The notes under the pieces are model-generated. The model was not told where the DNA came from, made no database searches, and worked only from the letters and a program-made list of their open reading frames with translations. This document shows, one piece after another, positions 1-64,000 of a stretch of 64,000 bases of DNA. Position 1 is the stretch's first letter. Each line of letters begins with the position of its first letter. This DNA is from an uncultured virus (IMG/VR IMGVR_UViG_3300045815_000012) (Duplodnaviria; Heunggongvirae; Uroviricota; Caudoviricetes). Location: IMG/VR virus record IMGVR_UViG_3300045815_000012, one strand, 5' to 3'. Position numbers and translations under genes: made by a program.

Positions 1-287
1 CCTAAAATAAAAATTAAGAAACAGTATCGAATGACTAAATATGCAACTACTATCATATATAATTTATCATGATAGCCTTTACTAATAGGTAATTCGTATA
101 AAAATAGAATATAAATGTTTGGTAACAACATATTGTAAATAATATTTATTCCTGAAGTTGTTTCATCTTCGCTGAAAGAAAAACTGTCATACCTATCTTT
201 TAAAACTGCCAAATTTGAAATAGGTTTCCCTAATATTTGCATGAAAAAAAACAGTATTAGACCATTTACAGAAATAAAAAAAAGCAT
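1..287 (-). CDS. Host membrane protein, 5' part (runs off window)
   Basis: ATG at 287 with GGAGGGG RBS; open hydrophobic frame MLFFISVNGLILFFFMQILG... to the window edge; not in the ORF track. Confidence 0.6.
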   Translation of the reverse strand, partial: MLFFISVNGLILFFFMQILGKPISNLAVLKDRYDSFSFSEDETTSGINIIYNMLLPNIYILFLYELPISKGYHDKLYMIVVAYLVIRYCFLIFIL

Positions 288-427
288 TTTATCCCCTCCA
301 TAAGAATAATTAACTATAGACCATTAGAAAATTGTTTCTCGAATTTATAGTAATACATTATATCGTATTGTTACATACTTTGCATAAAAATTTCATTTGA
401 ATATAGATGACTAAAACTTATTATATC

Positions 428-465
428 AAAAAAGCTAAAAGCCTCAATAAAAGGCTTCTAGCTTT
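428..465 (-). terminator. Intrinsic terminator after the sufB 3' remnant
   Basis: Minus strand AAAGCTAGAAGCCT-loop-AGGCTTTTAGCTTT followed by a T run. Confidence 0.8.
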
Positions 466-475
466 AGATTTTAGT

Positions 476-502
476 TTACCCCACAGACCCTTCCATCTCA
501 TA
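476..502 (-). pseudogene. sufB: Displaced 3' end of sufB; att core region of prophage A
   Basis: TAT GAG ATG GAA GGG TCT GTG GGG TAA = YEMEGSVG*, the typical Firmicutes SufB C-terminus, with no upstream sufB body. Confidence 0.75.
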
Positions 503-620
503 CTGAAATATTTAACGCTACCGTAAGATTACTTGTACAAACCGTTAATACTGCTAGATCAACGTTTGCAAATCTAACAAACGAATATCCTTATCATTAA
601 TTTCTATGTATTATCTATTT

Positions 621-641
621 TTTGTGGCAACTTTGTGGCAA
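621..641 (+). repeat. Integrase arm-type direct repeat of prophage A att
   Basis: TTTGTGGCAA twice at 11-bp period, ~120 bp inside the core. Confidence 0.65.
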
Positions 642-750
642 ATATACTCTAACTAGTAAAACCAAAATTATTACAAGATTTGAAATGATGAATAGAGTCA
701 TATAGAATACTTGTAGAGTATATAGATTATTGAGATAAGGAGGATTTACA

Positions 751-951
751 ATGGCGAAAAAAGTAAAATGTCCAAAATGTAAAAGTAATAATATTGAAGT
801 TATGGGTAATGACGTTAAGAAAAACAAATTGGGTAGAGCTGGGGCTGCAGTGGCAACTGGTGGTCTCAACTTATTGTTTTCTTCTACCAAAAAGAGCAAG
901 AAATACCAAGTGTTCTGTAAGGATTGCGGAAATAGGTTTGAAATCAAGTAG
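751..951 (+). CDS. Small Zn-ribbon phage protein
   Basis: CPKC...CKDC with Gly-rich hydrophobic middle; AGGAGG RBS. Confidence 0.75.
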   Translation: MAKKVKCPKCKSNNIEVMGNDVKKNKLGRAGAAVATGGLNLLFSSTKKSKKYQVFCKDCGNRFEIK

Positions 952-974
952 ATTGCAACAGAAGAGGGTATAAA

Positions 975-1259
975 ATGAAGGCTGGCGAATTACTGAGACA
1001 ACTAACTGTGAATCCTTTTCATGAGGAATACAAAGGTATCTATACTCGATTAGGTGGTACACTAGTTCAGTTTACTACTGCCAAGCCTGATCATGAAGGA
1101 AATCTTATCTTTTTTCGTCAGAACAGAAAAACCCCTATGAGTACTAAAACATTATTTGCGATTTTACTTCTTTATAGAAACAAAAATCTTTTATTCTGGA
1201 ATAATCGGAAGATTGCTATATATAGTTACAGTATAAATCGTGGAAAGATCATAGTGTAA
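975..1259 (+). CDS. Hypothetical protein
   Basis: 94-aa ORF with GAGGG RBS. Confidence 0.6.
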   Translation: MKAGELLRQLTVNPFHEEYKGIYTRLGGTLVQFTTAKPDHEGNLIFFRQNRKTPMSTKTLFAILLLYRNKNLLFWNNRKIAIYSYSINRGKIIV

Positions 1260-1352
1260 AAAATCAGATCAACCGTCGATCAGTGTGAAAATCCTATTGA
1301 TTATTAATGCCTTAATTTGGTAAGATAAAGAAAACGCAATCAAGGTGAAAAT

Positions 1353-1502
1353 ATGTCTGAGAAAAAAATTAAGAAAATTCGAAAGAAAATCCACGAAGAT
1401 TTAACTATTTTCCGTGGCAAAACTCCTCTATGGAAAAGAATCACTCTTTGGATTATCTTAGGTATTTTGTTACTTGATATTATTTTGAAATATGTTGTTT
1501 AG
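1353..1502 (+). CDS. 49-aa single-TM peptide
   Basis: MSEKKIKKIRKK...RITLWIILGILLLDIILKYVV*; AAGGTG RBS; terminator follows. Confidence 0.6.
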   Translation: MSEKKIKKIRKKIHEDLTIFRGKTPLWKRITLWIILGILLLDIILKYVV

Positions 1503-1508
1503 TATAAT

Positions 1509-1548
1509 AGTCCCCTCTGCAATCGCTAAAGTTGTAGAGGGGACTTTT
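1509..1548 (+). terminator. Intrinsic terminator
   Basis: AGTCCCCTCTGCAA...TTGTAGAGGGGACT then a T run. Confidence 0.75.
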
Positions 1549-1585
1549 GCGTGCTCAGCTTTTTCATTCTTAAGAATCTGTTCGC

Positions 1586-1615
1586 TTTACATTTCAGAAC
1601 ATATGTTCGTATAAT
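1586..1615 (+). promoter_or_regulatory. Sigma-A promoter with LexA (SOS) box
   Basis: TTTACA...TATAAT with AGAACATATGTTCG (GAAC-N4-GTTC) at 1596-1609. Confidence 0.85.
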
Positions 1616-1635
1616 ATCACCAAGAGGTGAATGCT

Positions 1636-2031
1636 ATGATCTACGATGACGAGTCAGCTATCAAACTGTTTTTAGAAGCTAAAAAAGTTTACGAGGACCG
1701 GAATATGCTTAAATGGATCGGATTTTACCTGTCCGACCAAACAGCAGCAATCAATAAGGATGTAACTGAACGGTCTAAGGTCAATAATCAAAAACCGTTA
1801 ATGCAAAGTGAAGAAATCGAAAATGTCTTAAACGAAGCTAGACTAAAAAGCAAACCTGTCTCTGTTCAGTTAGAAGCCCTCAATGAAAATGCACAGTATT
1901 ACGATGATGTTATAGGAATGATTCGAGGTTACGATGAGTTAGGAATTTACATAGGTGATCAAAAAGTACATTACGATGAAATTAGAAATGTTGAGGTTTA
2001 CAACTGGAAAAAATGGAGTGAACTGAAATGA
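1636..2031 (+). CDS. YolD-like protein
   Basis: DRNMLKWIGFYLSDQT motif; SOS-box promoter. Confidence 0.7.
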   Translation: MIYDDESAIKLFLEAKKVYEDRNMLKWIGFYLSDQTAAINKDVTERSKVNNQKPLMQSEEIENVLNEARLKSKPVSVQLEALNENAQYYDDVIGMIRGYDELGIYIGDQKVHYDEIRNVEVYNWKKWSELK

Positions 2032-2240
2032 ATCCTATCCTCTCTTATCATCTAGGATTGATAACATTCGATCGTCTCCAAGTCTTATTGTGGGATTTCG
2101 GTCCTAACGCTATAGATGAAATCGGAGAACGATGCTTTGCTTTCTACTGCAGCAAAGCCAACGGGCTTCATAATTTTGATTACTACATTTTAAAGTATGG
2201 GAGTGGTTTAAATGATAAGCATGAATGGTATTGTGAGTAG
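2028..2240 (+). CDS. Hypothetical protein
   Basis: ATGA-coupled to the yolD-like gene; conserved in copy 2. Confidence 0.65.
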   Translation: MNPILSYHLGLITFDRLQVLLWDFGPNAIDEIGERCFAFYCSKANGLHNFDYYILKYGSGLNDKHEWYCE

Positions 2241-2466
2241 CGTAAAGATTCTAAAGTATTCGGAACGTCCCCTCGTCTATTTTAAGCTTGATGATACTAG
2301 CTGCTTGATTGCTGGCCACTCGTTGAATTTTCTTGCAGATGTAGAGGATGGAATGCGGATCGCTGTTGCTGGGGAGTACAATAGCAGGAAACAGTTTGTG
2401 GTGAAGAAGTATGCGGTTATTGGCAAGACGAAGATTATGATGGAGTTTGAAATGATGAGAATATAA
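2212..2466 (+). CDS. Small beta-rich, possibly OB-fold, protein
   Basis: GGAG RBS; conserved in copy 2; fold is inferred. Confidence 0.65.
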   Translation: MISMNGIVSSVKILKYSERPLVYFKLDDTSCLIAGHSLNFLADVEDGMRIAVAGEYNSRKQFVVKKYAVIGKTKIMMEFEMMRI

Positions 2467-2890
2467 AAACCCACTCTCTAGTAGGATAAAGAGTGGGCAA
2501 AAGAAAGCGAGAGTGGACTACTCTCTACTTAATAGTTTATCACTTTTAGGTTTCAACGCAATAAAAAAACAGGCACCTTTCGCCAGGGTGCCTGCCCCTC
2601 CTGTTAGTTGAGGTTTGAGGATACTTAGTGATTGTATAATAATATAAGGCGGTTACAATAGCAAATAAAACGATGTCTGAAATAAAAAGGAGCACCCGAT
2701 TAATCGAGTGCACGCAGATAAAATGAAAGAAAAGTTTCTAGGATACTTGCATTATAAGTTAAAGCGCTTACATTAGCAAGGAATAAGTAGTACAAATAAA
2801 AAGAGCACCCGATTACTCGAATGCTCCTTATAGAAAATAAAGATTTTCTTGGATTGGTTTTATTATACAATGTAACGCTTACATGCGCAA
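2465..2890 (-). ncRNA. Tandem array of four putative sRNA transcription units
   Basis: Each unit has a TTGCnn -35, 16-17 bp spacer, -10, ~60-70 nt RNA and GC hairpin with T run. RNAs at ~2465-2528, 2563-2629, 2684-2745, 2798-2856. Confidence 0.7.
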
Positions 2891-2925
2891 TAGAAAAGAA
2901 GACCTTAGCGTGAGCTAGAGGCCTT

Positions 2926-3570
2926 TTAATCTAATAGTGATCTAATATGATCCTTGCAAGAATAAGCATGCCCGAGAAACGTCCTTTCTAACATTTGGTC
3001 TGCAGTTAAACCGCCATGCCCGGTAACTAAACAAAGATGATATACATCGCAAAACATCAAAATATAAGTAGTAATCTCCTCATCGCTTTCATCAATTTTT
3101 AAATATATCCGAAATGGGTTTTGCTTTTTTTCTCTTTCATAGTATGGAACACCATCTACCTTAAAGATAGTATTGTTATCCTCGCTTAATAACTCTTTAT
3201 GACCGTATAGTTTTAATACATCCCGTAGCCTCTTAACATTAAACTTATTAAATGCAACCGACTCAGTATTATCGCAAACATACTCAATATTATTAACAAT
3301 CTCATTCAACGTTTTTTTAGTTGATTCACTAACATTTTCTTTATCTACAAAATTTGTAAATTTTAAAGGAAAGTTTGTTTTAGATTCTAGAAAAAGCGAG
3401 GAGATAGTAATTACCGCTCTTTTTTCTGGTCTAGTAAGAAAAATTTCTCCACCGTTTTTTAATTTTGATTTGATATTAATAGTTGAAAGAACTTCTAACT
3501 TTTCTTGTATTTGCTTTTCTCTTGTCTTTATATTCTTTTTATTTTGAATGTCAAAATTAAAAGACTTCAA
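2926..3570 (-). CDS. Putative toxin partner of the Panacea antitoxin
   Basis: Overlaps and follows the DUF4065 gene; basic 214-aa protein. Confidence 0.55.
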   Translation of the reverse strand: MKSFNFDIQNKKNIKTREKQIQEKLEVLSTINIKSKLKNGGEIFLTRPEKRAVITISSLFLESKTNFPLKFTNFVDKENVSESTKKTLNEIVNNIEYVCDNTESVAFNKFNVKRLRDVLKLYGHKELLSEDNNTIFKVDGVPYYEREKKQNPFRIYLKIDESDEEITTYILMFCDVYHLCLVTGHGGLTADQMLERTFLGHAYSCKDHIRSLLD

Positions 3571-4063
3571 GTTTATATTCCTCTATAATGGATTCTTTAT
3601 TCATCTCTCCTTGACCATCATCGAACGCCCTTTTCCATTCCAAGTCTTCATGTGTTCGCTCAACCAATGTGAAATCACCCATTTCATCTGTCTGATGGAT
3701 AACTTGTATCAAAAGCTCTTTTATAGAATCTTCTTGGTCATTCGCAGGTTGCCATATTTCAGAAGATTCAATAACATCCTGATGATATTTATTATTTTTG
3801 TAAATTTCTCTTATGACTGGACCGTACTGCCATGCCTCAAAATTTTCTTTAAATAGATGTTTGGGATAATCAGCACTACCTTCAAAATGTTTTTCTTCAA
3901 CATTTTCATTATTTAATAGTCCATATGTTGCCCCGTAAAATGCGAATAAAAAATATAATGTCTTTTGAAGTCGTAACGGAGTCATTTTTCTAATAGAGTT
4001 GTCACATACAAATTTAGCTAAGACATTAATGTTATCAAATACAACTTCTTGGTTTTCATCCAT
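3557..4063 (-). CDS. Panacea (DUF4065/SocA/GepA-like) antitoxin
   Basis: TPLRLQKTLYF...FEAWQYGPV...THEDLEW signature. Confidence 0.9.
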   Translation of the reverse strand: MDENQEVVFDNINVLAKFVCDNSIRKMTPLRLQKTLYFLFAFYGATYGLLNNENVEEKHFEGSADYPKHLFKENFEAWQYGPVIREIYKNNKYHQDVIESSEIWQPANDQEDSIKELLIQVIHQTDEMGDFTLVERTHEDLEWKRAFDDGQGEMNKESIIEEYKLEVF

Positions 4064-4152
4064 ACTAACCCCTCCTTCTATTTAACATCTTATCAGTGAA
4101 TTTACCTATAGTAAATGTTTTGCAACAAACATTATATTTAAATTAGAATGTA

Positions 4153-4224
4153 TGTACCCCGCAGGCCTCGAACCCGCATCTTCCGATATGAACCGGAGTA
4201 TTCTACCAATTGAACTAGGGATAC
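4153..4224 (-). tRNA. tRNA-Met(CAT)-like gene with aberrant anticodon arm (probable pseudo-tRNA)
   Basis: GTATCCC/GGGGTAC acceptor stem, D-loop TGGTA, GGTTCGA T-loop; 8-nt loop GTTCATAT; no encoded CCA. Confidence 0.7.
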
Positions 4225-4270
4225 TTTTAAAAGAACTATGATTATTTTTTCTTCATGTTACAATATAAAA

Positions 4271-4390
4271 AGACGGAACGTCAGATTTCCCCACAGTCCA
4301 CTTCCCCAAGTAACTGTATCTGACGTTCCCTTTTTTATGGGCGAGTGACTTCCCATTACAATAAACTTACCCATAACCCGTTTTCTTTGC
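4271..4390 (+). ncRNA. Putative sRNA with UCCC(C) loop motifs
   Basis: TGnTACAAT extended -10; GGAACGTCAGAT/ATCTGACGTTCC stem enclosing two TTCCCC; second hairpin TTATGGG/CCCATAA. Confidence 0.55.
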
Positions 4391-4423
4391 AAATGATACA
4401 CTCATGACAAAGTGATACACTAC

Positions 4424-4512
4424 AGAAAGAAACAACCAGCCCGCACACGACTGGTTGCCGATCAAGATGAAACTTAGTTATGAAAAAGAAGTAAGTTCTG
4501 GCAAAACTTACA
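4424..4512 (-). ncRNA. Putative csRNA-like sRNA
   Basis: TTGCAA-17-TATTAT promoter; 5' hairpin GTAAGTT/AACTTAC; TTCTTTTTCAT; CAACCAG/CTGGTTG terminator. Confidence 0.65.
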
Positions 4513-4576
4513 CATTCATAATAGCTCTTTTGTTAATATCTTGCAAGCGCATTCTCGCCTAAACTCTTTTTTAATG

Positions 4577-5614
4577 TCACTTAATATCGTGATACCAACG
4601 AGTCTCTGTGAAGTCTTGGAAGCCTCCCGCTGTATTCCCCTTTGGATCATTTGTTGCACGAAGTAGAACGATTACAGAATGGCCCTTGAATTGCGCTAAA
4701 TCAAATTCTGTTTTAAATCCAACCTGGTCATAAGATAATCCAAATGCTTTTTTAACATCTGGACGGGCAATTGGTTTGACTTCTTTTCTGGCAAGCTCCT
4801 TATTTTTTACTCGATCCATAACGATAATAAACTCATGCTTTGAAGCAGTTGTATGCCAACCTTCCACTACTAATTTATTACCTACTGGACCAAAACGATC
4901 CAGATGAGCTTTGTTTTGCGGGAATTTAGGATCTTGCATAATCGGGAAGTGTTGCCCTGCGGTTGTTGGATCAACTGTTTTGTTTGGCTTAGCTGGTTGT
5001 GGCGCTGGACTAGGTTTATTTGTTTGAGAAGGATTTGCGTACTTATTCCATTGTTCTTTAGTAATATAGAACTTACTACGATCTACGTCAGCAGCACTAT
5101 ACTGCCAACCAATCATACTTTTCCACGGTGAAATATTATAGATAAATTCTGGAGCGTTCCAATCCCGTTGAGTGTTTGTCGGATAACCTGCAAACCATAA
5201 AGCACAATCATTCACTAGGTTTAAGCAACGATCAATATCTTGACGATTGCCGTAAAGCACACACCAGACACCTGTTTTTTCATGTACGCGATTGACGAAT
5301 TGACGTGCCCAATTCGTATTATTGTAAGATGCGTTTTGATATTCTTCCCAGTCTAAAATCAAAATGGCTTCACCAATATATCCTTTAATATTTGCTAGAA
5401 AATAATCGGCTTCTGAAATGGGACTTCCACCTCCGGCGTAATGATATACCCCGAGTAATAATCCATGCTGTTTTGCTAATTGATACTGAGCATCACACTT
5501 AGGATTAATATACCCTGTTCCCTGTGTAGCTTTAACAATACAAGCATCTGCCCCAGCAGTGATTGCTTGTTGAACTGTTTGATGTGAAGCCACGTCTACT
5601 ACATTTAATACCAT
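4577..5614 (-). CDS. Endolysin, GH25 muramidase with C-terminal binding domain
   Basis: VDVASHQ, KATQG, GVYHY and LDWE motifs; Pro-rich linker. Confidence 0.92.
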   Translation of the reverse strand: MVLNVVDVASHQTVQQAITAGADACIVKATQGTGYINPKCDAQYQLAKQHGLLLGVYHYAGGGSPISEADYFLANIKGYIGEAILILDWEEYQNASYNNTNWARQFVNRVHEKTGVWCVLYGNRQDIDRCLNLVNDCALWFAGYPTNTQRDWNAPEFIYNISPWKSMIGWQYSAADVDRSKFYITKEQWNKYANPSQTNKPSPAPQPAKPNKTVDPTTAGQHFPIMQDPKFPQNKAHLDRFGPVGNKLVVEGWHTTASKHEFIIVMDRVKNKELARKEVKPIARPDVKKAFGLSYDQVGFKTEFDLAQFKGHSVIVLLRATNDPKGNTAGGFQDFTETRWYHDIK

Positions 5615-5615
5615 G

Positions 5616-5885
5616 TTATTCGTCCTCCTCCTTCTTCGGTTTCGAATAGGTCAATGCCTGTTCGCTATCAGATAACCCATGCGTTGTAGGGTCGGCAGTA
5701 ATTCCTAAGAAAGCCAATAAAGCGAACAGCGCGTTGATTACAGCTAATGCCTTATCTCCATAAGAAGAAAGGTCTAATGTATAGCCGAATGCAGCAGCGA
5801 CCGCCTGAACTAATAGAATGACTAGTGGGACAACGCCCACCCAAAATGCTTTCGATTTGATTCTTAATTTCCAATTGATTTTCAT
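5616..5885 (-). CDS. Holin (phi LC3 family)
   Basis: MKINWKLRIKSKAFW...DPTTHGLSDS. Confidence 0.9.
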   Translation of the reverse strand: MKINWKLRIKSKAFWVGVVPLVILLVQAVAAAFGYTLDLSSYGDKALAVINALFALLAFLGITADPTTHGLSDSEQALTYSKPKKEEDE

Positions 5886-5886
5886 T

Positions 5887-6192
5887 TTAATTATTCCTTT
5901 CTTTGTATAGGGTTTTAATCTGTTGTGTGTGTTCAATCAAACGATCGTTATGAGAATCCAACCGTTCATCGTGTCGTTGTAATTCGTCATGGATACTTGT
6001 TCGATCTTCTTTGCTTGCTTGTAAATCACGGTTCAATAAATCTAAGCTGTGAGTCATTTTGGTCAAGTTCTCACTTATCTTGTTGAAGCTATTCATAATG
6101 GGTCGAATAACTGTTAGCACAGCCACGCCGATTACCGTTAGCCATTCAATCCACCTTGTAACTAATTCAATGTTCAACACATGCCTTTCCAC
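5887..6192 (-). CDS. Lysis-module TM/coiled-coil protein
   Basis: N-terminal TM plus coiled coil, upstream of the holin. Confidence 0.65.
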   Translation of the reverse strand: MERHVLNIELVTRWIEWLTVIGVAVLTVIRPIMNSFNKISENLTKMTHSLDLLNRDLQASKEDRTSIHDELQRHDERLDSHNDRLIEHTQQIKTLYKERNN

Positions 6193-6228
6193 CTTCCAAT
6201 CAAAATAAAAAGCACACTCGAAAGTGTG

Positions 6229-6354
6229 CTACTCTGCTAATTCTGGTAAATCCATATCCAGTAAGATTTCTCTCACTTGTTCGCGGATCAGACCAGGTAC
6301 TTGTTCGATCGTCTTCTTACCTTTGATAATCAACGTCGCGTAGACTACTGCCAT
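6229..6354 (-). CDS. CD1375/XkdX-like small protein
   Basis: MAVVYATLIIKGKKTIEQVP; GAGGTG RBS. Confidence 0.75.
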   Translation of the reverse strand: MAVVYATLIIKGKKTIEQVPGLIREQVREILLDMDLPELAE

Positions 6355-6391
6355 TGTATTCACCTCTTTTCTGAGTAAACAAAAAGCAATC

Positions 6392-6505
6392 CTAATCCGC
6401 AATTTCTGCGTCCAAGATTGCTTGCACTTCTTTTCTGATTGTTTTAGGTACTTCTTCAATAGTTCTCAGACCTTTCTGAATCAAATTGACGTAAATATTT
6501 ACCAT
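6392..6505 (-). CDS. CD1375/XkdX-like small protein (paralog)
   Basis: MVNIYVNLIQKGLRTIEEVPKTIRKEVQAILDAEIAD; GGAGG RBS. Confidence 0.75.
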   Translation of the reverse strand: MVNIYVNLIQKGLRTIEEVPKTIRKEVQAILDAEIAD

Positions 6506-6883
6506 TTAATTAGCCTCCTTGCTTGCAGGAACCAACATTTCATAAACTTCAGCTATTGCTAGTTGCGTATCCGTCGTTTGAATCGCCTGTTCTTCAGCCG
6601 TCTTCTTAAGCTCTTCGTTTTCTTTCTGAACAGTCTCTGTTAAAGTTTCCAATAATTTTAGCCTCTTCGAATAATCTTGAGTCACGGCTTCTTCCCATTT
6701 TCTCTCCGCAAAATTATAGAATTGGGATTGTTGCCGATTCAGAAATTCATTTTCCGTTTCGTTTTCTTTCTTTTTGAATGAAAACGGCACATCTTCCACA
6801 AACGGAATAGAAGTTGGAAAATCATCAGAAACTTCATGCTTTTCAAATCCCATTGGATACAAGACTTTATAAATTACTTTCAT
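6506..6883 (-). CDS. Tail fibre-associated/chaperone-like protein
   Basis: Follows the RBP; homolog at 49899-50243; start MKVIYK. Confidence 0.6.
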   Translation of the reverse strand: MKVIYKVLYPMGFEKHEVSDDFPTSIPFVEDVPFSFKKKENETENEFLNRQQSQFYNFAERKWEEAVTQDYSKRLKLLETLTETVQKENEELKKTAEEQAIQTTDTQLAIAEVYEMLVPASKEAN

Positions 6884-6894
6884 TATGCTTCCTC

Positions 6895-8061
6895 CTAGAT
6901 TCTGTTTTTCGCAATCCAACTCATAGTTCCGGTTGCCCATTGATCTTTTGTCAATCCTTTACCGATTTTGATTGCATTTCCATCCGTGGGATCAGTATAT
7001 AAATAGCAACCACCCTCGCAAGTCGGCATTCTTATTGTGCCTTCAGGCTCAAATTCGCCTAGCGACCAAATTACTTTAGCTCCGTGTGCATGCGTGTTTA
7101 CAGGTTTGAACGCAAACGTACAAGTAACCAGATTTCCGTCCCTCTCAAGTTCTATCATCCCGTTGGCATACATCCCTGGATCCGTTTCTGGCGAATAAAT
7201 TTTTTTTGATATAGCTGATTTTCTTTTTGATGGAAGTAAGGAGCCATCCCCAAAAGTAATCCCATCTTGGAAGTTCTTAGTCCCCAAAACCGTTTCGTTC
7301 TCAGTTTTTGAAACGAATTTGTCTTTCGTCCATTTAGCGATTGCTTGAAAAACTCGAAGTGGTGTCATCGGTTTAGTGTTATCTTCGCCAGCTTCTGCTT
7401 CTTCTTTAGTAGCCAAATCTTCGCTACTGAAAAAAAGATCATCTGCTTCAGGTTTAGTATAAAAGTTTCCCTTTTCAAATTCAGTTAAAGCAGAAGTCAA
7501 TGCTGTATTCACTTCAGTAAATTTTGTATTAAAATCTTGAACAATTTCATTCTTTTTGTTTCCAAAATCAACGATTGCTGTGTTCAATTTGTTCTTCATG
7601 TCGACAAATTCTTTGTTAATTTCGCTGAAACCTTGCCAATAGTAATCTTCCAATTCAGGAACATCATCATCAATCGGGCTTCGTTTAATGTCAAAAGTAA
7701 ATCGACCGGCAGTATCAAGTGACCGTGAATCAGGTAACTCAATATAAACCGAACCATCCACACGGCCAACGTAACCGAGAATATTATCTTCTAAAACAAT
7801 GGAGACAATTCCCTCTAAAGCATCTTCAATTATCGCATGGTAAATATGACGCCCTTTGCCATTCTCTGCTGTGGCTGAATTGAACTCTAAAAGAATCGGT
7901 ACGATTGTTCCTTGAGGTAAGGTCTGATTTAGATGATCTTTTTTTAACTGAATGATCAGTTTTGCAGTCCCTTTGTCATGAGACCAAAAAACCACTCCAG
8001 TTGGTATAGGAGTAGTTGCTTCAGCTTGGATCACAATTATTTCTTCGCTAATCTTGAACAA
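6895..8061 (-). CDS. BppU-type baseplate/receptor-binding protein
   Basis: FWSHDKGTAKL N-terminal domain, coiled coil, C-terminal head. Confidence 0.75.
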   Translation of the reverse strand: MFKISEEIIVIQAEATTPIPTGVVFWSHDKGTAKLIIQLKKDHLNQTLPQGTIVPILLEFNSATAENGKGRHIYHAIIEDALEGIVSIVLEDNILGYVGRVDGSVYIELPDSRSLDTAGRFTFDIKRSPIDDDVPELEDYYWQGFSEINKEFVDMKNKLNTAIVDFGNKKNEIVQDFNTKFTEVNTALTSALTEFEKGNFYTKPEADDLFFSSEDLATKEEAEAGEDNTKPMTPLRVFQAIAKWTKDKFVSKTENETVLGTKNFQDGITFGDGSLLPSKRKSAISKKIYSPETDPGMYANGMIELERDGNLVTCTFAFKPVNTHAHGAKVIWSLGEFEPEGTIRMPTCEGGCYLYTDPTDGNAIKIGKGLTKDQWATGTMSWIAKNRI

Positions 8062-9105
8062 TTACAACACCGTCCCTTTAGTAATAATCAGCCCATTTCC
8101 TTCTGTTTTTGTAGGAGTTGTCGCCACAGAAGATAGGTTTGATGTTCTCACGGTTGCCGTATTAGAAATTACACCAGTTTCACACCCAAAACCATTTGGA
8201 CTAGCGAAATTTAAATCTGCCATCAAATTTGCTCTTGCAATCACTTTTTGATTTACAAACATACAGTCATAAACAGCCATCTGACCAGTCCCACCGACAT
8301 AAAGAGTGTTATGATCTAAAGCTTTCGTGTTTTCTCTAAACCCGCATTTACTTAGTGATAAATACCCTCCCTGTTCACAAAAAGCTGAAAGTTTAGTACT
8401 AAACACGCTTGTTGCATTCGCTTGATCTATAAATTCTAAGCCATACAAATTGAAATATCCTTGACAGTAGGTAAAGCCGATTGATCGAACTTTGACCGGC
8501 ATGACATTCGCCTTAATATCTAGACTGTCAACATTTTGTATAGTCCGAATGTAAATGGATGCTGCCGAGCAATTAGATATACGCACATCCTCTAAGTAGG
8601 TTCCGTCTTCAATAAAAATTGTGGTGTTCGAACGATTAATTAAGGGGATTTGATTTACAGCAGTTTGAATCGTGCGAAAAGGTTTTTCTTGTGTCCCATC
8701 TCCAGCGACATCACTTCCACGTTCTTTAGAAACATAAATAGCAATATTTGATCCCGCTGCATTGTATAGCATTCTAACTACTCCATTTAATTGAGCGAGT
8801 TGATATTTGTTTTCTAAAATTTGACGATTTGCTTCTTCAATGTTTTGATCATTTTGGTTTTCTGCAGCGAGCAACCTAGATTCAAGCGTATCGAAAGTTT
8901 TGCCCGTATTATTAACACGTGCATCCACTACTTCATTCGGGGACTCACCGCCACTGCGCAAGACTAGATTGTCAATTCTCTTATCAACAACGTCTATTTT
9001 TTGATTTTGGTCACGTGTAATACCGTTCAAAATATCCACATTATCGTTGAACGTTTTTTTCCATTCTGTTGAAATTCTATTTTTAATGAGTTTTAGTAAT
9101 TCCAC
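8062..9105 (-). CDS. Minor tail protein with beta-helix-like domain
   Basis: EVVDAR motif; YVS...GSD...GDGTQEKPFRTIQTAV. Confidence 0.7.
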   Translation of the reverse strand: MELLKLIKNRISTEWKKTFNDNVDILNGITRDQNQKIDVVDKRIDNLVLRSGGESPNEVVDARVNNTGKTFDTLESRLLAAENQNDQNIEEANRQILENKYQLAQLNGVVRMLYNAAGSNIAIYVSKERGSDVAGDGTQEKPFRTIQTAVNQIPLINRSNTTIFIEDGTYLEDVRISNCSAASIYIRTIQNVDSLDIKANVMPVKVRSIGFTYCQGYFNLYGLEFIDQANATSVFSTKLSAFCEQGGYLSLSKCGFRENTKALDHNTLYVGGTGQMAVYDCMFVNQKVIARANLMADLNFASPNGFGCETGVISNTATVRTSNLSSVATTPTKTEGNGLIITKGTVL

Positions 9106-10130
9106 TAAATCACTCCTTTCCTAGCTAAGTTCGCTAGTATTGATGTCATTGTTTTCTTCGTATTTGATAACGTGATTTCAGGCGGTTTATTAGGTAATGC
9201 AGGATATGTCTTAATTCCCACAATTTGAATGTACGTTTTTATATTTAGCGGTTCATAAATGAATGGTACATAATCTCCTTTTTGTGGATCAATTCGCCAT
9301 TTCAGAGTTACTGAACCGCTGATTGAAGGATAATCTTGTAAATCTTTTTTTAGTCGTCCCATCATGTTACCAACAACCGTATATCGCTCATCTTCTACCG
9401 GATCTTGTATCCGTATTCCCCATTTCTCCGATTCGGGAGAAGTGTAAGTAATCGGAGAGAAATAATACGTGTCATCTTCCTTTTTCTTACCAAATCCCTT
9501 AATCTGCGTTTTCAACGAATAGGTGTCTATGTCGAACTTCACTGAATCCGTGTTGTATTTGTATCGAATCTGCTCCTGAACTTTATCCCCGAACTCTGAG
9601 CGTGGATAGAAGGTTAGATGTTTATTATTTGGAATAACCACCGCATCATAATCACTTAATATTTCTTCAATCAGCTTTAAGTAATTCGCATTGCCAAAGT
9701 TTTCTTGTTCAACCGTAAGAAACTTTTTATTCGGATCTACGACTTCCCAAGTGAATCCTCGATTTCCCGCGCTGAAGATATGGGAGAGTAATTGTTGGAT
9801 ACTTTTCGCTCCGTTCGGCTGCAGAGTATTGTATTGTCTTCCATCCTGAATCGTGTAGTAAACATGCGTAGCAGTAATACTCTTAGTTACTTGTGCCCCT
9901 TCGCCAGAAGTCGTCATAGATTTAATAACAAATTCTTGACCATTCAATAGTATGGAATTTTCATAATCAACAAGGTCAAAAGCATAGCTGTTTACTTCTG
10001 TCTTAGTAACATCTAAACTAACTTCCCATGTTTCATTCTGTTGCCAATTCTCAAAAAAAGAGTCCTTGTCATAATCAACAAGGAGCTCCTTCTTTGTCTT
10101 TTCGTAATTCTGAATGATGATGTTTGTCAC
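9105..10130 (-). CDS. Tal / prophage tail endopeptidase-family baseplate hub
   Basis: Position after Dit; YKYNTD...TQIKGFG. Confidence 0.75.
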   Translation of the reverse strand: MTNIIIQNYEKTKKELLVDYDKDSFFENWQQNETWEVSLDVTKTEVNSYAFDLVDYENSILLNGQEFVIKSMTTSGEGAQVTKSITATHVYYTIQDGRQYNTLQPNGAKSIQQLLSHIFSAGNRGFTWEVVDPNKKFLTVEQENFGNANYLKLIEEILSDYDAVVIPNNKHLTFYPRSEFGDKVQEQIRYKYNTDSVKFDIDTYSLKTQIKGFGKKKEDDTYYFSPITYTSPESEKWGIRIQDPVEDERYTVVGNMMGRLKKDLQDYPSISGSVTLKWRIDPQKGDYVPFIYEPLNIKTYIQIVGIKTYPALPNKPPEITLSNTKKTMTSILANLARKGVI

Positions 10131-10138
10131 GTTATCAC

Positions 10139-10960
10139 CTACTTATACAAGTAACGGAAATCCCAAGAGGACTTCACGTTTGATACATTCTGTATTTCTA
10201 TTTCGTTAATACCAGGAACTAAAGTGATCAGACTTAAGTTTGTGTCAATACCACGATTGACACCATTTAGTTTCGGATAAACACGATCTAGCGTGACAGT
10301 CTGTCCTAAATTTGTTGAAAATTCAGGATAGTAAATAAATCGATCGCCTGTCGTTCGGTTGAAAATTGTAGCATTACCTAGCGATTCACCTTGAAGAGTG
10401 ATGTTCAATGCATGTTCCCTTGGATCAATTGCAAAGTCTCCTGCGTTAAATACTTGGAAACGGCTTACATCAAAACTGTACTTATAATCCGCAGCTTCAA
10501 GATTTTGTGAGAATTGCCACTCGTTCGATAAGCTAAATTCTGACAGTGTGGTTGAGAGAGATTCAGAACAAGCACTAGGAACATCGAAGGTGATTTCTAT
10601 AGTCGAGTAATCATTTTCTTCTTCAGTAAGTTCGAAATTTACTGGATTCACTTTAAACCTTTTACCTGGGCTCAGTTCGTGTGTCAAATAATACTGATAG
10701 CCGGGGAAAAATATTTGATGTAACTCTGTTACTATCAATTCTTTGTCATATTCATTTTTATAAAATATGTCGAAAGTGAGAACTAATTCAAAAGGACGAA
10801 AGGAGGCATTTGATTCTCTGCTTCCATTCGTTCCTTCAAACTCTTCATACTTAACTTCGTATAGAGGAGCCTGTCTCTTTATTTCTTTACAGACTATTTT
10901 ATCTTTAACTTGTGGATCAAACAGATTTCCACTCTGATTAATCAATAACTTGTAGAACAA
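10139..10960 (-). CDS. Distal tail protein (Dit)
   Basis: Immediately after the TMP; LVPGINEI...YLYK end. Confidence 0.8.
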   Translation of the reverse strand: MFYKLLINQSGNLFDPQVKDKIVCKEIKRQAPLYEVKYEEFEGTNGSRESNASFRPFELVLTFDIFYKNEYDKELIVTELHQIFFPGYQYYLTHELSPGKRFKVNPVNFELTEEENDYSTIEITFDVPSACSESLSTTLSEFSLSNEWQFSQNLEAADYKYSFDVSRFQVFNAGDFAIDPREHALNITLQGESLGNATIFNRTTGDRFIYYPEFSTNLGQTVTLDRVYPKLNGVNRGIDTNLSLITLVPGINEIEIQNVSNVKSSWDFRYLYK

Positions 10961-13900
10961 TTAGAAGCCACCTCCTATCGTATAGCCTAATTTATTCAAA
11001 TCGCTCCCCATCAAATCATTTGCAGCATTTCCAACCGCTTCACTGGTTATTCCACTTTCCTTGCTCAATATCGCTCTCAAAATTCGCATCAGATCACTAT
11101 GTTGCTTTTGTTGTTGCTTAATCAGTGTTACCAACTCTGCTGTATTATCAACGCCAGCGGACTGTTTCGAACTATTTTTATTATCCCCAGCCAGAAATGC
11201 TAAAGCTTGTCCCATTAGTTCTATCGCTCTCGTTTTGCGAGTTAAGGGAATCACCATTTCCGGTTTGTTTCCTTCACCTGCTCTATAAAGACCATCTTTA
11301 TTGATTAAGCCCCCATTTTCGTAACCATGTCCTCGGCCGATCACGCCTAGCATATTCGCTCCGTATCGATTTTTGGCATAACGGATTGCTGCCAACATGT
11401 TATCAAAACCGTTCATAATATTACCGTGTCCTGGAAAAGCATTTGCTGCAAAAGTTCCTGGCTTAGTCTGTAGAAGTCCAGTAGCATTTCCATCTGCCAA
11501 TCCATCGTTACCTCCGATTGCAGAAGGGTTACCACCAGATTCTGTTTGGATTTGAGACATCCAGGCATTCACATATGCTTGAGAAGTGGGTAGTCCATTC
11601 ATTTTCAGTGCTTTCTTAATAGAAGGACGCCAGCGTTCAACAGAAGCCCCACTTGGCGTAGGAAGTCCTCCTGCCACGTCCGTTCCAGCTTTAAATATGT
11701 TTCCTGATCCCAAAGAACCGTTCAAATGAATATGATCATAATGATCGCCATCTGGCCAAGGGACCCATTGTCCTGTTGCAGCTTGGCCTGACATTCCCAC
11801 ACGGTCACGTACCCTACCATTCGTAATCACATAAGCAATCTGTTTAGGGAATTTCTCGAAGGCCCAATTTGCTGCTTCCGTGTATCTAGGGCTTCCGTAA
11901 GGATAACCCGAGATATCTAACGCTTGATGCTTACCATGCCAATAAGGATCTCCCGGTCTGTATCCAGAAGTGATAGTTAGTCCTCCAAATTTTGACATAA
12001 CTTTTTGTGCAATATCCACTAAGTATTGGTATACATTATTGGCATTCATAGCTCCATCAAAACTGCCACCACCAAACGAATCTTCAACTTGCTTTTGTGC
12101 AAAAGGATAAGCCGCGCTTGTCATTAACTTAACGCCATCTTTTGTCATTCTCTTCCAAGGTTCCGCGATACTATTGTAGTCAATTCTTTGGTCTACAACT
12201 TTCCTAAACGCTCCCTCATCATCAATCAAATCAAAGATATCAAAGTCATCCGTTCCATTGGCATAATGCGGAATATCGAAACCTTTCTTTAATTTCTTAG
12301 TAAGACTTGCATTCAGTACTTGCGCCCCTTTAGGAAGGTTGACCAATAGATCCTTTCCTTTGGCAATAAAACCACGGCCATCAGGCATCTGAACATACTC
12401 TTCATGAACAGGCCCTTTTTGATCGTTGATCATTGCTAATCCGCCAGGGTGTCCGTCTGTTCCCTTTGAATATTGTGGAACAGTCCAGTTTCCTAATTTC
12501 TTGTCTGATTCAACCTCTTTTAGAACATAGTTAACACCGCCGATTACTCCATTAACACCTTTACCGATTCCACCAACCATCTTGTTCGCTACACCGTTCA
12601 TCGTTGATGATAGCGAACCACCCATTGAGTTTAACCCGTTGATTAGCGATTGCATCAGATAGTTTCCGGCGCTGTAAAAACCGCCGTTTTTGGAACGGAG
12701 ATTATTAATTGAATCATTTCCCAGCTGGTTAACTCTTGCAATAAACGATCCATACAACGAGTTCCAACCGTTCAAATTATTCTGTTGCCAAGTACGGCCA
12801 TTGTTGTACATAGGCGCATTGTAACTCCGAAGAGTCGTCATCGCTTGATTACAGAAGGTCTTGATTAGATTGATAAATGTTCCTGTTAAACTGTTCCAAC
12901 CATTCATTAAGTTTCTATTCCACGTAACACCTTGCAAATAATTCGGATTGTTTTGATTTTTTAATTGGGTTAAGTAGTTAGAAATAAATATGGACTCACT
13001 CTTCATGTAAGACGGAACAATTGAATTCCAGCCATTCATAAGATTCGTCATCCACATTGTGCCGATCGCAGTATACTCTTCTCCTTGAGCCAATAGCTGA
13101 TCTGGTGTTATCGAAGCCACTCCTGTTGATCCTTGAGTATTTGGGATAACAGATTTTTCAGTCATCATCCCAACTGTATCCGATTCAGCTGATTGAGGCT
13201 GCATAGTTTTGAACGTCAGAATTAATTCATTTATGGCTGCTATTAATTCAGTAATTTGAGAGTCTTGCGTGATCACTTCGCCTATACCACCGGCATAGCG
13301 AGGTATCAATTTTGCTGTTTGAGAGGCTTTTAATACAGACGAGCCTTTAGGTAAATCAAGCAAAGTATTTCTTTCCTGTGGAACGAATGCTCGCCCGTTA
13401 GGAAGTTTAACTAGTTCTTTATACTTTGAACCAATCTGGTCGTTTACGAGAGCTAAACCGCCTTTATGGTAGTTAGTGCCGTTTGCGTAGTTGCCAGTGA
13501 TATTGTTCCCTTTTTGATTGAATGCCTTTTTAACTTTTTCCCATGTATCATCAAAAAATGCGGTCAATTTGAAACTGATTGTTTTATCTTGTAAGTTCGC
13601 AACTTCTCTATAGGATTTAACGGCTTTTTCCACATTTGGAGTTACATCATCTTTGGCAGTCATCGTCTTTTCAGGAACAGGAATTTGATTGTACCCACCA
13701 GGGCCAGTAAGTTTCTCTCGGGCAGCTTTTTCTTTGTTTAAAAGATCAGAGTTGTCAGCATTAAGGATTTTGTTAGCAGGGTTGTGATTTTTGTTATAAT
13801 CGTCAATGTCAGCTTTCGCCTGTTTGCCTTTTGCAAGGACATCATAATTTTCGCCGAACATTTGCTTCAATAAGGGTAATATTTGATTGTATTGTTCAGT

Positions 13901-16900
13901 ACTTATTACACCTTCTTGAATTTTTGCATTCAAATCTTCATTGTTTGCTAACATATATTTGATATTATCTGGAACTTGAGTCCAAGCAGTGTAGGATTCA
14001 TTTGAAGCAAATATCTTTTCTGTTAAGTCTGTATTGTCAGCTAATAACTTTTTCTGATTTACTGGTAGAGTATTCCACTGATTGATTTGCTCTTGTGTGG
14101 TGAATAACTTATAAACTGCATCCGCATTGTCAATACCTAACGTTTTTCGATCTAAGACATATTGGTTCCACGCACCCATAGCATTGATAGTTTCATAAAG
14201 CTCTAGCTTTGCTTCATCGCCATTGACCAATAACATTTTTTCGGTCAACCACAACTGATCCCACTTGCCAGCTTCACCCATAGCAATTGCGACTTCTTCT
14301 TTTGCGTTAGAAGTTAATTTAGCTTCCTTAACCATAAATTTGAGCTGATTCCATCCATCATCAGTCTGAGCGATTTCAGTTAAAACATCAGTCATGTTTG
14401 TTTTAACTTCACCAGTCTTAGGATCAAGACTTAAAGCGTTCCATTGCATATCAGCATCGGAAGTTCCTTTTGCGAATAAGCTTAGGTCTTTAGTGGTATC
14501 TTTGACACTGCTAGACACTAATGCAGTCACTTCTTCAACGTTGTATCCGTACTTTTCCCATTTGAACCAAACCGAATCTAATGAAGATCCTGATTTTTCA
14601 GTAAGATTACCAAGAGCCGTAATCATTTCACTAGTGCTTTTCTTATAATTTTCTTTTAAATCGTTTAATAATCTTTTTCTGACAGATGAGCTAAGAGTTT
14701 CGTTACTTTCAATCTCTTTACGTTGCTTATCATAAGAGGTCTTTTCCTTATCCAAGGCTTTTTCTAACGTTTTAATTCGTGTACTTACTTCTTTTTCACT
14801 CAACTTCGACAAATCATCCTGATAAGCTGTTTCGATTGCCAACCGCTGCGACTTAGTAAAACCAGCTGCTTTCAATTGATCATCGGATAAGTTAGCGTAC
14901 GACGCTCTGATATATTGCATTTCTTGATCAGATAATTGTCGATTATTATCAGAAGCATTTTTGTATATTCCGTTAATCTTATCGATTTGTGCTTTAACCG
15001 TTTCGGCTGTTTTCTCATCAACTTTTTTCTGCGCGGCAATAACTTGATCATACCAAGCTTTTGTTTCTTCATCCAAAAAGCTTAATTTAGTAATCTTCTC
15101 ACGACGTTTTTCTTCTTTTTCCAGCGTTCCTTCAATCGCGTCTTGAATACCTTTATTTGCCTTTTTGATTTTTTCAGCATTGGTATTGACACCGTCTTGG
15201 TACTCGTTCATATACTGAACGCCTTTTTCTTTTAACTCGTTCGATTTTGTGATTACTTTATCTTGGGTGCCAGTAACTTCTGTGCCCCACTTGCCACCAG
15301 ATAATTGGTAATCATCATAGGCCTTTTTACCTACAACTACAGCACCAGCTACCGCTCCTAATGCTACTAATCCAATTCCAATGGGTCCTGCCAAGCCAGC
15401 GATAGACGCTCCTAACCCAGCCACACCACTTGCCCCAGCAGCAGTAGCAGAAGCAGTACCTACTGATGCAACAGTCGTACTAAATCCTGCAATTGCTTTC
15501 TTCTCAGCTGCTTTAGCGGCTAAGTCTACAATCCCACCAGTCAATTTGCCGACAGCAGTTTGAGTCTTACCTATTACTGTAGCCCCGGTGCCAAATAGTT
15601 TTAATGTTGGACCGACAGCGGCCGCCATAAGCCCCCATTTAAGAATGTTCTGTTGAGTTTCATCATCCAACTCAGAGAATTTGTTGATCAACTGAGTTGC
15701 TTTCTCAAGTATAGGTGTAAACACTGGAAGCAATTTCTCTCCAGCGGTAATGGCTAAAACATTTAACGATTCTTTAAATCGAGCCACCTTATTGGCTGGT
15801 AAATCATTCATTGATTTTGCAATTTCTTTAGTGGCACCGTTAGCGTTATAAGTTTCTTTAGTTAACCCTTTTAACGCGTCACCGCCTTGCCCAACTAATA
15901 CGTTCATTGCTGATTGAGATTCGGTGCCGAAGGCTAAGGCTATTGCAGATGTACGTTGCGCATCCGTCCAGCCTTCAGTGTTTTGCTTAATCTTATTCAA
16001 CATATCTGGAAGAGTTAACGTACCGTTTTTAAACTCATCTACAGAAATACCTAGTTTTTCAAATCCGGCAATGTTTTGTTTTGATGGCTTCAATAAACGA
16101 GTTAATGCTCCACGTAATGCAGTCCCAGCTTTTTCTCCGCCGATACCAGCATCACTTAGCAGACCAATTGCAGAAGCAGTTTCTTCTACATCCATGCCTA
16201 AGCTATTCGCTACTGGTCCCACATACCCCATTGCTAGTCCTAAATCTGAGAAACCAGCAGAAGTTGCATTAGCCACATAAGTCAACGCATCCGTCACACG
16301 TGTTGCGTTCTTAACAGTGCTATTGTAATCTTTGCCTTTTAAATTAAACTGACTGATTACCTCGGTTGTTACATTCATTACATCGTTGAAGTCGTCCCCG
16401 GATGCTTTGGTAGCATCTAAAATAGAAGGCATTACACCAAGCGTTTGATTCGCGTCATAGCCTTTACGAACAATTTCTGCTAAACCAGTATTTATTTCAG
16501 TAGTAGAAACGCCATATTCCTTCGCCCATTTTTTCGAGCTAACAGACATCTGATCTAATTGATTGCGATATTCGGTTGTCATTTTCCCACCGTTGGTCAA
16601 CAATGGACCAATTTCACCAATTTGAGTTTGAAAATCAACAGCCTTCTTAGTAGCCAATCCAAACCCAGCAGCGATCGGCGCTGTAACAGACATGGTCAAT
16701 GTGCTTCCTATGCTAGACATTTTTTTACCGAAAGATTCAATTTTCTTTCCTGACTTAATCCACTGATCAGATTGTGCTTTAAGTTTCCCAGTTACACCTT
16801 CTGTTTCTACCTTCATGCGGGCAATTTGTCCTGTAGTGGTTTTCATCTGAGCTTCATAACTAGCAGACTTAGCAATCGCTTGATTCAATTCATTTGCATA

Positions 16901-17191
16901 TTTAGCAGTGGAAGCCGTTGCTTTACCATTCGCGTCGAAGCTTTTATCATACTGAGTCTTTAACTTACTCATGTACTTTTCGTTAGAGCTAAGCGTTTTG
17001 CTAAGTCCGTCGTATTTTGTTTGCAAAGCGCCCAATTTATCACCCGATGAATTCATTACTTTCATCTGTGATTGCATGGCTTTCATATTGTACGCAACAC
17101 TTTTTTTTGCTCCATCAAGTCCTTTTGAAAAGGCAGAACTGTCTAGGTCTAAGATAACCTTCATATTACCTAACGGTTTCCCGTTTGCCAT
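10961..17191 (-). CDS. Tape measure protein with C-terminal peptidase-like and SLT domains
   Basis: 2076 aa; TP901-type core; TSGYR...HYDHIH; IQTESGGNP...GLLQ. Confidence 0.95.
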   Translation of the reverse strand: MANGKPLGNMKVILDLDSSAFSKGLDGAKKSVAYNMKAMQSQMKVMNSSGDKLGALQTKYDGLSKTLSSNEKYMSKLKTQYDKSFDANGKATASTAKYANELNQAIAKSASYEAQMKTTTGQIARMKVETEGVTGKLKAQSDQWIKSGKKIESFGKKMSSIGSTLTMSVTAPIAAGFGLATKKAVDFQTQIGEIGPLLTNGGKMTTEYRNQLDQMSVSSKKWAKEYGVSTTEINTGLAEIVRKGYDANQTLGVMPSILDATKASGDDFNDVMNVTTEVISQFNLKGKDYNSTVKNATRVTDALTYVANATSAGFSDLGLAMGYVGPVANSLGMDVEETASAIGLLSDAGIGGEKAGTALRGALTRLLKPSKQNIAGFEKLGISVDEFKNGTLTLPDMLNKIKQNTEGWTDAQRTSAIALAFGTESQSAMNVLVGQGGDALKGLTKETYNANGATKEIAKSMNDLPANKVARFKESLNVLAITAGEKLLPVFTPILEKATQLINKFSELDDETQQNILKWGLMAAAVGPTLKLFGTGATVIGKTQTAVGKLTGGIVDLAAKAAEKKAIAGFSTTVASVGTASATAAGASGVAGLGASIAGLAGPIGIGLVALGAVAGAVVVGKKAYDDYQLSGGKWGTEVTGTQDKVITKSNELKEKGVQYMNEYQDGVNTNAEKIKKANKGIQDAIEGTLEKEEKRREKITKLSFLDEETKAWYDQVIAAQKKVDEKTAETVKAQIDKINGIYKNASDNNRQLSDQEMQYIRASYANLSDDQLKAAGFTKSQRLAIETAYQDDLSKLSEKEVSTRIKTLEKALDKEKTSYDKQRKEIESNETLSSSVRKRLLNDLKENYKKSTSEMITALGNLTEKSGSSLDSVWFKWEKYGYNVEEVTALVSSSVKDTTKDLSLFAKGTSDADMQWNALSLDPKTGEVKTNMTDVLTEIAQTDDGWNQLKFMVKEAKLTSNAKEEVAIAMGEAGKWDQLWLTEKMLLVNGDEAKLELYETINAMGAWNQYVLDRKTLGIDNADAVYKLFTTQEQINQWNTLPVNQKKLLADNTDLTEKIFASNESYTAWTQVPDNIKYMLANNEDLNAKIQEGVISTEQYNQILPLLKQMFGENYDVLAKGKQAKADIDDYNKNHNPANKILNADNSDLLNKEKAAREKLTGPGGYNQIPVPEKTMTAKDDVTPNVEKAVKSYREVANLQDKTISFKLTAFFDDTWEKVKKAFNQKGNNITGNYANGTNYHKGGLALVNDQIGSKYKELVKLPNGRAFVPQERNTLLDLPKGSSVLKASQTAKLIPRYAGGIGEVITQDSQITELIAAINELILTFKTMQPQSAESDTVGMMTEKSVIPNTQGSTGVASITPDQLLAQGEEYTAIGTMWMTNLMNGWNSIVPSYMKSESIFISNYLTQLKNQNNPNYLQGVTWNRNLMNGWNSLTGTFINLIKTFCNQAMTTLRSYNAPMYNNGRTWQQNNLNGWNSLYGSFIARVNQLGNDSINNLRSKNGGFYSAGNYLMQSLINGLNSMGGSLSSTMNGVANKMVGGIGKGVNGVIGGVNYVLKEVESDKKLGNWTVPQYSKGTDGHPGGLAMINDQKGPVHEEYVQMPDGRGFIAKGKDLLVNLPKGAQVLNASLTKKLKKGFDIPHYANGTDDFDIFDLIDDEGAFRKVVDQRIDYNSIAEPWKRMTKDGVKLMTSAAYPFAQKQVEDSFGGGSFDGAMNANNVYQYLVDIAQKVMSKFGGLTITSGYRPGDPYWHGKHQALDISGYPYGSPRYTEAANWAFEKFPKQIAYVITNGRVRDRVGMSGQAATGQWVPWPDGDHYDHIHLNGSLGSGNIFKAGTDVAGGLPTPSGASVERWRPSIKKALKMNGLPTSQAYVNAWMSQIQTESGGNPSAIGGNDGLADGNATGLLQTKPGTFAANAFPGHGNIMNGFDNMLAAIRYAKNRYGANMLGVIGRGHGYENGGLINKDGLYRAGEGNKPEMVIPLTRKTRAIELMGQALAFLAGDNKNSSKQSAGVDNTAELVTLIKQQQKQHSDLMRILRAILSKESGITSEAVGNAANDLMGSDLNKLGYTIGGGF

Positions 17192-17206
17192 AATTTTCCT
17201 CCTTTC

Positions 17207-17697
17207 CTAAATAGATTTGACGAAGTCTTTTAGGTCGACTTCTTTTGATTTTTCTTTTTTCGGTCTTACACAAGCAATTTCAATTAACGTGTCAAAAGAA
17301 TTATTTTCAATATCAGAGAGAGACCATCCCTGTTTAGTTAATTCTCGGCACAATTCCAGATACATTTCTTCGGCCTCTTCCGGAGTTACTTTTTTGCATC
17401 TGGATCAGGATTATCTTCAATTCCCATTACTTGCCCTAATAAATCATCCAAAGTTTCCCGAGTTTTTTCAGAAGGTAATCCTTCCAAAATCTGATCTGTA
17501 GTCAATTTGTCTGCTTTGAAAATTTCCACTGCAAAAGCTAAATAAATATCTAACTGATCCCACAGCATGATTTTTTCTGCATTTAATTTTTTAATTGTTT
17601 GCAAAGCTAAACGATAGTCTTTCCCGGTTGTTTCTAATTTCTCAAAGACTTCTTTTTTGCCTTTTTTATTTTTTAATTCAATTCGAACTTGTGCCAT
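17207..17697 (-). CDS. Tail assembly chaperone G (17386-17697) and GT via -1 frameshift
   Basis: A AAA AAG at 17395-17389; -1 frame open for 60 codons to TAG at 17207. Confidence 0.85.
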
Positions 17698-17757
17698 CTA
17701 TAATTTCCTCCTAATATTTTCAAATAAAAAAGAGGACTACTACAGTCCTCTAAAAAC

Positions 17758-18105
17758 CTACGCTGGTACTAATGCAAGCAAATCTGATTTAAGTGTCTTT
17801 CCGGTGTAATCAATACCATGTGCTGTCAACCATGCTTTTATTTCTTCAACGGTATTCGCATTTGTTGGCTTTACATCTCCTTCAGGATCAAAGCTAGGTG
17901 TTTCCGGCTCTTGTTCGGGCAATGTCTTAAATGCTGGGATATCAACTTTCATTGATTCAACATCATTAACCAACCGAGTTGCTTGATAGTCTCCCTTTGC
18001 TACTTGTGTATTTGCTGCAATACCAGTGATAGAAAGAGGGCTTGTGCCCTCCACTACTTTTGTTCCATCTTTTTTATAAATTCTAAATGTATCTACCACA
18101 CTCAT
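17758..18105 (-). CDS. Truncated Ig/FN3-like domain plus HeH/LEM-like domain (decoration protein)
   Basis: FRIYKKDG...KVDIPAFKT; TVEEIKAWL...KSDLLAL. Confidence 0.7.
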   Translation of the reverse strand: MSVVDTFRIYKKDGTKVVEGTSPLSITGIAANTQVAKGDYQATRLVNDVESMKVDIPAFKTLPEQEPETPSFDPEGDVKPTNANTVEEIKAWLTAHGIDYTGKTLKSDLLALVPA

Positions 18106-18171
18106 TCTCCTAACTTAATGCGATTGTTGCCCCTGTCGTCGTCGGGGTAACTGTCCCAACGACTGGGCTTG

Positions 18172-18756
18172 TTACTCCCCCGCTGGAAAAGCCATTGTGC
18201 GCATTGCTGTAATTGACGCCTCTTCATCTCCAACATATTTAGCAACCGATTGCCCCTTTGCATCGCCATCAGCATCATTGGCAATTGCAGAAAATACATA
18301 CTCCTCTGCTTCAGGTTCAAAGGCTTCATTTGTTGTAGTATTCAAATTGATAGCTTCACGACTAAACTTACCTTTAAAGATTGTCAACATAGCTGTATCC
18401 CCACCGAGATCTTCTGACTCCATAAGCAATGCGCAATATGGCGGCTCCGTGTCTTCGCCAAGAAAGCTGATCTTGTTTGCATCAGTTTTGTAACCAAGAA
18501 TCTTGTCATTTAGATCTTCTGGCAAATCTAACAATCCAAACGTTGCAGAAATGTCCCCTGTTCCTTTTTGCGAGATATAGTAAGCAATATTTGATCCATA
18601 TACCTTTGTAGCTTCTTTTGATAGGCCGCTAATTTCAGCGGATACAGTGGCCCCTTTATCTTGTTTACCTTCAATAACAAATTGATTAGCTGTTGGAATT
18701 TTACCGTCCTTATCAAAAATTCCGATTGTCATTTTTTTAAATCCGACTAAAGTCAT
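18172..18756 (-). CDS. Major tail (tube) protein, phi13 family
   Basis: Size, position, MTLVGFK...PPYCALLMES. Confidence 0.9.
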   Translation of the reverse strand: MTLVGFKKMTIGIFDKDGKIPTANQFVIEGKQDKGATVSAEISGLSKEATKVYGSNIAYYISQKGTGDISATFGLLDLPEDLNDKILGYKTDANKISFLGEDTEPPYCALLMESEDLGGDTAMLTIFKGKFSREAINLNTTTNEAFEPEAEEYVFSAIANDADGDAKGQSVAKYVGDEEASITAMRTMAFPAGE

Positions 18757-18828
18757 AATTTATTTCCTCCTAATTTTGACAACAAAAAAAGACACGAGTT
18801 TTCGTGTCTTAATTCCTGTTATTCTGTT

Positions 18829-19239
18829 TTAATATTGTGTATCGTAAATTCGTGTATTCCCGTCATATCGTCGAGCGTCTACATAACGTCTAGTCTCCGA
18901 GAAATATTCGTCTAAACCTTGGCCGCTCACTTGGCCAAAACCAAGCTTCTTCATCTCTTTTTTAATTTCATACTGCATTTGTTTGCATGTCGCTCTGTAT
19001 TTTGACTCCACATCAATTTGTATCAGGTGTTCGATAGAAAGCTCTTTATCGCTCCCGTGGAATGCTTCGTTCGGTACATCTGCAGGTCGAATTGTGATAA
19101 ACGCACCTGTTTTGTCAGCCGTTTCAGGTTGCTCGTAAAACTTAATCCTGTACTCTTCTGAATCAGAGTTGTAAGTCATATCGTGGATATAAGAGTTTGA
19201 GCATAGTGCCTCATAAATTGTCATCAACATATCTTTCAT
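18829..19239 (-). CDS. Tail terminator/completion protein
   Basis: Synteny. Confidence 0.7.
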   Translation of the reverse strand: MKDMLMTIYEALCSNSYIHDMTYNSDSEEYRIKFYEQPETADKTGAFITIRPADVPNEAFHGSDKELSIEHLIQIDVESKYRATCKQMQYEIKKEMKKLGFGQVSGQGLDEYFSETRRYVDARRYDGNTRIYDTQY

Positions 19240-19646
19240 AACTTATTCCTCAACTCCCTAGCTACTGTATTAAAGTAAATTTTTTCAGATGATTTCAGTG
19301 ATTTTGTTATTACTCCAAATCCACGCGGCTTTATTTGACGACCATTTCTGGTGTATCCCCACTCGTTCAAATGGATAATTCGATACCGCTGTTTTGGACC
19401 GTTCCAGCCAATTTCAGCTTCGGTGTTTTCATTGCGGTACGTTGCTTTCTTTTTGACGACTTCATCGATAGTAGCGCCAGTGTCTTTAAAAGACATCATT
19501 GCCCATTTCATTTGTTCCTCAACATCAGAAGCCCCTTCGTCAACCGCTTCACGAGCAATTTTTCGTGTTTTAGTGGACCCTAAACGTTTTTCCATCTCAC
19601 GTAGCGTTTCATTTACACCTTTAAAATCAACATTATTCATCGTCAT
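19236..19646 (-). CDS. HK97 gp10-like neck protein
   Basis: DTGAT...IHLNEWG motif. Confidence 0.75.
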   Translation of the reverse strand: MTMNNVDFKGVNETLREMEKRLGSTKTRKIAREAVDEGASDVEEQMKWAMMSFKDTGATIDEVVKKKATYRNENTEAEIGWNGPKQRYRIIHLNEWGYTRNGRQIKPRGFGVITKSLKSSEKIYFNTVARELRNKL

Positions 19647-19998
19647 ACACCGCTAACAAAATCGTGATGAATCGGTTGTCAGTGAAATCATTTCGAACGT
19701 CAACGATGTTCCAACGAATGCCTGAATATCTCCTATCCATAACCTCTACATAATGCTTGTTTGAAACAATGTAGTCAGTTTGCGGATCTCTAATCGTGAG
19801 AGTTACTGCTTGTTTAGTCGTCTTTGAGTTCAAAATTTCCAAGTCTTTCATTGAGGGGTTATAAATCTCAGCGAAACAATTAAAAATGGTCTGCTTCTCT
19901 TGCTCGCCTGGCTCAGGGCCTTTATGAGGTCGATATTGAAAAAATTCAACAGGTGTTCTCATAGCGCCGTTATTGACTTTGGGTTTCTGGTACTTCAT
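19633..19998 (-). CDS. Head-tail adaptor/closure protein
   Basis: Synteny; MRTPVEF...WNIVDV. Confidence 0.75.
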   Translation of the reverse strand: MKYQKPKVNNGAMRTPVEFFQYRPHKGPEPGEQEKQTIFNCFAEIYNPSMKDLEILNSKTTKQAVTLTIRDPQTDYIVSNKHYVEVMDRRYSGIRWNIVDVRNDFTDNRFITILLAVYDDE

Positions 19999-20272
19999 CT
20001 TCGCCATCAGCTCCCTCTTCATAATTTGCTAAAGAGACAGCCATTAATTCCGATTGAAAGTTATCATTGAAAAATTCTAACGAATCATTGTAGACATATC
20101 GGCTGCGTTCAATCACGAGTTCGCGAATTTCAGGATTTGAAACATTGTCAGTCCCACACCATCGCTTAACAGCTACTTTTGAACTTTTCAAAATATTTTC
20201 TAAGTTTTCATCGTCAGCAGTATGAAAGATTCTCATCCGCGATTTGAAATCTTTTAGCAATTTCTCATCCAA
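19970..20272 (-). CDS. Head-tail connector (gp6-like)
   Basis: FKSRMRIFHTADD; follows the capsid gene. Confidence 0.8.
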   Translation of the reverse strand: MDEKLLKDFKSRMRIFHTADDENLENILKSSKVAVKRWCGTDNVSNPEIRELVIERSRYVYNDSLEFFNDNFQSELMAVSLANYEEGADGEDEVPETQSQ

Positions 20273-20349
20273 TAGAAACGCCCCTTTCTATCGCAGTGCA
20301 ATTGTTGCTCCGTCACTTGTCGGTTCAACATTAATAACTGCGGGGGCCT

Positions 20350-21465
20350 CTATTTTCCCTCGGATACTTTTAATCCCCAAACTGCAGCAGCCTTATCATC
20401 TTTAGCTTTCCCATAAGCAAACTGTTTAGCAGTGTATAAATCCATGTCTTCAATCGCTAATGTTTGATCGTATTTACGTAAAGTAATGCCCCCGCCAATA
20501 TATGCATCGTATCGGCCGTTTACGAACGTTAAAACTTTTTCAGTTGCTTGCGCTAATGATTCAACAATTTTCAAATTGTAAGGTAACGCAGTTACATATA
20601 CTCCTTGCGCATTTAATGAAGTATATTGACGTTTGACATCCCAAGCATCACTAGGATTAACTACCATGACAACTTTTCCATCTACAGCAACTGCATGACC
20701 TTTTTCGTCAGTTGAATGATGTTTGTAAACATTCGTTAGTTCTTTAACGGTCGTTGCTGAATCAGCAAATGTTAAATCGCCCATTGAAGTTTTTTCTGGA
20801 TAAACACCACCAGTAATGGCTACACCTTCTTGAACTTGACGATTTAAACCAATCGGCTTGTCATTTCCATCTCCTGATAAAAAAGCAGCCTCTAAAGCCA
20901 CTGCAAAAGCTTCATCAATTTGAGTAGCCACAAATGATTCAATCCAAGCTGGTCCGAAGTCTTTCAAATCCTTAGGAACAACTACAAACGCCGTCAATTT
21001 GCTTTGAATTGCTTCTTCTTCACTGAACGCTGCATCTAACTGACCTTTGATCTCGCCGAAGATTTTTCCCCATACAGCAACACCACTTGTTTCAGATTTC
21101 AAGAATTTCAATCGTAGCCCTGCGTTTACTAAACCGATTTCAGCTAATAGTGAATGGGCAGTAGTTAAGTTCTCAAAGATTCGATCAATGGTTTCTTGCG
21201 GCAACAATTTTTCTTCTTTATAACCGACGTCCGTGCTGATAGCATTAAAAAATTTACGCTCACGAGCAGATAATTTCGCATCTGCCGGATTTTCAGCAAT
21301 TAATCCTTCTGCCTCAGCACGCGCTTGTTTTTTTGCTTCGTTCAGCAATTCATCGAGCATTGCACCGTATAGTTCATTTTGTTTTTCAGCTGGCTCGTTA
21401 TTATTAACAGCAGCTAAGAAGTTGTCACGAATTGTTTTGAATTCGTTTGATAGTTTCATAGTCAT
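20350..21465 (-). CDS. Major capsid protein (HK97 fold)
   Basis: 371 aa after the protease; slippery G GGA AAA at its end. Confidence 0.92.
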   Translation of the reverse strand: MTMKLSNEFKTIRDNFLAAVNNNEPAEKQNELYGAMLDELLNEAKKQARAEAEGLIAENPADAKLSARERKFFNAISTDVGYKEEKLLPQETIDRIFENLTTAHSLLAEIGLVNAGLRLKFLKSETSGVAVWGKIFGEIKGQLDAAFSEEEAIQSKLTAFVVVPKDLKDFGPAWIESFVATQIDEAFAVALEAAFLSGDGNDKPIGLNRQVQEGVAITGGVYPEKTSMGDLTFADSATTVKELTNVYKHHSTDEKGHAVAVDGKVVMVVNPSDAWDVKRQYTSLNAQGVYVTALPYNLKIVESLAQATEKVLTFVNGRYDAYIGGGITLRKYDQTLAIEDMDLYTAKQFAYGKAKDDKAAAVWGLKVSEGK

Positions 21466-21491
21466 TCAGTATGACCTCCTTATTTTTTGTA

Positions 21492-22199
21492 TTAAAAAAA
21501 GAACCGTTTCAAACCAGCATTTTCTGGTTCAATCGATTCTTGTTTTTTAGTATTTAGTTTTTCTGCTACTTTATTTGCCAATTCATCTAAATCAAACTGC
21601 GGTTTTAACTTTTCTGCCAATTTTGAAATCGCGTCTGGCGGAATAACCGGCGAGACACTTGCGACTAGTAAAGGTGCTTCTTCATTTTGAAACATTACTT
21701 TGTCCGCAAATCCTTTCTCTACTGCTTGTTCTGCTGTCAACCAGGTTTCATGATTCATTAGTTCAAGTAAGTTTTCTTTTTCAAGACCCGTTTTACCGAT
21801 ATAAGCATTCGCGATCGACAAATTATAGTTCTTTAAGACTTCTGCTTCATGAGCCAACGCTCTGTGATCACCGCTTGCACCACTAGAAACATTGTGAATC
21901 ATAATTTGGGCGGTTGGACTAATTTCAATTGAACTACCAGCCATCGCAATAACGCTTGCCGCACTAGCTGCAATCCCTACAATTTTCACTGTCACTTCAC
22001 CTTGATATGCACGCAAAGCCGTGTATATCTCACTTCCAGCATAGACATCTCCTCCACCCGAATTAATCACAATTTCTAATGGTTCATTGGTTTCGGGTAA
22101 AACAATGTCACGCGGTGCGGTGCTATCCATTTCGAACAAATCGTAGATCCATTTTTGATTGTTCGAAATAATCGTTCCTTTAATTTCCAGTTTCGTCAT
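21492..22199 (-). CDS. ClpP-like prohead protease
   Basis: INSGGGDV, AASAAS, IMIHN, ETWLTAEQA. Confidence 0.92.
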   Translation of the reverse strand: MTKLEIKGTIISNNQKWIYDLFEMDSTAPRDIVLPETNEPLEIVINSGGGDVYAGSEIYTALRAYQGEVTVKIVGIAASAASVIAMAGSSIEISPTAQIMIHNVSSGASGDHRALAHEAEVLKNYNLSIANAYIGKTGLEKENLLELMNHETWLTAEQAVEKGFADKVMFQNEEAPLLVASVSPVIPPDAISKLAEKLKPQFDLDELANKVAEKLNTKKQESIEPENAGLKRFFF

Positions 22200-23337
22200 T
22201 TACTTCCTCCCCTCCTTTCGCTGCCTTCTCATAGTTTTTGGTGATGTAAAACTCGTCGCCACCATCAATACTTTCATAATCGACTTCTTTTCGAATCTCA
22301 TTTCGATTGAATCCGCCACTTGAAATTAATTTATCTACCGCATCAGCCAGATCGAAAATATCTTTTTTGTCCACGCCTACAACTTTGATTTCAGTCCCAT
22401 TAACAAATTCAGTTTTATCAATGATTTTAGCGTTTAACTCATCTTCAATTTTTTTATTTAATGACTTCAAACAATATTTATTCAATACTGTTTGCGCACT
22501 TTCTAAATCTGCTAATTCACCATGCAAGATTGTAGAAGGGATCCCTAAAATATCAGCGACTTCATCCACGAATTGTCGTTTTAGCTTTTTCAGTTCATCA
22601 ATCGACTGATTCGTTTCTCCAACTGTATTTGTTAGTTCGTTGTACTCGAGTCCGGCTTGCACCGGGACAATTGCAATAGATTCATTGCTGAATTTCGCAT
22701 AAACCTTATCAATATACGATTGTGCTCTCTTTTGTAACTTGTCATCAAAACCGCGACCTTCTTTACCAGTAACAGTTGCTCTAATCTGATGGTTGCGCAT
22801 TGCCACTTCAACCATGCGATTGTAGAGAGAGGCATAGTCTTCATACAGGCCACGTACATATCGACTTAAATCATTGTTGTTATACTGAAGAAAAATTACT
22901 TCACTCATTGGAAACTTTCGTTTGAACTCATACCCTTTCAACCACACGCTTTCGAAATAATCTTCGTACAACGCATATTCTTTTCTGACATAACTTTCTG
23001 CGATTAATAATTGGTCATCATCAGACAAAACAATTAAAACCTCATTTTGCGTGATCAACTTATAAACGACTTGTTGCCAAAATGATGATGCAGATTGGTC
23101 TAAATTCGGTCGGACGTTCAGCAAATACGACCATTCATTTTTAAGCGGTTGCCCATTTTTTCGAATCCTAAATTCTGAACGGCCAAAAGACCGAGCTAAA
23201 AACTCAGCACACGTATCGACGGCTAGGTGTTTCAAGTAAAGTGTATGGTATTCATCGATTAACGCATCAAAATCATAGCTTGATTCAATCTCTGAATTTT
23301 TTTTGAAAATATCAAAAAACGATTGAAATACTCCCAT
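22180..23337 (-). CDS. Portal protein (HK97 family)
   Basis: LLNVRPN, NRNEIR; position. Confidence 0.92.
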   Translation of the reverse strand: MGVFQSFFDIFKKNSEIESSYDFDALIDEYHTLYLKHLAVDTCAEFLARSFGRSEFRIRKNGQPLKNEWSYLLNVRPNLDQSASSFWQQVVYKLITQNEVLIVLSDDDQLLIAESYVRKEYALYEDYFESVWLKGYEFKRKFPMSEVIFLQYNNNDLSRYVRGLYEDYASLYNRMVEVAMRNHQIRATVTGKEGRGFDDKLQKRAQSYIDKVYAKFSNESIAIVPVQAGLEYNELTNTVGETNQSIDELKKLKRQFVDEVADILGIPSTILHGELADLESAQTVLNKYCLKSLNKKIEDELNAKIIDKTEFVNGTEIKVVGVDKKDIFDLADAVDKLISSGGFNRNEIRKEVDYESIDGGDEFYITKNYEKAAKGGEEVNDETGN

Positions 23338-23359
23338 TTACACACCCCCCTTCACTACT

Positions 23360-25003
23360 TTAAAAGTCCCAATTTTCCATCATGTCAAAAAAGCCTTCTA
23401 AATCAACATCTTGAATTTCTTCTCGTTTATATAAAGCCGCTAAAAACGCATGAAAACCATCTGTCTTTCTACGGACTGGTTCTTTTTTCAAGAATGTTTT
23501 ATTTCCTGATTTATCTACTTTTGCATAGCTGTTATTTGTGTACCATCGCATCGATGGATCATCGCCAAAAATAAATTTTTCGTTCGCAAAACCATCTTCA
23601 ATAATTGGCGCCACTTTCGATTGCACGCCACGAATATTTCGAATAAATTCATAGTTATACCCTTCTTTTTCAAGTAACGGTTGCAGTAAATCCATTCGGT
23701 AACCATCCGCGCACACCATTTCAATTTGATACAGTTCACGCTTTTCGTTCAACCAATCAATCAGTAGTTGGGGAGAAATAGACGGCGCGTCCACAATTGT
23801 GAATATACCTTTTTCCGTCCATTCTTTTATCGGTGCTTTAATTTTGAATGTATCTAAGAACTCTTTCCGTGCAAAACTATGCTGCATCCAAATAAACTTC
23901 TCTTCACGTTTAAACAACAGCCCAACGCTTGCAAAATCCCGAATTTCGGCATAGTCAAAACCAGCCACACATGATTTTCCTTTCAAATCACCAATAGGTT
24001 GATCGGTAGCCATTAATTTATCATGTGTAGTTATATCCGTTTCCATGTCGCCTTCTGTAAAATTCATCCGTTTTACAACGAATTCACGGCGACCAGAGGG
24101 TTCTTCTTCTAATTTCAAGTATTCATCCATAACCGTTGAATACAGGCGTTTTGCGTAGGATGATTCTTCTTCAAACATCGGATTCGCTTTCGACCACAAT
24201 TCTGGCTTGTCCATTTCTTCGATCGTGTCCAGTTTGCATATAAACGGGAATAAACGATCATTCTTGTTTTCACCAGTAAATATTTTTTGTGCTCGTTCTA
24301 ATGTTCGGTCATAAAAACCTTCTCGAACATGCCCGTTTGTACCGTTGTAAAATGTGCGTGGATGTTTGATTTTCCCTAATCCACTTCGCTGGATATCAAC
24401 AATATCCGAGTTTTCAAACATATGGATTTCATCAAATTCAAGACATCCATCACGGGCACTATCCATGGTTTTAGGATTATTCGTCCGATAACTAAAGATA
24501 GAATTCGTAACTCGGTTCGTGATTGCCATTTTTGTCAGGTAAAATTGCTGTTCTAAACGTTTTGCTTGAACGGTTTCGTAAACTTCTTTAAAACTCACTT
24601 TCCCTTGTTTTTCGGAATTGGCTGTAATCGTCACATCGTAGTTTCGAACTCCGTAAAGTGGGGAAATAAAAAACGAGTCTCTAGCTGACATAAAACCATT
24701 TTTACCACCACCGCGTGCTATCGAGTTCAAAATTTCATTAAAAAACACCTCATCATCTTCTTTTTTGTAAAGAAAAATGAAAGGTGTCATGAATTTTTGA
24801 TACTTTGCTAAAGGAAAAAAATTTTTCTCAGCATATAAAATAAATTTTTGAATCATTTCATTATCGAAATATAAATCATCTCGGACCAGAACTTCTTTTT
24901 TTAAATACTCGACTAGTTGAATGCGTTCCTTGTTAAACGGGATAGCACCTCGCTCGTACAAGTCCACGTATTCGTCAAAAAAATATGGTTGAAGCAACGT
25001 CAT
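23360..25003 (-). CDS. terL: Terminase large subunit
   Basis: ARGGGKN Walker A, FDEIH Walker B, KTDG nuclease motif. Confidence 0.95.
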   Translation of the reverse strand: MTLLQPYFFDEYVDLYERGAIPFNKERIQLVEYLKKEVLVRDDLYFDNEMIQKFILYAEKNFFPLAKYQKFMTPFIFLYKKEDDEVFFNEILNSIARGGGKNGFMSARDSFFISPLYGVRNYDVTITANSEKQGKVSFKEVYETVQAKRLEQQFYLTKMAITNRVTNSIFSYRTNNPKTMDSARDGCLEFDEIHMFENSDIVDIQRSGLGKIKHPRTFYNGTNGHVREGFYDRTLERAQKIFTGENKNDRLFPFICKLDTIEEMDKPELWSKANPMFEEESSYAKRLYSTVMDEYLKLEEEPSGRREFVVKRMNFTEGDMETDITTHDKLMATDQPIGDLKGKSCVAGFDYAEIRDFASVGLLFKREEKFIWMQHSFARKEFLDTFKIKAPIKEWTEKGIFTIVDAPSISPQLLIDWLNEKRELYQIEMVCADGYRMDLLQPLLEKEGYNYEFIRNIRGVQSKVAPIIEDGFANEKFIFGDDPSMRWYTNNSYAKVDKSGNKTFLKKEPVRRKTDGFHAFLAALYKREEIQDVDLEGFFDMMENWDF

Positions 25004-25359
25004 AAGAGATCACTACCATCCAAAGCTGCAGTGGTAGCTGCTTCTCGTTTTTCTTCTGGCAAATAGTCTGTTAACTGCTTGACAATCCGCTGATACGATT
25101 GATCTCGTGCATTATATTGTTTAGCAACTGGCCGCTCCCTTTCGTAAGGAATCTGATTTTCTGACTGTGAGAATAATTCATAATCTCCTTTTTCAGAAAT
25201 ATCAATCCACATTTCATCTAACAAAATTTTTAATCTAGCTGCTTGAGTTACTAATCCAGATACGACTTTTTTCTTGTCATCTGCAAGATCGTAAAATAAG
25301 TCATTCAATCGTTTTTCCTCAGCTGCTACCTTTTCATTTCTGATTTTTAAATCCGCCAT
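25000..25359 (-). CDS. terS: Terminase small subunit
   Basis: ERPVAKQY; directly upstream of terL. Confidence 0.8.
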   Translation of the reverse strand: MADLKIRNEKVAAEEKRLNDLFYDLADDKKKVVSGLVTQAARLKILLDEMWIDISEKGDYELFSQSENQIPYERERPVAKQYNARDQSYQRIVKQLTDYLPEEKREAATTAALDGSDLL

Positions 25360-25379
25360 CCAATCACTTCCTTTCTTCT

Positions 25380-25482
25380 GGGGAGGGGGTTATACGCGTA
25401 TCATCAATAGATCTGTGGAGTTGACCCATCCACCGGTTTCCAAAATTTTTATTTTTAGCCAAAATATTTCGACCGGGGGTAT
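25380..25482. other. Probable cos packaging region
   Basis: Non-coding gap between HNH and terS with CCCCCGG and CGGTGGATGGG blocks; cut site not resolved. Confidence 0.55.
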
Positions 25483-25488
25483 GATTTT

Positions 25489-25800
25489 CTACCACCATTC
25501 ATCATCAAATTTTTTCTTACGTTCTGCTCCGCGATAATTCATACGACTATGCCGTTTATTGTGGCATTCTTTGCATAATGTTCTTAGATTATCTATATCA
25601 GTAGCAAGTTCTGGGTGATATTCAAGTTCTTTAATGTGATCCACTTCCAAGATAGCATCATTAATAGTTGTAACCTTGCCCTCTTCTTTACACCATAGAC
25701 ACTCGTAGTGATCACGTTCCAGCACTTCTTGCCTTAGCTGCTTCCACTCGCTTGATGAATAGAACTTAGCTCTATCTGCTTTAGTTGTTACTTCAATCAT
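25489..25800 (-). CDS. Packaging-associated HNH endonuclease
   Basis: FYSSSEW, CLWC, VDHI, LCKECHNKRH. Confidence 0.9.
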   Translation of the reverse strand: MIEVTTKADRAKFYSSSEWKQLRQEVLERDHYECLWCKEEGKVTTINDAILEVDHIKELEYHPELATDIDNLRTLCKECHNKRHSRMNYRGAERKKKFDDEWW

Positions 25801-26337
25801 CTACATGTCCCGCTTGTGTCCAATGATCTTCTTATCGAGGTACTTATCATTCGATGTTGAGTAGTATTCGATGTTGATGTCATTGGCTGAATCATCAGGC
25901 CACTCTCCGGTCGTCCTGTAATGATACGAGATATCTACCAAAGCTTTAGGCAGCTCATCCAACCTCTCACCTTTGTAATACACTTCAGGGACCGAATCAG
26001 TATCCTTCAGTTTGATTTCTAGTAGGTTAGGTTCTTCTTTGTTATTCAGATACTTAAGGCTTTGTTCAAGCAACTTCATTGATTTGACTCTTGCTTCCGC
26101 TCCAACAAAGTCATTAGTGAATCGTTCCACTGCATAAGCTTTCTGAAGTTCCATAGCGTCCCTAATTTCAGGAAGATAGCTGTAGAAACTATCAACCAGT
26201 AATTTTCCGCGTGGTATCTTTTCAAAGTCTCCGCCTGTAAACACAAACGTAGCCGGATGTGATTGTCTAATCGCTCTTCCTAGGCATTCCGATGTTACTA
26301 TGCTGTATCCTTCATGTATATAATCTATTAGCTTCAT
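25801..26337 (-). CDS. Hypothetical phage protein
   Basis: ORF with GGAGG RBS. Confidence 0.65.
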   Translation of the reverse strand: MKLIDYIHEGYSIVTSECLGRAIRQSHPATFVFTGGDFEKIPRGKLLVDSFYSYLPEIRDAMELQKAYAVERFTNDFVGAEARVKSMKLLEQSLKYLNNKEEPNLLEIKLKDTDSVPEVYYKGERLDELPKALVDISYHYRTTGEWPDDSANDINIEYYSTSNDKYLDKKIIGHKRDM

Positions 26338-26525
26338 TGCTCTTCCTCCTTAATCCACTTAAAGAACTTGAACCACGCGAGCGTCTGCTCCTTGCTGTTA
26401 CCATCAGGGCTACTATGGCTCTCTGTCTTCAATACATGTATAGCAACATCATCTACGGTGTATGTGTCTGGTAACTTATCTCGTGCATGGTTGAAACACT
26501 GTTGCAAGTATTCAAAGTATGTCAT
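26334..26525 (-). CDS. Hypothetical phage protein
   Basis: MTYFEY start; ATGA-coupled. Confidence 0.6.
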   Translation of the reverse strand: MTYFEYLQQCFNHARDKLPDTYTVDDVAIHVLKTESHSSPDGNSKEQTLAWFKFFKWIKEEEQ

Positions 26526-26785
26526 GTTGATTCCTCTAAGAAACCATTCGCCAATCGCCGGCATAAACCAAAATAGTTTCGAGCAAACCGGACATCTTTT
26601 ATATCCGCTCTCTCGCCAAATGACTCAGTAAAAATAATATGCATTGCTGGAGCTGGTTCTGTATGTTTCATAACTGTTATAGAAATTGCCTTGCATTTAT
26701 CGTGGAAGGTTTCATCAAACATTTTGATATAATGCTCAGCTTGTTTCACCGTCTCACCCACAACTAGATATTTGTATATAGTCAT
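26522..26785 (-). CDS. Hypothetical phage protein
   Basis: MTIYKY start; GAGGTG RBS. Confidence 0.6.
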   Translation of the reverse strand: MTIYKYLVVGETVKQAEHYIKMFDETFHDKCKAISITVMKHTEPAPAMHIIFTESFGERADIKDVRFARNYFGLCRRLANGFLEEST

Positions 26786-27009
26786 CTTAACCACCTCTTT
26801 ATGTTCTCTTGCACATGTTCCTCTTTCCAATAACCAAACCCACAATAGACCATCTTGCACTGATCAACCTCAACCGGTGTTGCTTCCCTGGTCATTTCTA
26901 CGATCGAATACTTCGCCTTCATCTGAACAGACATCACCACCCGTTTATGTTGACCTCTCATTGGCAAAGGATATTTATTGTTTAGTGACACATACCAATA
27001 GTTTCTCAT
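26782..27009 (-). CDS. Hypothetical phage protein
   Basis: MRNYWY start; AAGGA RBS. Confidence 0.6.
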   Translation of the reverse strand: MRNYWYVSLNNKYPLPMRGQHKRVVMSVQMKAKYSIVEMTREATPVEVDQCKMVYCGFGYWKEEHVQENIKRWLR

Positions 27010-27029
27010 TTTTATATTCCTTTTCCGCA

Positions 27030-27126
27030 TTGTCCTGTAAGCGTTACAATGATATAATTTCTACGTATCATCCTTTTTAAAAATTTGTTTTTCATTTGGC
27101 CGCTGCGGAAACAGCGGTCTATTTTT
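27030..27126 (+). ncRNA. cre-controlled csRNA-like sRNA unit
   Basis: TTGTCC-17-TATAAT with TGTAAGCGTTACA in the spacer; ATCCTTTT...TTTTCAT; GGCCGCTG/CAGCGGTC terminator. Confidence 0.7.
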
Positions 27127-27399
27127 GTGTGCAAAATAAAAAGACCGCCTAAGCGATCTTGATTATGTATATCGTCCCCGCTTGGGACACATCGTTGAGA
27201 GGTGTACGGGGTTCTATTAATAATTAAAACTCTCACCTCAGAACGCATCTGCCTAAACAGGAATGAGAGTATTGACATTAAATTAAGCAACCTACTCCAT
27301 TATGGAACCCACTGTTTATCCATGACTGGCAGATAGGAATGCTCGGTTGCTATTTGTGGGCGCTTATGTCCCGATGTTTCTTGGGCACCTTCGTCCCTA

Positions 27400-27474
27400 T
27401 TGACGTGGCCGGGATCGAACCGACCTCATTTCCAACTCTGACAGTCAGATGCATCACCATGATGCTACACGTCA
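27400..27474 (-). tRNA. Degenerate tRNA-like element (GTC/Asp-like, enlarged anticodon loop)
   Basis: TGACGTG/CACGTCA acceptor, GCAT/ATGC D-stem, GTCGG-TTCGATC-CCGGC T-arm. Confidence 0.6.
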
Positions 27475-27614
27475 ACTGGAGGAGCTACCTCCTGCAAGCT
27501 TGCTGTTGAGATTGACTAATCGGCAAGACTATCTTAAATCCTAGAGTCTACTAGTTACCTTTATCAGCTCGCTGACGATACTGATGTGGTCACATTTAAG
27601 TTACCTTTCGTCTA

Positions 27615-27703
27615 AGTCACTGGAGTGGCACCGCCCCACTCATGGTTGCCTAAGCATTAACCTCGCACGCATGCAACACGTCTTCTACTTCCGCCACAGT
27701 GAC
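27615..27703 (-). pseudogene. Highly degenerate class II tRNA-like element
   Basis: GTCACTG/CAGTGAC acceptor, TGGCGGAA D-arm start, long variable arm; T and anticodon loops non-canonical. Confidence 0.45.
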
Positions 27704-27914
27704 ATAAAGACGGCATGCTCAATGTAGAAATCATTATTTCATGCCGTCAATTGTTTGCCTACTCTGTTTCCGCAAAGTGGCAGTGTAGTCAAAAAGAGAA
27801 TAACCCACCAAGCTAGACGTTTGTATGTTAAGAGGTATAAGAAGAAACTTCATGCCAATAAAGTTAATTTGAGTCGTCTGTTTGATGGATTATTTAAAAC
27901 TCTCTGATAATACA

Positions 27915-27960
27915 ATTATATAGGGGTTGACAGTGACAAAACTACCCACTTTTGTGTCAT
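27915..27960 (-). promoter_or_regulatory. Probable late promoter and activator site
   Basis: TATAAT at 27920-27915 preceded by TGACAcAAA...TTTTGTCA inverted repeat, right after the activator gene. Confidence 0.55.
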
Positions 27961-27961
27961 T

Positions 27962-28375
27962 TTAATTGATTTCCCCAATTCGTCTTCCAAAATCAAGTAA
28001 AATTTTCTGCCGCAATCGATAAATAGTCTTTTGAGCATATCCATGTTTTTGACCAAAACTTACCCAATCCATCCAACTATCTTCACCCCAGTATTTAAGC
28101 TCCATCAGTTTTCTAATATCAGCGCTCTGACTTTCTAAAGTCTCCCTGATACACTTCTTCCAAAGCTGCCGATTGACAATATACGGATCAGATAACTCTT
28201 TAATTACTTGCTGTTCAACAGGATTGCTACGAATGTTCCCTTTACCGCCGCCGATGTTCTCATCAGCCTCTTTCATTTTTAGTTCTTCTTTTCGAATCGC
28301 GATTTCTCTATTGTAATTCGGATAATTCGCAAACTTCCTGTCTAATTCGTTTATGAGATAATCATTTCTACTCAA
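27962..28375 (-). CDS. RinA/ArpU-family (DUF722-like) late transcription activator
   Basis: DENIGGGK...LKYW with C-terminal HTH; last gene of the early operon. Confidence 0.85.
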   Translation of the reverse strand: MSRNDYLINELDRKFANYPNYNREIAIRKEELKMKEADENIGGGKGNIRSNPVEQQVIKELSDPYIVNRQLWKKCIRETLESQSADIRKLMELKYWGEDSWMDWVSFGQKHGYAQKTIYRLRQKILLDFGRRIGEIN

Positions 28376-28596
28376 TCATTCTTCCCCCGTTGTTCTGTAT
28401 CTTTGCTATCACTTTTATTCAAAATTTCATTCAATTTCATAATGAATTCAATGTAGAGATCTTTTTGTGTCTCCAACGTTTTCATTCGTTTATTCAGTTC
28501 ATTAATTGCTTTATTGTACGATTTGAATATAGAAGCGACTATACGCCATGTAACGATAAACAAAATGATTCGAAAAACAGCCTCTGTCGTGCTCAT
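28372..28596 (-). CDS. Small TM/coiled-coil protein
   Basis: GGAGG RBS. Confidence 0.6.
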   Translation of the reverse strand: MSTTEAVFRIILFIVTWRIVASIFKSYNKAINELNKRMKTLETQKDLYIEFIMKLNEILNKSDSKDTEQRGKND

Positions 28597-28630
28597 TCAC
28601 ACCCCTCCTAAACTTCCTCTATTGGTGACG

Positions 28631-28840
28631 TTAGCGGATTAACTGAACATCGATTAGACGCTTTAGCAACTCCCACTCATCCTTCGTCATAGGAATATCA
28701 TGTTGTTTATCTTCTGGCTCTCTCGTCGTTTGAAAAAGTATGCCGTCCTCATTCACACTAAAATACAAGGTATCTTCTCCCGTACAATGCCTGTTGATGA
28801 ATCGGGCATTATCAATGATAAATCCTTCTTTTTTATCCAC
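28631..28840 (-). CDS. Hypothetical phage protein
   Basis: GGAGGTGG RBS. Confidence 0.6.
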   Translation of the reverse strand: MDKKEGFIIDNARFINRHCTGEDTLYFSVNEDGILFQTTREPEDKQHDIPMTKDEWELLKRLIDVQLIR

Positions 28841-29263
28841 TTATTCCACCTCCAACAACTCTGGATTTTCGTAGATGTTGCCGATTACTTCACTCTCCCA
28901 ATAGTCATTATTTGCTCCGTACATTTGTGGTTTCACAACTTTTGATAACAGCTCATAGCCCCAGCCGACAATATGAACGTGAAACGCTCCTTCATGAAAT
29001 TTAACTATTCCGACAGCTTTTTCAATTCCATCTTTTCCAGTAGGTATTTCAATAGTTCTAAAATTTTTAATAAAGCAATCACCATCGAATATCTCCACGC
29101 CGTTCTTGTCTTTGAGGCCTGTTGATTGCATGAATTCTACTTCAAAATCTGCACCTACGCAGAAATGGTCAAATCTAACTCCGAATGAATCATCATAATA
29201 TTCAATCTCACCATAACTCATTCGTTTATCTTCTTTATCCCACGCTCTAAACTTCGGTATCAT
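28841..29263 (-). CDS. YopX family protein
   Basis: MIPKFRAWD...MQSTGLKDKNGVEIFDGD...EVIGNIYENPELL. Confidence 0.92.
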   Translation of the reverse strand: MIPKFRAWDKEDKRMSYGEIEYYDDSFGVRFDHFCVGADFEVEFMQSTGLKDKNGVEIFDGDCFIKNFRTIEIPTGKDGIEKAVGIVKFHEGAFHVHIVGWGYELLSKVVKPQMYGANNDYWESEVIGNIYENPELLEVE

Positions 29264-29284
29264 TTTAATCCACTCCTTTTTTGT

Positions 29285-29451
29285 TGTATAATATGTGAGA
29301 GCTGGTACTCCTTTTTTATTGATCCTTTCAATGTCCAGCTCACTGACCACTGACTTATCCCGGTGGTCTTTTTGTGCTAAAATAAACCTGCCTAGCGGAA
29401 ACTAGGCGAAAGTTTCTTTTTCCAAGGCAGCCAGTGGTCGGCTGTCTTTTT
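29285..29451 (+). ncRNA. Two tandem putative sRNA units antisense to the early operon
   Basis: -10 boxes at 29287 and 29378; each has a 5' hairpin, CU-rich single strand and terminator (ends 29373 and 29451). Confidence 0.65.
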
Positions 29452-29468
29452 CTATGCAGTTGGGTCGG

Positions 29469-29675
29469 TTAGCAGAAGAAGCGCTTGATGTTCTGTTTAA
29501 GCGTCTCTAGGGCACCGTCATGTGTCTTTTCAAGCTGTCTGACATAGTTCTTTGATTGTTCAATTCCATCTAAATAGCCTTGAGTGTACTCGTCCTTATA
29601 CGCCGGATATTCAGGATCAGTAGAATTAATATCTTCGATGGTCCACAGCTTATCTAACTCATCTGAGAACTTCAT
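29469..29675 (-). CDS. Hypothetical phage protein
   Basis: MKFSDEL start; ATGA-coupled. Confidence 0.55.
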   Translation of the reverse strand: MKFSDELDKLWTIEDINSTDPEYPAYKDEYTQGYLDGIEQSKNYVRQLEKTHDGALETLKQNIKRFFC

Positions 29676-29851
29676 TTTGCTGCCAACTTTCTTCCACATT
29701 CATGGCAAAACTTCCGTCTGATATAAATACAAGTGCCGTCTTCGTATCCTTCCGGGTAAGCTTTAATACGAATAGTTCTTCCTGTTGTATCAACGTGCAC
29801 ATAATCTTTGCTTTCTACTTCATGAATTGAACCGTCGCAATATTTACACAT
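29672..29851 (-). CDS. 59-aa Zn-finger protein
   Basis: MCKYC...FCHECGRKL; GAGGTGG RBS. Confidence 0.7.
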   Translation of the reverse strand: MCKYCDGSIHEVESKDYVHVDTTGRTIRIKAYPEGYEDGTCIYIRRKFCHECGRKLAAK

Positions 29852-30406
29852 CTATTCCGCCACCTCTTTCACCGATTTCCAAGAAATATTGTGGACTATA
29901 TTGAACATAGTTGCATTAGCGACATGGTACATTTTTCTCAATTCTGCTTGACTCACTCCAGCTTTGTATTGTTTTCTAATTTCTTGGATTTTTTCTTCCG
30001 TAAATTTAGCTTCTGGGTGTCGCGATCCCTGGCAATAAAGTTTATTTTTTGCTGCATGTCTTTTGTTTTCCGCATCGGTTACCCATTCAAGGTTGTTCGC
30101 ATTATTGTTACTTTTATCTCCATCAATATGATTCACATATTTTTTCTCTTTAGTTTTTCCATCAACAAAGCAAACAGCCACCAATCTGTGGAGCTTATAT
30201 CTAGTACATGTATGCTTGTTTTTGTTTGTTATATTTACAAATTTGTACCCTCGATTAGTTTTTAAAATATTAAGTTCTTTACCTTCGTACCAACTTTTTA
30301 TTCCATCTTTTCTGTAAATAAATCTACTGATACTTCTCACTCTGCCGAAATTGGATATCTCGTATAAATGGCCTTCCAGCTCAATTGTTTTCCATTCTTC
30401 ATTCAC
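29852..30406 (-). CDS. NUMOD4-HNH homing endonuclease
   Basis: EEWKTI...YEISNFGRVRS; HRLVA...VNHIDGDKSNN...NLEW. Confidence 0.92.
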   Translation of the reverse strand: MNEEWKTIELEGHLYEISNFGRVRSISRFIYRKDGIKSWYEGKELNILKTNRGYKFVNITNKNKHTCTRYKLHRLVAVCFVDGKTKEKKYVNHIDGDKSNNNANNLEWVTDAENKRHAAKNKLYCQGSRHPEAKFTEEKIQEIRKQYKAGVSQAELRKMYHVANATMFNIVHNISWKSVKEVAE

Positions 30407-30866
30407 TAGATTCGCACCCCCATTCTGCGAAGGCTGCTAGGACTTCAAACTGTGCTGCCTCAGTCAGATAGCGATAATTTTTGTATGGAGGTTGAAGTCT
30501 CCATCTATCTGAGTTCGAATTAACTCTAAGCCGCCAGATTAGTTCAATTGGTTCTATATCAGTAGTTTTGTATTTTTTCTTCAGCCATTCCAATACGATC
30601 TGTTGGTTTTCGTTGAATTTCAGGGGTTTTATAAATACTTCTTCCCATTCACTATCAGCTTCATTCATCTGCAGCAGATATCCTTGTTTTACTTGTGCAA
30701 GGACTGTTTGATATCCCATGTCATCTCCGTCAAGATACATTCCATTTAAATAACTCTGAGCTGAATCTACTGCTTTTCTATATTCTTTTTCAGCCATTTC
30801 TTTGTCAGCAGCGCAAATGAGACCATCCTCTTTGTCGTAAACAATATATTGTTCTTCCATTTTCAC
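30399..30866 (-). CDS. Hypothetical phage protein
   Basis: ORF track; NENQQIVLEWL domain. Confidence 0.65.
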   Translation of the reverse strand: MKMEEQYIVYDKEDGLICAADKEMAEKEYRKAVDSAQSYLNGMYLDGDDMGYQTVLAQVKQGYLLQMNEADSEWEEVFIKPLKFNENQQIVLEWLKKKYKTTDIEPIELIWRLRVNSNSDRWRLQPPYKNYRYLTEAAQFEVLAAFAEWGCESSE

Positions 30867-30868
30867 AC

Positions 30869-31399
30869 CTACACTTTCTCGACTGTGCCGCCAGCGATAT
30901 ATGCGGTATATTGAGCCATTTCTTTATCATCAAAATGAATTGCTCCTGATCCGTGCTTATCACCGTTTCCTGTCCATCCGGTTGATTTACCTTTACCTAT
31001 GGAAAGACTAGTCAAATAGCCTCGCTTGCCTAACACAACCCACTTCTGCTCCTCCTCGACCTCGTAGCCGTCTAGCCATGCGCGAGCTAGAATATCGTAA
31101 TTTTGTTTGTCTTGTCGCAGCCATTCTTCAGTATTACGAGCAAAGTTTGATTCAAAAGCTTCTGGTGCAAGTAAGTCAGTCAAGATCCAATTTAATTCCA
31201 GACATTTTGAAATCCACTTAGCTGCAAATGCTGGCACTTTGACTTTCTGCTGCTCGTATAGGTGTTCAATATAATTAATTAATTTGTTTCCTTGGACGTA
31301 TCCAGGACATGTTTTATGATATGCGCTAAAACTAAAATTTAAATCTTCTTTTGCTCTGTTAACAAAAGTAATAAGTTCTTCTTTTTCTAGTTTATTCAT
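30869..31399 (-). CDS. DUF1642-like protein
   Basis: KVKVPAFAAKWI...ARAWLDGYEVEEE. Confidence 0.8.
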   Translation of the reverse strand: MNKLEKEELITFVNRAKEDLNFSFSAYHKTCPGYVQGNKLINYIEHLYEQQKVKVPAFAAKWISKCLELNWILTDLLAPEAFESNFARNTEEWLRQDKQNYDILARAWLDGYEVEEEQKWVVLGKRGYLTSLSIGKGKSTGWTGNGDKHGSGAIHFDDKEMAQYTAYIAGGTVEKV

Positions 31400-31446
31400 T
31401 TCATACCTCTTTTCTATTTGATAGGCTGAGTTAGCCGAGCTACGTT

Positions 31447-31743
31447 CTAATCAATCACTTTTAATACATCGTCATCAATAAACTTAAACCGATCTTGATG
31501 TAACAAGTTTTTCCAGTTGTATTTTTCATTTAAATAGTTCATTTCCCTTTTGAGCTTATCAATCTCAGCAATACATAATTCAGACTGACTAACAGCTTGC
31601 CAATACTTTTGTGTTGTATGCGAAGGAGTCAATGCTAACTCTTGAATAATTTGATCTGCTCGACTCTTTTTCTTAACGTACTGCTTCAAAATTTTTACTT
31701 GTTCTTTGAGGATCAGTCCGTAATATCGATCCATGATATCCAT
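31447..31743 (-). CDS. Hypothetical (DUF1140-like) protein
   Basis: AAGGAGG RBS; family call tentative. Confidence 0.6.
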   Translation of the reverse strand: MDIMDRYYGLILKEQVKILKQYVKKKSRADQIIQELALTPSHTTQKYWQAVSQSELCIAEIDKLKREMNYLNEKYNWKNLLHQDRFKFIDDDVLKVID

Positions 31744-31769
31744 TTTTAGATCCTCCTTTATTGGCGTGG

Positions 31770-31949
31770 TTACTGGAACTTTCTTTTTCTAAAAGCAAAT
31801 AAAGATTTTCCACATTCTGGACACGAATCCAATTTTCTTTTTTGCTTTTCAGTTAATGAACTACAATACCCACAGTGTTGTCCTTTTAATGGAGTCGGTC
31901 CGGTTAATTTCCAAGCGGTGAACCGCGGTAATCTATCATCTGGTATCAT
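31770..31949 (-). CDS. Small Zn-ribbon protein
   Basis: CGYC...CPECG; MIPDD start. Confidence 0.65.
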   Translation of the reverse strand: MIPDDRLPRFTAWKLTGPTPLKGQHCGYCSSLTEKQKRKLDSCPECGKSLFAFRKRKFQ

Positions 31950-32113
31950 TCGCCGTCCTCCTGTTCTTTTGGCCACACATGAATAGAAATCAATTGCTTG
32001 CAGCCTTGCAGTATCCGTGCAGATTCTTCCGCCTCTTTAAGACTGTCCGCATGTAAATAGCAGACTGCTATCCGATCGTTATGAGAAATATATTTAACTT
32101 GATATTGATTCAT
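31946..32113 (-). CDS. 55-aa hypothetical protein
   Basis: MNQYQVKY...; GGAGAGG RBS. Confidence 0.6.
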   Translation of the reverse strand: MNQYQVKYISHNDRIAVCYLHADSLKEAEESARILQGCKQLISIHVWPKEQEDGE

Positions 32114-32147
32114 TTAAAAACCTCTCCTATTGCCTTCGTTTCTGGAA

Positions 32148-32423
32148 TTACACTTCTTCTCTTTGACATTTCTCTCCGTTTTCAAAAATATCAGTTAGGT
32201 GAGCTTCCATCTCTTGGTCAGACAGATGGCCAAAAGGCTCCCAGTTAAAGGTATAATCGCCTGATCCGTCAAAACTGATTGGCATTAACTCCAACCCGTA
32301 TGATCCGAAACCGCAAATCACACTTGCACCCCAACCATTAGGGAACTTGTAAACTCGATGATTAGCAATCGTATTATCTCCATGAGTCATGTATTCTTGG
32401 TATTTATTACATTCTGTTCTCAT
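32148..32423 (-). CDS. Hypothetical phage protein
   Basis: YKFPNGWGASVI...SYGLEL motif. Confidence 0.7.
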   Translation of the reverse strand: MRTECNKYQEYMTHGDNTIANHRVYKFPNGWGASVICGFGSYGLELMPISFDGSGDYTFNWEPFGHLSDQEMEAHLTDIFENGEKCQREEV

Positions 32424-32457
32424 TTATTTTCCTCCTCTAAGCCCGTCGTTTGCGGAA

Positions 32458-32766
32458 CTATTCGTATTCAACATCCGTATCATACGGATTAAAAATTACG
32501 TTCACATGCTTATTAAGTTGTTTCTCCTCTGACTCGCTCAACCAATACGGCTTTTCACCATCTCTGAGAGGTGTGCCCACGCCTTCAATAAACGTCGCAT
32601 TGTTATGGACAATGTTGTAAGCGATATGTTCGGCTAACTGTTCCAAATCATAAAAGTCATAGAAAAACTCTCTAAATTCTTCGAACCATTCATCGGTAAA
32701 ATATGATTCATCAAGTTTCACTTTTACTTTATCTCGTCTAGTCATTTCAATTTTTAACGTCTTCAT
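32458..32766 (-). CDS. Acidic hypothetical phage protein
   Basis: MKTLKI start with GAGGAGG RBS. Confidence 0.65.
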   Translation of the reverse strand: MKTLKIEMTRRDKVKVKLDESYFTDEWFEEFREFFYDFYDLEQLAEHIAYNIVHNNATFIEGVGTPLRDGEKPYWLSESEEKQLNKHVNVIFNPYDTDVEYE

Positions 32767-32797
32767 TTTTTCCTCCTCTAAGTCCTCCGTTAGTGGA

Positions 32798-33031
32798 TCA
32801 ATAATGATAAAATTGGTGAACAATTTGTTGGCAACCGCTCAGAAAATCTTCTAGCTGGCTGTACTCAGCGTCAGACCAATCCTCGATGTCAGGAAATGAA
32901 TCTATATCAGTAGAAGTTGCACCGTAGCCGCTTTCTTTAGTCTCCACTTTATTTGTTACTCCTTCATTTTCTACTTCAAACGTGATTGTAGAAGATTCAA
33001 AATCATGATTGAAATTTTTAATGTAAATCAT
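32798..33031 (-). CDS. Acidic hypothetical phage protein
   Basis: GAGGGA RBS. Confidence 0.65.
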   Translation of the reverse strand: MIYIKNFNHDFESSTITFEVENEGVTNKVETKESGYGATSTDIDSFPDIEDWSDAEYSQLEDFLSGCQQIVHQFYHY

Positions 33032-33086
33032 CTAATTCCCTCTTTTCCTTTTCCTCTGCTAATGCCCCAAACTAAGTAACTTTACG

Positions 33087-33353
33087 CTACTCAATCTCAA
33101 CGGCTTCTTGTTTTCTAACGATCACCCGATGGCCCAAGTTTCTCAATGTAGCACCGTCAGCTTCATGCCAATTCACAATTTCAAAACACGCCGTATGTTT
33201 ATACTCGTTAATCAATTTCCCAACGATCGAATAGATGCATTTTTCGTAATCCAGCTTGTAATATTTGTCCGGATTTAATTGCGGTCTCTTTGGCGATAAC
33301 GTGTTGTTCGTCGCGAGAAACTTACCAAATTTTCTATTATTGGTTGTATTCAT
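33087..33353 (-). CDS. Hypothetical phage protein
   Basis: AGGAGG RBS. Confidence 0.65.
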   Translation of the reverse strand: MNTTNNRKFGKFLATNNTLSPKRPQLNPDKYYKLDYEKCIYSIVGKLINEYKHTACFEIVNWHEADGATLRNLGHRVIVRKQEAVEIE

Positions 33354-33382
33354 TAGACCCTCCTATTTCAATTGAAATATTT

Positions 33383-33697
33383 TTATTTCTTATTAACAAT
33401 CCGCAAAGCGTCCTCGACAGACCTTGCGACTCCATATAGAACAGGCTGCTTTTTTAAAAATTCGCCGAATCGTATTTGATCTGGTCGAAGTTTGCCTGTT
33501 TCGTTTTTGACTTCGATATAGATCGATTTTCCATCTGAATTTCTATGCCCACACAGATCAGGGAATCCTTTTGGCATTCCATAAAATTGTCTTCCTTCGA
33601 TCGTAGTTACCTGTCCAGCGTTTGATCTAAAAATGGTACAACCGTTCTTTGATAAGGCAATTCTGATCTCATCTTGTATTTGATGTTCTGATTTCAA
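33383..33697 (-). CDS. VRR-NUC nuclease
   Basis: SEHQIQ...GFPDL...IEVKNETGKLRPDQ. Confidence 0.9.
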   Translation of the reverse strand: MKSEHQIQDEIRIALSKNGCTIFRSNAGQVTTIEGRQFYGMPKGFPDLCGHRNSDGKSIYIEVKNETGKLRPDQIRFGEFLKKQPVLYGVARSVEDALRIVNKK

Positions 33698-33699
33698 TG

Positions 33700-33940
33700 T
33701 AACCCTCCCTATTGATAATCGTTGATATAATAGGCTTTCTTAGTAAAACAGGGATAGTTCTGGAGGGTTTGTACCAAAAACCTATTCTTTTTTATATAAT
33801 TTACTTTTCATTTTTTACTTTAATACTTTATTATTTTTTTTAAACCCTCCCTAAAAAGAAGAAAATGTAATATAAGTATTGATATATAAGGTTTTTTGTA
33901 CAGGGAGGGTTACATTCAAACTCTCCCTAAACCCTCCCTA
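33700..33940. other. Probable replication origin
   Basis: AACCCTCCCT repeats in both orientations around an AT-rich tract, directly after the primase. Confidence 0.65.
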
Positions 33941-36250
33941 TTTAAACAATTCTCGAACGTTATCGTATTTTCTTGGTTTCAGTGTTATTCCTGTATAAAC
34001 CATTACGCCATCAGATTTTTTTTTGGTATATTTCTTTGAAATCTCTCTACCGAATTTCGTATTTGTAAATGTATGCTCTCCATTGTCCAACGCCCATTCA
34101 CGATAAACTTTGTATAATTCTCCGCCTGATATTTTTAGTCCTGTGCCTGTTTCGCAACATGTTTCAACAAATGTACCTATCTGGTCCATTTCACTGCGAT
34201 AATCCTGACTGGCTGCAACAACTGACGGTGGTTTTTTCAAGCCCTCTCTCTGCCACATTAAGCAACCATCGATGGCCCATTTTAAAATGCCTTGCAGTTC
34301 TGTTTGCAGTTTGTATTTCAAGTTTTTATCTTTCTTGTGGTCAGGAATCTGTACAATAAACGGAATTAGGTTCAATCTCCGCCAAATACCATCGTCGGTT
34401 CCGCGAATAATCGGTTTGTGGTTTGTCGCTAACCATAATTTGAATTCAGGTTCAAACTCAAATTCTTTCCCATAAAGATGCCGTGCAGTTACCTTATCGC
34501 CACCCGTCAACTGTTTTACTAAGCCTTCGTCCAATCGGACGCCTTCGTTTGGTTCTGACGATGTAACTAATCGTGCGCCTTTCAATCTTGCAATATCACT
34601 GTTTGCCGATGATTGATTCTGTTTCACCATGATCGTTTGCGCTTGCATAGTCATAGCATAATTCCCCATGAGTTCTGAAATGATTTCCAAGAATACAGAT
34701 TTACCATTCGAACCGTGACCATAAAGAATGAACATGCACTGCTCTCTCGTGGAACCTGTGAGTGAGTATCCGACACACTTTTGAATGTACTCGATTAATT
34801 CTTGATCATTGTTAAATATCTGATTGATGAACTCTTCCCACATTGGATAATCAACCGATTCAGTATATTCAACGTCTGAAATGCGAGTGAACATTTTTCT
34901 AATTTCATGCTCATGTAGAAGCCCATTATTGAGTGACAAATATCCGCTTTGCGTATTGAATAATGATTTGTCTCGATCGAATTCTTCAGGCAACACAGAT
35001 AAACGGTGTTTTAATTCGTCCATCATTGCATTTTTACCAGCGTTGCTTCGAGATCGTTTGACGTGCTTTTCTTTTGCTTTTTCTAACGCTTCTCTTGTTT
35101 CTTCATCGGCTCCTTCCGGAACGGATAAAGGTTCTTTCCCCATGATTTCAACAGTTGTATCGACCATTTTCCGAACTTCACCGGTATTATCTTGCATCCA
35201 GACTTTTCCATCATAGTAATACCATGATTTGTCAATATAGGAATACCGGACTAACGTTCCATAAATATCATTAAAACGATCTGCATTTCCTGTGTCGTCA
35301 TATGAGTAAAATTTCTTTTCTTTAAGTTGTTCTTGGTCTTTGATATAGATCCTAAAATCAGATTTACGTTTCGGGTTATAAACGGAGTTCGTGTCGGCAA
35401 TCGCTTTATTTAGAAGACCTTCACCATAAGTTGTGGCGCCTCTTTTTTGATCATATTTACTTCGGATCATTGCTGACGAACGAAAAATTTCATCCATCTT
35501 TCCAAAATCTCTACCTGTCCAGAATGCTAGGTCATTTGCAAAAGCCATATCTGCTTCTGATTGAGAAGAATAAAATGCTTCCCAACCGCCATCCATAAAA
35601 ACTTTAAAGCGTGCCCCTTGAGAAGAAGCCAGCGCTCGCTTAACAATTTCATCGATTGGCAATTCTACTGTATTCATCAAAGGGTTCTCTTCTTTAAATT
35701 GAATAACTTTAGAATCGCCTACATAACGATCATATAAACGCTTAATATTTTTGGGATTAGGATCCGAAACATCTAAATAGCTAGATGCTGCATTGCCTGT
35801 CATAACGAAAAACCGTCCATCTTGATACATCTCAACATCACCTTTGCGACGCCTTCCGCCGGGCAGTTCTCCCCTAGCGATAATGTGGATGCCAGTACCT
35901 GACTGCGAATATTCAGCATAAGACTTCATGCTTTCTATGAATTCATAAATGATATTCTCTTCCACATCTCCTGTTTTATATCGCTCGACTTCACCTTCTG
36001 CGTTATCAATATCAATTCCAAAATATGGCGGTTTGAAGAAAAAACCTAATCCACTCATATCGAATGTGCTAACAGCATCGAGAGCGGTCTGGAAATCAGA
36101 CCATGTGCTCTCATCGTTAGATTTTGCTTTATATCCATTGTTTGCGTTATAAGGAATCTTTGTGTGTTTGTTTCTTTTTTCATCCCAAACTAGCTTGTAA
36201 ACACACCACTGTTTGAGATTTTTAAGCTCTGTTGGGATTTTTTCGTACAT
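33938..36250 (-). CDS. Primase-polymerase / P4-D5 family helicase
   Basis: GIDID, SQSGTGIH, GHGSNGKS, TNHKP...DDGIWRR. Confidence 0.93.
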   Translation of the reverse strand: MYEKIPTELKNLKQWCVYKLVWDEKRNKHTKIPYNANNGYKAKSNDESTWSDFQTALDAVSTFDMSGLGFFFKPPYFGIDIDNAEGEVERYKTGDVEENIIYEFIESMKSYAEYSQSGTGIHIIARGELPGGRRRKGDVEMYQDGRFFVMTGNAASSYLDVSDPNPKNIKRLYDRYVGDSKVIQFKEENPLMNTVELPIDEIVKRALASSQGARFKVFMDGGWEAFYSSQSEADMAFANDLAFWTGRDFGKMDEIFRSSAMIRSKYDQKRGATTYGEGLLNKAIADTNSVYNPKRKSDFRIYIKDQEQLKEKKFYSYDDTGNADRFNDIYGTLVRYSYIDKSWYYYDGKVWMQDNTGEVRKMVDTTVEIMGKEPLSVPEGADEETREALEKAKEKHVKRSRSNAGKNAMMDELKHRLSVLPEEFDRDKSLFNTQSGYLSLNNGLLHEHEIRKMFTRISDVEYTESVDYPMWEEFINQIFNNDQELIEYIQKCVGYSLTGSTREQCMFILYGHGSNGKSVFLEIISELMGNYAMTMQAQTIMVKQNQSSANSDIARLKGARLVTSSEPNEGVRLDEGLVKQLTGGDKVTARHLYGKEFEFEPEFKLWLATNHKPIIRGTDDGIWRRLNLIPFIVQIPDHKKDKNLKYKLQTELQGILKWAIDGCLMWQREGLKKPPSVVAASQDYRSEMDQIGTFVETCCETGTGLKISGGELYKVYREWALDNGEHTFTNTKFGREISKKYTKKKSDGVMVYTGITLKPRKYDNVRELFK

Positions 36251-36265
36251 CTTTACACCTCGTGA

Positions 36266-36763
36266 TTAGAATGGTAGGTCGTCTTTTTGAACCGTTACAT
36301 CGGGACGAGCAGGTCCGAATGATGGTTCGTCTCCATTTTTAAATTGGTGATTTACTGCCCCAGTTGTATTTGTCTTTTCCCAAGACTTAACATTCACGTT
36401 TTTATAACCATTTGATTCTTCTGTTTTCACTCGAACCAACACTGGTTTTAGTACGAAATCAGCTAATAGTTCATCAAATCCGTTATAAGACTTTCCGTCT
36501 TCTAATTGCAAAGCTTGTGCGATTGCCATGACCATTCCTTCATTGTATTTTCCAGTGGCTTTAGCTTTCCAAATCTTCGCAAAAATATGTTTGTTTTGGA
36601 ATGTTTGCTCCACATCGTTTCGAACAATCAAATCGATATCGATATACTCAGCGCCTGATGGCGTGGCGTTTTCGATTGCCTTATTGACCACTACCTCATA
36701 AGCCCCGTCTTTAATCTCGTTTCCTTGTTGTGCTTTTGAAAAGTCTAAGTTAAATCCTGTCAT
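36266..36763 (-). CDS. DUF669 ssDNA-binding protein
   Basis: GAYEVVV...DDLPF tail. Confidence 0.8.
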   Translation of the reverse strand: MTGFNLDFSKAQQGNEIKDGAYEVVVNKAIENATPSGAEYIDIDLIVRNDVEQTFQNKHIFAKIWKAKATGKYNEGMVMAIAQALQLEDGKSYNGFDELLADFVLKPVLVRVKTEESNGYKNVNVKSWEKTNTTGAVNHQFKNGDEPSFGPARPDVTVQKDDLPF

Positions 36764-36765
36764 AA

Positions 36766-37236
36766 TTAATCTTCTCCTTTAGTTTGGTTGTATTTTTCTA
36801 ATATTGGTTTGAAATATTTTTCTTCAGCTGCAAGTCGTGCTGCAATTGCTTCTTCTTTGGTATAAAAAGTTCTATTTAACACAACTTTTCCTTTGAAGGT
36901 TAATTTTGCACGCCATTTATTTACGCTTTTATCCCAATAAACGCCTTTAACTCCTGTTGTGTTGTTGCTTCTAATTTTTTCTGTTAATTTGTTAATCATT
37001 ATTCCGTCTTTTCTGTATTTGTCTTCTATCTTTTTTAGATTTTGATCAGCAAGTTGCTTCATCTGACTAGTTTTTTTGCCATTTCGAAGATTACCGGGCG
37101 TAATTTCCTTGTATTCGCCTGTTATCAAGTTCTTTGCTATTACAATCTGTCCGTTGTGTTTGCTTGTTAAACCAGTGTCGCCAACAATTTTCCAGTCCCC
37201 AATTTTTTCTCCTGAATAATCTTTTCTTCCCGGCAC
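36766..37236 (-). CDS. AP2-domain DNA-binding protein (homing endonuclease-related)
   Basis: NNTTGVKGVYW...KWRA...EEAIAARLAAEEKYF. Confidence 0.85.
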   Translation of the reverse strand: MPGRKDYSGEKIGDWKIVGDTGLTSKHNGQIVIAKNLITGEYKEITPGNLRNGKKTSQMKQLADQNLKKIEDKYRKDGIMINKLTEKIRSNNTTGVKGVYWDKSVNKWRAKLTFKGKVVLNRTFYTKEEAIAARLAAEEKYFKPILEKYNQTKGED

Positions 37237-38585
37237 TACAACATCCCCTTTCTTTTAGCTGCCATATATGCCCAACCAGGTTTAAACCCTTTCGCTCTAG
37301 CGATTGCGTATAAGTCTTCAACTGTGGAAGCCTCATCTTCCGTCATGTTGTAATACTTGTTATTCTCGAAATTCAACGTAATTTTCGTTTCTCCAACTTT
37401 CATTAATTCGGCAGATTCATCAATCTCTATTTCACTTTTTCTTTCTTCAATTGGCTGTACCTCTTCGCAATACGGACAAATATTCTCACCCTTCGGTCGT
37501 TCGTATGCTCCGAAACAGAACTGACATTGAACGATTGAAATATCGCTATCCGAGTTCGCTTTTTTCTTGCTATCTAAACTCCACTCGCGATCCATATCAG
37601 GCAATCCAAAACGATTCACATTCCCCACATGGTCAATGATGATTGACATTTTATCTGGTCTGTAACGCATCCCTCTCATCGATTGTTGAATGTATAGTGA
37701 CAATGATTGAGTAGGTCTCAACATAATCACAGTTGAACAATCAGGGACATCAAATCCTTCTCCAATCAAATCAACATTGCATAATATTTTAATTTCGTGA
37801 TTTCTGAATGCTTCAATAATGTCTGCACGTTGATCTTTTGGTGTTTTTGCATCAATATGTGCTGCTTTATAACCAGCATTATTGAATATCTCGTTGGTGT
37901 GTTTGCTTGCTTCAATACTGTGGCAGTACGCTATCGCTTGTTCTCCGTCTGCTAACGTTCGATAGTGCTTCAAGACATCTCCATAAATTGTATTCTTCAC
38001 TGCTTTATCCATTGATTTCTTCGTAAAATCTCCAGTTGAAGCTTTTTTCAATTCAGCAGTATCGATTAATTTAGGTGCATAATATTCATAAGGAGCCAAC
38101 CGATGATTTTCAATCAACCATTTAGCTGATACTCCTTCAATTAATAGATCGTTAACATCTCCTAACCCACTCCCATTTAATCGGATAGGTGTTGCAGTAA
38201 AGCCTAGTCTTGGTACGTCCGAAAAATAATCATAGATTTTTCTATACGATGCTGCTAATCCATGATGATTTTCATCAGTGATGACTAATTGCGGTTTTTT
38301 AATCGTCTCAAGATGCCTTACCACCGTTTGAACCATTCCGAAATTAACCAATTTTAAATCCACACCTATCGTTTCGAAAGTCTTTTTTATTTGATCTATA
38401 AGTTCATGACGATGAACTAAAAACAAAACTCGATTGCCTTTTGAAGTCGTCATACGTGCGATTTCAGCGACCATGACCGACTTCCCTGAGCCACATGGCG
38501 AAACAATACAGGGAGCTTTAAATCCCTCGATATAAGCTTGTTTAGCACGCTTAACTAGATCATTCTGATAATCGTATAGTTTCAT
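37236..38585 (-). CDS. SF2 DEAD/DEAH helicase
   Basis: PCGSGKS, DENHH, TATP, GFDVPD. Confidence 0.92.
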   Translation of the reverse strand: MKLYDYQNDLVKRAKQAYIEGFKAPCIVSPCGSGKSVMVAEIARMTTSKGNRVLFLVHRHELIDQIKKTFETIGVDLKLVNFGMVQTVVRHLETIKKPQLVITDENHHGLAASYRKIYDYFSDVPRLGFTATPIRLNGSGLGDVNDLLIEGVSAKWLIENHRLAPYEYYAPKLIDTAELKKASTGDFTKKSMDKAVKNTIYGDVLKHYRTLADGEQAIAYCHSIEASKHTNEIFNNAGYKAAHIDAKTPKDQRADIIEAFRNHEIKILCNVDLIGEGFDVPDCSTVIMLRPTQSLSLYIQQSMRGMRYRPDKMSIIIDHVGNVNRFGLPDMDREWSLDSKKKANSDSDISIVQCQFCFGAYERPKGENICPYCEEVQPIEERKSEIEIDESAELMKVGETKITLNFENNKYYNMTEDEASTVEDLYAIARAKGFKPGWAYMAAKRKGML

Positions 38586-39273
38586 CAATATCGAACAACT
38601 CCTCTTGCAGAGCAAACTCTCGATCGTCTAGTTGATTTTTGGCATAGGTTTGATCTGTTCGTTTTAATAAAAACCCTCTTTTACCTGTTTCTTCATTGAG
38701 CATTAAACGACCAACCATATTCATCAGGCCCATTATATTGTTCACAATCTTCTCTCGAATCTGTGGATGAAACTGATTGAATATTTGACCACCCGGTGAT
38801 TGAATTTGAATTTGTGTTTCCCAAGCGGTAAAAACTTTGTTTACACCTTTCCATGAATTGATGTATCGAATCATGTCAGGCAGGTAAAATGAGAATTTGT
38901 TATAATCGCCCATTTCAGGAATCCCCATTGCTTTACCGTCACGTGTTTTTGATAGTCTTGATTTCTCTGCTAGCCATGCTTGTTCGAATTCAGATAAGTT
39001 ATCAAAAAAGATATTGTCATATTGGTCTAAATAATTGTCATGAATATCTCTTAACATTCGTTTCATTCCAACCTCCACATCATTTAAATCTGCATAAACG
39101 ATATCAATGTTTGGATTTCCTGCTAAAACGTTTGTAGTGCGGTCAATATCTATCACAAGTGTTTTTCCTTTTAGGTAATTAGCCGTATATGTTTTACCCC
39201 CGCCAGGCGGTGCATAGATTAAAATGGAAAAACTACTAGCGCGATCAATATCAGCTGCTTTAATTATCTCCAT
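38560..39273 (-). CDS. AAA NTP-binding protein (Sak4-like recombinase)
   Basis: YAPPGGGKT, IDIDR, AKNQLD. Confidence 0.8.
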   Translation of the reverse strand: MEIIKAADIDRASSFSILIYAPPGGGKTYTANYLKGKTLVIDIDRTTNVLAGNPNIDIVYADLNDVEVGMKRMLRDIHDNYLDQYDNIFFDNLSEFEQAWLAEKSRLSKTRDGKAMGIPEMGDYNKFSFYLPDMIRYINSWKGVNKVFTAWETQIQIQSPGGQIFNQFHPQIREKIVNNIMGLMNMVGRLMLNEETGKRGFLLKRTDQTYAKNQLDDREFALQEELFDIDETIRLSE

Positions 39274-39771
39274 CTACTCTTTCACCTTCACTTTCACTTC
39301 GATTCCCTTAACATCAACGGTTGTGTTTGGAATAGCCATTCCGTTATCATCAATCAACAATCCTTCATCAGTCATATGGAAAATTCCATCGACTAGAAGT
39401 TGCTTAATATCGTTTTGTATAGGTTTGACCACTAATTCTTCCTTTATTAAACCCGGATGTTCTTCTTTCATGTATCGATCAAATCGGACCTTTTCCTCTT
39501 TTGAATTTGGAAGATTCAATTTGTAAGTTGTTTTACTTTTCATATTTGGGTGTTTTTTACTGATTAAGAAACTCTCAGTTTCTACCGACTCCACGTCACC
39601 TAAAAGCTGCCTTTGAATCTCTAACGCAGCATCTAACTCTTGCTTTGATTTATTTAGAAATGCTACTTTTGCGTCTGTAATTTCAGCTATCTGACGATCG
39701 TACAGATCTAGTTTTGATTTTTGTACCTGTCTCATCATTTCTATTTCTCTAGTGATATCTTCTAGATTCAA
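39274..39771 (-). CDS. Gam/Gp157-like coiled-coil protein
   Basis: Position before the recombinase; family inferred. Confidence 0.5.
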   Translation of the reverse strand: MNLEDITREIEMMRQVQKSKLDLYDRQIAEITDAKVAFLNKSKQELDAALEIQRQLLGDVESVETESFLISKKHPNMKSKTTYKLNLPNSKEEKVRFDRYMKEEHPGLIKEELVVKPIQNDIKQLLVDGIFHMTDEGLLIDDNGMAIPNTTVDVKGIEVKVKVKE

Positions 39772-40093
39772 AAATGTCCTCTCCTCTCTTAGGCAGTAAG
39801 TCGAAAAATTTTGCATAGCCGTTATTAACGATCCAAGTGAGTAAAGCTTCTTTGACTACCTCTGAATACTCACTCGGCAGCATAGTTTCTCTAAGTTCTT
39901 CGTTCGCTTCGCCTGCGGTTAACTCCTCCACATACTCATTTGTATAGCGTTCTAAGTTTTCTTCAAGCAGCAAACCATCTTTATTGATGTAAATGGTACT
40001 GTTCAAATAAATTGGATCTCCGTAGATATCTTTCAATATTTCTTTTTCTTCCGGTGGATCCATAGGAACACCTAGACTATCGCGTAATGTCAT
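39749..40093 (-). CDS. Hypothetical phage protein
   Basis: AAGGAG RBS. Confidence 0.65.
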   Translation of the reverse strand: MTLRDSLGVPMDPPEEKEILKDIYGDPIYLNSTIYINKDGLLLEENLERYTNEYVEELTAGEANEELRETMLPSEYSEVVKEALLTWIVNNGYAKFFDLLPKRGEDIFESRRYH

Positions 40094-40185
40094 GATAAAC
40101 TCTCCTTATATAGATGTATTTTGACTAGCTTAGTTTGGTAGACGGGGCTAGTCTTTTTTTTGTGAATAAAGAGGTACGGAGCATT

Positions 40186-40455
40186 TTAAATTACCTCCCT
40201 TGAAGAACGTAGCTTCATTACCGGGCTCAACTGACATTCAGCAATGATTGTAATTGATTCAGGTGAAATGTTTTCCGTGTTTACAACGTTGTCATTAGAA
40301 AGACTATAGGTTACGTCTTCTATACTTTTTGCAACTTTCAAAGCCCTATTTGGATTGATATTGTTTATTGTTAAATCAACTGGTTCTTTACTTTTACCAA
40401 TACGACGAAACATTTCTTCAACTTCATTTGGTGTTCCAGTTATTTGAATCTCCAT
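40186..40455 (-). CDS. Hypothetical phage protein
   Basis: MEIQITGTPNEV. Confidence 0.6.
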   Translation of the reverse strand: MEIQITGTPNEVEEMFRRIGKSKEPVDLTINNINPNRALKVAKSIEDVTYSLSNDNVVNTENISPESITIIAECQLSPVMKLRSSREVI

Positions 40456-40563
40456 TTTTGTACCCCCGACATTTAAAAAAATATATCTTTAATAATCAAA
40501 TACACATTGATGATTATTGAAGCTAATCCAAAAAAAATTGTTAACAGAGTAATGATGTCACTG

Positions 40564-40722
40564 CTACTCATAGTCAGCCCCCTCGGTTGGCTTTTTCTTT
40601 TCCCATCCGATCACTAAAAAGAAAAGTAGAATGTAGCCGTAGGCCAGCCAAATATTGACTAACGTGAAAACTGGAATTGCGATCATCGAAAGCAGGATCG
40701 TTTGAAAATTTAAGCGTTTCAT
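40564..40722 (-). CDS. 52-aa membrane protein
   Basis: MKRLNF start with AAGGAGG RBS. Confidence 0.6.
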   Translation of the reverse strand: MKRLNFQTILLSMIAIPVFTLVNIWLAYGYILLFFLVIGWEKKKPTEGADYE

Positions 40723-40774
40723 GCTGTCGCCTCCTTCTTTGGTATACTCACTATAGAAAGTGAGGTGAAAAATT

Positions 40775-41119
40775 ATGGATGAACTAACAAATGAAGCCAA
40801 ATATTTATTGTCTATGATGTATAAAGAGTATCTACAAAAAAGAAAATCTGGTGCTAATAGAAGTACATCGTTGAAATTTGGAAATCTTGAGAAATTACAT
40901 GAAACTGTTATGCCTGAATGGAGTATCGAAGACGTAAAATCTGTTTGCTGGGAACTCATGAGGCACGATATGATTTCCGGTAAAAACGTGTCTTCTACAA
41001 TTTGGTACATCTCGCTCAATACTGAAGCTATTGCTATGCTAGAAACTACATTTAAAGATAAGATTGATACTGTCCTTGATTATGCTATTAAAATAAAAAG
41101 CTTAATTCCTTTTATTTAG
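40775..41119 (+). CDS. Oppositely oriented moron, possibly winged-helix
   Basis: GAGGTG RBS; own TGgTATACT -10. Confidence 0.7.
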   Translation: MDELTNEAKYLLSMMYKEYLQKRKSGANRSTSLKFGNLEKLHETVMPEWSIEDVKSVCWELMRHDMISGKNVSSTIWYISLNTEAIAMLETTFKDKIDTVLDYAIKIKSLIPFI

Positions 41120-41299
41120 TCCAAAAGGATCGTTTTTCAAATCCAATAGAACTTCTTCAAGATTTTCTAACCTATTATGGATTTCTATATTTAATTCTTT
41201 TCTTGCCTTAGTATCTTCTGCCAAAGTGCTAAGGCTTTTTGCTATGCTTTCTAAAGCTTCCACCCCTCTAATGACAATATTTACTGGTATATTATTCAT
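41102..41299 (-). CDS. Hypothetical phage protein
   Basis: MNNIPV start; GAGGAGG RBS. Confidence 0.6.
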   Translation of the reverse strand: MNNIPVNIVIRGVEALESIAKSLSTLAEDTKARKELNIEIHNRLENLEEVLLDLKNDPFGLNKRN

Positions 41300-41312
41300 G
41301 CTGTTGCCTCCT

Positions 41313-41459
41313 CTACTGCTTAATTCCAATTTCAAACTCCATTGAAGCTAATTCGTCTGCCAACGTTTTGGCTTCTTTTAATAGTTCGACATATCGCTCT
41401 GCTTTTTCAGTAGCTTCTTCTACACCGGTTAGCTTTACATTGATTTTTACTTCATTCAT
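41313..41459 (-). CDS. 48-aa hypothetical protein
   Basis: MNEVKINVKLTGVEE... Confidence 0.55.
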   Translation of the reverse strand: MNEVKINVKLTGVEEATEKAERYVELLKEAKTLADELASMEFEIGIKQ

Positions 41460-41471
41460 GTTGTTACCCCC

Positions 41472-41717
41472 TTATTTAAATTTGTTCTTGTCCTTCCAAT
41501 CCAAAAATTGATCAAACAGATTGATGTTTATCAGCACAATTTTGTATGTCGGTGCTCGATAACCACGTTTGTAATCAGGATGTACTTTGAATTCTGCTAA
41601 CAATCTTTGAAATGTAGATTCATGTCCTTCAAATCCGAAATATTTTATCGCTTCATCCTTTGGCATTGATAATTGAGGCAATTTGATGGTTTCTGCTAAG
41701 GCGATTTTTTCAGTCAT
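41472..41717 (-). CDS. Excisionase-like protein
   Basis: Small, after cro; LININLFDQFLDWK. Confidence 0.6.
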   Translation of the reverse strand: MTEKIALAETIKLPQLSMPKDEAIKYFGFEGHESTFQRLLAEFKVHPDYKRGYRAPTYKIVLININLFDQFLDWKDKNKFK

Positions 41718-41872
41718 TATTTATCCTCCTTTGCGTTATTTAATAAATTGGGAAAAAATGTTTCACAGCTTTTATGAATTTCCATAACAACTAAATAACT
41801 TTTGTCTATTGTAATGTTTCACAGCAGAACAAGCATTTGCCTTTTTGCTTTAAAAGCAAAATAAATAACAAA

Positions 41873-42100
41873 TTATTTGCTTATGGGCAAATTGTCATCT
41901 AAAAAAAATTCAGGTAATTCAGTGATGTCTTTCCCCAAAGCGTCCATTAAAATAGGCAACTCATTGGCATTAAAAGAATAAATTCCATTTTCCTTTTTCC
42001 AATAGGAAGCGCCATTCATTCCCATTATTAATCCCATTTCAGTAACGCTTTTCTTATTAGACTTTCTCGTTGTTTCGATTTTTTTTAAATTTAATAACAC
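41873..42100 (-). CDS. cro: Cro-like HTH regulator
   Basis: XRE HTH (YWKKENG), divergent from cI. Confidence 0.8.
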   Translation of the reverse strand: MLLNLKKIETTRKSNKKSVTEMGLIMGMNGASYWKKENGIYSFNANELPILMDALGKDITELPEFFLDDNLPISK

Positions 42101-42146
42101 TTATTTTTACCTCCCTTCGTTATTACAAATTGACTATAACACGATA

Positions 42147-42203
42147 TTTGCCCACAAGCAAACTATTTTTCGATTAAAATAATTCTATTGCCTATAAAGC
42201 AAA
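42147..42203. promoter_or_regulatory. cI/cro operators
   Basis: TTTGCCCACAAGCAAA and ATTGCCTATAAAGCAAA over the divergent promoters. Confidence 0.65.
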
Positions 42204-42245
42204 AATGTTATAGTAAATTTAGTTCTAAAGGAAAAGTGGTGTTTA

Positions 42246-42905
42246 TTGATGGCGACAGATAAATTAAATGAAGATCAATTAAAAGTTGCAGCAATAATGA
42301 AACAAGCAAGAAAAGAAAAGAAGTTAAGCCAACTGGAAATAGCTCCTAAATTGGGGCTTAATAATGCTACACTATCTAAATACGAAAATGGGAAACTGCC
42401 ATTTCCAGATTCAATTTTGATTAAACTATCAAACCTGTACAGTATTGATTACTATTCTTTACCAGGAGTTGTTAAACCTAGGTTGATAGGTTCTAGAGAA
42501 ACCATGCCTTTAATAGGAACCATAGTTGCGGGCAAACCTTTAGTCACCTACTCAAATCCCGAAGAAATCCAAGTGCCCGCAGAGATTAAGGAAAATTATC
42601 CAAATGGCTATCTTCTCGAAACATCGGGTGAATCGATGAATAGGTTATTTCCAGACGGACAATTATTAGTAATTGATCCTGATGCAGAGATCGAATCCGG
42701 TTTAGTTTATGCAGTCAGAATAAACGGAGATGAGACGACTGTAAAAAGAGTTATATGCGGGAAAAATCTCTTAGTGCTACAGCCTGATTCTTATGATGAT
42801 GGTTTCAAACCATGGATGATAGATGACCCAATTACGCTTAGTGAGGTTTGCATAGAAGGAAAAGTTGTGTGGGATATGGCTAATCCTAATAAAAGAAAAT
42901 ATTAA
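42246..42905 (+). CDS. cI: CI repressor (HTH plus S24 peptidase)
   Basis: LSKYENG HTH; VAG cleavage site; GESM; TVKR. Confidence 0.92.
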   Translation: MMATDKLNEDQLKVAAIMKQARKEKKLSQLEIAPKLGLNNATLSKYENGKLPFPDSILIKLSNLYSIDYYSLPGVVKPRLIGSRETMPLIGTIVAGKPLVTYSNPEEIQVPAEIKENYPNGYLLETSGESMNRLFPDGQLLVIDPDAEIESGLVYAVRINGDETTVKRVICGKNLLVLQPDSYDDGFKPWMIDDPITLSEVCIEGKVVWDMANPNKRKY

Positions 42906-42919
42906 TCGGAGGGTATAAA

Positions 42920-43534
42920 ATGAATAAAAGTGAATTTAAAAATCCAATTATTTGGGTAATATTAGGGTTGTTTATTGTTGCTTCAATATTCATTATTAGT
43001 GGAATAGTAAATAGTAATTCTAGCGATACTAAATCTTCAATTTCTAGTACAAGTAGTTACGATTTCGACTCGGAATTTGAGAAGGCAAAGCAACAAGTTT
43101 CAGACGAAAATGCTCCTAAGCCAGATTCTGAATACGTCGGTGGTGACAGTTCTAGTCCGAATACCACCACCTCTACCTCTATCGGTCAAAGCCAGCCTTT
43201 AAAAAGCGAATCCGGAGATATGTTAGATGTAAAGATTGATTCGGTGGAAAAAGATATGGGTGACGGGGACTATTATATTCCTCAAAATGGATACTTCGCT
43301 AAAGTTACTTTTACAGTGACGAATTTAGGGGATAAGCCTTTTGAAGTTACGTCGCATCAATTAGATTTCTACGATGGTAACAATATGAAAGCTGAACTAA
43401 ATTCAAGAGATTTTTATTCTGAAACAATCCAACCAGGAAAATCTGCTACAGGTATCGCTTATTTCGATATAATGAACGATACAACTGATTATGAAGTCTA
43501 TTTTGCAAATGCTTCATGGGTTGGTTCGTACTAA
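42920..43534 (+). CDS. Membrane-anchored DUF4352-like protein (possible superinfection exclusion)
   Basis: N-terminal TM, Ser-rich linker, TIQPGKSATGIAYF. Confidence 0.75.
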   Translation: MNKSEFKNPIIWVILGLFIVASIFIISGIVNSNSSDTKSSISSTSSYDFDSEFEKAKQQVSDENAPKPDSEYVGGDSSSPNTTTSTSIGQSQPLKSESGDMLDVKIDSVEKDMGDGDYYIPQNGYFAKVTFTVTNLGDKPFEVTSHQLDFYDGNNMKAELNSRDFYSETIQPGKSATGIAYFDIMNDTTDYEVYFANASWVGSY

Positions 43535-43575
43535 AGCTGCCCCCACTTTAGGGGCTTCTTTAATAACGCCAGAAA

Positions 43576-43589
43576 AGAACATACATTCC
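43576..43589 (+). promoter_or_regulatory. Degenerate SOS box upstream of the integrase
   Basis: AGAACATACATTCC (one mismatch to GAAC-N4-GTTC). Confidence 0.4.
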
Positions 43590-43609
43590 CTTTAAGGAGT
43601 TGAATATAC

Positions 43610-44746
43610 ATGTGGATCGAAGAATTACCGAACGGGAAATACAAATATTCTGAACGATACATTGACCCATACACAGAAAAAAGCAGAAAAGTTTCCATCA
43701 CACTTAACAGCAAATCTAATCAAGCTAAGAAGCAAGCAAACATAGAACTTCAAGAAAAAATTGATAAGAAGATCGAAGAAAAAAATCAAATCAAGATTAC
43801 ACTTGGCGAGCTATTAGATGCGTGGTGGAATCAGCATAAGGTTTCTATTCGCCAATCATCACAAGTTAATTATGAAAAACTTTTGAAATACATACGAAAG
43901 AATATTAACACTGCTGCGGTGGTGCGAAATACAGACACAAGATTTTATCAAGATTTCATAAATGAGTTACCTCAATCTTACGAATATAAGAAGAAGTTTC
44001 GAAGTGTGCTAAAAATGGCGCTTGATTATGCAGTGGATATGGAAATGATCAAAATTAATCCTATTAACAGGGCGAAAGTTCCTAAACCAGCTTTAACAAA
44101 AGAAACTTATGAAAGAGTGGAAGATAAGTATTTAGAAGAAGAAGAAATCAACAAGCTATTGAACGTCTATTACAGCACGTTTCAGAGCGTCCATCACGGA
44201 AGGTTAGCTGAGTTCATGTATTTAACTGGACTGCGTGCAGGCGAAGCTATAAGCCTCACAATTGATGATTACAATCCGAATAGCCAAACTATAAAGGTTA
44301 TTGGTACTTTAGATTATTCGGACGGCTATAAAAATGCAAAAAAAGAGATGCCTAAGACCCTAGCATCATATCGTGAAATTGATCTATCTAATCGAGCGAT
44401 TGAAATAATCGACGAATTGATTTTGGAGAATAAGTTAAAATTCAAGGGTAAAACTCCTTATCTCTTTATTGGTAAGACTGGCAAGCCGATTCAAATCAAT
44501 GCATTTAATAACTCGCTAAAGACTATGAATGACAAGCTTGGTAAAGATGCTATCAAAAAGAAAATGTCTAGCCATATTTTTAGACACTCTCACATCTCGC
44601 TACTTGCTGAATTGAACATACCTGTAAAAGCAATCATGGAACGTGTAGGACACTCCGACATGGAAACAACAATGAAGATATACACCCATGTAACCAAGAA
44701 GACAAAGGCTAGTATTGTTGAAAAACTCAATGCTAAGGGTAAGTAG
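43610..44746 (+). CDS. int: Tyrosine integrase
   Basis: TGLRAGE, HIFRHSH, RVGH, IYTH. Confidence 0.97.
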   Translation: MWIEELPNGKYKYSERYIDPYTEKSRKVSITLNSKSNQAKKQANIELQEKIDKKIEEKNQIKITLGELLDAWWNQHKVSIRQSSQVNYEKLLKYIRKNINTAAVVRNTDTRFYQDFINELPQSYEYKKKFRSVLKMALDYAVDMEMIKINPINRAKVPKPALTKETYERVEDKYLEEEEINKLLNVYYSTFQSVHHGRLAEFMYLTGLRAGEAISLTIDDYNPNSQTIKVIGTLDYSDGYKNAKKEMPKTLASYREIDLSNRAIEIIDELILENKLKFKGKTPYLFIGKTGKPIQINAFNNSLKTMNDKLGKDAIKKKMSSHIFRHSHISLLAELNIPVKAIMERVGHSDMETTMKIYTHVTKKTKASIVEKLNAKGK

Positions 44747-44749
44747 CTC

Positions 44750-44977
44750 TTGCCCCTTTTCTGCCCCTTTTGGTTTTTGACAAATAAAAAAGCAAGCTCT
44801 CAGGCTTGCTGTTACGCGATTCATATCAGACACATGCCGGATCCTACTTAGTTGGATTACTACGAAACAAATGTTCTAAAATACTGTCAAATCAACGTTT
44901 TTGTCGTTCAATTTATACAGAATATTCGCCATTATTTGATAACATTAGCAAACGTTTGCCCCTTTTTTGCCCCTTTT
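44750..44977 (+). other. Apparently intact attP of prophage B
   Basis: Paired TGCCCCTTTT arm repeats at 44750-44771 and 44956-44977; core not identified. Confidence 0.7.
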
Positions 44978-45000
44978 TTTATTCTTAAGAAACTGTTCGC

Positions 45001-45030
45001 TTTACATTCTAGAACATATGTTCGTATAAT
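45001..45030 (+). promoter_or_regulatory. Sigma-A promoter with LexA box
   Basis: TTTACA...AGAACATATGTTCG.TATAAT. Confidence 0.85.
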
Positions 45031-45049
45031 GTCACAAAGAGGTGATCAT

Positions 45050-45271
45050 ATGGATATGAGGAAATCATTTATTATCGACTATCTATCTGAAGAAAACATA
45101 GAACTTTTTAACAGCGCTTGTGAGGAAGACCAATTTATGGCCGAGATCGACATGTTACTTATTCTTAGAAAGCATAATAAGCTTAAGTGCGACAGAGAGA
45201 TTGTTACAAATCAAAATGGTGCTACCAAATTAAGATATATCATTGAATTAGAGGCAGATGATTATAAATGA
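45050..45271 (+). CDS. 73-aa hypothetical protein, first gene of the SOS operon (copy 2 only)
   Basis: GAGGTG RBS before ATG at 45050. Confidence 0.7.
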   Translation: MDMRKSFIIDYLSEENIELFNSACEEDQFMAEIDMLLILRKHNKLKCDREIVTNQNGATKLRYIIELEADDYK

Positions 45272-45663
45272 TCTACGATGACGAGTCAGCTATCAAACTG
45301 TTTTTAGAAGCTAAAAAAGTTTACGAGGACCGGAATATGCTTAAATGGATCGGATTTTACCTATCCGACCAAACAGCAGCAATCAATAAGGATGTAACCG
45401 AACGGTCTAAGGTCAATAATCAAAAACCGTTAATGCAGAGTGAAGAAATCGAAAAGGTCTTAAACGAAGCTAGACTAAAAAGCAAACCTGTCTCTGTTCA
45501 GTTAGAAGCCCTCAATGAAAATGCACAGTATTACGATGATGTTATAGGAATGATTCGAGGTTACGATGAGTTAGGAATTTACATAGGTGATCAAAAAGTA
45601 CATTACGATGAAATTAGAAATGTTGAGGTTTACAACTGGAAAAAATGGAGTGAACTGAAATGA
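45268..45663 (+). CDS. YolD-like protein
   Basis: One residue different from 1636-2031. Confidence 0.7.
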   Translation: MIYDDESAIKLFLEAKKVYEDRNMLKWIGFYLSDQTAAINKDVTERSKVNNQKPLMQSEEIEKVLNEARLKSKPVSVQLEALNENAQYYDDVIGMIRGYDELGIYIGDQKVHYDEIRNVEVYNWKKWSELK

Positions 45664-45872
45664 ATCCTATCTTCTCTTATCATCTAGGATTGATAACATT
45701 CGATCGTCTCCAAGTCTTATTGTGGGATTTCGGTCCTAACGCTATAGATGAAATCGGAGAACGATGCTTTGCTTTCTACTGCAGCAAAGCTAATGGTCTT
45801 CATAATTTTGATTACTACATACTAAAATACGGGAGTGGTTTAAATGCAAAGTCTGAATGGTATTGTGAGTAG
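45660..45872 (+). CDS. Hypothetical protein
   Basis: Paralog of 2028-2240. Confidence 0.65.
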   Translation: MNPIFSYHLGLITFDRLQVLLWDFGPNAIDEIGERCFAFYCSKANGLHNFDYYILKYGSGLNAKSEWYCE

Positions 45873-46098
45873 CGTAAAGATTCTAAAGTATTCTGAACGT
45901 CCCCTCGTCTATTTTAAGCTTGATGATACTAGCTGCTTGATTGCTGGTCACTCGTTGAATTTTCTTGCAGATGTAGAGGATGGAATGCGGATCGCTGTTG
46001 CTGGGGAGTACAATAGTAGGAAACAGTTCGTGGTGAAGAAGTATGCGGTGGTAGGCATGACGAAGATTATGATGGAGTTTGAGATGATGAGAATATAA
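45844..46098 (+). CDS. Small beta-rich protein
   Basis: Paralog of 2212-2466. Confidence 0.65.
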   Translation: MQSLNGIVSSVKILKYSERPLVYFKLDDTSCLIAGHSLNFLADVEDGMRIAVAGEYNSRKQFVVKKYAVVGMTKIMMEFEMMRI

Positions 46099-46410
46099 AA
46101 ACCCACTCTCTAGTAAGGGTAAAGAGTGGGCAAAAGAAAGTGAGAGTGGACTACTCTCTACTTAATAGTTTATCACTTTTAGGTTTCAGTGCAATAAAAA
46201 ACAGGCACCTTTCGCCAGGGTGCCTGCCCTCCCTAAAAGGGAGTAGAAATGGATAGTTTCTGATTGTTAGTTTAGCATAAAACGTTTTCAGCAACAAGAA
46301 TTATACTATCTTAACACAAAAAGAACACCCGATTTCTCGAATGCTCCTTGCAGAAAATAAAGATTTTCTTGGATTGATGCTATTATACAATGTAACGCTT
46401 ACATGCGCAA
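46097..46410 (-). ncRNA. Tandem array of three putative sRNA units
   Basis: Same architecture as 2465-2890; RNAs at ~46097-46161, 46196-46263, 46318-46376. Confidence 0.7.
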
Positions 46411-46445
46411 TAGAAAAGAAGACCTTAGCGTGAGCTAGAGGCCTT

Positions 46446-47090
46446 TTAATCTAATAGTGATCTAATATGATCCTTGCAAGAATAAGCATGCCCGAGAAAC
46501 GTCCTTTCTAACATTTGGTCTGCAGTTAAACCGCCATGCCCGGTAACTAAACAAAGATGATATACATCGCAAAACATCAAAATATAAGTAGTAATCTCCT
46601 CATCGCTTTCATCAATTTTTAAATATATCCGAAATGGGTTTTGCTTTTTTTCTCTTTCATAGTATGGAACACCATCTACCTTAAAGATAGTATTGTTATC
46701 CTCGCTTAATAACTCTTTATGACCGTATAGTTTTAATACATCCCGTAGCCTCTTAACATTAAACTTATTAAATGCAACCGACTCAGTATTATCGCAAACA
46801 TACTCAATATTATTAACAATCTCATTCAACGTTTTTTTAGTTGATTCACTAACATTTTCTTTATCTACAAAATTTGTAAATTTTAAAGGAAAGTTTGTTT
46901 TAGATTCTAGAAAAAGCGAGGAGATAGTAATTACCGCTCTTTTTTCTGGTCTAGTAAGAAAAATTTCTCCACCGTTTTTTAATTTTGATTTGATATTAAT
47001 AGTTGAAAGAACTTCTAACTTTTCTTGTATTTGCTTTTCTCTTGTCTTTATATTCTTTTTATTTTGAATGTCAAAATTAAAAGACTTCAA
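46446..47090 (-). CDS. Putative toxin (identical copy)
   Basis: Protein identical to 2926-3570. Confidence 0.55.
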   Translation of the reverse strand: MKSFNFDIQNKKNIKTREKQIQEKLEVLSTINIKSKLKNGGEIFLTRPEKRAVITISSLFLESKTNFPLKFTNFVDKENVSESTKKTLNEIVNNIEYVCDNTESVAFNKFNVKRLRDVLKLYGHKELLSEDNNTIFKVDGVPYYEREKKQNPFRIYLKIDESDEEITTYILMFCDVYHLCLVTGHGGLTADQMLERTFLGHAYSCKDHIRSLLD

Positions 47091-47583
47091 GTTTATATTC
47101 CTCTATAATGGATTCTTTATTCATCTCTCCTTGACCATCATCGAACGCCCTTTTCCATTCCAAGTCTTCATGTGTTCGCTCAACCAATGTGAAATCACCC
47201 ATTTCATCTGTCTGATGGATAACTTGTATCAAAAGCTCTTTTATAGAATCTTCTTGGTCATTCGCAGGTTGCCATATTTCAGAAGATTCAATAACATCCT
47301 GATGATATTTATTATTTTTGTAAATTTCTCTTATGACTGGACCGTACTGCCATGCCTCAAAATTTTCTTTAAATAGATGTTTGGGATAATCAGCACTACC
47401 TTCAAAATGTTTTTCTTCAACATTTTCATTATTTAATAGTCCATATGTTGCCCCGTAAAATGCGAATAAAAAATATAATGTCTTTTGAAGTCGTAACGGA
47501 GTCATTTTTCTAATAGAGTTGTCACATACAAATTTAGCTAAGACATTAATGTTATCAAATACAACTTCTTGGTTTTCATCCAT
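47077..47583 (-). CDS. Panacea (DUF4065) antitoxin (identical copy)
   Basis: Protein identical to 3557-4063. Confidence 0.9.
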   Translation of the reverse strand: MDENQEVVFDNINVLAKFVCDNSIRKMTPLRLQKTLYFLFAFYGATYGLLNNENVEEKHFEGSADYPKHLFKENFEAWQYGPVIREIYKNNKYHQDVIESSEIWQPANDQEDSIKELLIQVIHQTDEMGDFTLVERTHEDLEWKRAFDDGQGEMNKESIIEEYKLEVF

Positions 47584-47672
47584 ACTAACCCCTCCTTCTA
47601 TTTAACATCTTATCAGTGAATTTACCTATAGTAAATGTTTTGCAACAAACATTATATTTAAATTAGAATGTA

Positions 47673-47744
47673 TGTACCCCGCAGGCCTCGAACCCGCATC
47701 TTCCGATATGAACCGGAGTATTCTACCAATTGAACTAGGGATAC
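47673..47744 (-). tRNA. tRNA-Met-like pseudo-tRNA (copy 2)
   Basis: Identical to 4153-4224. Confidence 0.7.
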
Positions 47745-47790
47745 TTTTAAAAGAACTATGATTATTTTTTCTTCATGTTACAATATAAAA

Positions 47791-48032
47791 AGACGGAACG
47801 TCAGATTTCCCCACAGTCCACTTCCCCAAGTAACTGTATCTGACGTTCCCTTTTTTATGGGCGAGTGACTTCCCATTACAATAAACTTACCCATAACCCG
47901 TTTTCTTTGCAAATGATACACTCATGACAAAGTGATACACTACAGAAAGAAACAACCAGCCCGCACACGACTGGTTGCCGATCAAGATGAAACTTAGTTA
48001 TGAAAAAGAAGTAAGTTCTGGCAAAACTTACA
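47791..48032. ncRNA. Copies of the UCCC sRNA (+) and csRNA-like sRNA (-)
   Basis: Identical to 4271-4512. Confidence 0.55.
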
Positions 48033-48096
48033 CATTCATAATAGCTCTTTTGTTAATATCTTGCAAGCGCATTCTCGTCTAAACTCTTTTTTAATG

Positions 48097-49104
48097 TCAC
48101 TTAATATCGTGATACCAACGTGTTTCGTAGAAGTCTTGATGACCTCCACTTACATCACCTTTAGCGTCATTTGTAGCACGTGTCATCACAATGACTGACT
48201 TACCACTAAAATGCTTAGCATTGAAATTCACATCATAACCGACATTCCCAGTCGTCCGATAAGCAGCATTCACATCTGGTCTTGCTACTACAGGTGCTTT
48301 CTGGCGTGCCAATTCTTTGCCAGTTGTCCGATCAATAATAAATACATATTGATACTTGTAATTAGCGATATGCCACCCACGCGCCTTCAAGGTGTTCCCG
48401 ATTCTCCCCCATTGATCAACATGAGCATGGTTTCCTTTGCCATCGTTCATTACAGAATATCCTGATCCTGCGGTAGTTGGATCTACAGGTTTGCTTGGAG
48501 TCGGTGCAGGTTTGTTCTCGTTTGATTCAAAACCATACTTCACATCATGTGCAAATTGCGCTTGTGAGACACCGTGACTTGCTAAGTAGCCATACGGGTC
48601 CGTATGATCGCCCCACCAATTCGTAGAAATGTATTGGTGACTGATGACCCCTTTGCCGCCTACTGGACTGTCTACAGTAAGAGGAATATTAAACCGTTTC
48701 GCACTGTCACGAATTAATTCAATGTAAACTTTATAGTTCTGTTTAAAGAGCGCTGGATTGGGCGTTGCTTGCAATTCAATTTGTACTGGCGAATTCGCAT
48801 TGGCATAAGAGCCGCCTCCGTATTGCACATAGCCGGGTTCACCAACTTGGTAGACAATACCGTCACCAACAATATAGCTAGTGTAGGCATTCATCCAATT
48901 GCGCTTCATAAAGGTAGCTTCGTTACGTCCTGTTGCGCTAGGATTTGCAGTATCGTGCGCCACAATATAATTTGGATTTGCTCTAATTGGACTGCCTTCA
49001 TTCGCCCCTAAATTGAACTCGTTATTGATCGTGTAAGCAAACCCATTAATAGGCAATAAAAAAAGAGCCAGTAAAAGGCTCAGTAACGTAATTTTCTTTT
49101 TCAT
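48097..49104 (-). CDS. Endolysin, amidase_2 with signal peptide
   Basis: MKKKITLL...GFA signal; AHDTAN, QIEL, SH, DHTDP. Confidence 0.92.
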   Translation of the reverse strand: MKKKITLLSLLLALFLLPINGFAYTINNEFNLGANEGSPIRANPNYIVAHDTANPSATGRNEATFMKRNWMNAYTSYIVGDGIVYQVGEPGYVQYGGGSYANANSPVQIELQATPNPALFKQNYKVYIELIRDSAKRFNIPLTVDSPVGGKGVISHQYISTNWWGDHTDPYGYLASHGVSQAQFAHDVKYGFESNENKPAPTPSKPVDPTTAGSGYSVMNDGKGNHAHVDQWGRIGNTLKARGWHIANYKYQYVFIIDRTTGKELARQKAPVVARPDVNAAYRTTGNVGYDVNFNAKHFSGKSVIVMTRATNDAKGDVSGGHQDFYETRWYHDIK

Positions 49105-49114
49105 GTGATTCCTC

Positions 49115-49312
49115 CTATTTTTTCGAATTGTATGCTGAGACACCTGTAACTACTCCTAAAAAAGTAGCTACAGCATTAATTGTTAGCACAGTCATATCCG
49201 CGCCACCCCAACCGTATGCCTTTCCAAGTGTGCCAACTAAAACAGATGCAGCTGGCAACACTGTGAGAACCGCCCATTTAATAATTTGGTAATACTTGTC
49301 CGGTAAAATCAT
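49115..49312 (-). CDS. Holin
   Basis: MILPDKYYQIIKW; two TM segments. Confidence 0.85.
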   Translation of the reverse strand: MILPDKYYQIIKWAVLTVLPAASVLVGTLGKAYGWGGADMTVLTINAVATFLGVVTGVSAYNSKK

Positions 49313-49323
49313 TTCAAACCCCC

Positions 49324-49584
49324 CTATAATTTCGTTAAGAAATAGCCTAATATAGTAATACCTAAACCGATCATGTAACCCCATGACCATTTATTATTTG
49401 CTTTAATTTCTTTGATGTCATCAGCATTGTTGAGTGCAATAGAATATGCGTGATCCGCCACATCTTTCGCAGCATCCGCCTTCTCTCTCAATGCCTCGTA
49501 ATTATCAAGTTTTGTTTCAATGCGCACTAAGCGCTCAATAACATCTTGTGCAGTATCATCTTTCAAAACTCCCCCGCCTTCCAA
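49324..49584 (-). CDS. XhlA/hemolysin-like lysis protein
   Basis: ERLVRIETKLD...KWSWG with C-terminal TM. Confidence 0.8.
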   Translation of the reverse strand: MEGGGVLKDDTAQDVIERLVRIETKLDNYEALREKADAAKDVADHAYSIALNNADDIKEIKANNKWSWGYMIGLGITILGYFLTKL

Positions 49585-49621
49585 CTAAATAATTAGCCCC
49601 GTTAAAAACGAGGCTAAATTG

Positions 49622-49747
49622 TTATTCAGCCAATTCTGGCAAATCCATATCTACTAGAATCTCTTTCACTTGCTCGCGAATTAGACCTGGTACTTGTTCA
49701 ATCGTTTTCTTACCTTTAATAATTAAAATCGCATACACTACAGCCAT
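49622..49747 (-). CDS. CD1375/XkdX-like small protein
   Basis: Homolog of 6229-6354. Confidence 0.75.
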   Translation of the reverse strand: MAVVYAILIIKGKKTIEQVPGLIREQVKEILVDMDLPELAE

Positions 49748-49784
49748 TTCTTCCACCTCCCTTCTGAGTAAATAAAAAGCAATC

Positions 49785-49898
49785 CTAATTCGCAGTTTCT
49801 GCATCAAGGATTGCTTGTACTTCATTTCTGATTGTTCTAGGAACTTCTTCAATAGTCTTCAGGCCTTTCTGAATCAAATTGACGTAAATATTTGCCAT
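49785..49898 (-). CDS. CD1375/XkdX-like small protein
   Basis: MANIYVNLIQKGLKTIEEVP. Confidence 0.75.
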   Translation of the reverse strand: MANIYVNLIQKGLKTIEEVPRTIRNEVQAILDAETAN

Positions 49899-50243
49899 CT
49901 AATTAACCTCCCTGTCTGCTGGAACGAGCATTTCATACACTTCAGCTAACGCTAATTGAGTTTTAGTCAATTGGTTTTCTTGGACTTCTGCCTTTTCTTT
50001 TAAGAATTCATTTTCCTTTTGGACAGTTTCTGTTAAAGTCTCAATAAACTCTAATTTTTCTGCGTAATTTGGAGTAATCGCCTCTTCCCATCTGTTCTTA
50101 GAAAAATTAAAGAACTGAGATTGTGGGTTTTCTAAATTTTGAATAGGTTCGATTTCCACAAAAGGAATAGATGTTGGAAAATCATCTGCTACTTCGTGTT
50201 CTTCAAATCCCATCGGGTATAATACTTTATAAATTGTTTTCAT
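49899..50243 (-). CDS. Tail fibre-associated protein
   Basis: Homolog of 6506-6883. Confidence 0.6.
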   Translation of the reverse strand: MKTIYKVLYPMGFEEHEVADDFPTSIPFVEIEPIQNLENPQSQFFNFSKNRWEEAITPNYAEKLEFIETLTETVQKENEFLKEKAEVQENQLTKTQLALAEVYEMLVPADREVN

Positions 50244-50255
50244 CGTTTTCCTCCT

Positions 50256-52163
50256 TTAATAAGGGTCTCTTGCTAACCAACAAAACGAACCTGTTAACCA
50301 CGTATCTTGTGCGACATTATCTATGCAAATAATATTATTAATCGTTGATGGATCGAAAGCTAGCAAATAAAAATTGCTGCCAGAGCTCCAGTACATTCGA
50401 GGCCTGTCAATCGGCGCTGCCCATGATGGAACATTAAACCAAACAGCTTGATTATATTTCGCCGCTGACAATTTAAACGAACCTGTCAGATAAACGATAT
50501 CTCCTCTTCGATACAATCTCATACTGCCGTCCGAAATAACTGAAGCATTGTTGTTTTTATCTACTGACGCATAATCATTTACTGATTTTGTTAAAACGGG
50601 CAATTTCCCTTTCACTTGAATACCATCTTGAAAATTCTTTGTTCCTAAAATCGTTTCGTTACCAGCAGTAGAAACAAACTTGCCTTGAACCCATTTTGCG
50701 ATTGCTTTAAATACTAAATTAGGCGTCATAAACACACTGTTAGATTCTCCCGCTTCAGCTTCTTCACCAGTAGCGATACTTTCTACTTGATTGGCCGCGA
50801 ACATTGATTCAATGTGTTCATTCGCTGAAATGTTCAGTGCAATTTCTAATTCAGAATAATCAATGCTTGTTCCGGATGGTATAGTTCCATCACTAACATA
50901 AGAGTAAAGTAAAATATTAATCTTTCCATACTGGTCAACCACGACTGGCGAGTGCTTTGCATAAATATCTTTTACCTGATTAGTACTATTGATAGCAGTA
51001 ACACCGTTGTCATTCCAAACTTTAGTGTCAGGTCTCCACGTAACTAATTGTAATCTGTTTCCCGAAGGCCCACTTCCGAACCCAAAAACATGAGGAGTAA
51101 TTTCAGAAACATTATTCTTAATATATGTGACTTTCTCATCCAACGTGGAAATCCCTTGCGATAGCCAAAAATTATTAGAGTAGACACTAGTTAGGATATC
51201 GACAACGTCATACTCAATTCTTATTAAAACCATTTGACCATTCACTTTATGTGATCCGACATCTCTGATATCATCTAAGTCTGAAATTTTTGAGTATCGC
51301 TCATCGCTAAATTCGTACCACGTACCAGCAGTAGGAGCGTTTAGCGCGGTACTATAAGCTATATAGGCACTGTTGGCATTCTCAACCAAACTGCCACTAA
51401 CTTTCCCTGAAAAGTTGGGACTGAAAACTATTTTCTCCTTTTTCCCACTTACTATTTGATAGATCACGTTTGCGGAACTTTCTGGCTTATTGAAAACTTC
51501 GTCTTTTCGATAAACATCCGCTTCATCGATCTTTTTATTCGTTTCGTCTAACTGATCAGAAAGCTCGATTTGAGATTGCTGCAGCTCTGACATTTTTTGA
51601 TTGGATTGAACGAACTTTTCATCATACTCTTTAATTTTTGTATCAGCATACTTAGTAATCCGTTCAGATTCTTCATCAATATTTTGAATTTCCAATAGAG
51701 CTTTTTCTTTTACTTGAAACAACCATTCTTCAAAGCTTTTGAAGTAGATCACACCAGCAACACCAGCTCCATCATCAATCGATGATTTAAACATTCTGAA
51801 TTGAACGTTTTGAATGTCGATCGCCTCACCAGAAGGTAGATCAACATACAAACCCATAACTACTGTACCATCATAGCCCCTCAGTTCTTCGGGTAAAAGG
51901 TAATAAATCTGATTTATCGTGTTGGCTTCGACGCCACCATTGTCCTCAATTATTCCTTTTTTTCCATCATTACCAACGTAAGTTAGTAGTACTCTGACTG
52001 TTGCTCCAGTTAAGTCGATTTCTGCTTCTTTACTCGTTAGTTCAAAAAGAAACTTACTAACATTCTTATCATATGAAAACACTTCTGCTCTAAGATCAAT
52101 AGATGTGCTCCTACTTGAACCGTTGATTTCAAGCGTTTTTCTTACTATTTTGAAATATGCCAT
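50256..52163 (-). CDS. BppU-type baseplate/receptor-binding protein
   Basis: VFSYDKN...IDLTGATV N-domain; shares a neck segment with 6895-8061. Confidence 0.75.
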   Translation of the reverse strand: MAYFKIVRKTLEINGSSRSTSIDLRAEVFSYDKNVSKFLFELTSKEAEIDLTGATVRVLLTYVGNDGKKGIIEDNGGVEANTINQIYYLLPEELRGYDGTVVMGLYVDLPSGEAIDIQNVQFRMFKSSIDDGAGVAGVIYFKSFEEWLFQVKEKALLEIQNIDEESERITKYADTKIKEYDEKFVQSNQKMSELQQSQIELSDQLDETNKKIDEADVYRKDEVFNKPESSANVIYQIVSGKKEKIVFSPNFSGKVSGSLVENANSAYIAYSTALNAPTAGTWYEFSDERYSKISDLDDIRDVGSHKVNGQMVLIRIEYDVVDILTSVYSNNFWLSQGISTLDEKVTYIKNNVSEITPHVFGFGSGPSGNRLQLVTWRPDTKVWNDNGVTAINSTNQVKDIYAKHSPVVVDQYGKINILLYSYVSDGTIPSGTSIDYSELEIALNISANEHIESMFAANQVESIATGEEAEAGESNSVFMTPNLVFKAIAKWVQGKFVSTAGNETILGTKNFQDGIQVKGKLPVLTKSVNDYASVDKNNNASVISDGSMRLYRRGDIVYLTGSFKLSAAKYNQAVWFNVPSWAAPIDRPRMYWSSGSNFYLLAFDPSTINNIICIDNVAQDTWLTGSFCWLARDPY

Positions 52164-52191
52164 GTATTTGTTTTACCTCCAATTCCAGTAC

Positions 52192-53910
52192 CTAAGTGCC
52201 AGTACTTCCTTCCAATTTTTCCAAACGCTCTGCCAACCAATCTGAGTTAATTTGCCATGTATATTGAGCCGGATTTACGGGTTGCGTAACAGAGGATGTC
52301 GAACAAATCCCCATGAAGTGCTTTATTTCATTTATCGGTTTTGTTAGTACAAATCCTGTAGAACCGGTTTGGTCATCCGCCCACGCATAATATAGATAAG
52401 CACCTACGCCTTGACCACCATTTTTTAAATTAAGAATAGTAGTCCGACCGCTTCCTATTTGAGTTTTCTCTGAATTATAGACATCACAACAATATGTCCA
52501 AAGATTTTTCGCATCAGGATAAACGGTAAGAATGCTATTCGAAGCGGACCAATTATCATCAATTTCACCAGCTTCATTTAATCGAGTCCAACGAAAATCA
52601 CTATAATTTGTACTTACATCAAGAGTACCATCGTACACTTTTGCGGATATTTTAATTGTTCCTTTTCCATCAACAAACGCTTGAGAAGTAGGTTCAAGCT
52701 TAACGTCAAATCGTTTTCTGCCTACCTGATCTCGCAACTCATAAGCTAAATCAAGTAAGCTTTGGGATGTTCCGCCGGATTGGATAAGATAATCACCCAA
52801 TGTAGCAACATAAGAGTGTATTGAATACTGATTTATCAGTTCAAGAATCCGTGCACTCAGATAGACTTCTTCATTCTCATCAACTAAATAGATTGTGTCC
52901 CCGATATTCACTCCCTTAGGCAGATCGATAATCTCAACCTCATAATTAATAGCTGGTTGACTGATTTTCTTTAGTTCTCTAATGACACTGTCACACAAAG
53001 TCTTTTGATCAGTAGTTTCGTAACGTTTTAATCGCTGAATATGTGAGCTTTTGGGATTGGGATTACTTGTCGATAATAAACGACTCCAGAGCTGTACACT
53101 TTCCGTATCTCTCATGACCCCATCAGAGCCTAAGACAAAGCGGCCATCTGGATCCGTATACTTGTATCCTTTCAGATTAATTGGATCGTTTTTACCCTCA
53201 GGCGTTCCACCAGTCGCATAAATCGAAGTTCCAAGATCATAGATGTCAGACTTCACGATAATGTTTTCGACATCAACATTGACATAAAGCGTTTGGTGGT
53301 TATCTTTACCACGTTTTTTGTAAATATTAATGTATTTATTGATAACAGTAGTCCCTTCTACCTTGAAACTAAAGTCAATTTCTGCGTTATCAAACTGAGT
53401 TGCAACAGAAACTAAACGTGCTAAAGCCGTCGAATCCTCACTTTCCCATTCAAGTTTCCTAGTGAGCGTAGGAATCTCGTTAAATCCTATTTCAAAGCCA
53501 GAATCATACATAAACTTTTCAATATAGAATGCTATGGAATATGCTTTGTCAGCTTTGTAGGGTCCAACAAGTTCATTCAAAAGATCAACCCCTGCATCCT
53601 CTGCAACGAAATAATGCGTGCATTCTTTTGGGTTATGAATTGTTTCAACAATTGTCATCCAGATATCTTTGTTATTGTAATCATGAAAAAGAACATAATT
53701 ACCTACTTTAGCAAAATCTTTTACTTTTTTTGTTTGAACCGAACTAAAATACAATGTTCCGCTTAGTGTTCTATTCCCGTTTTCAACGCTCAGTTTGTCC
53801 TCTTCATCAGCGATTACAACTTCAGTAGTATTATTAGTAGATACAATTTCTTTAAGTTGAAATTGTCTATCAGCAAAGTAGAAATCCAATCCTTCACCTC
53901 CTCTCGACAA
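52192..53910 (-). CDS. Tal / tail spike (prophage endopeptidase family)
   Basis: Follows Dit; IGDTIYLVD...LSARILE. Confidence 0.75.
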   Translation of the reverse strand: MSRGGEGLDFYFADRQFQLKEIVSTNNTTEVVIADEEDKLSVENGNRTLSGTLYFSSVQTKKVKDFAKVGNYVLFHDYNNKDIWMTIVETIHNPKECTHYFVAEDAGVDLLNELVGPYKADKAYSIAFYIEKFMYDSGFEIGFNEIPTLTRKLEWESEDSTALARLVSVATQFDNAEIDFSFKVEGTTVINKYINIYKKRGKDNHQTLYVNVDVENIIVKSDIYDLGTSIYATGGTPEGKNDPINLKGYKYTDPDGRFVLGSDGVMRDTESVQLWSRLLSTSNPNPKSSHIQRLKRYETTDQKTLCDSVIRELKKISQPAINYEVEIIDLPKGVNIGDTIYLVDENEEVYLSARILELINQYSIHSYVATLGDYLIQSGGTSQSLLDLAYELRDQVGRKRFDVKLEPTSQAFVDGKGTIKISAKVYDGTLDVSTNYSDFRWTRLNEAGEIDDNWSASNSILTVYPDAKNLWTYCCDVYNSEKTQIGSGRTTILNLKNGGQGVGAYLYYAWADDQTGSTGFVLTKPINEIKHFMGICSTSSVTQPVNPAQYTWQINSDWLAERLEKLEGSTGT

Positions 53911-53939
53911 AAAAAGAGAACCTCTATTCTAGAAGTTCC

Positions 53940-55988
53940 CTAAATAAATACTCTTCTAACCGTAACACCGACAATTGGTGTAATCGCCCAATCAGAAGGG
54001 ACTATTTGAATTGTATGTTTACCATAGTCAAACCTGAACTTATCATACTCATTTCCCAATTTATGGAGAGTACGATCTTCCACTCCATTAACTAAAACCT
54101 TTCTCGTTTTAGTATTTATTTCTACAAAATCTTTGTCGCTGAACAGATTATTGACATTCGAGTTTATCGTCTCGTTGGTCCAATCAAACTTCGAATCCGT
54201 CCACGCCATTAGATTATGATGCTGATTCGAGAAGCGTTGAAACCAGCCTTTTTCATATATTGCATTTGTTTCTTCAGCCTCAGTAAAGTTCATAACAAAC
54301 TCATGATCGTGCGAAGTAAACGCACCATCATTGGCTGGATTTAAAGCTTTAATTTGACTGAATACCCATCTTAGTCGTTTATTTGAATTCAGACGCTCCA
54401 TTTTTACTTCGAAGAAATTTCCGTTAAACGTCTTTCTAGAAAGACTGGTTGACTTCACACACTTCGTCTTGTACCAAAACTCAATGATAAGTTCATTGTT
54501 TAGTGTCGTACTATCTCGAATAACAACGGCCATAAAGACTTTTTTATTCTCATCAGCCAGTAGAAATTCAACACGCCCTCTAGCCGTTTTGACGTTTGAT
54601 CCATTATTAAAATTCATACGCTGAACACATGAGAAGTCTCCACTTGAAATATTATTAGCATTTTTAGGAATTTGAAAACTCAGCGTAGGACCATGCCACA
54701 CATTAATAGCTCCTACGCCAGTGAAAACTGGATAAATAGCTTCACCACCATCCCACTTCATGTTTCCTTGAACTATATTCGGTGTAGATGGGTTACTTAA
54801 ATAGTTGGGATAAGTAGACGGCATTGTCTTGTCATTTAATGAAACACCAACAGGAAGGTTTGCAGTGCGCCATCCATGGTTAATCACACGGTGCTTTCCA
54901 ACTTTGCGAACAGTATCGACATCCTCAGGATCACCGTACTGCAATATGCCTCCATTCGAATTAACCAATCCAATCAACCCGTTCTCTCCTTGCATCGTAA
55001 CTTCAAACTGCGGTTCAGCTTTCCACGTTCCATAATGAGTCACTTCAATCTGATCACTGACTGTGAGTTTACTAGCTGTGTAAGGATTAAGAATAGGCCC
55101 GACATTATACTGTGGCTTACAGATCACTAACCTAGAATTGCCTCTGACACCAACTGTCAGGCATAGTGCGGTAGTTTTTTCGTTCGTTATTCGAATAGTT
55201 TCATTGATTGTCTGCCATTCATTTTCTAAAACTTTTGCATCAATTGAGTGGCGTTTTAAGATATCACCACCAACCTTAGACCTTTCTTCTAGTATTACGG
55301 TACATGGTCTATCGGTTCCGTCTGTAGGTAATATTTCAATGTTTATGAGCATCCCGAAAGATACATAATCACCAAGACTTACCTTGATAGGGCGAGTGAT
55401 CTCGGTCGTTTTTGGTAACCAGTTCTCTTTACCATGAATAGTAACTAAATCAGTAAAATCTGCTATGAGTGTATTTGAGCCATTGTACTTTGGTCCTAAT
55501 GCGGTAAAATCTTTCCAGTAATGTGCCTTATTTTCAAACTCACTATCTAAACAAAGGTTTTCTTTTGCAGGATTAGCATTGGTAAAATAGTCTGCTTCAA
55601 CAGCATAAGCAACTCCTTCTGGCACTTTAAAACTCAACTCAACTTTTGCTGCATCACGATTTACATATTCGGGAACAATCTCACCTTCAAATCGAGCGGA
55701 CCAGTAACGATCCGCTTGATCGGTAAATATTAGTTGACCATCTGTTCCATCAGCTTGATAAAGGACGCGATACATCTCATCTTTGAGCGTATCTACGTCC
55801 GTATTATCATTTCTCTTCTTATTTTTCCTAATCCATCCTTTAACAGTAATTGTTGTTGCACTGTCCTTAGCATAGAGAAGTTTTTCACCCATCACTAAAT
55901 CTTTTTTTTCATATTCTCGCTTTTTAGTGGGGCGAGATATTTCACTAATAGTCAGCCATTTATAGAAATCAATTCCTCTAAAAATCAT
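53940..55988 (-). CDS. Evolved Dit with inserted, likely carbohydrate-binding, domains
   Basis: Dit-like termini (LIFTDQADRYW; FDYGKHTIQI), 682 aa. Confidence 0.75.
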   Translation of the reverse strand: MIFRGIDFYKWLTISEISRPTKKREYEKKDLVMGEKLLYAKDSATTITVKGWIRKNKKRNDNTDVDTLKDEMYRVLYQADGTDGQLIFTDQADRYWSARFEGEIVPEYVNRDAAKVELSFKVPEGVAYAVEADYFTNANPAKENLCLDSEFENKAHYWKDFTALGPKYNGSNTLIADFTDLVTIHGKENWLPKTTEITRPIKVSLGDYVSFGMLINIEILPTDGTDRPCTVILEERSKVGGDILKRHSIDAKVLENEWQTINETIRITNEKTTALCLTVGVRGNSRLVICKPQYNVGPILNPYTASKLTVSDQIEVTHYGTWKAEPQFEVTMQGENGLIGLVNSNGGILQYGDPEDVDTVRKVGKHRVINHGWRTANLPVGVSLNDKTMPSTYPNYLSNPSTPNIVQGNMKWDGGEAIYPVFTGVGAINVWHGPTLSFQIPKNANNISSGDFSCVQRMNFNNGSNVKTARGRVEFLLADENKKVFMAVVIRDSTTLNNELIIEFWYKTKCVKSTSLSRKTFNGNFFEVKMERLNSNKRLRWVFSQIKALNPANDGAFTSHDHEFVMNFTEAEETNAIYEKGWFQRFSNQHHNLMAWTDSKFDWTNETINSNVNNLFSDKDFVEINTKTRKVLVNGVEDRTLHKLGNEYDKFRFDYGKHTIQIVPSDWAITPIVGVTVRRVFI

Positions 55989-56002
55989 CCTAGTCTCTGC
56001 GA

Positions 56003-59000
56003 TTATGCTCGCCCCTTTCTTCTTTCGGATAACCGTTCGTTACGCGCATTTTCTTTGGCAACAGTTGGCGCAACTTTCTTACCAACTTTTTCTTTATCCA
56101 TATAAATGTCGGACTCTTGATCTCGAATCTCGGCCAACAATTGATTATTAACATTAAGTAATCGAATCACTTCTTGTAGATCAATACTTGCTGAACTAGC
56201 AAAGTTACTTCGAATCGCTTGAGTATCAATACCAATCAAATCTGCGAGATTTAAGGTCATGTTTGAAGCCATGTTGCTCAATCCAGTCGTCGCAGATTGG
56301 ATGATTCCTGAACCATTTTGAGCCATGTAATTCAGTGCTTGACCGATTAATTCCATAGCTCTGGCAGGTTTAGTAACAGGCAGAACTACTTCTGGTTTAT
56401 TATTCTCTCCTGCTCGATAAACCTCATTCATTACCCAACCACCATCTTTGTATCCTTTGATACGACTTCCAGTTGGTCCCCATCCAGAACGTCCGTATGG
56501 TAAATCTCTACGCCAATTAGAATTATTGAAGAATGCCAATAATTGATCGTATCCACTAAAGATGTTTCCATGACCTCTCACTTTATAAGCATCAAAAGTT
56601 GATTGAATATATTGAAGCAATCCTTTAGCACCGCCAGAACCATTTGTACTATTCACATCAATAATCTGCTGACGTATCTTCTCGTTCCCAGATGATTCTC
56701 TTTGAATTTGTGCAAGGATTCCGTTTAGTTCAGAGGCAGAGATTCTTTGTCCCATTACTTTAGCGGCCCGCTTAATTTGTGCAGTCCAGTTACTTCCAGT
56801 AACTCCTGAACTTGTTTTCAAACCACCATCAACATCAGTTCCGGCTTTAAAAATATTTCCTGAACCCAATGCACCGTTTAAATGGATATGATCATAATGG
56901 TCGTTGTCTGGCCATGGTACCCACTGACTTGTTGCTGCTTGCCCTGAAATTCCCATCCGGTCACGAACTCTACCGTTAGTTATTACGTATGCAATCTGTT
57001 TAGGGAATTTCTCAAACGCCCAATTGGCCGCTTCCGTATATCTTGGACTACCGTAAGGGTAACCAGAAATATCGAGAGCTTGATGTTTTCCGTGCCAATA
57101 AGGATCACCAGGACGATATCCAGAAGTTATTGTTAATCCTCCAAATTTAGACATGACTTTTTGAGCGATATCTACTAAGTATTGATAAACATTATTCGCA
57201 TTCATTGCACCGTCAAAACTTCCGCCCCCAAATGCGTCTTCGACATGCTTTTGTGCAAATGGATATGCTGCGCTAGTCATCAACTTAACGCCTGCTTTTG
57301 TCATGTTTCTCCAAGGTTCGACGATACTGTTATAATCTACACGTTGATCAACAAGTTTTTTGAAGGCTCCTTCGTCATCAATGATGTCGAAAATATCGAA
57401 CTCTCCAATTCCGTCTTCATATTTCGGAATCATACTTCCAAGATTATTCTGAGCTTTTAGCACTCGCTCAGTCATCGTTGCATTGAGCACCTTCGCACCC
57501 TTTTTAAGCCAAACAAGAGCATTTCTACCCTTAGCGATAAAGGTAGATCCGTCTGGTTCTTGGATGATTTCCTGATATTTAGAACCTTTTTGATCATTTA
57601 CTATTGCTGGACCATCAGATGGATGACCTTCACTTCCTTTGGCATATTGTGGTACTGTCCAGTTACCTAATTTCTTGTCGGACTCTACTTCCTTAAGAAC
57701 GTAGTTAACCCCACCAATTACACCATTGACACCTTTTCCGATTCCGCCAACCATTTTGTTAGCAACACCATTCATCGTAGCTGACAAGGATCCGCCCATT
57801 GAGTTGATGCCATCGATCAGCGTTTGCATCAAAAAACGTCCAGCGCTATTAAAGCCGCTCGACTTCGACCGAAGATTATTAATAGAATCATTTCCAAGCT
57901 GATTCACTCGTGCGATAAATGAGCCGTAAAGTGCGTTCCAACCGTTTAGTAGGTTTTGAAGCCATGTACGTCCGGTTTGGTACATCGCGCTATAGAAACT
58001 ACGCAACAAACTTACCACTTGATTACAAAAGTTCCGAACAGTGTTGATAAACGTCGAGACAAGACTATTCCAACCGTTCAGTTTGTTCTGCATCCACGCA
58101 CGACCCATTTGGTAGTTCGGATTGTTCTGGTTCTTAATCAGTGTCGTGTACTGGTTGATAAACGTTTTAACTGTCGTCATCATAGTTGGTACTACTGAAT
58201 TCCAACCAGTCATGAAATTAGTCAGCCATTCAGCCCCCTGAAGAACCATAGAAGGACTAATCGAACTGAACTGTCCAAGGATTCCATTAGCTGCTGATAG
58301 AGCGGTTTGAATAAGCTGAGGCGTTGAATCAGCCATCCCTTGGTTACCTGCTTGTGACGCTTGTTGTGCTGATAACTGCATCTGGTTTGCGTCAGGCATC
58401 CCGTAGCTTTCAGTCACAATCATGTTACTAGAAAGTCCGACAGGTTCAGCATCTTGTACAGCCTTTGTCATCAAATCAGTCACTGCGTCCATAGCTTGCT
58501 GAATCTTAGGCTTTCCTTTGTCAATACCTACTGCAATCCCAGCCGGTACCCATTGCGCATCAGCCATCATCACACGTGATGGAGATTTGATTTTCAATTT
58601 ATCTTTGAACCACTTGCTGACATTTCCTGCTACATCTGTAACAGATTTCTTAAGCGAGTCTACTGCCCCAGTTATTCCTTTTCCAATACCAGAAATGATA
58701 TCTTTACCAATCTTACCCCATTTGATATCTCCAAATGCTTTAAATATTGCGCTAAAGACCTGCGGTAGCATTTTTATCAATGTTCCGATCGTATCTATGA
58801 TCCCTTTGCCGATTGCTAGTAGAATTTTTACTCCGGCTGCGATAATTGTTGGTAGGTTTTGGATCAGAACAGCTGCAATTGTAATGATCAATTTGATCGC
58901 AGTTTCAATCAATTTCGGTAGAATGCTGATTACACCCTGGATCAACGCTCCCAGTATTTTTACGCCAGCTTCAATGATCTTAGGTAAGCTTTGAATCAGA

Positions 59001-62000
59001 GTAGTAACGATTGAAAGTATTAGTTTGTTCGCCGCTTCAACTAATTTCGGCAACAACATAACGATCCCGCTCACTAAAGCAAGTAAGATATTCATACCGG
59101 ATTCAATGATTTTGGGTAAATAAGTAATGATCAAAGATAAAATCATTTCGACTACTGAAATCACTGCGTTGATTAAATTAGGCAGCATCTGAATGATACC
59201 TGTAATGATTGAGGTCAAAATGGAAATTCCAGATTCAATCAATTGAGGCAACACTGATAGTAGTGTCTCGATAATCGTCGTTGAAATAGTGAGTGCGATA
59301 GTTACAGCTGTTTGTGCTAACGGAACGATTGTCTGCAAGATTCCTTGAATGATTCCACTCAAGATACTGATTCCTACTTCAATCATTTTTGGTAGTATTG
59401 CAGTAAACGAAGTCACTAGATTCAAGACGACTTCTGATACTTTTTCTAGTAATTGAGGAACCGTGGTTCCCATACCCTCAGCAAGTTTAGAAATTAGATT
59501 GCTACCAGTAATGATTAGTCCTGGTATACCACCAATTAAAATAGCAATGATCTTCGGTAATATTGATTTGAAGATATTAATGAGAGGCTCGAAATTCCCG
59601 ATAAACGCTTTGTCGATCGCCTCTTTGAGTTGAGCGAATTTTTCTTTTGCTCCATCAACAAAGTTGCGAATACCTTCTCCTAATCGATAAATCACTTCTA
59701 ATTGGTTGTCACTAAATGAATCACCAAATAGATTCGTCAGACCTTCAAGGCTGGTAATATTTCCTGAAATAATGAACTTCAATCCTAAAAAAGCACGCCG
59801 AATTTGCTGAACGATTTCATAGAATTTTTCGAATCGTTGAATTGTTGCATCACTGAACATACTTGTATTGATAGCTTCAGAGAACGAATGGAAATCAGTA
59901 TCTCCAGTCAGAACATCTTTAACGATCTTTATACCGTTTTTCAGTTTTTCAAGACTCTCATGAAGTGCGATAATCCGATTAATAATTGCATTCACTGTGT
60001 CTTGTGGCAGAAAATCAGATAGTGCTAATTTCAAATCTTCAAACTGTTTCCGATCACCGCCATGTAGAATTTGATCCAAACTTGATCGGATAATATTCGA
60101 TGCAACCTGAACTCTTTCATTCGCATCTTTCTTGAACCGTTCAAATGTTTCATGGAGAATAGTCAGACGTTCTACGATCTTGTTAGTGGTTTCTTGAGGA
60201 AACAGTTCATTTAAAGTCTGTTTTAGTTCTTCAGTCTTTCTTCTATCGCCACCAACGAAGATTAAGTCAAAACTACTCTTGATGGCTTGAGCCGCCAGTT
60301 CAAACTTTTCACTAGCTTTCTCTTTAAATTCTTCGAAAGCTTTGTGTAGAGCTGTTAAGCGGTCAATAATAATGTTGACTGTTTGCTGCGGTAGTAATTG
60401 ACTAAGATTCTGACGTAACTCTTCTGTTTTCTTGCGGTCACCGCCAACAAAAATAAGACGCAATGCTCCATGAATTGCATTTCCCGCAATGACAAATGTT
60501 TCTCCAAACTTCTTAACAAAGTTAATCAACGGAGCGACTAATTGCCGGAATCTCTCAGAACGTTTGTATAAATCGGTAATAGCAATTGCTAAACCTATTA
60601 CTGCAGCTGCAACAATCGCAAACGGACTGATTTGTAATACTGTGATGAATCCCAAGAATATAGATTTCAGTTTACTGAATAGGTTGATCACTAGAATAAG
60701 CGATCCAAAGGATAATAAAGCTGTAACAAGACCTTTTACAATTGATATCAGTGGATTCGCAGATTTGCTAATTCCTTCTAGAGATTTTGCTATTGAATTC
60801 AGAACCCCTTGAACCTTTTCTGCTCCTATTGTGTTATCTCGAAATGCTTTAATTGATGCTGTTGCTGATCCCAATGCATCAACCGCAACTTTTTTAAAAG
60901 GTTCTAACCCTTTGACAATAGTTGTAGTGATAGCCGTTCTAAAGTTGGCCATTGAACCTGATAAAGTATCACCAGCAGTTTTGGCTAGTCCCGCCATCTT
61001 AGCAGTAGTTCCAGCAACGCCTGTCGTTCCTTCCTCAATACCTCTTCGAAGATCCTCAATGGCTTCGCCGGCTTGAAGGGTTCCATCGGAAACGGCTTCT
61101 TTCATATCTGTCACGGATTTTTGACTAGCATTCGCTAAAATTTGCCATGCTGGAATGCCGGCATCTACTAATCTATTAATATCATCAGCATAGACAACGC
61201 CAGCTGATTGCATGCCTGCGATTGCATCGGTTATTTGATCAATGGATTCTGCTCCATTTCCGACCCCATACGCTGCATCCGCTATCGCCTGAAAGACTTC
61301 CTTAACCTTCGTGCCTTCCATTCCGGCCGCAACCATTTTCTTTGCGCCCATGGCGACATCATTTAGAGCGATAGGAGTTCCTTCAATGGCAGCTGCTAGG
61401 TCGTCCATTACTTGCTTAGCAATACTTGCGCTTCCTGTTAATACAGTTAGTGATTTAGTGGCAGTATCAATAGTGTCAATACGATCAATTGCTCGCCCGA
61501 TTGAATCACTCAGAACACTAAAAGCTTTAGAAACGATTGCAATTGAAGCTATTGATGATGCTAAGTCTTCGATGGATCCCTTAGCATCTTTAGATGGTTC
61601 GTTAACTCCAGACTTGATTTGGTTTTTTATGTTCGGGAAAATCGCCTTTGCTCTATCCAATACAGACTTGAACCCATTGGAAAGACTATTCTTAACAGAA
61701 TTTGCCGTTCCTGAAGCATAATCAGAGATCGTCTTCACTCCATTTTTAAGCGAACTCCAAATATTTGATGCTATGTTCGGTAAATTCTTTACACCGTTAA
61801 TAAATCCAGTCTTTATGTTTGATGCTACTTTTGTCGCTTTTGAAGGAAGTTGAGACAAGCCGGTTCCGATTTTCGTTACAGCGTTAGCTGTCGAGTTAAC
61901 AACCGAATTGAATCCAGTGACGAAAACATCTTTCGTTCTATTTATCGCTTGTGTGGCTTTCGTTGGAATCTGCTGTATCTGAGAAATTGCTTGATTCTTA

Positions 62001-62644
62001 GCTTGAGCAAATCCAGAGCTGACAAAACCTGTGACAGATTTCATCGTGTTTTGGATTGTCTTCGGCATTGATTTCACTTTTTCAATCGGATTCTTGATTA
62101 ACTCAAGCAATGAAGAACCGATAGATTTAAAGCCATTCTTTAAGTCGCCGAAGCTAGACTTTAGGTTGGACAAGCTATCCTTCATAGAAATAACGAGCGC
62201 TCGATTCATTGCCTTGCTGTCTTTTGTCATTTCGTTGTAGGATACTTTCGCATCGCTCTTCATCTGATTGAACGTCTGCTTGCTATTTGATGATAAGACG
62301 TTGTTTGAATTCGTAATCTTTGAAGTCAACGCCTGATAACCCTTTGTACCAGAACTAGTCATATCCGTAATTGCTTTCTTTGTGCTATTGAATGATTCAG
62401 TAGTTTTGCTCACACGATCTTTTAGATCAGCGTAGCTAGCGACCATTGATTTCGTCGAACTTGAACCTCTCTTACCGAGTTCTTCCGCACGCTCGGCAAC
62501 ACTACTAATTGTTCCCGCGAGTTCGGTTGCTTTTTCGCCAGTTCGTTCAAACCAACCGAAAAAAGAGGCCACAGCTTTCTCTGCTGGGCCACTATCTGCG
62601 GTGATCGTTAGCTTCGCCCCACCTACGTTTACATCCTCTGCCAA
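56003..62644 (-). CDS. Tape measure protein with peptidase-like and SLT domains
   Basis: 2213 aa; amphipathic repeats; IQRESSGN...GLLQ. Confidence 0.95.
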   Translation of the reverse strand: MAEDVNVGGAKLTITADSGPAEKAVASFFGWFERTGEKATELAGTISSVAERAEELGKRGSSSTKSMVASYADLKDRVSKTTESFNSTKKAITDMTSSGTKGYQALTSKITNSNNVLSSNSKQTFNQMKSDAKVSYNEMTKDSKAMNRALVISMKDSLSNLKSSFGDLKNGFKSIGSSLLELIKNPIEKVKSMPKTIQNTMKSVTGFVSSGFAQAKNQAISQIQQIPTKATQAINRTKDVFVTGFNSVVNSTANAVTKIGTGLSQLPSKATKVASNIKTGFINGVKNLPNIASNIWSSLKNGVKTISDYASGTANSVKNSLSNGFKSVLDRAKAIFPNIKNQIKSGVNEPSKDAKGSIEDLASSIASIAIVSKAFSVLSDSIGRAIDRIDTIDTATKSLTVLTGSASIAKQVMDDLAAAIEGTPIALNDVAMGAKKMVAAGMEGTKVKEVFQAIADAAYGVGNGAESIDQITDAIAGMQSAGVVYADDINRLVDAGIPAWQILANASQKSVTDMKEAVSDGTLQAGEAIEDLRRGIEEGTTGVAGTTAKMAGLAKTAGDTLSGSMANFRTAITTTIVKGLEPFKKVAVDALGSATASIKAFRDNTIGAEKVQGVLNSIAKSLEGISKSANPLISIVKGLVTALLSFGSLILVINLFSKLKSIFLGFITVLQISPFAIVAAAVIGLAIAITDLYKRSERFRQLVAPLINFVKKFGETFVIAGNAIHGALRLIFVGGDRKKTEELRQNLSQLLPQQTVNIIIDRLTALHKAFEEFKEKASEKFELAAQAIKSSFDLIFVGGDRRKTEELKQTLNELFPQETTNKIVERLTILHETFERFKKDANERVQVASNIIRSSLDQILHGGDRKQFEDLKLALSDFLPQDTVNAIINRIIALHESLEKLKNGIKIVKDVLTGDTDFHSFSEAINTSMFSDATIQRFEKFYEIVQQIRRAFLGLKFIISGNITSLEGLTNLFGDSFSDNQLEVIYRLGEGIRNFVDGAKEKFAQLKEAIDKAFIGNFEPLINIFKSILPKIIAILIGGIPGLIITGSNLISKLAEGMGTTVPQLLEKVSEVVLNLVTSFTAILPKMIEVGISILSGIIQGILQTIVPLAQTAVTIALTISTTIIETLLSVLPQLIESGISILTSIITGIIQMLPNLINAVISVVEMILSLIITYLPKIIESGMNILLALVSGIVMLLPKLVEAANKLILSIVTTLIQSLPKIIEAGVKILGALIQGVISILPKLIETAIKLIITIAAVLIQNLPTIIAAGVKILLAIGKGIIDTIGTLIKMLPQVFSAIFKAFGDIKWGKIGKDIISGIGKGITGAVDSLKKSVTDVAGNVSKWFKDKLKIKSPSRVMMADAQWVPAGIAVGIDKGKPKIQQAMDAVTDLMTKAVQDAEPVGLSSNMIVTESYGMPDANQMQLSAQQASQAGNQGMADSTPQLIQTALSAANGILGQFSSISPSMVLQGAEWLTNFMTGWNSVVPTMMTTVKTFINQYTTLIKNQNNPNYQMGRAWMQNKLNGWNSLVSTFINTVRNFCNQVVSLLRSFYSAMYQTGRTWLQNLLNGWNALYGSFIARVNQLGNDSINNLRSKSSGFNSAGRFLMQTLIDGINSMGGSLSATMNGVANKMVGGIGKGVNGVIGGVNYVLKEVESDKKLGNWTVPQYAKGSEGHPSDGPAIVNDQKGSKYQEIIQEPDGSTFIAKGRNALVWLKKGAKVLNATMTERVLKAQNNLGSMIPKYEDGIGEFDIFDIIDDEGAFKKLVDQRVDYNSIVEPWRNMTKAGVKLMTSAAYPFAQKHVEDAFGGGSFDGAMNANNVYQYLVDIAQKVMSKFGGLTITSGYRPGDPYWHGKHQALDISGYPYGSPRYTEAANWAFEKFPKQIAYVITNGRVRDRMGISGQAATSQWVPWPDNDHYDHIHLNGALGSGNIFKAGTDVDGGLKTSSGVTGSNWTAQIKRAAKVMGQRISASELNGILAQIQRESSGNEKIRQQIIDVNSTNGSGGAKGLLQYIQSTFDAYKVRGHGNIFSGYDQLLAFFNNSNWRRDLPYGRSGWGPTGSRIKGYKDGGWVMNEVYRAGENNKPEVVLPVTKPARAMELIGQALNYMAQNGSGIIQSATTGLSNMASNMTLNLADLIGIDTQAIRSNFASSASIDLQEVIRLLNVNNQLLAEIRDQESDIYMDKEKVGKKVAPTVAKENARNERLSERRKGRA

Positions 62645-62671
62645 TTGCTCAACTCCCTTCTATATGTATTT

Positions 62672-63573
62672 TTATTTCTTCCACCATTGAGTTGTATCAA
62701 CGCCATCGTTGTTAGCAGACTCAGTTAACTGACCTTTCGCCTTTTCAATCGCTTCTTCATACGGCTTCATCAAGATTGACTCATAGCTATTTCCGCCAGT
62801 CAGGTTACTCAAGAACATACTCACTGAATCAACTATCGCCATTTGAATCTCATACTGTCTTGATCTCCGAGCGTTATACTCTTGTTTATTTCCCCATTCA
62901 TACTTCCGCTTCAACCAAGTAAATGTCTGGTCTAAAACATAATCCTCTGAGAGAGAGTAGAAATAAGAAACGTATTGGATTTGCTCTATTAAGCTTGTGG
63001 TGAAGGTTTCAATGGCACTACTGATTCCGGTTGATCCTGAGTGTCTGCTTTCGTTTTCCCTGCTGCGTTCATGTCCTCTTTCTTCACTGGTCGGAATTTC
63101 GGACGGATCTTTTTTACTAATGCAGTCAACTTATCAATCGGTGTATTATCTAAGAATGAAGTTACGATCAAAGCTGTGTCAAAGAAATCCATTTCCTCTG
63201 TTTCTTCAGCAGTATTACCAAGTACAATCGCAAGTATTTCCGCAATCTTCTCATCTGGTAAAATTTCTAGAGCAAACTCGACCGTTTGTTCCATAGATGG
63301 CGGTGTGAAGTCCCAGAGCAGGTTCTTATTCTCATCTTTCATTTGTTCCCCAGTCTTCTCGTCAATCGCTGGTTTTTTCTCAGTGTTCTCGCTTCTCCAC
63401 TTAACAAATCGGTCGTACATGATTACACCATCACCTGCTACAAATTTGATCAATCGCACCACTTTTCTATTTGTCAGTCGCGGCATTGGTACCTTTGAAC
63501 CATCGCTCAATTCAACCATTTTCATTTCAGTTACTACGCTGTTGATTTGTTCTACTGTTGTATTTCCAGTCAT
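62672..63573 (-). CDS. Tail assembly chaperone G (62989-63573) and GT via -1 frameshift
   Basis: A AAA AAG at 63115-63109; the -1 frame is open and joins the 62672-62914 ORF. Confidence 0.8.
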
Positions 63574-63630
63574 GTTTTTCTCCTTTTTTAGATAAAATAA
63601 AAGACCCTGCATTATAGCAAGGCCTTATGA

Positions 63631-64000
63631 TTACAATACTTGTTCTATTTCTTTAAATACATTTTCATCTTCTGGTAAATCATCCTGAGCAAAAGCTGAG
63701 AATGATACCGGGAGAGTTCCTTTTTCCTTACCGTGATTGGTTTCAACGTTATCACTAATTTTTGTTTCATAATAGTGAGCCATTAAGAACGTACCATCTT
63801 CTCTCTTAACAATGTTAGTTAAGCTGTATGAATCAACAGAAGTTGGCGCACCATAAGATACGGTTTTAGTCCCTAGTTCTTCAACAGGTGTTAGAGTATC
63901 AGATGTCGTGTACGCAGCGGTAACACCTTTTTTCAATGTAACAATGTCACCAGATACTTGAGATATTTCGATTGTTTCATCACCGACTTTAGCAAATTTC
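63631..64000 (-). CDS. Major tail protein of prophage A, 3' part
   Basis: Frame open to the window edge; upstream of the chaperone. Confidence 0.65.
   Translation of the reverse strand, partial: KFAKVGDETIEISQVSGDIVTLKKGVTAAYTTSDTLTPVEELGTKTVSYGAPTSVDSYSLTNIVKREDGTFLMAHYYETKISDNVETNHGKEKGTLPVSFSAFAQDDLPEDENVFKEIEQVL

Follow-up and report, generated by a model that had tools for sequence, protein, structure and literature searches.

Predicted small RNA genes arrayed downstream of the lysin gene in temperate phages of the Enterococcus avium group

The prophage locus

The window, by which we mean the whole 64-kb stretch of DNA analyzed here, contains two temperate prophages in tandem with their genes on the minus strand. 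The first encodes an endolysin, a holin, a terminase, a cI-like repressor, and an integrase, and the second, which starts with its own endolysin gene, continues beyond the window. The array described below lies downstream of the lysin gene, and its assignment to a phage is thus upheld by the surrounding genes.

4577-5614: GH25 endolysin gene of prophage 1 (holin and terminase genes are also present)
42246-42905, plus strand: cI-like repressor gene of prophage 1
43610-44746, plus strand: integrase gene of prophage 1
48097-49143: amidase endolysin gene at the start of prophage 2

Downstream of the lysin gene, both prophages carry a module of ~3 kb (1636-4600 and 45268-48120). In the order of transcription, it opens with a tRNA-like element, continues with a gene for a Panacea-domain (SocA-like) antitoxin and with a 214-aa ORF that belongs to no known family, and then holds the array, which is followed by three convergent plus-strand ORFs of 134, 70, and 84 aa. 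The array DNA is intergenic, lying between the convergent ORFs at 2926-3570 (minus strand) and 2212-2466 (plus strand). The array, flanked by converging transcription units, is thus found at the usual site of lysogenic-conversion genes.

Anatomy of the array

Read directly from the sequence, the minus strand of 2464-2890 is made up of four head-to-tail cassettes, whose -35 elements start 111, 115, and 103 bp apart along the array, in agreement with the original prediction of four units of ~100 bp. Each cassette has a sigma-70-type promoter, with a -35 element of the form TTGnnn, a spacer of 16-17 nt, and a good -10 element. Behind it come ~60-67 nt in which no ORF is conserved and then an intrinsic terminator, a GC-rich hairpin with a U-run. 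All four -35 elements, all four -10 elements, the three spacer boxes, and the RNA string that had been quoted for these units are present. A further copy of the array, copy B, is found in the second prophage, and a separate cassette of the same design, cassette E, lies at a distance from both.

2893..2926, minus strand: terminator-like hairpin behind the upstream 214-aa ORF, preceding unit 1 in every array
2796..2890, minus strand: unit 1 (class I, type A1); promoter with -35 TTGCGC (2890-2885), 17-nt spacer, and -10 TATAAT (2867-2862); box TGTAAGCGTTACA (2883-2871) inside the spacer; predicted RNA of ~60 nt, starting near AAUCCAAGAAAAUC, with a weak AU hairpin; terminator at 2829-2800, followed by a U-run
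2684..2779, minus strand: unit 2 (class I, type B), missing from copy B; promoter with -35 TTGCTA (2779-2774), 17-nt spacer, and -10 TATAAT (2756-2751); box TGTAAGCGCTTTA within the spacer; predicted RNA of ~62 nt with the 5' start GUAUCCUAGAAACUUUUCUUUCAU; terminator at 2711-2692
2563..2664, minus strand: unit 3 (class II, type C); promoter with -35 TTGCTA (2664-2659), 17-nt spacer, and -10 TATTAT (2641-2636); box TGTAACCGCCTTA within the spacer; predicted RNA of ~67 nt with ACUAAGUAUCCUCAAACCUC, CCUC and GAGG being paired internally; terminator at 2596-2570, followed by U7
2464..2561, minus strand: unit 4 (class III, type D); promoter with -35 TTGCGT (2561-2556), 16-nt spacer, and extended -10 TGaTAAACT ending at 2534; degenerate box TGAAACCTAAAAG; predicted RNA of ~64 nt made up of stem-loop A (2509-2525), the CU-rich linker GCUUUCUUUU, and the terminator (2498-2469), whose loop contains UUAUCCUACU
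46097..46410, minus strand: array copy B, part of prophage 2, with three units (A1, C', and D); unit C' is a diverged class II unit with box TGAAAACGTTTTA and extended -10 TGcTAAACT
27030..27125, plus strand: cassette E; promoter with -35 TTGTCC, 17-nt spacer, and TG-extended TATAAT; box in the spacer (27036-27048), identical to the unit 1 box TGTAAGCGTTACA; predicted RNA of ~55-60 nt with GUAUCAUCCUUUUU; terminator at 27098-27119

A consensus scan of 1500-4500 found seven terminator-like sites, compared with 1.8 +/- 1.4 in shuffled sequences, and five of these lie within the array; together with the folds, this supports the claim of one intrinsic terminator per unit. The terminator of unit 3 was missed by the scan because its loop is longer than 8 nt, and it does form on folding. 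The promoter criteria of the scan, with a 4-of-6 rule for the -35, are passed by units 2 and 3 only. The promoters of units 1 and 4 fail because their -35 elements match TTGACA at just three of six positions, but the -10 is perfect in unit 1 and TG-extended in unit 4. The terminators are strong on folding. Fold z-scores of the whole predicted RNAs are -5.5 for unit 1 (with a fold energy of -20.6 kcal/mol), -2.9 for unit 2, -1.5 for unit 3, and -4.9 for unit 4.

The array repeats an architecture and is not a tandem repeat at the sequence level, as no period of ~110 bp was found in it by TRF. A local repeat search found 89% identity over 27 nt between the terminators of units 1 and 2 and 81% identity over 16 nt between the 5' ends of units 2 and 3. 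The genome thus holds two homologous sRNA-like units, since units 1 and 2 both match the covariance model R1, with 83.7 and 62.2 bits, respectively, while units 3 and 4 have no homology to them. Relative to the first array, copy B lacks unit 2 and has a diverged unit 3 (C'), with repeat offsets of 43520 and 43632 and an R1 score of 79.2 bits; the fold z-score of C' is -3.2. Cassette E, whose predicted RNA has a fold z-score of -2.4, is oriented opposite to the flanking phage genes and has an ArpU-like activator gene on one side and the packaging genes on the other, and it is kept in 13 IMG/VR loci as two sequence variants.

In units 1 to 3, the motif ATCC is close to the predicted 5' end, in keeping with the three units originally counted, and in unit 4 it is in the terminator loop. 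In class I, AUCC starts 4-7 nt after the -10 and is therefore at the extreme 5' end of the predicted RNA; in class II it starts 13-14 nt after the -10, and in class III it is found in the terminator loop.

Three ORFs cross the array (2546-2713 and 2700-2870 on the minus strand and 2821-2913 on the plus strand). They run through promoters and terminators and are not retained in copy B or in relatives, and no frame is conserved on either strand, so the description of the units as intergenic and ORF-less stands. It is very improbable that one or the other strand of the array encodes tiny peptides, such as type I toxin-like peptides accompanied by antisense RNAs. Such peptides could come from a 30-aa ATG ORF on the plus strand of unit 1 (2821-2913) and a 17-codon frame in unit 2, which both read ..FLG.. 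over the ATCC region, but these frames are lost in homologous units of relatives (unit A2 of locus L003 has a stop there), have no Shine-Dalgarno (SD) sequence at a workable distance, and are opposed in direction by all promoter and terminator signals, and in the predicted minus-strand RNAs, start codons are absent except within the terminator stems. Two kinds of toxin-antitoxin system were considered and rejected: type I, given that no small ORF is conserved on either strand, and type III. ToxI-like systems of the latter type consist of promoter-less short direct repeats adjoining an endoribonuclease toxin gene; here, no tandem repeat exists at the sequence level, every unit is equipped with a promoter, and arrays also occur without the neighboring toxin-antitoxin-like pair.

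Relatives and distribution

The first three pattern scans of IMG/VR returned 37 loci, of which 16, on 10 contigs, carry the array; the other 21 are chance matches, all from one degenerate 16-mer pattern. When the box was scanned for together with the -10, all 16 loci found were arrays, adding six further contigs for an IMG/VR total of 16 contigs with arrays. In Enterococcus genomes, 8 of the 29 loci that encode a relative of the 84-aa ORF have class I units, and these come from seven named species: E. avium (two loci), E. raffinosus, E. dispar, E. hailinensis, E. asini, E. timonensis, and E. xiangfangensis. Arrays are also present in 9 of 64 metagenome loci, and no new unit types were found among these 64. 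The unit architecture is thus conserved in related enterococcal prophages, a lack of which the original prediction had named beforehand as grounds for abandoning it.

Arrays hold two to five units across the relatives, and E. avium ATCC 14025 alone has one 5-unit and one 2-unit array (loci L038 and L047). Upstream of the array lies a PanT-like ORF in some cases and the gene for a long coiled-coil protein in others, or else the tRNA-like element is the immediate neighbor, and arrays are found both with and without the PanA/PanT pair. Because unit number and upstream neighbor vary, the array behaves as its own module. About 12 unit types were distinguished in all: six of class I (A1, A2, A3, B, F, and G), two of class II (C and C'), two of class III (D and D'), the distal cassette E, and one further single type in locus L024. 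Two arrays (L002 and L024) are split by an insert of ~430 bp with a small ORF on the other strand, and the array of L083 has a different downstream neighbor. The terminator-like hairpin at 2893..2926 precedes unit 1 regardless of which gene stands upstream, and its stem shows a compensating change between relatives (AAGACC..GGTCTT versus AAGATC..GATCTT).

A blastn search of INPHARED phages matched one record, in the upstream ORF and not in the array, and the nearest virus record (G001) is without the array. The comparison with Rfam that had been proposed as a check was run and yielded no family for these RNAs: at gathering thresholds there were two tRNA-like matches only, both outside the array, and at E values up to 10 there were six chance-level matches, the best being PyrR with 20 bits, for which the gathering score is 54. 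When R1 was run on four related host genomes, all nine matches at E < 1e-7 fell in prophage arrays, and no chromosomal homologues of R1 were found; the five inspected of seven weaker matches are plain terminators.

The position of the array raises the alternative of a cis-acting buffer between convergent operons, which we regard as unlikely. Stacked promoters, terminators, and short RNAs would stop or degrade read-through, with the RNAs acting only as perfect antisense to read-through transcripts or by transcriptional interference; the plus-strand 134/70/84-aa operon could enter the array from one side and the PanA/PanT operon from the other. The array indeed always lies between converging transcription units, unit 4 adjoins the stop codon of the convergent 84-aa ORF, and contigs from RNA libraries (see below) bridge the array and neighboring genes. 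Moreover, a terminator with a U-run is lacking on the strand of the 134/70/84-aa operon, where CAAAAG follows the unit 4 hairpin. However, one bidirectional terminator would suffice, and many relatives of the 84-aa gene have just that; among the 29 genome loci that encode such a relative, 21 are without class I units, and the array of L083 has a different neighbor on that side. Nor would a buffer account for the operator common to the units, for the invariance of the 5' RNA sequences, or for cassette E at its distal site.

Constraint on the predicted RNAs

Eight distinct arrays of three units were compared. In all eight, unit A1 has the same 5' stretch, AATCCAAGAAAATCTTTATTTTCT, with no variation in its 24 columns, and the 5' stretch of C' is invariant too. 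Of the six columns that separate the -10 from the A1 stretch, four vary among these arrays, as do loops, terminator arms, and inter-unit spacers. An invariant 5' stretch beside variable columns puts the predicted start immediately ahead of AUCC and speaks for constraint acting on the sequence of the RNA itself. In unit 3, an E. avium-type relative differs from the -10 to ACTAAGTATCC and is conserved beyond it. At the level of structure, 12 pairs of the class I terminator are kept, three of them with compensatory change, and the unit 4 variant of L077, folded alone, has different stems in the same two-hairpin architecture with loop UUCCUACU, a single and therefore anecdotal sequence. Covariation support is thin because sequence diversity is low, with ~12 unit types and many arrays near-identical across species.

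The same conservation bears on the idea that the units are functionless relics, i.e., promoter-leader-terminator shells of lost moron genes that were multiplied by recombination between similar promoters or terminators. Changes of copy number by whole units, the interruption of the L002 and L024 arrays by the ~430-bp insert, and the narrow distribution and low diversity of the family would all be expected of such shells. On the other hand, promoters, terminators, and 5' RNA stretches are intact in all copies from seven host species while flanking segments vary, no gene remnants lie between promoter and terminator, and the same design occurs again at an unrelated locus as cassette E. Decay of this sort is therefore decidedly improbable.

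A shared box in the promoter spacers

In all five promoter types in the window, TGWAA stands 0-2 nt after the -35, mostly as TGWAA(C/G)CG. TGWAASCG occurs at nine sites on both strands of the 64-kb window, compared with 6.9 expected, and five of the nine are inside cassette spacers, where the sites are not independent since many of the units are paralogues. The offset of the box from the -35 differs by 0-2 nt between unit types, suggesting that the box is more than inherited spacer, and its occurrence in unrelated RNA classes at slightly different offsets makes it look like an operator. Two variant units in L024 are without the box. The exact 13-mer of unit 1 has only one further copy in the window, that of cassette E, and none in the cI/cro region.

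The cre site is a 14-bp pseudo-palindrome with the consensus TGWAANCGNTNWCA or, in a looser form, WTGNAANCGNWNNCW. Three of the array boxes had originally been called cre-like, and this holds for the left half of the site, which the shared box matches, with TGWAAnCG in three of the four array boxes; the fit to the full 14-mer is weak, with TGWAANCGNTNWCA within one mismatch found among the four array boxes in unit 2 only (and at five sites across the window versus 6.3 expected). The looser form WTGNAANCGNWNNCW within one mismatch is found in units 1 and 2 and is not enriched in the window (34 versus 38 expected). The clean palindromic boxes TGTAAGCGTTACA, TGTAACCGTTACA, and TGAAACCGTTTCA have a length of 13 bases and so fall one short of cre. 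The 14-mer consensus is barely enriched in four related host genomes (61 matches versus 50 for the control), and consensus counts therefore discriminate poorly and cannot decide cre identity; the 13-mer box has 10 matches in these genomes, five of them within arrays, compared with two for a control pattern. CcpA is a possible but doubtful candidate for the repressor that would act at the shared box; a different LacI-type protein or a phage factor is no less likely. One of the host 13-mer matches lies just upstream of a sugar-transporter-like ORF.

Searches for targets

Within the phage, the best exact complementarity to the predicted RNAs is 14 nt long, AT-rich, and on the non-coding strand, which is not above shuffled sequences, and duplex energies of six RNAs against 65 phage translation-start regions are no better than the best of 30 shuffles. 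BLAST searches with the units against four related host genomes gave short AT-rich matches only; the two best were rejected as same-sense or promoter look-alikes. In the same genomes, the seed complement TAGGATACTT is not enriched (35 matches versus 29 for the control), and no repeat-array-like matches of the units were found. No target stood out in the phage or host searches, and the originally proposed silencing of host mRNAs for transporters or phage receptors is putative. PADLOC gave no match with a convincing score.

These searches are relevant to the possibility that the RNAs bind a protein or act as decoys instead of pairing with mRNAs, with AUCC as a protein or RNA recognition site. 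They might, for instance, be a sponge for a host RNA-binding protein or sRNA or an RNA-based counter-defense or superinfection-exclusion device. A short motif common to otherwise unrelated RNAs would fit such a role, as would the internal SD-like/anti-SD-like pairs of units 3 and C', the location among accessory genes beside a Panacea-type antitoxin gene, and the fact that the phage and host searches found no mRNA targets. We nevertheless consider it quite unlikely: there is no pointer to any partner, the lack of multi-copy repeat-like matches argues against CRISPR-repeat mimicry in those four host genomes, PADLOC is negative at a convincing score, and arrays also occur without the PanA/PanT pair.

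A model for the array

The most likely explanation of the locus is that the four tiny genes yield small regulatory RNAs of an undescribed family. More specifically, we favor, at a probability of roughly 0.55, the reading that the array is a set of sibling-type trans-acting sRNAs under a shared operator. The cassettes would be accessory genes (morons) carried downstream of the lysin gene by temperate siphophages of the Enterococcus avium group. Host sigma-A polymerase would read each unit from its own promoter, and the unit's own intrinsic terminator would end each transcript, giving RNAs of ~60-67 nt of at least three classes unrelated in sequence. The siblings, units 1 and 2, make up class I, while unit 3 represents class II and unit 4 class III. 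The conserved CU/U-rich AUCC stretch, predicted to be exposed at the extreme 5' end or in a loop of every RNA, may be the seed that pairs in trans with AG-rich ribosome-binding regions of mRNAs. We favor a seed-bearing, trans-acting sRNA because the design resembles the CU-rich sibling sRNAs of Firmicutes such as LhrC. As one box is shared by all the window promoters, a single DNA-binding repressor could switch the whole set, the distal cassette E included. Transcription as discrete RNAs, base pairing in trans, and repression via the box are what we infer, while the anatomy, the phage location, the conservation, and the lack of a conserved ORF, of an Rfam family, and of copies on four host chromosomes were observed.

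A far-reaching version of this model is rather unlikely as a whole. In it, a temperate phage of a Gram-positive host would deliver a row of riboregulators, in which one operator governs as many as five sRNA genes from three unrelated classes and a sixth gene at a distal site, and a single host signal, possibly carbon status via CcpA, would free anti-RBS RNAs that reprogram host translation in lysogeny. Prophage accessory genes are usually thought of as proteins. If the array does work as proposed, temperate phages of Gram-positive bacteria could also rewire their hosts post-transcriptionally by means of a co-regulated sRNA block, and sRNA arrays would be lysogenic-conversion cargo on par with toxins and defense genes. 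They would also add RNA families to Enterococcus (avium group), a genus in which little is known of RNA regulators. The system is small enough for experiments, and the shared box offers a simple handle toward the regulator.

Comparison with known systems

The original prediction went too far in stating that no description of such an array was known. Tandem sibling sRNAs are a known kind, with the streptococcal csRNAs being multicopy and partly tandem (PMC4211561) and LhrC1-4 of Listeria monocytogenes being several sRNAs from one intergenic region (PMC13350326), and a CcpA-repressed sRNA with a cre site is likewise on record in RsaI of Staphylococcus aureus (10.1101/278127). The novelty lies in new RNA families within the sibling-sRNA theme and not in an unprecedented kind of array.

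LhrC RNAs are described as a stem-loop, a single-stranded stretch, and a terminator, with unpaired CU-rich motifs that pair with AG-rich ribosome-binding sites (PMC13350326), and, in PMC5880928, as chromosomal, near-identical copies under LisR control. Unit 4 shows exactly this stem-loop, single-stranded, and terminator layout in its predicted fold. Unlike LhrC, the present array is phage-borne and has three unrelated RNA classes of ~60-67 nt with the motif AUCC(U), and the Rfam search gave no match to the LhrC family even at E values up to 10.

The csRNAs of streptococci are a CiaR-controlled multicopy family, partly in tandem, hence their likeness to the array. The Rfam search gave no match to the csRNA family, and of the nine window matches to the CiaR-type direct repeat (taken as TTTAAG-N5-TTTAAG, with up to two mismatches), none is in the array. 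In addition, contrary to the csRNA-like idea of anti-SD/anti-AUG tracts, CAU lies 3' of UCCU in the predicted RNAs, the wrong order for collinear cover of the SD and AUG of one mRNA.

RsaI is repressed by CcpA through a cre site in its promoter region and shut off by glucose (10.1101/278127). It is a single chromosomal gene with the cre site at -45/-30, whereas the array box is in the spacer between -35 and -10 and in most cases either has no match to the cre right half or falls short by one base; CcpA control is putative. The Pas family of E. coli consists of prophage base-pairing sRNAs that vary by strain in copy number and sequence; unlike the array, its hosts are Gram-negative, and the abstract of the source does not describe head-to-tail arrays with one operator (10.64898/2026.05.13.724894). 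There is no sequence relation between Pas RNAs and the array. A literature search with subscription journals outside its coverage found no such array in Enterococcus phages.

The array in RNA libraries

The array stretch is contained in 24 metatranscriptomic runs, four of which were examined. Contigs cover the array in all four of these RNA libraries and a single contig bridges it in three, the contigs carrying no information on strand, ends, or levels. Given that DNA may occur in RNA libraries and that contig depth cannot rank parts of one locus, depths are simply listed here: the contig spanning the array and PanA/PanT had 121.8 in library X1 (lysin/tail contigs, 6-8), 1578.7 in X4 (lysin/tail contigs, 143), and 160.5 in X8 (34.7, yet 127.9 for one tail contig), while in X2 a contig with units 2 to 4 had 15.6 and the PanA/PanT contig 288.8. 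Contigs break at positions where copies A and B of the array differ.

Common module of the tandem prophages

The window holds two prophages in tandem, and a module of ~3 kb downstream of the lysin gene is common to both, despite the lysins themselves being unlike (GH25 vs amidase). The module and the features around it lie as follows.

1636-4600 and 45268-48120: the two copies of the ~3-kb module (offsets 43632 and 43520)
1627-2466, plus strand: three small overlapping ORFs of 134, 70 and 84 aa, at the extreme prophage end
2926-4063, minus strand: Panacea/SocA-like antitoxin gene and an overlapping 214-aa ORF
4153-4224 and 47673-47744, both minus strand: tRNA-like element, a short distance downstream of the lysin gene in each prophage

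The module's left edge coincides with the start of the 134/131-aa ORF, adjoining the integrase end of prophage 1, and may mark the attachment site. Among the three small ORFs, only the 134-aa ORF has a PHROG match, to a PHROG of unknown function, and relatives of the 84-aa ORF are prophage-end markers at 29 loci in Enterococcus genomes and 64 in metagenomes.

The 168-aa Panacea/SocA-like protein matches PF13274 at 39 bits, and the overlapping 214-aa ORF has no match in Pfam, PHROG or NCBIfam. The two genes are a candidate PanA-PanT toxin-antitoxin pair, whose toxin would belong to no known family; the pair is found near some arrays of the putative small-RNA cassettes and is missing near others. 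The tRNA-like element is called as tRNA by Rfam at 40.2 bits, with no anticodon that ARAGORN could name ('ca'); its loop in relatives is UUCAUAU, and in E. avium the array follows directly after it.

ORF-poor stretch

Between packaging genes and an ArpU-like activator gene, ~0.9 kb (27100-27960) lacks a convincing ORF.

27399-27475, minus strand: 'tRNA-SeC' called by ARAGORN within this stretch, without an Rfam match at the gathering threshold
27962-28375: ArpU-like activator gene

Related loci and a host copy of the box

The 13-mer TGAAACCGTTTCA, a form of the operator-like box of the cassette promoters, also occurs in the E. avium host genome (locus L101, G002:C1:148319-148331), ~30 nt upstream of an ORF starting METTQTNTAKKQLLMKWRQRIGYGVSDLACNLIWQ. 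By eye, this ORF looks like a sugar:cation symporter, and the 13-mer upstream of it may serve the host as an operator, with the phage box as its mimic.

In two IMG/VR arrays, L002 and L024, an insert of ~430 bp separates unit A1, the class I cassette type of unit 1 in the window, from the next unit.

L002, about 1060-1480: the ~430-bp insert

Within the insert, the opposite strand holds a small ORF of ~70 aa, starting MKASEFLKRL.

What the first reader, a model, noticed from the sequence alone, without database searches (positions are those of the whole stretch)
17758..20359. Capsid and tail tube gain homologous -1 frameshift tails that may complete a separately encoded, split Ig/FN3 domain
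Seen: the capsid gene ends G GGA AAA TAG and its -1 frame adds IEAPAVINVEPTSDGATIALR (stop 20288). The tail tube gene ends GCG GGG GAG TAA, followed by a GTCGTTGGG/CCCGACGAC stem, and its -1 frame adds GVTSPVVGTVTPTTTGATIALS (stop 18110). The two hidden peptides share P.V..V.PT..GATIAL. The next gene (17758-18105) looks like an FN3/Ig fold lacking its first strands, plus a HeH/LEM tail. Known: frameshifts append whole Ig domains to capsid or tail proteins in SPP1, A2 and Listeria phages. Inference: here the frameshift supplies only a two-strand tag, and one decoration protein docks on both head and tail by strand complementation.
Basis: partly seen in the sequence, partly recalled or inferred. 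Interest (0 to 1): 0.8.

Follow-up and report, generated by a model that had tools for sequence, protein, structure and literature searches.

The report
Split FN3 domain docks decoration protein
In this Enterococcus-type phage, ribosomal frameshifting very probably gives some capsid and tail-tube subunits a 21-22-residue tail that is the missing first two strands of a small neighbouring protein's FN3 domain, so one decoration protein could plug into both head and tail.

Summary
The capsid gene (20350-21465, minus strand) and the tail-tube gene (18172-18756) each end in a slip site. A -1 shift there adds 21 or 22 residues.

The two tags are homologous. A tag profile found only these two in 14 kb, on both strands.

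The next ORF (17758-18105) is an FN3-like domain that starts at strand C, followed by a linker and a sub-threshold HeH motif.

The same layout, two tags and one truncated "catcher", recurs in Enterococcus, Brochothrix and Staphylococcus phages. The tags there are reached by -1 shift, +1 shift or in frame. The tag frame carries a coding signature.

Tag plus ORF read as one chain folds as a whole FN3 domain. A docking test gave weak support only.

No paper found in seven searches describes the split. The phiEf11 virion shows two capsid-protein bands. The small homologue of vB_EfaS-271 is abundant by mass spectrometry.

This scan has noted similar split-Ig tags on other DNA. Binding in trans is inferred, not shown.

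The parts
20350..21465 (-). Major capsid protein gene, 371 aa, frame 0
   Evidence: Pfam Phage_capsid E 3.9e-12; PHROG 10 major head protein E 1.3e-58
20353..20359 (-). Slippery heptamer G_GGA_AAA directly before the TAG stop (20352-20350)
   Evidence: Read from the sequence. GGGAAAATAG stands before 13 of the 72 tags tabulated
20288..20353 (-). Capsid tag in the -1 frame: IEAPAVINVEPTSDGATIALR plus the TAG stop. Equivalent to FN3 strands A and B
   Evidence: tag profile E 3.8e-11; aligns with strands A-B of complete domains
20275..20351 (-). Predicted RNA structure starting at the capsid stop codon; candidate frameshift stimulator
   Evidence: MFE -28.8 kcal/mol for the 96-nt stretch 20275-20370, z -3.5, 2 of 200 shuffles fold as well
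18172..18756 (-). Tail tube protein gene, 194 aa, frame 0
   Evidence: Pfam Phage_TTP_1 E 1.1e-17; PHROG 88 major tail protein E 5e-44
18172..18183 (-). GCG GGG GAG TAA: proposed single-tRNA -1 slip on G_GGG (18181-18178) next to the stop
   Evidence: GGGG[G/A]AG-TA[A/G] stands before 40 of the 72 tags. In some genomes it also ends the capsid gene (L025, L030)
18110..18178 (-). Tail-tube tag in the -1 frame: GVTSPVVGTVTPTTTGATIALS plus the TAG stop, which overlaps the next gene's Shine-Dalgarno sequence
   Evidence: tag profile E 1.6e-11; coding signature in this frame
18138..18163 (-). 9-bp stem GTCGTTGGG / CCCGACGAC inside the tag-coding stretch
   Evidence: in the MFE fold; the 86-nt stretch has z -1.9, and 6 of 200 shuffles fold as well
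17758..18105 (-). Catcher or decoration ORF: 115 aa from ATG 18105, more likely 113 aa from GTG 18099. Shine-Dalgarno GGAG at 18110-18107
   Evidence: PHROG 341 E 1.4e-18 on residues 4-75; homologues start M-x-D/E-T-F
17917..18099 (-). N-terminal half-FN3 domain (strands C, C', E, F, G), about residues 3-63
   Evidence: AlphaFold2 pLDDT 90, strands 6-11, 16-20, 40-46 plus short ones; alignment to complete domains
17767..17853 (-). C-terminal helix-extended-helix (HeH-like) cargo, residues 85-113, after a Pro/Glu-rich linker
   Evidence: Pfam HeH E 3.1e-4, 20.8 bits, below the 28.9 cut-off; helices 86-95 and 106-112 in the model; PHROG 12526 E 1.2e-17
17731..17751 (-). Terminator-like hairpin with a T run just after the catcher ORF. 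A second one at 18810-18789 lies just upstream of the tail-tube gene

Best explanation
A natural split FN3 domain is used as a docking device.

1. Most ribosomes end the capsid and tail-tube proteins at the frame-0 stops.
2. A fraction slip back one base, by tandem slippage on G_GGA_AAA in the capsid gene and by P-site slippage on G_GGG in GCG_GGG_GAG_UAA in the tail-tube gene. These ribosomes add a 21- or 22-residue beta-hairpin that corresponds to strands A and B of an FN3 domain.
3. The next ORF is translated on its own, from its own Shine-Dalgarno sequence. It gives a protein whose N-terminal 60 residues are the other five strands (C, C', E, F, G), followed by a Pro/Glu-rich linker and a small HeH-like motif.
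4. The half-domain binds the hairpin on the tagged subunits and so completes the sandwich. This hangs the cargo on the outside of both head and tail.
5. Frameshift efficiency sets how many subunits are decorated.

Shown here: the sequences, their conservation, the coding signature of the tag frame, and the structural fit in models.

Inferred: that the shifts happen in this phage, that binding is in trans and non-covalent, that the complex sits on the virion, and what the HeH-like cargo binds. It may bind a polyanion such as teichoic acid or DNA, but that is a guess.
For: (1) Both tags exist as described and are homologous.

(2) The layout is conserved:
- BtpYZU02: both tags by -1 shift at GGGAAAG.
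- phiEf11: capsid tag by -1 shift at AAAAAAA; tail-tube tag in frame.
- SANTOR1: both tags by +1 shift at CCC_TAG; the catcher ORF follows the capsid gene.
- Staphylococcus phage 3A: both tags lie in the +1 frame after TTACCCAGCTAA.
- Of the 72 tags tabulated, 69 are in the -1 frame, 2 in the +1 frame and 1 in frame.

(3) A profile over 124 loci gave 151 hits, all on the gene strand. Seventy loci had exactly two hits and 11 had one. Several contigs were fetched twice. There are 32 distinct tag pairs, and 12 remain after removing pairs at 85% identity or more.

(4) Coding signature. Among 22 distinct tags with the G-run slip motif, pairwise codon differences in the tag frame were 1231 synonymous and 1302 non-synonymous. 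The two control frames gave 563/2119 and 140/2467. Two capsid-tag groups showed the same pattern.

(5) The domain is truncated as a rule. Of the 99 representative hits, 85 had a domain of 15 bits or more on re-scoring, and 74 of those 85 have fewer than 20 residues before strand C. Complete domains (P0059, P0090, P0039) carry a tag-like A-B stretch and a short loop of a few residues before T-F-x-I-Y.

(6) The ORF alone models with pLDDT 90 but gives no Foldseek match at E<=0.001. A tag and ORF that lie in one frame in L053, read through TAG as Q, model with pLDDT 85.8 and pTM 0.71. The tag forms strands 8-15 and 18-24. All rows listed by Foldseek (ranks 1-50) are FN3-type domains, the best being 2e3v_A with E 9.9e-4 and TM 0.68/0.64.

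(7) Docking test of catcher residues 1-68 with the 37-residue -1-frame peptide holding the tail-tube tag. The verdict was weak support.
- Score 0.55, best of 3 controls 0.02.
- The runs agree in at least 97% of contacts; the partner's pLDDT is at least 66.
- The mark was reached by 116 of 157 solved complexes and 2 of 215 mismatched pairs. At 0.60 or under it was reached by only 18 of those 157 and by both mismatches.
- The counts hold only roughly, because my own alignments were used.

(8) The two tags of one genome are more alike (mean identity 0.63) than capsid and tail-tube tags of different genomes (0.48). None of 10,000 shuffles reached this over 12 genomes.

(9) Experiments in print:
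- phiEf11 virions show two capsid-protein bands, about 41 and 38 kDa, both from ORF10 (Results and Discussion read).
- In vB_EfaS-271 the 66-aa ORF right after the capsid gene gave 131 PSMs at 93.9% coverage, against 128 PSMs for the tail-tube protein (Table 2 and Table S6 rows).
Against: - No direct evidence of frameshifting, of the extended products or of binding exists for this phage.
- The docking result is only weak support, and 14 of the partner's 37 residues are out-of-frame filler.
- The capsid tag itself was not docked.
- In phiEf11 the extension peptides were not detected by MS, and the authors call the frameshift speculative.
- The phiEf11 tail-tube protein, which carries the tag in frame, ran at 28-30 kDa. 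That is not the sum with ORF16, so any complex does not survive SDS-PAGE. ORF16 was not among the six bands analysed.
- The vB_EfaS-271 sample was a purified lysate, not gradient-pure virions. I linked its ORF_11 to this family only by position, size, annotation and its close relatives LY0322 and Ec-ZZ2.
- The tail-tube slip site is not a canonical X_XXY_YYZ heptamer, and its stem-loop is barely better than shuffles.
- AlphaFold2 gives the truncated protein high confidence on its own, so the models do not say it needs a partner.
- The within-genome likeness of tags could come from gene conversion or shared ancestry. Only 5 of 12 capsid tags have their own genome's tail-tube tag as the best match.
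Confidence: 0.65

Rival explanations
1. Completion in cis. After the -1 shift, a second recoding event at the tag's stop carries ribosomes on into the 115-aa ORF. This would be a +1 shift at AGU_UAG_G here, and readthrough where tag and ORF share a frame. The result is a covalent tail-tube-FN3-HeH fusion like SPP1 gp17.1*. The capsid tag would then be a relic or serve another purpose.
For: The tag's stop lies 4 to 10 nt before the ORF's start, and the ORF is exactly +1 from the tag frame in the window and its Enterococcus relatives. In BtpYZU02, phiEf11, L053 and L060 the tag and ORF share a frame and are separated by one or two stops and a few codons. The single-chain reading folds well.
Against: The event needed differs from lineage to lineage: +1 here, readthrough of TAA or TAG elsewhere, and a 60-nt gap with stops in the ORF frame in SANTOR1. 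Every catcher ORF keeps its own Shine-Dalgarno sequence and start. The capsid tag in the window is followed by the connector gene, and in SANTOR1 the tail-tube tag is followed by non-coding DNA. Yet both are conserved with a coding signature. In vB_EfaS-271 a 66-aa product was identified as such.
Confidence: 0.07
2. The tags are made but act on their own. For example, they could be hairpins that add to a neighbouring subunit's sheet and stabilise the capsid and tail. The truncated FN3 protein would then be completed by something else or work unpaired.
For: Short C-terminal extensions can stabilise lattices (general knowledge, not tested here). The docking prediction is only weak. AlphaFold2 models the catcher confidently alone.
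Against: The tags align with the A-B strands of complete domains of exactly this subfamily, and the catcher lacks exactly those strands. Tags and catcher co-occur: two tags in each sufficiently long locus found with the catcher. In other phages the catcher proteins themselves end in a tag, which makes sense only if tag and catcher pair.
Confidence: 0.1
3. The catcher binds the tags only transiently, as an assembly chaperone or timer for the frameshifted subunits, and is not a lasting virion decoration.
For: It sits beside the tail assembly chaperone genes. No virion data exist for this phage.
Against: Relatives carry typical surface cargo such as Big_2 domains in place of HeH. The small homologue is abundant in a purified vB_EfaS-271 lysate.
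Confidence: 0.1
4. No frameshift takes place. The conserved stretches after the two stops are RNA elements or decaying remnants of once-complete domains.
For: Both stretches can fold. No extension peptide has been detected anywhere.
Against: Synonymous changes are enriched in the tag frame only. The peptide is conserved where the nucleotides differ widely, across Enterococcus, Brochothrix and Staphylococcus. The phiEf11 tail-tube gene encodes the tag in frame. Slip motifs sit exactly at the frame-0 stops in 71 of 72 cases, and the last is in frame.
Confidence: 0.03

Closest known systems
Frameshift-appended Ig-like domains on phage capsid and tail proteins (Lactobacillus phage A2, T3 gene 10, Listeria phages A118, A500 and PSA, SPP1 gp17.1*)
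   Same: A programmed -1 or +1 shift at the 3' end of the major capsid or tail gene gives a minority product with an Ig-type surface module. The direction of the shift varies between relatives. This comes from passages of the recoding review PMC5009743 and from SPP1 as cited in PMC5221750.
   Different: There the shift adds a whole domain, for example 9.1 kDa in SPP1. Here it adds only 21-22 residues, two strands. The remaining five strands and the cargo are a separate gene product that serves two different structural proteins.
Enterococcus phage phiEf11 ORF10 capsid-protein doublet (PMC5221750)
   Same: It has the same tag (KIEAPKVESVIPTTDGASIVLS), reached by -1 shift at AAAAAAA_TAG. Two capsid-protein bands about 3 kDa apart were seen, and a 21-aa extension was proposed.
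   Different: The authors did not connect the extension with ORF16 or with the in-frame copy at the end of ORF15. They state that no overlapping frame explains ORF15's mobility.
Donor-strand complementation in chaperone-usher pili (recalled textbook knowledge)
   Same: An Ig-type fold that is incomplete in one polypeptide is completed by strands given by another. Catcher proteins that themselves end in a tag (P0073, P0077, phage K ORF96) could chain head to tail like pilins.
   Different: Pilins lack one C-terminal strand and need a periplasmic chaperone and an usher. Here two N-terminal strands, two-thirds of one sheet, are missing. The donor is a C-terminal tail, and no chaperone or usher is evident.
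Self-docking decoration proteins with Ig-like modules (T4 Hoc, T5 pb10)
   Same: A small accessory protein displays an Ig-type or other surface module on the assembled capsid (PMC5292684 seen as a search listing only; otherwise recalled).
   Different: Those proteins carry their own capsid-binding domain and recognise the lattice. Here recognition would be by folding together with a peptide encoded in the capsid and tail genes themselves.
SpyTag/SpyCatcher, an engineered split CnaB2 domain (recalled)
   Same: A short peptide tag and a truncated Ig-like partner rebuild one domain.
   Different: That system is engineered and locked by an isopeptide bond. No conserved Lys/Asp/Glu triad is evident in the alignments. 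The phiEf11 gel shows no adduct-sized band among the six bands analysed.

Membership tests
Programmed frameshift products of phage capsid and tail genes that carry an Ig-like module | Slip-prone sequence at the 3' end of the gene, next to the frame-0 stop | tested here: met
   G_GGA_AAA_TAG (capsid) and GCG_GGG_GAG_TAA (tail tube). The same motifs recur in relatives: 71 of 72 tags follow a slip motif.
Programmed frameshift products of phage capsid and tail genes that carry an Ig-like module | The alternative frame is conserved as protein | tested here: met
   Synonymous/non-synonymous counts of 1231/1302 in the tag frame against 563/2119 and 140/2467 in the control frames.
Programmed frameshift products of phage capsid and tail genes that carry an Ig-like module | The extension encodes a complete Ig-like domain | tested here: not met
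   The extension is 21-22 aa and equals strands A and B only.
Programmed frameshift products of phage capsid and tail genes that carry an Ig-like module | Both short and long products are present in virions | not testable with these tools
   The only evidence is the phiEf11 capsid-protein doublet, without extension peptides.
FN3 fold | Seven-strand sandwich, with sheets ABE and C'CFG (topology recalled) | tested here: met
   Met only for tag plus ORF: strands 8-15, 18-24, 35-40, 43-48, 52-55, 68-74 and a broken last strand. All rows listed by Foldseek (ranks 1-50) are FN3-type. The ORF alone gives no match at E<=0.001.
FN3 fold | Match to Pfam fn3 (PF00041) at its cut-off | tested here: not met
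   No fn3 hit for P0136. P0039 scores 13.4 bits against a cut-off of 25. This is a subfamily without a Pfam model.
HeH/LEM domain (PF12949) | Score at or above the gathering cut-off | tested here: not met
   20.8 bits against 28.9, residues 85-113. The model shows two helices, 86-95 and 106-112. Three homologues carry a precomputed PF12949 hit. I therefore call it HeH-like.
Donor-strand complementation systems | An incomplete Ig-type fold in one chain is completed by strands of another chain | tested here: inconclusive
   The incompleteness is shown. Completion in trans has only a weak-support prediction: 0.55 against a best control of 0.02.
Donor-strand complementation systems | Dedicated chaperone and usher | not tested
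   None is apparent among the neighbouring genes. I did not search for one.

The most novel reading that the evidence does not exclude
Phages of Firmicutes share a modular natural tag-and-catcher system built on one split FN3 domain.

The two-strand hairpin is a portable docking tag. It is written onto capsid, tail-tube and other virion proteins in frame or behind -1 or +1 frameshift sites, so recoding efficiency dials the occupancy.

The five-strand half carries interchangeable cargo (HeH-like, Big_2 or none). In some phages it carries a tag of its own, so that catchers can chain head to tail as pilins do.

One catcher gene thus decorates head and tail at once.
Probability: 0.55. Interest if true: 0.85.

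Novelty: new variant of a known kind. Interest (0 to 1): 0.78.

Why it matters
If the docking is real, it is a third way for phages to decorate virions, beside fused domains and self-docking decoration proteins. Recognition would be by co-folding of a domain split between two genes.

It would explain several puzzles:
- the many short "major tail protein" ORFs annotated next to capsid or tail-tube genes. The SANTOR1 small ORF alone has relatives in 472 phage records, 354 of them Staphylococcus and 111 Enterococcus;
- the puzzling 21-aa frameshift extension proposed for phiEf11;
- why one protein could sit on both head and tail.

It links recoding efficiency directly to the stoichiometry of a non-covalent complex. 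It also offers natural, small and probably orthogonal peptide-protein pairs for displaying cargo on phage particles.

It is readily testable: one tryptic peptide, one pull-down and one cryo-EM map.

Tried and rejected
- Megablast of 17700-21500 against the phage collection found no match.
I repeated it with the 12-row alignment A3, which found 7 loci.
- The window's own assembly is not held, so I did not count further copies in the genome.
- Foldseek of the 115-aa model alone gave no match at E<=0.001. The best was E 0.05, among mixed Ig and FN3 chains.
- Pfam gives the half-domain and the rebuilt domain no family above cut-off.
- PDB by sequence: profile A1 hits only through the Big_2 cargo columns (profile positions 53 onward; one negligible hit at E 0.86 lies earlier). 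P0136 has no hit below E 0.48. No solved chain of this split domain was therefore found.
- The NF5 Brochothrix phage cryo-EM paper (passages) mentions no frameshift and reports a capsid without decoration. NF5 was not checked for the system, so this says nothing either way.
- Sequencing runs: 24 runs hold the stretch. Contigs of four RNA-library runs are identical to the window over 17700-20400, with no inserted or deleted letters. Contigs drop rare variants and DNA may be present in those libraries. This shows neither transcription nor absence of transcriptional slippage, and the runs may be this DNA's own source.
- Transcriptional slippage is considered unlikely for GGGAAAA and CCC_TAG sites, but it was not tested.
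- A covalent SpyCatcher-like lock was considered. No conserved triad is seen in alignments A1 and A2.
- Literature: seven searches found no description of a split Ig or FN3 domain shared between a frameshift extension and a separate phage gene. Subscription journals and bioRxiv supplements are outside what I could see.
- Pfam on the 2076-aa tape measure protein gave only PhageMin_Tail.

Full report
**What is in the window.** All genes of the region lie on the minus strand, in the usual siphophage order:
- major capsid protein, 20350-21465: Phage_capsid E 3.9e-12; PHROG 10 E 1.3e-58
- connector and neck genes
- tail tube protein, 18172-18756: Phage_TTP_1 E 1.1e-17
- a 115-aa ORF, 17758-18105
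- tail assembly chaperone, 17386-17697: Phage_TAC_19 E 1.7e-19, with its -1-frame partner at 17207-17365
- a 2076-aa tape measure protein

Close homologues of the 115-aa protein are named from Enterococcus species. The nearest genome loci are also Enterococcus, 97% identical in E. viikkiensis. The host is therefore most likely an Enterococcus. The window's own assembly is not held.

**Checking the observation.**
- The capsid gene ends GAG GGA AAA TAG. The -1 frame continues for 21 codons (IEAPAVINVEPTSDGATIALR) to TAG at 20290-20288, just before the connector gene.
- The tail-tube gene ends GCG GGG GAG TAA. The -1 frame gives GVTSPVVGTVTPTTTGATIALS and stops at TAG 18112-18110, which overlaps the GGAG of the next gene.
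- The stem GTCGTTGGG/CCCGACGAC is in the minimum-free-energy fold, but the stretch is only modestly more stable than shuffles (z -1.9). The stretch after the capsid stop does better (z -3.5).
- A profile built from such tags finds exactly these two sites in 14 kb of the window, on both strands.

One correction concerns the start of the ORF. ATG 18105 stands 1 nt from the GGAG, while GTG 18099 stands 7 nt from it. Homologues begin M-x-D/E-T-F. The protein is therefore probably 113 aa long.

**The same design elsewhere.** This evidence carries the most weight.

tblastn of the 115-aa protein finds 139 phage records. I read three annotated ones in all frames.
- Brochothrix phage BtpYZU02: both the capsid and the tail-tube genes end GGGAAAG plus stop. 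Their -1 frames give KVDSPVVAKVNSTTTGANVELS and KVTIPLVGAVNATSTGANVNLT. The catcher ORF follows in the tag's own frame, after TAA.
- Enterococcus phage phiEf11: the capsid tag is reached by -1 shift at AAAAAAA_TAG, while the tail-tube protein ends with the tag in frame.
- SANTOR1: both tags lie in the +1 frame after CCC_TAG. The 73-aa catcher ORF follows the capsid gene, not the tail-tube gene.

A scan of viral contigs gave 44 loci. In every locus that held the half-domain and had enough flank, the profile found one tag at the capsid gene's end and one at the tail-tube gene's end, and nothing else.

Of the 72 tags tabulated, 69 are in the -1 frame, 2 in the +1 frame and 1 in frame. Each stands right at the frame-0 stop, behind a short list of motifs:

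| Motif | Number of tags |
|---|---|
| GGGG[G/A]AG-TA[A/G] | 40 |
| GGGAAAA-TAG | 13 |
| A-rich AAAA(G)CG/TG/CA-TAG | 13 |
| others | 6 |

After a second scan, 124 loci gave 151 hits, all on the gene strand. Seventy loci had two hits, 11 had one and 43 had none. The 43 are loci that matched only the HeH part, or divergent lineages. Several contigs were fetched twice. There are 32 distinct tag pairs, and 12 remain at under 85% identity.

Divergent lineages that the profile misses show the same design by eye: L057, L060, L062, L065, L079, Bacillus sp. JCM 19034 and Staphylococcus phage 3A.

**Are the tags translated?** Among 22 distinct tags with the G-run slip motif, pairwise codon differences were as follows.

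| Frame | Synonymous | Non-synonymous |
|---|---|---|
| Tag frame | 1231 | 1302 |
| Control frame 1 | 563 | 2119 |
| Control frame 2 | 140 | 2467 |

The two capsid-tag groups behave alike. The phiEf11 tail-tube gene encodes the tag without any shift.

In print, phiEf11 virions show two capsid-protein bands of about 41 and 38 kDa, both identified as ORF10. The authors proposed the -1 shift and the 21-aa extension. They did not detect extension peptides and called the idea speculative. They did not relate the extension to ORF16 (Results and Discussion read).

**What the 115-aa protein is.** A search of 1.84 billion representative proteins with residues 1-70 gave 99 hits. On local re-scoring, 85 had a domain of 15 bits or more. 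Of those, 74 have fewer than 20 residues before strand C, so they cannot hold strands A and B. The other 11 have 20 or more residues before strand C, room for strands A and B; those I read in full (P0059, P0090, P0093, P0104, P0115) hold a complete domain.

The complete domains (P0059, P0090, P0039 and others) show, just before T-F-x-I-Y, a short loop of a few residues. Before that loop stands a stretch that aligns column for column with the tags.

AlphaFold2 models the protein with pLDDT 90. It shows strands 6-11, 16-20 and 40-46 with some short ones, a linker, and helices 86-95 and 106-112. Foldseek finds nothing for it at E<=0.001.

In locus L053 the capsid tag and the catcher ORF share a frame. 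I read its TAG as Q, and the 97-residue chain modelled with pLDDT 85.8 and pTM 0.71. The tag formed strands 8-15 and 18-24. All rows listed by Foldseek (ranks 1-50) were FN3-type domains, the best with E 9.9e-4 and TM 0.68/0.64.

By the textbook FN3 topology (recalled), strands A and B make two-thirds of the ABE sheet. The catcher alone would therefore expose its core.

Pfam has no model for this subfamily, and no solved chain matches it by sequence. The C-terminal motif is HeH-like but below Pfam's cut-off, 20.8 against 28.9 bits. Relatives carry Big_2 domains or nothing in its place.

**Does the catcher bind the tag in trans?** The one docking job paired catcher residues 1-68 with the 37-residue -1-frame peptide holding the tail-tube tag. 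It returned weak support.
- Score 0.55, best of 3 controls 0.02.
- The runs agree in at least 97% of contacts, and the partner's pLDDT is at least 66.
- The mark was reached by 116 of 157 solved complexes and 2 of 215 mismatched pairs.
- At 0.60 or under it was reached by only 18 of those 157 and by both mismatches.
- The counts hold only roughly, because my own alignments were used.

The capsid tag was not docked. Indirect support:
- The capsid tag cannot be completed in cis, because the connector gene follows it.
- The two tags of a genome are more alike (0.63) than capsid and tail-tube tags from different genomes (0.48; 0 of 10,000 shuffles over 12 genomes). Gene conversion would give the same result, and only 5 of 12 capsid tags match their own genome's tail-tube tag best.
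- In several phages the catcher protein itself ends in a tag (P0071, P0073, P0077, P0084; L062, L065, L079). In Staphylococcus phage K there is a chain of three: ORF95 ends in a tag; ORF96 is catcher, Big_2 and tag; and an unannotated ORF is a catcher.

The small homologue of vB_EfaS-271 is a 66-aa ORF placed 125 nt after the capsid gene. It was found by MS in a purified lysate with 131 PSMs at 93.9% coverage. The tail-tube protein gave 128 PSMs and the capsid protein 1661 (passages, Table 2, and rows of Tables S3 and S6). I tie that ORF to the family by position, size and its close relatives LY0322 and Ec-ZZ2, not by its own sequence.

**Most likely mechanism.** I give about 0.65 to the following.
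1. Frameshifting tags a subset of capsid and tail-tube subunits with the A-B hairpin.
2. The separately made half-domain co-folds with the hairpin.
3. This displays its cargo on head and tail.
4. Shift efficiency sets the occupancy.

The binding would be non-covalent. The phiEf11 gel shows no adduct-sized band among the six bands analysed, and no conserved isopeptide triad is visible.

Four rivals are treated in their own sections: completion in cis by a second recoding event, tags acting alone, a transient chaperone role, and no frameshift at all. The varying frame relations between tag and ORF, together with the orphan tags, argue most strongly against completion in cis.

**Comparison with what is known.** Frameshifts that add whole Ig-like domains to capsid and tail proteins are well known: A2, T3, A118, A500, PSA and SPP1 (passages of PMC5009743). 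This case shares the recoding and the fold but fails the defining feature of a complete appended domain.

It works like donor-strand complementation in pili (recalled) without being a member of that system. Seven literature searches found no description of such a split.

Earlier agents of this scan noted like arrangements on other DNA: D6-like phage-plasmids, a tail-terminator tag, and Twort. Those are unchecked AI notes, apart from my own look at phage K. They agree with my reading but are not independent evidence.

**Verdict.** I rate it a new variant of a known kind, with interest 0.78.

Noticed in passing
window 17386-17400 and 17207-17365 (minus strand): The tail assembly chaperone gene ends GCA AAA AAG TAA. 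A_AAA_AAG stands right before the stop, and the -1 frame runs on into the 52-aa ORF. This is the classic G/GT frameshift, so this late operon would use three -1 shifts at gene ends.
   Followed up: partly
window 18099-18110 (minus strand): The catcher ORF most likely starts at GTG 18099, not ATG 18105. The tag's TAG stop overlaps its Shine-Dalgarno sequence (TAGGAG), so frameshifted ribosomes terminate 4-10 nt before the catcher's start. This could couple catcher synthesis to tag synthesis.
   Followed up: partly
window 18810-18789 and 17751-17731 (minus strand); promoter-like site 18782-18755: Terminator-like hairpins bracket the tail-tube gene plus catcher ORF, and a promoter-like site stands just upstream of the tail-tube gene. 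The pair may form its own expression unit.
   Followed up: no
L126 (Staphylococcus phage K) 2319-3713: There is a chain of three genes. ORF95 ends in frame with a tag. ORF96 is catcher, Big_2 and tag. An unannotated 70-aa ORF at 3501-3713 is a bare catcher.
   Followed up: partly
L125 (Staphylococcus phage 3A) 1220-1320 and 3380-3500: Both the capsid and the tail-tube genes end TTACCCAGCTAA. Both have a tag in the +1 frame (…PQKVNVTAKAKSAVISAE and …PQNVEVAVNSKSATVSAE). The catcher-Big_2 ORF follows the tail-tube gene. The same small ORF is found in 354 Staphylococcus phage records.
   Followed up: partly
L062, L065, L079; proteins P0071, P0073, P0077, P0084: Some catcher proteins themselves end with a tag-like hairpin. 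This would allow head-to-tail chains or rings of FN3 domains.
   Followed up: partly
L025, L030, L051: In some Enterococcus phages the capsid gene uses the tail-tube-type slip motif GGGGGAG-TAA instead of GGGAAAA-TAG. Slip site and tag seem to move together as a cassette.
   Followed up: no
window 10961-17191 (minus strand): The tape measure protein is very long (2076 aa). Only a PhageMin_Tail Pfam match was found at E<=0.001.
   Followed up: no
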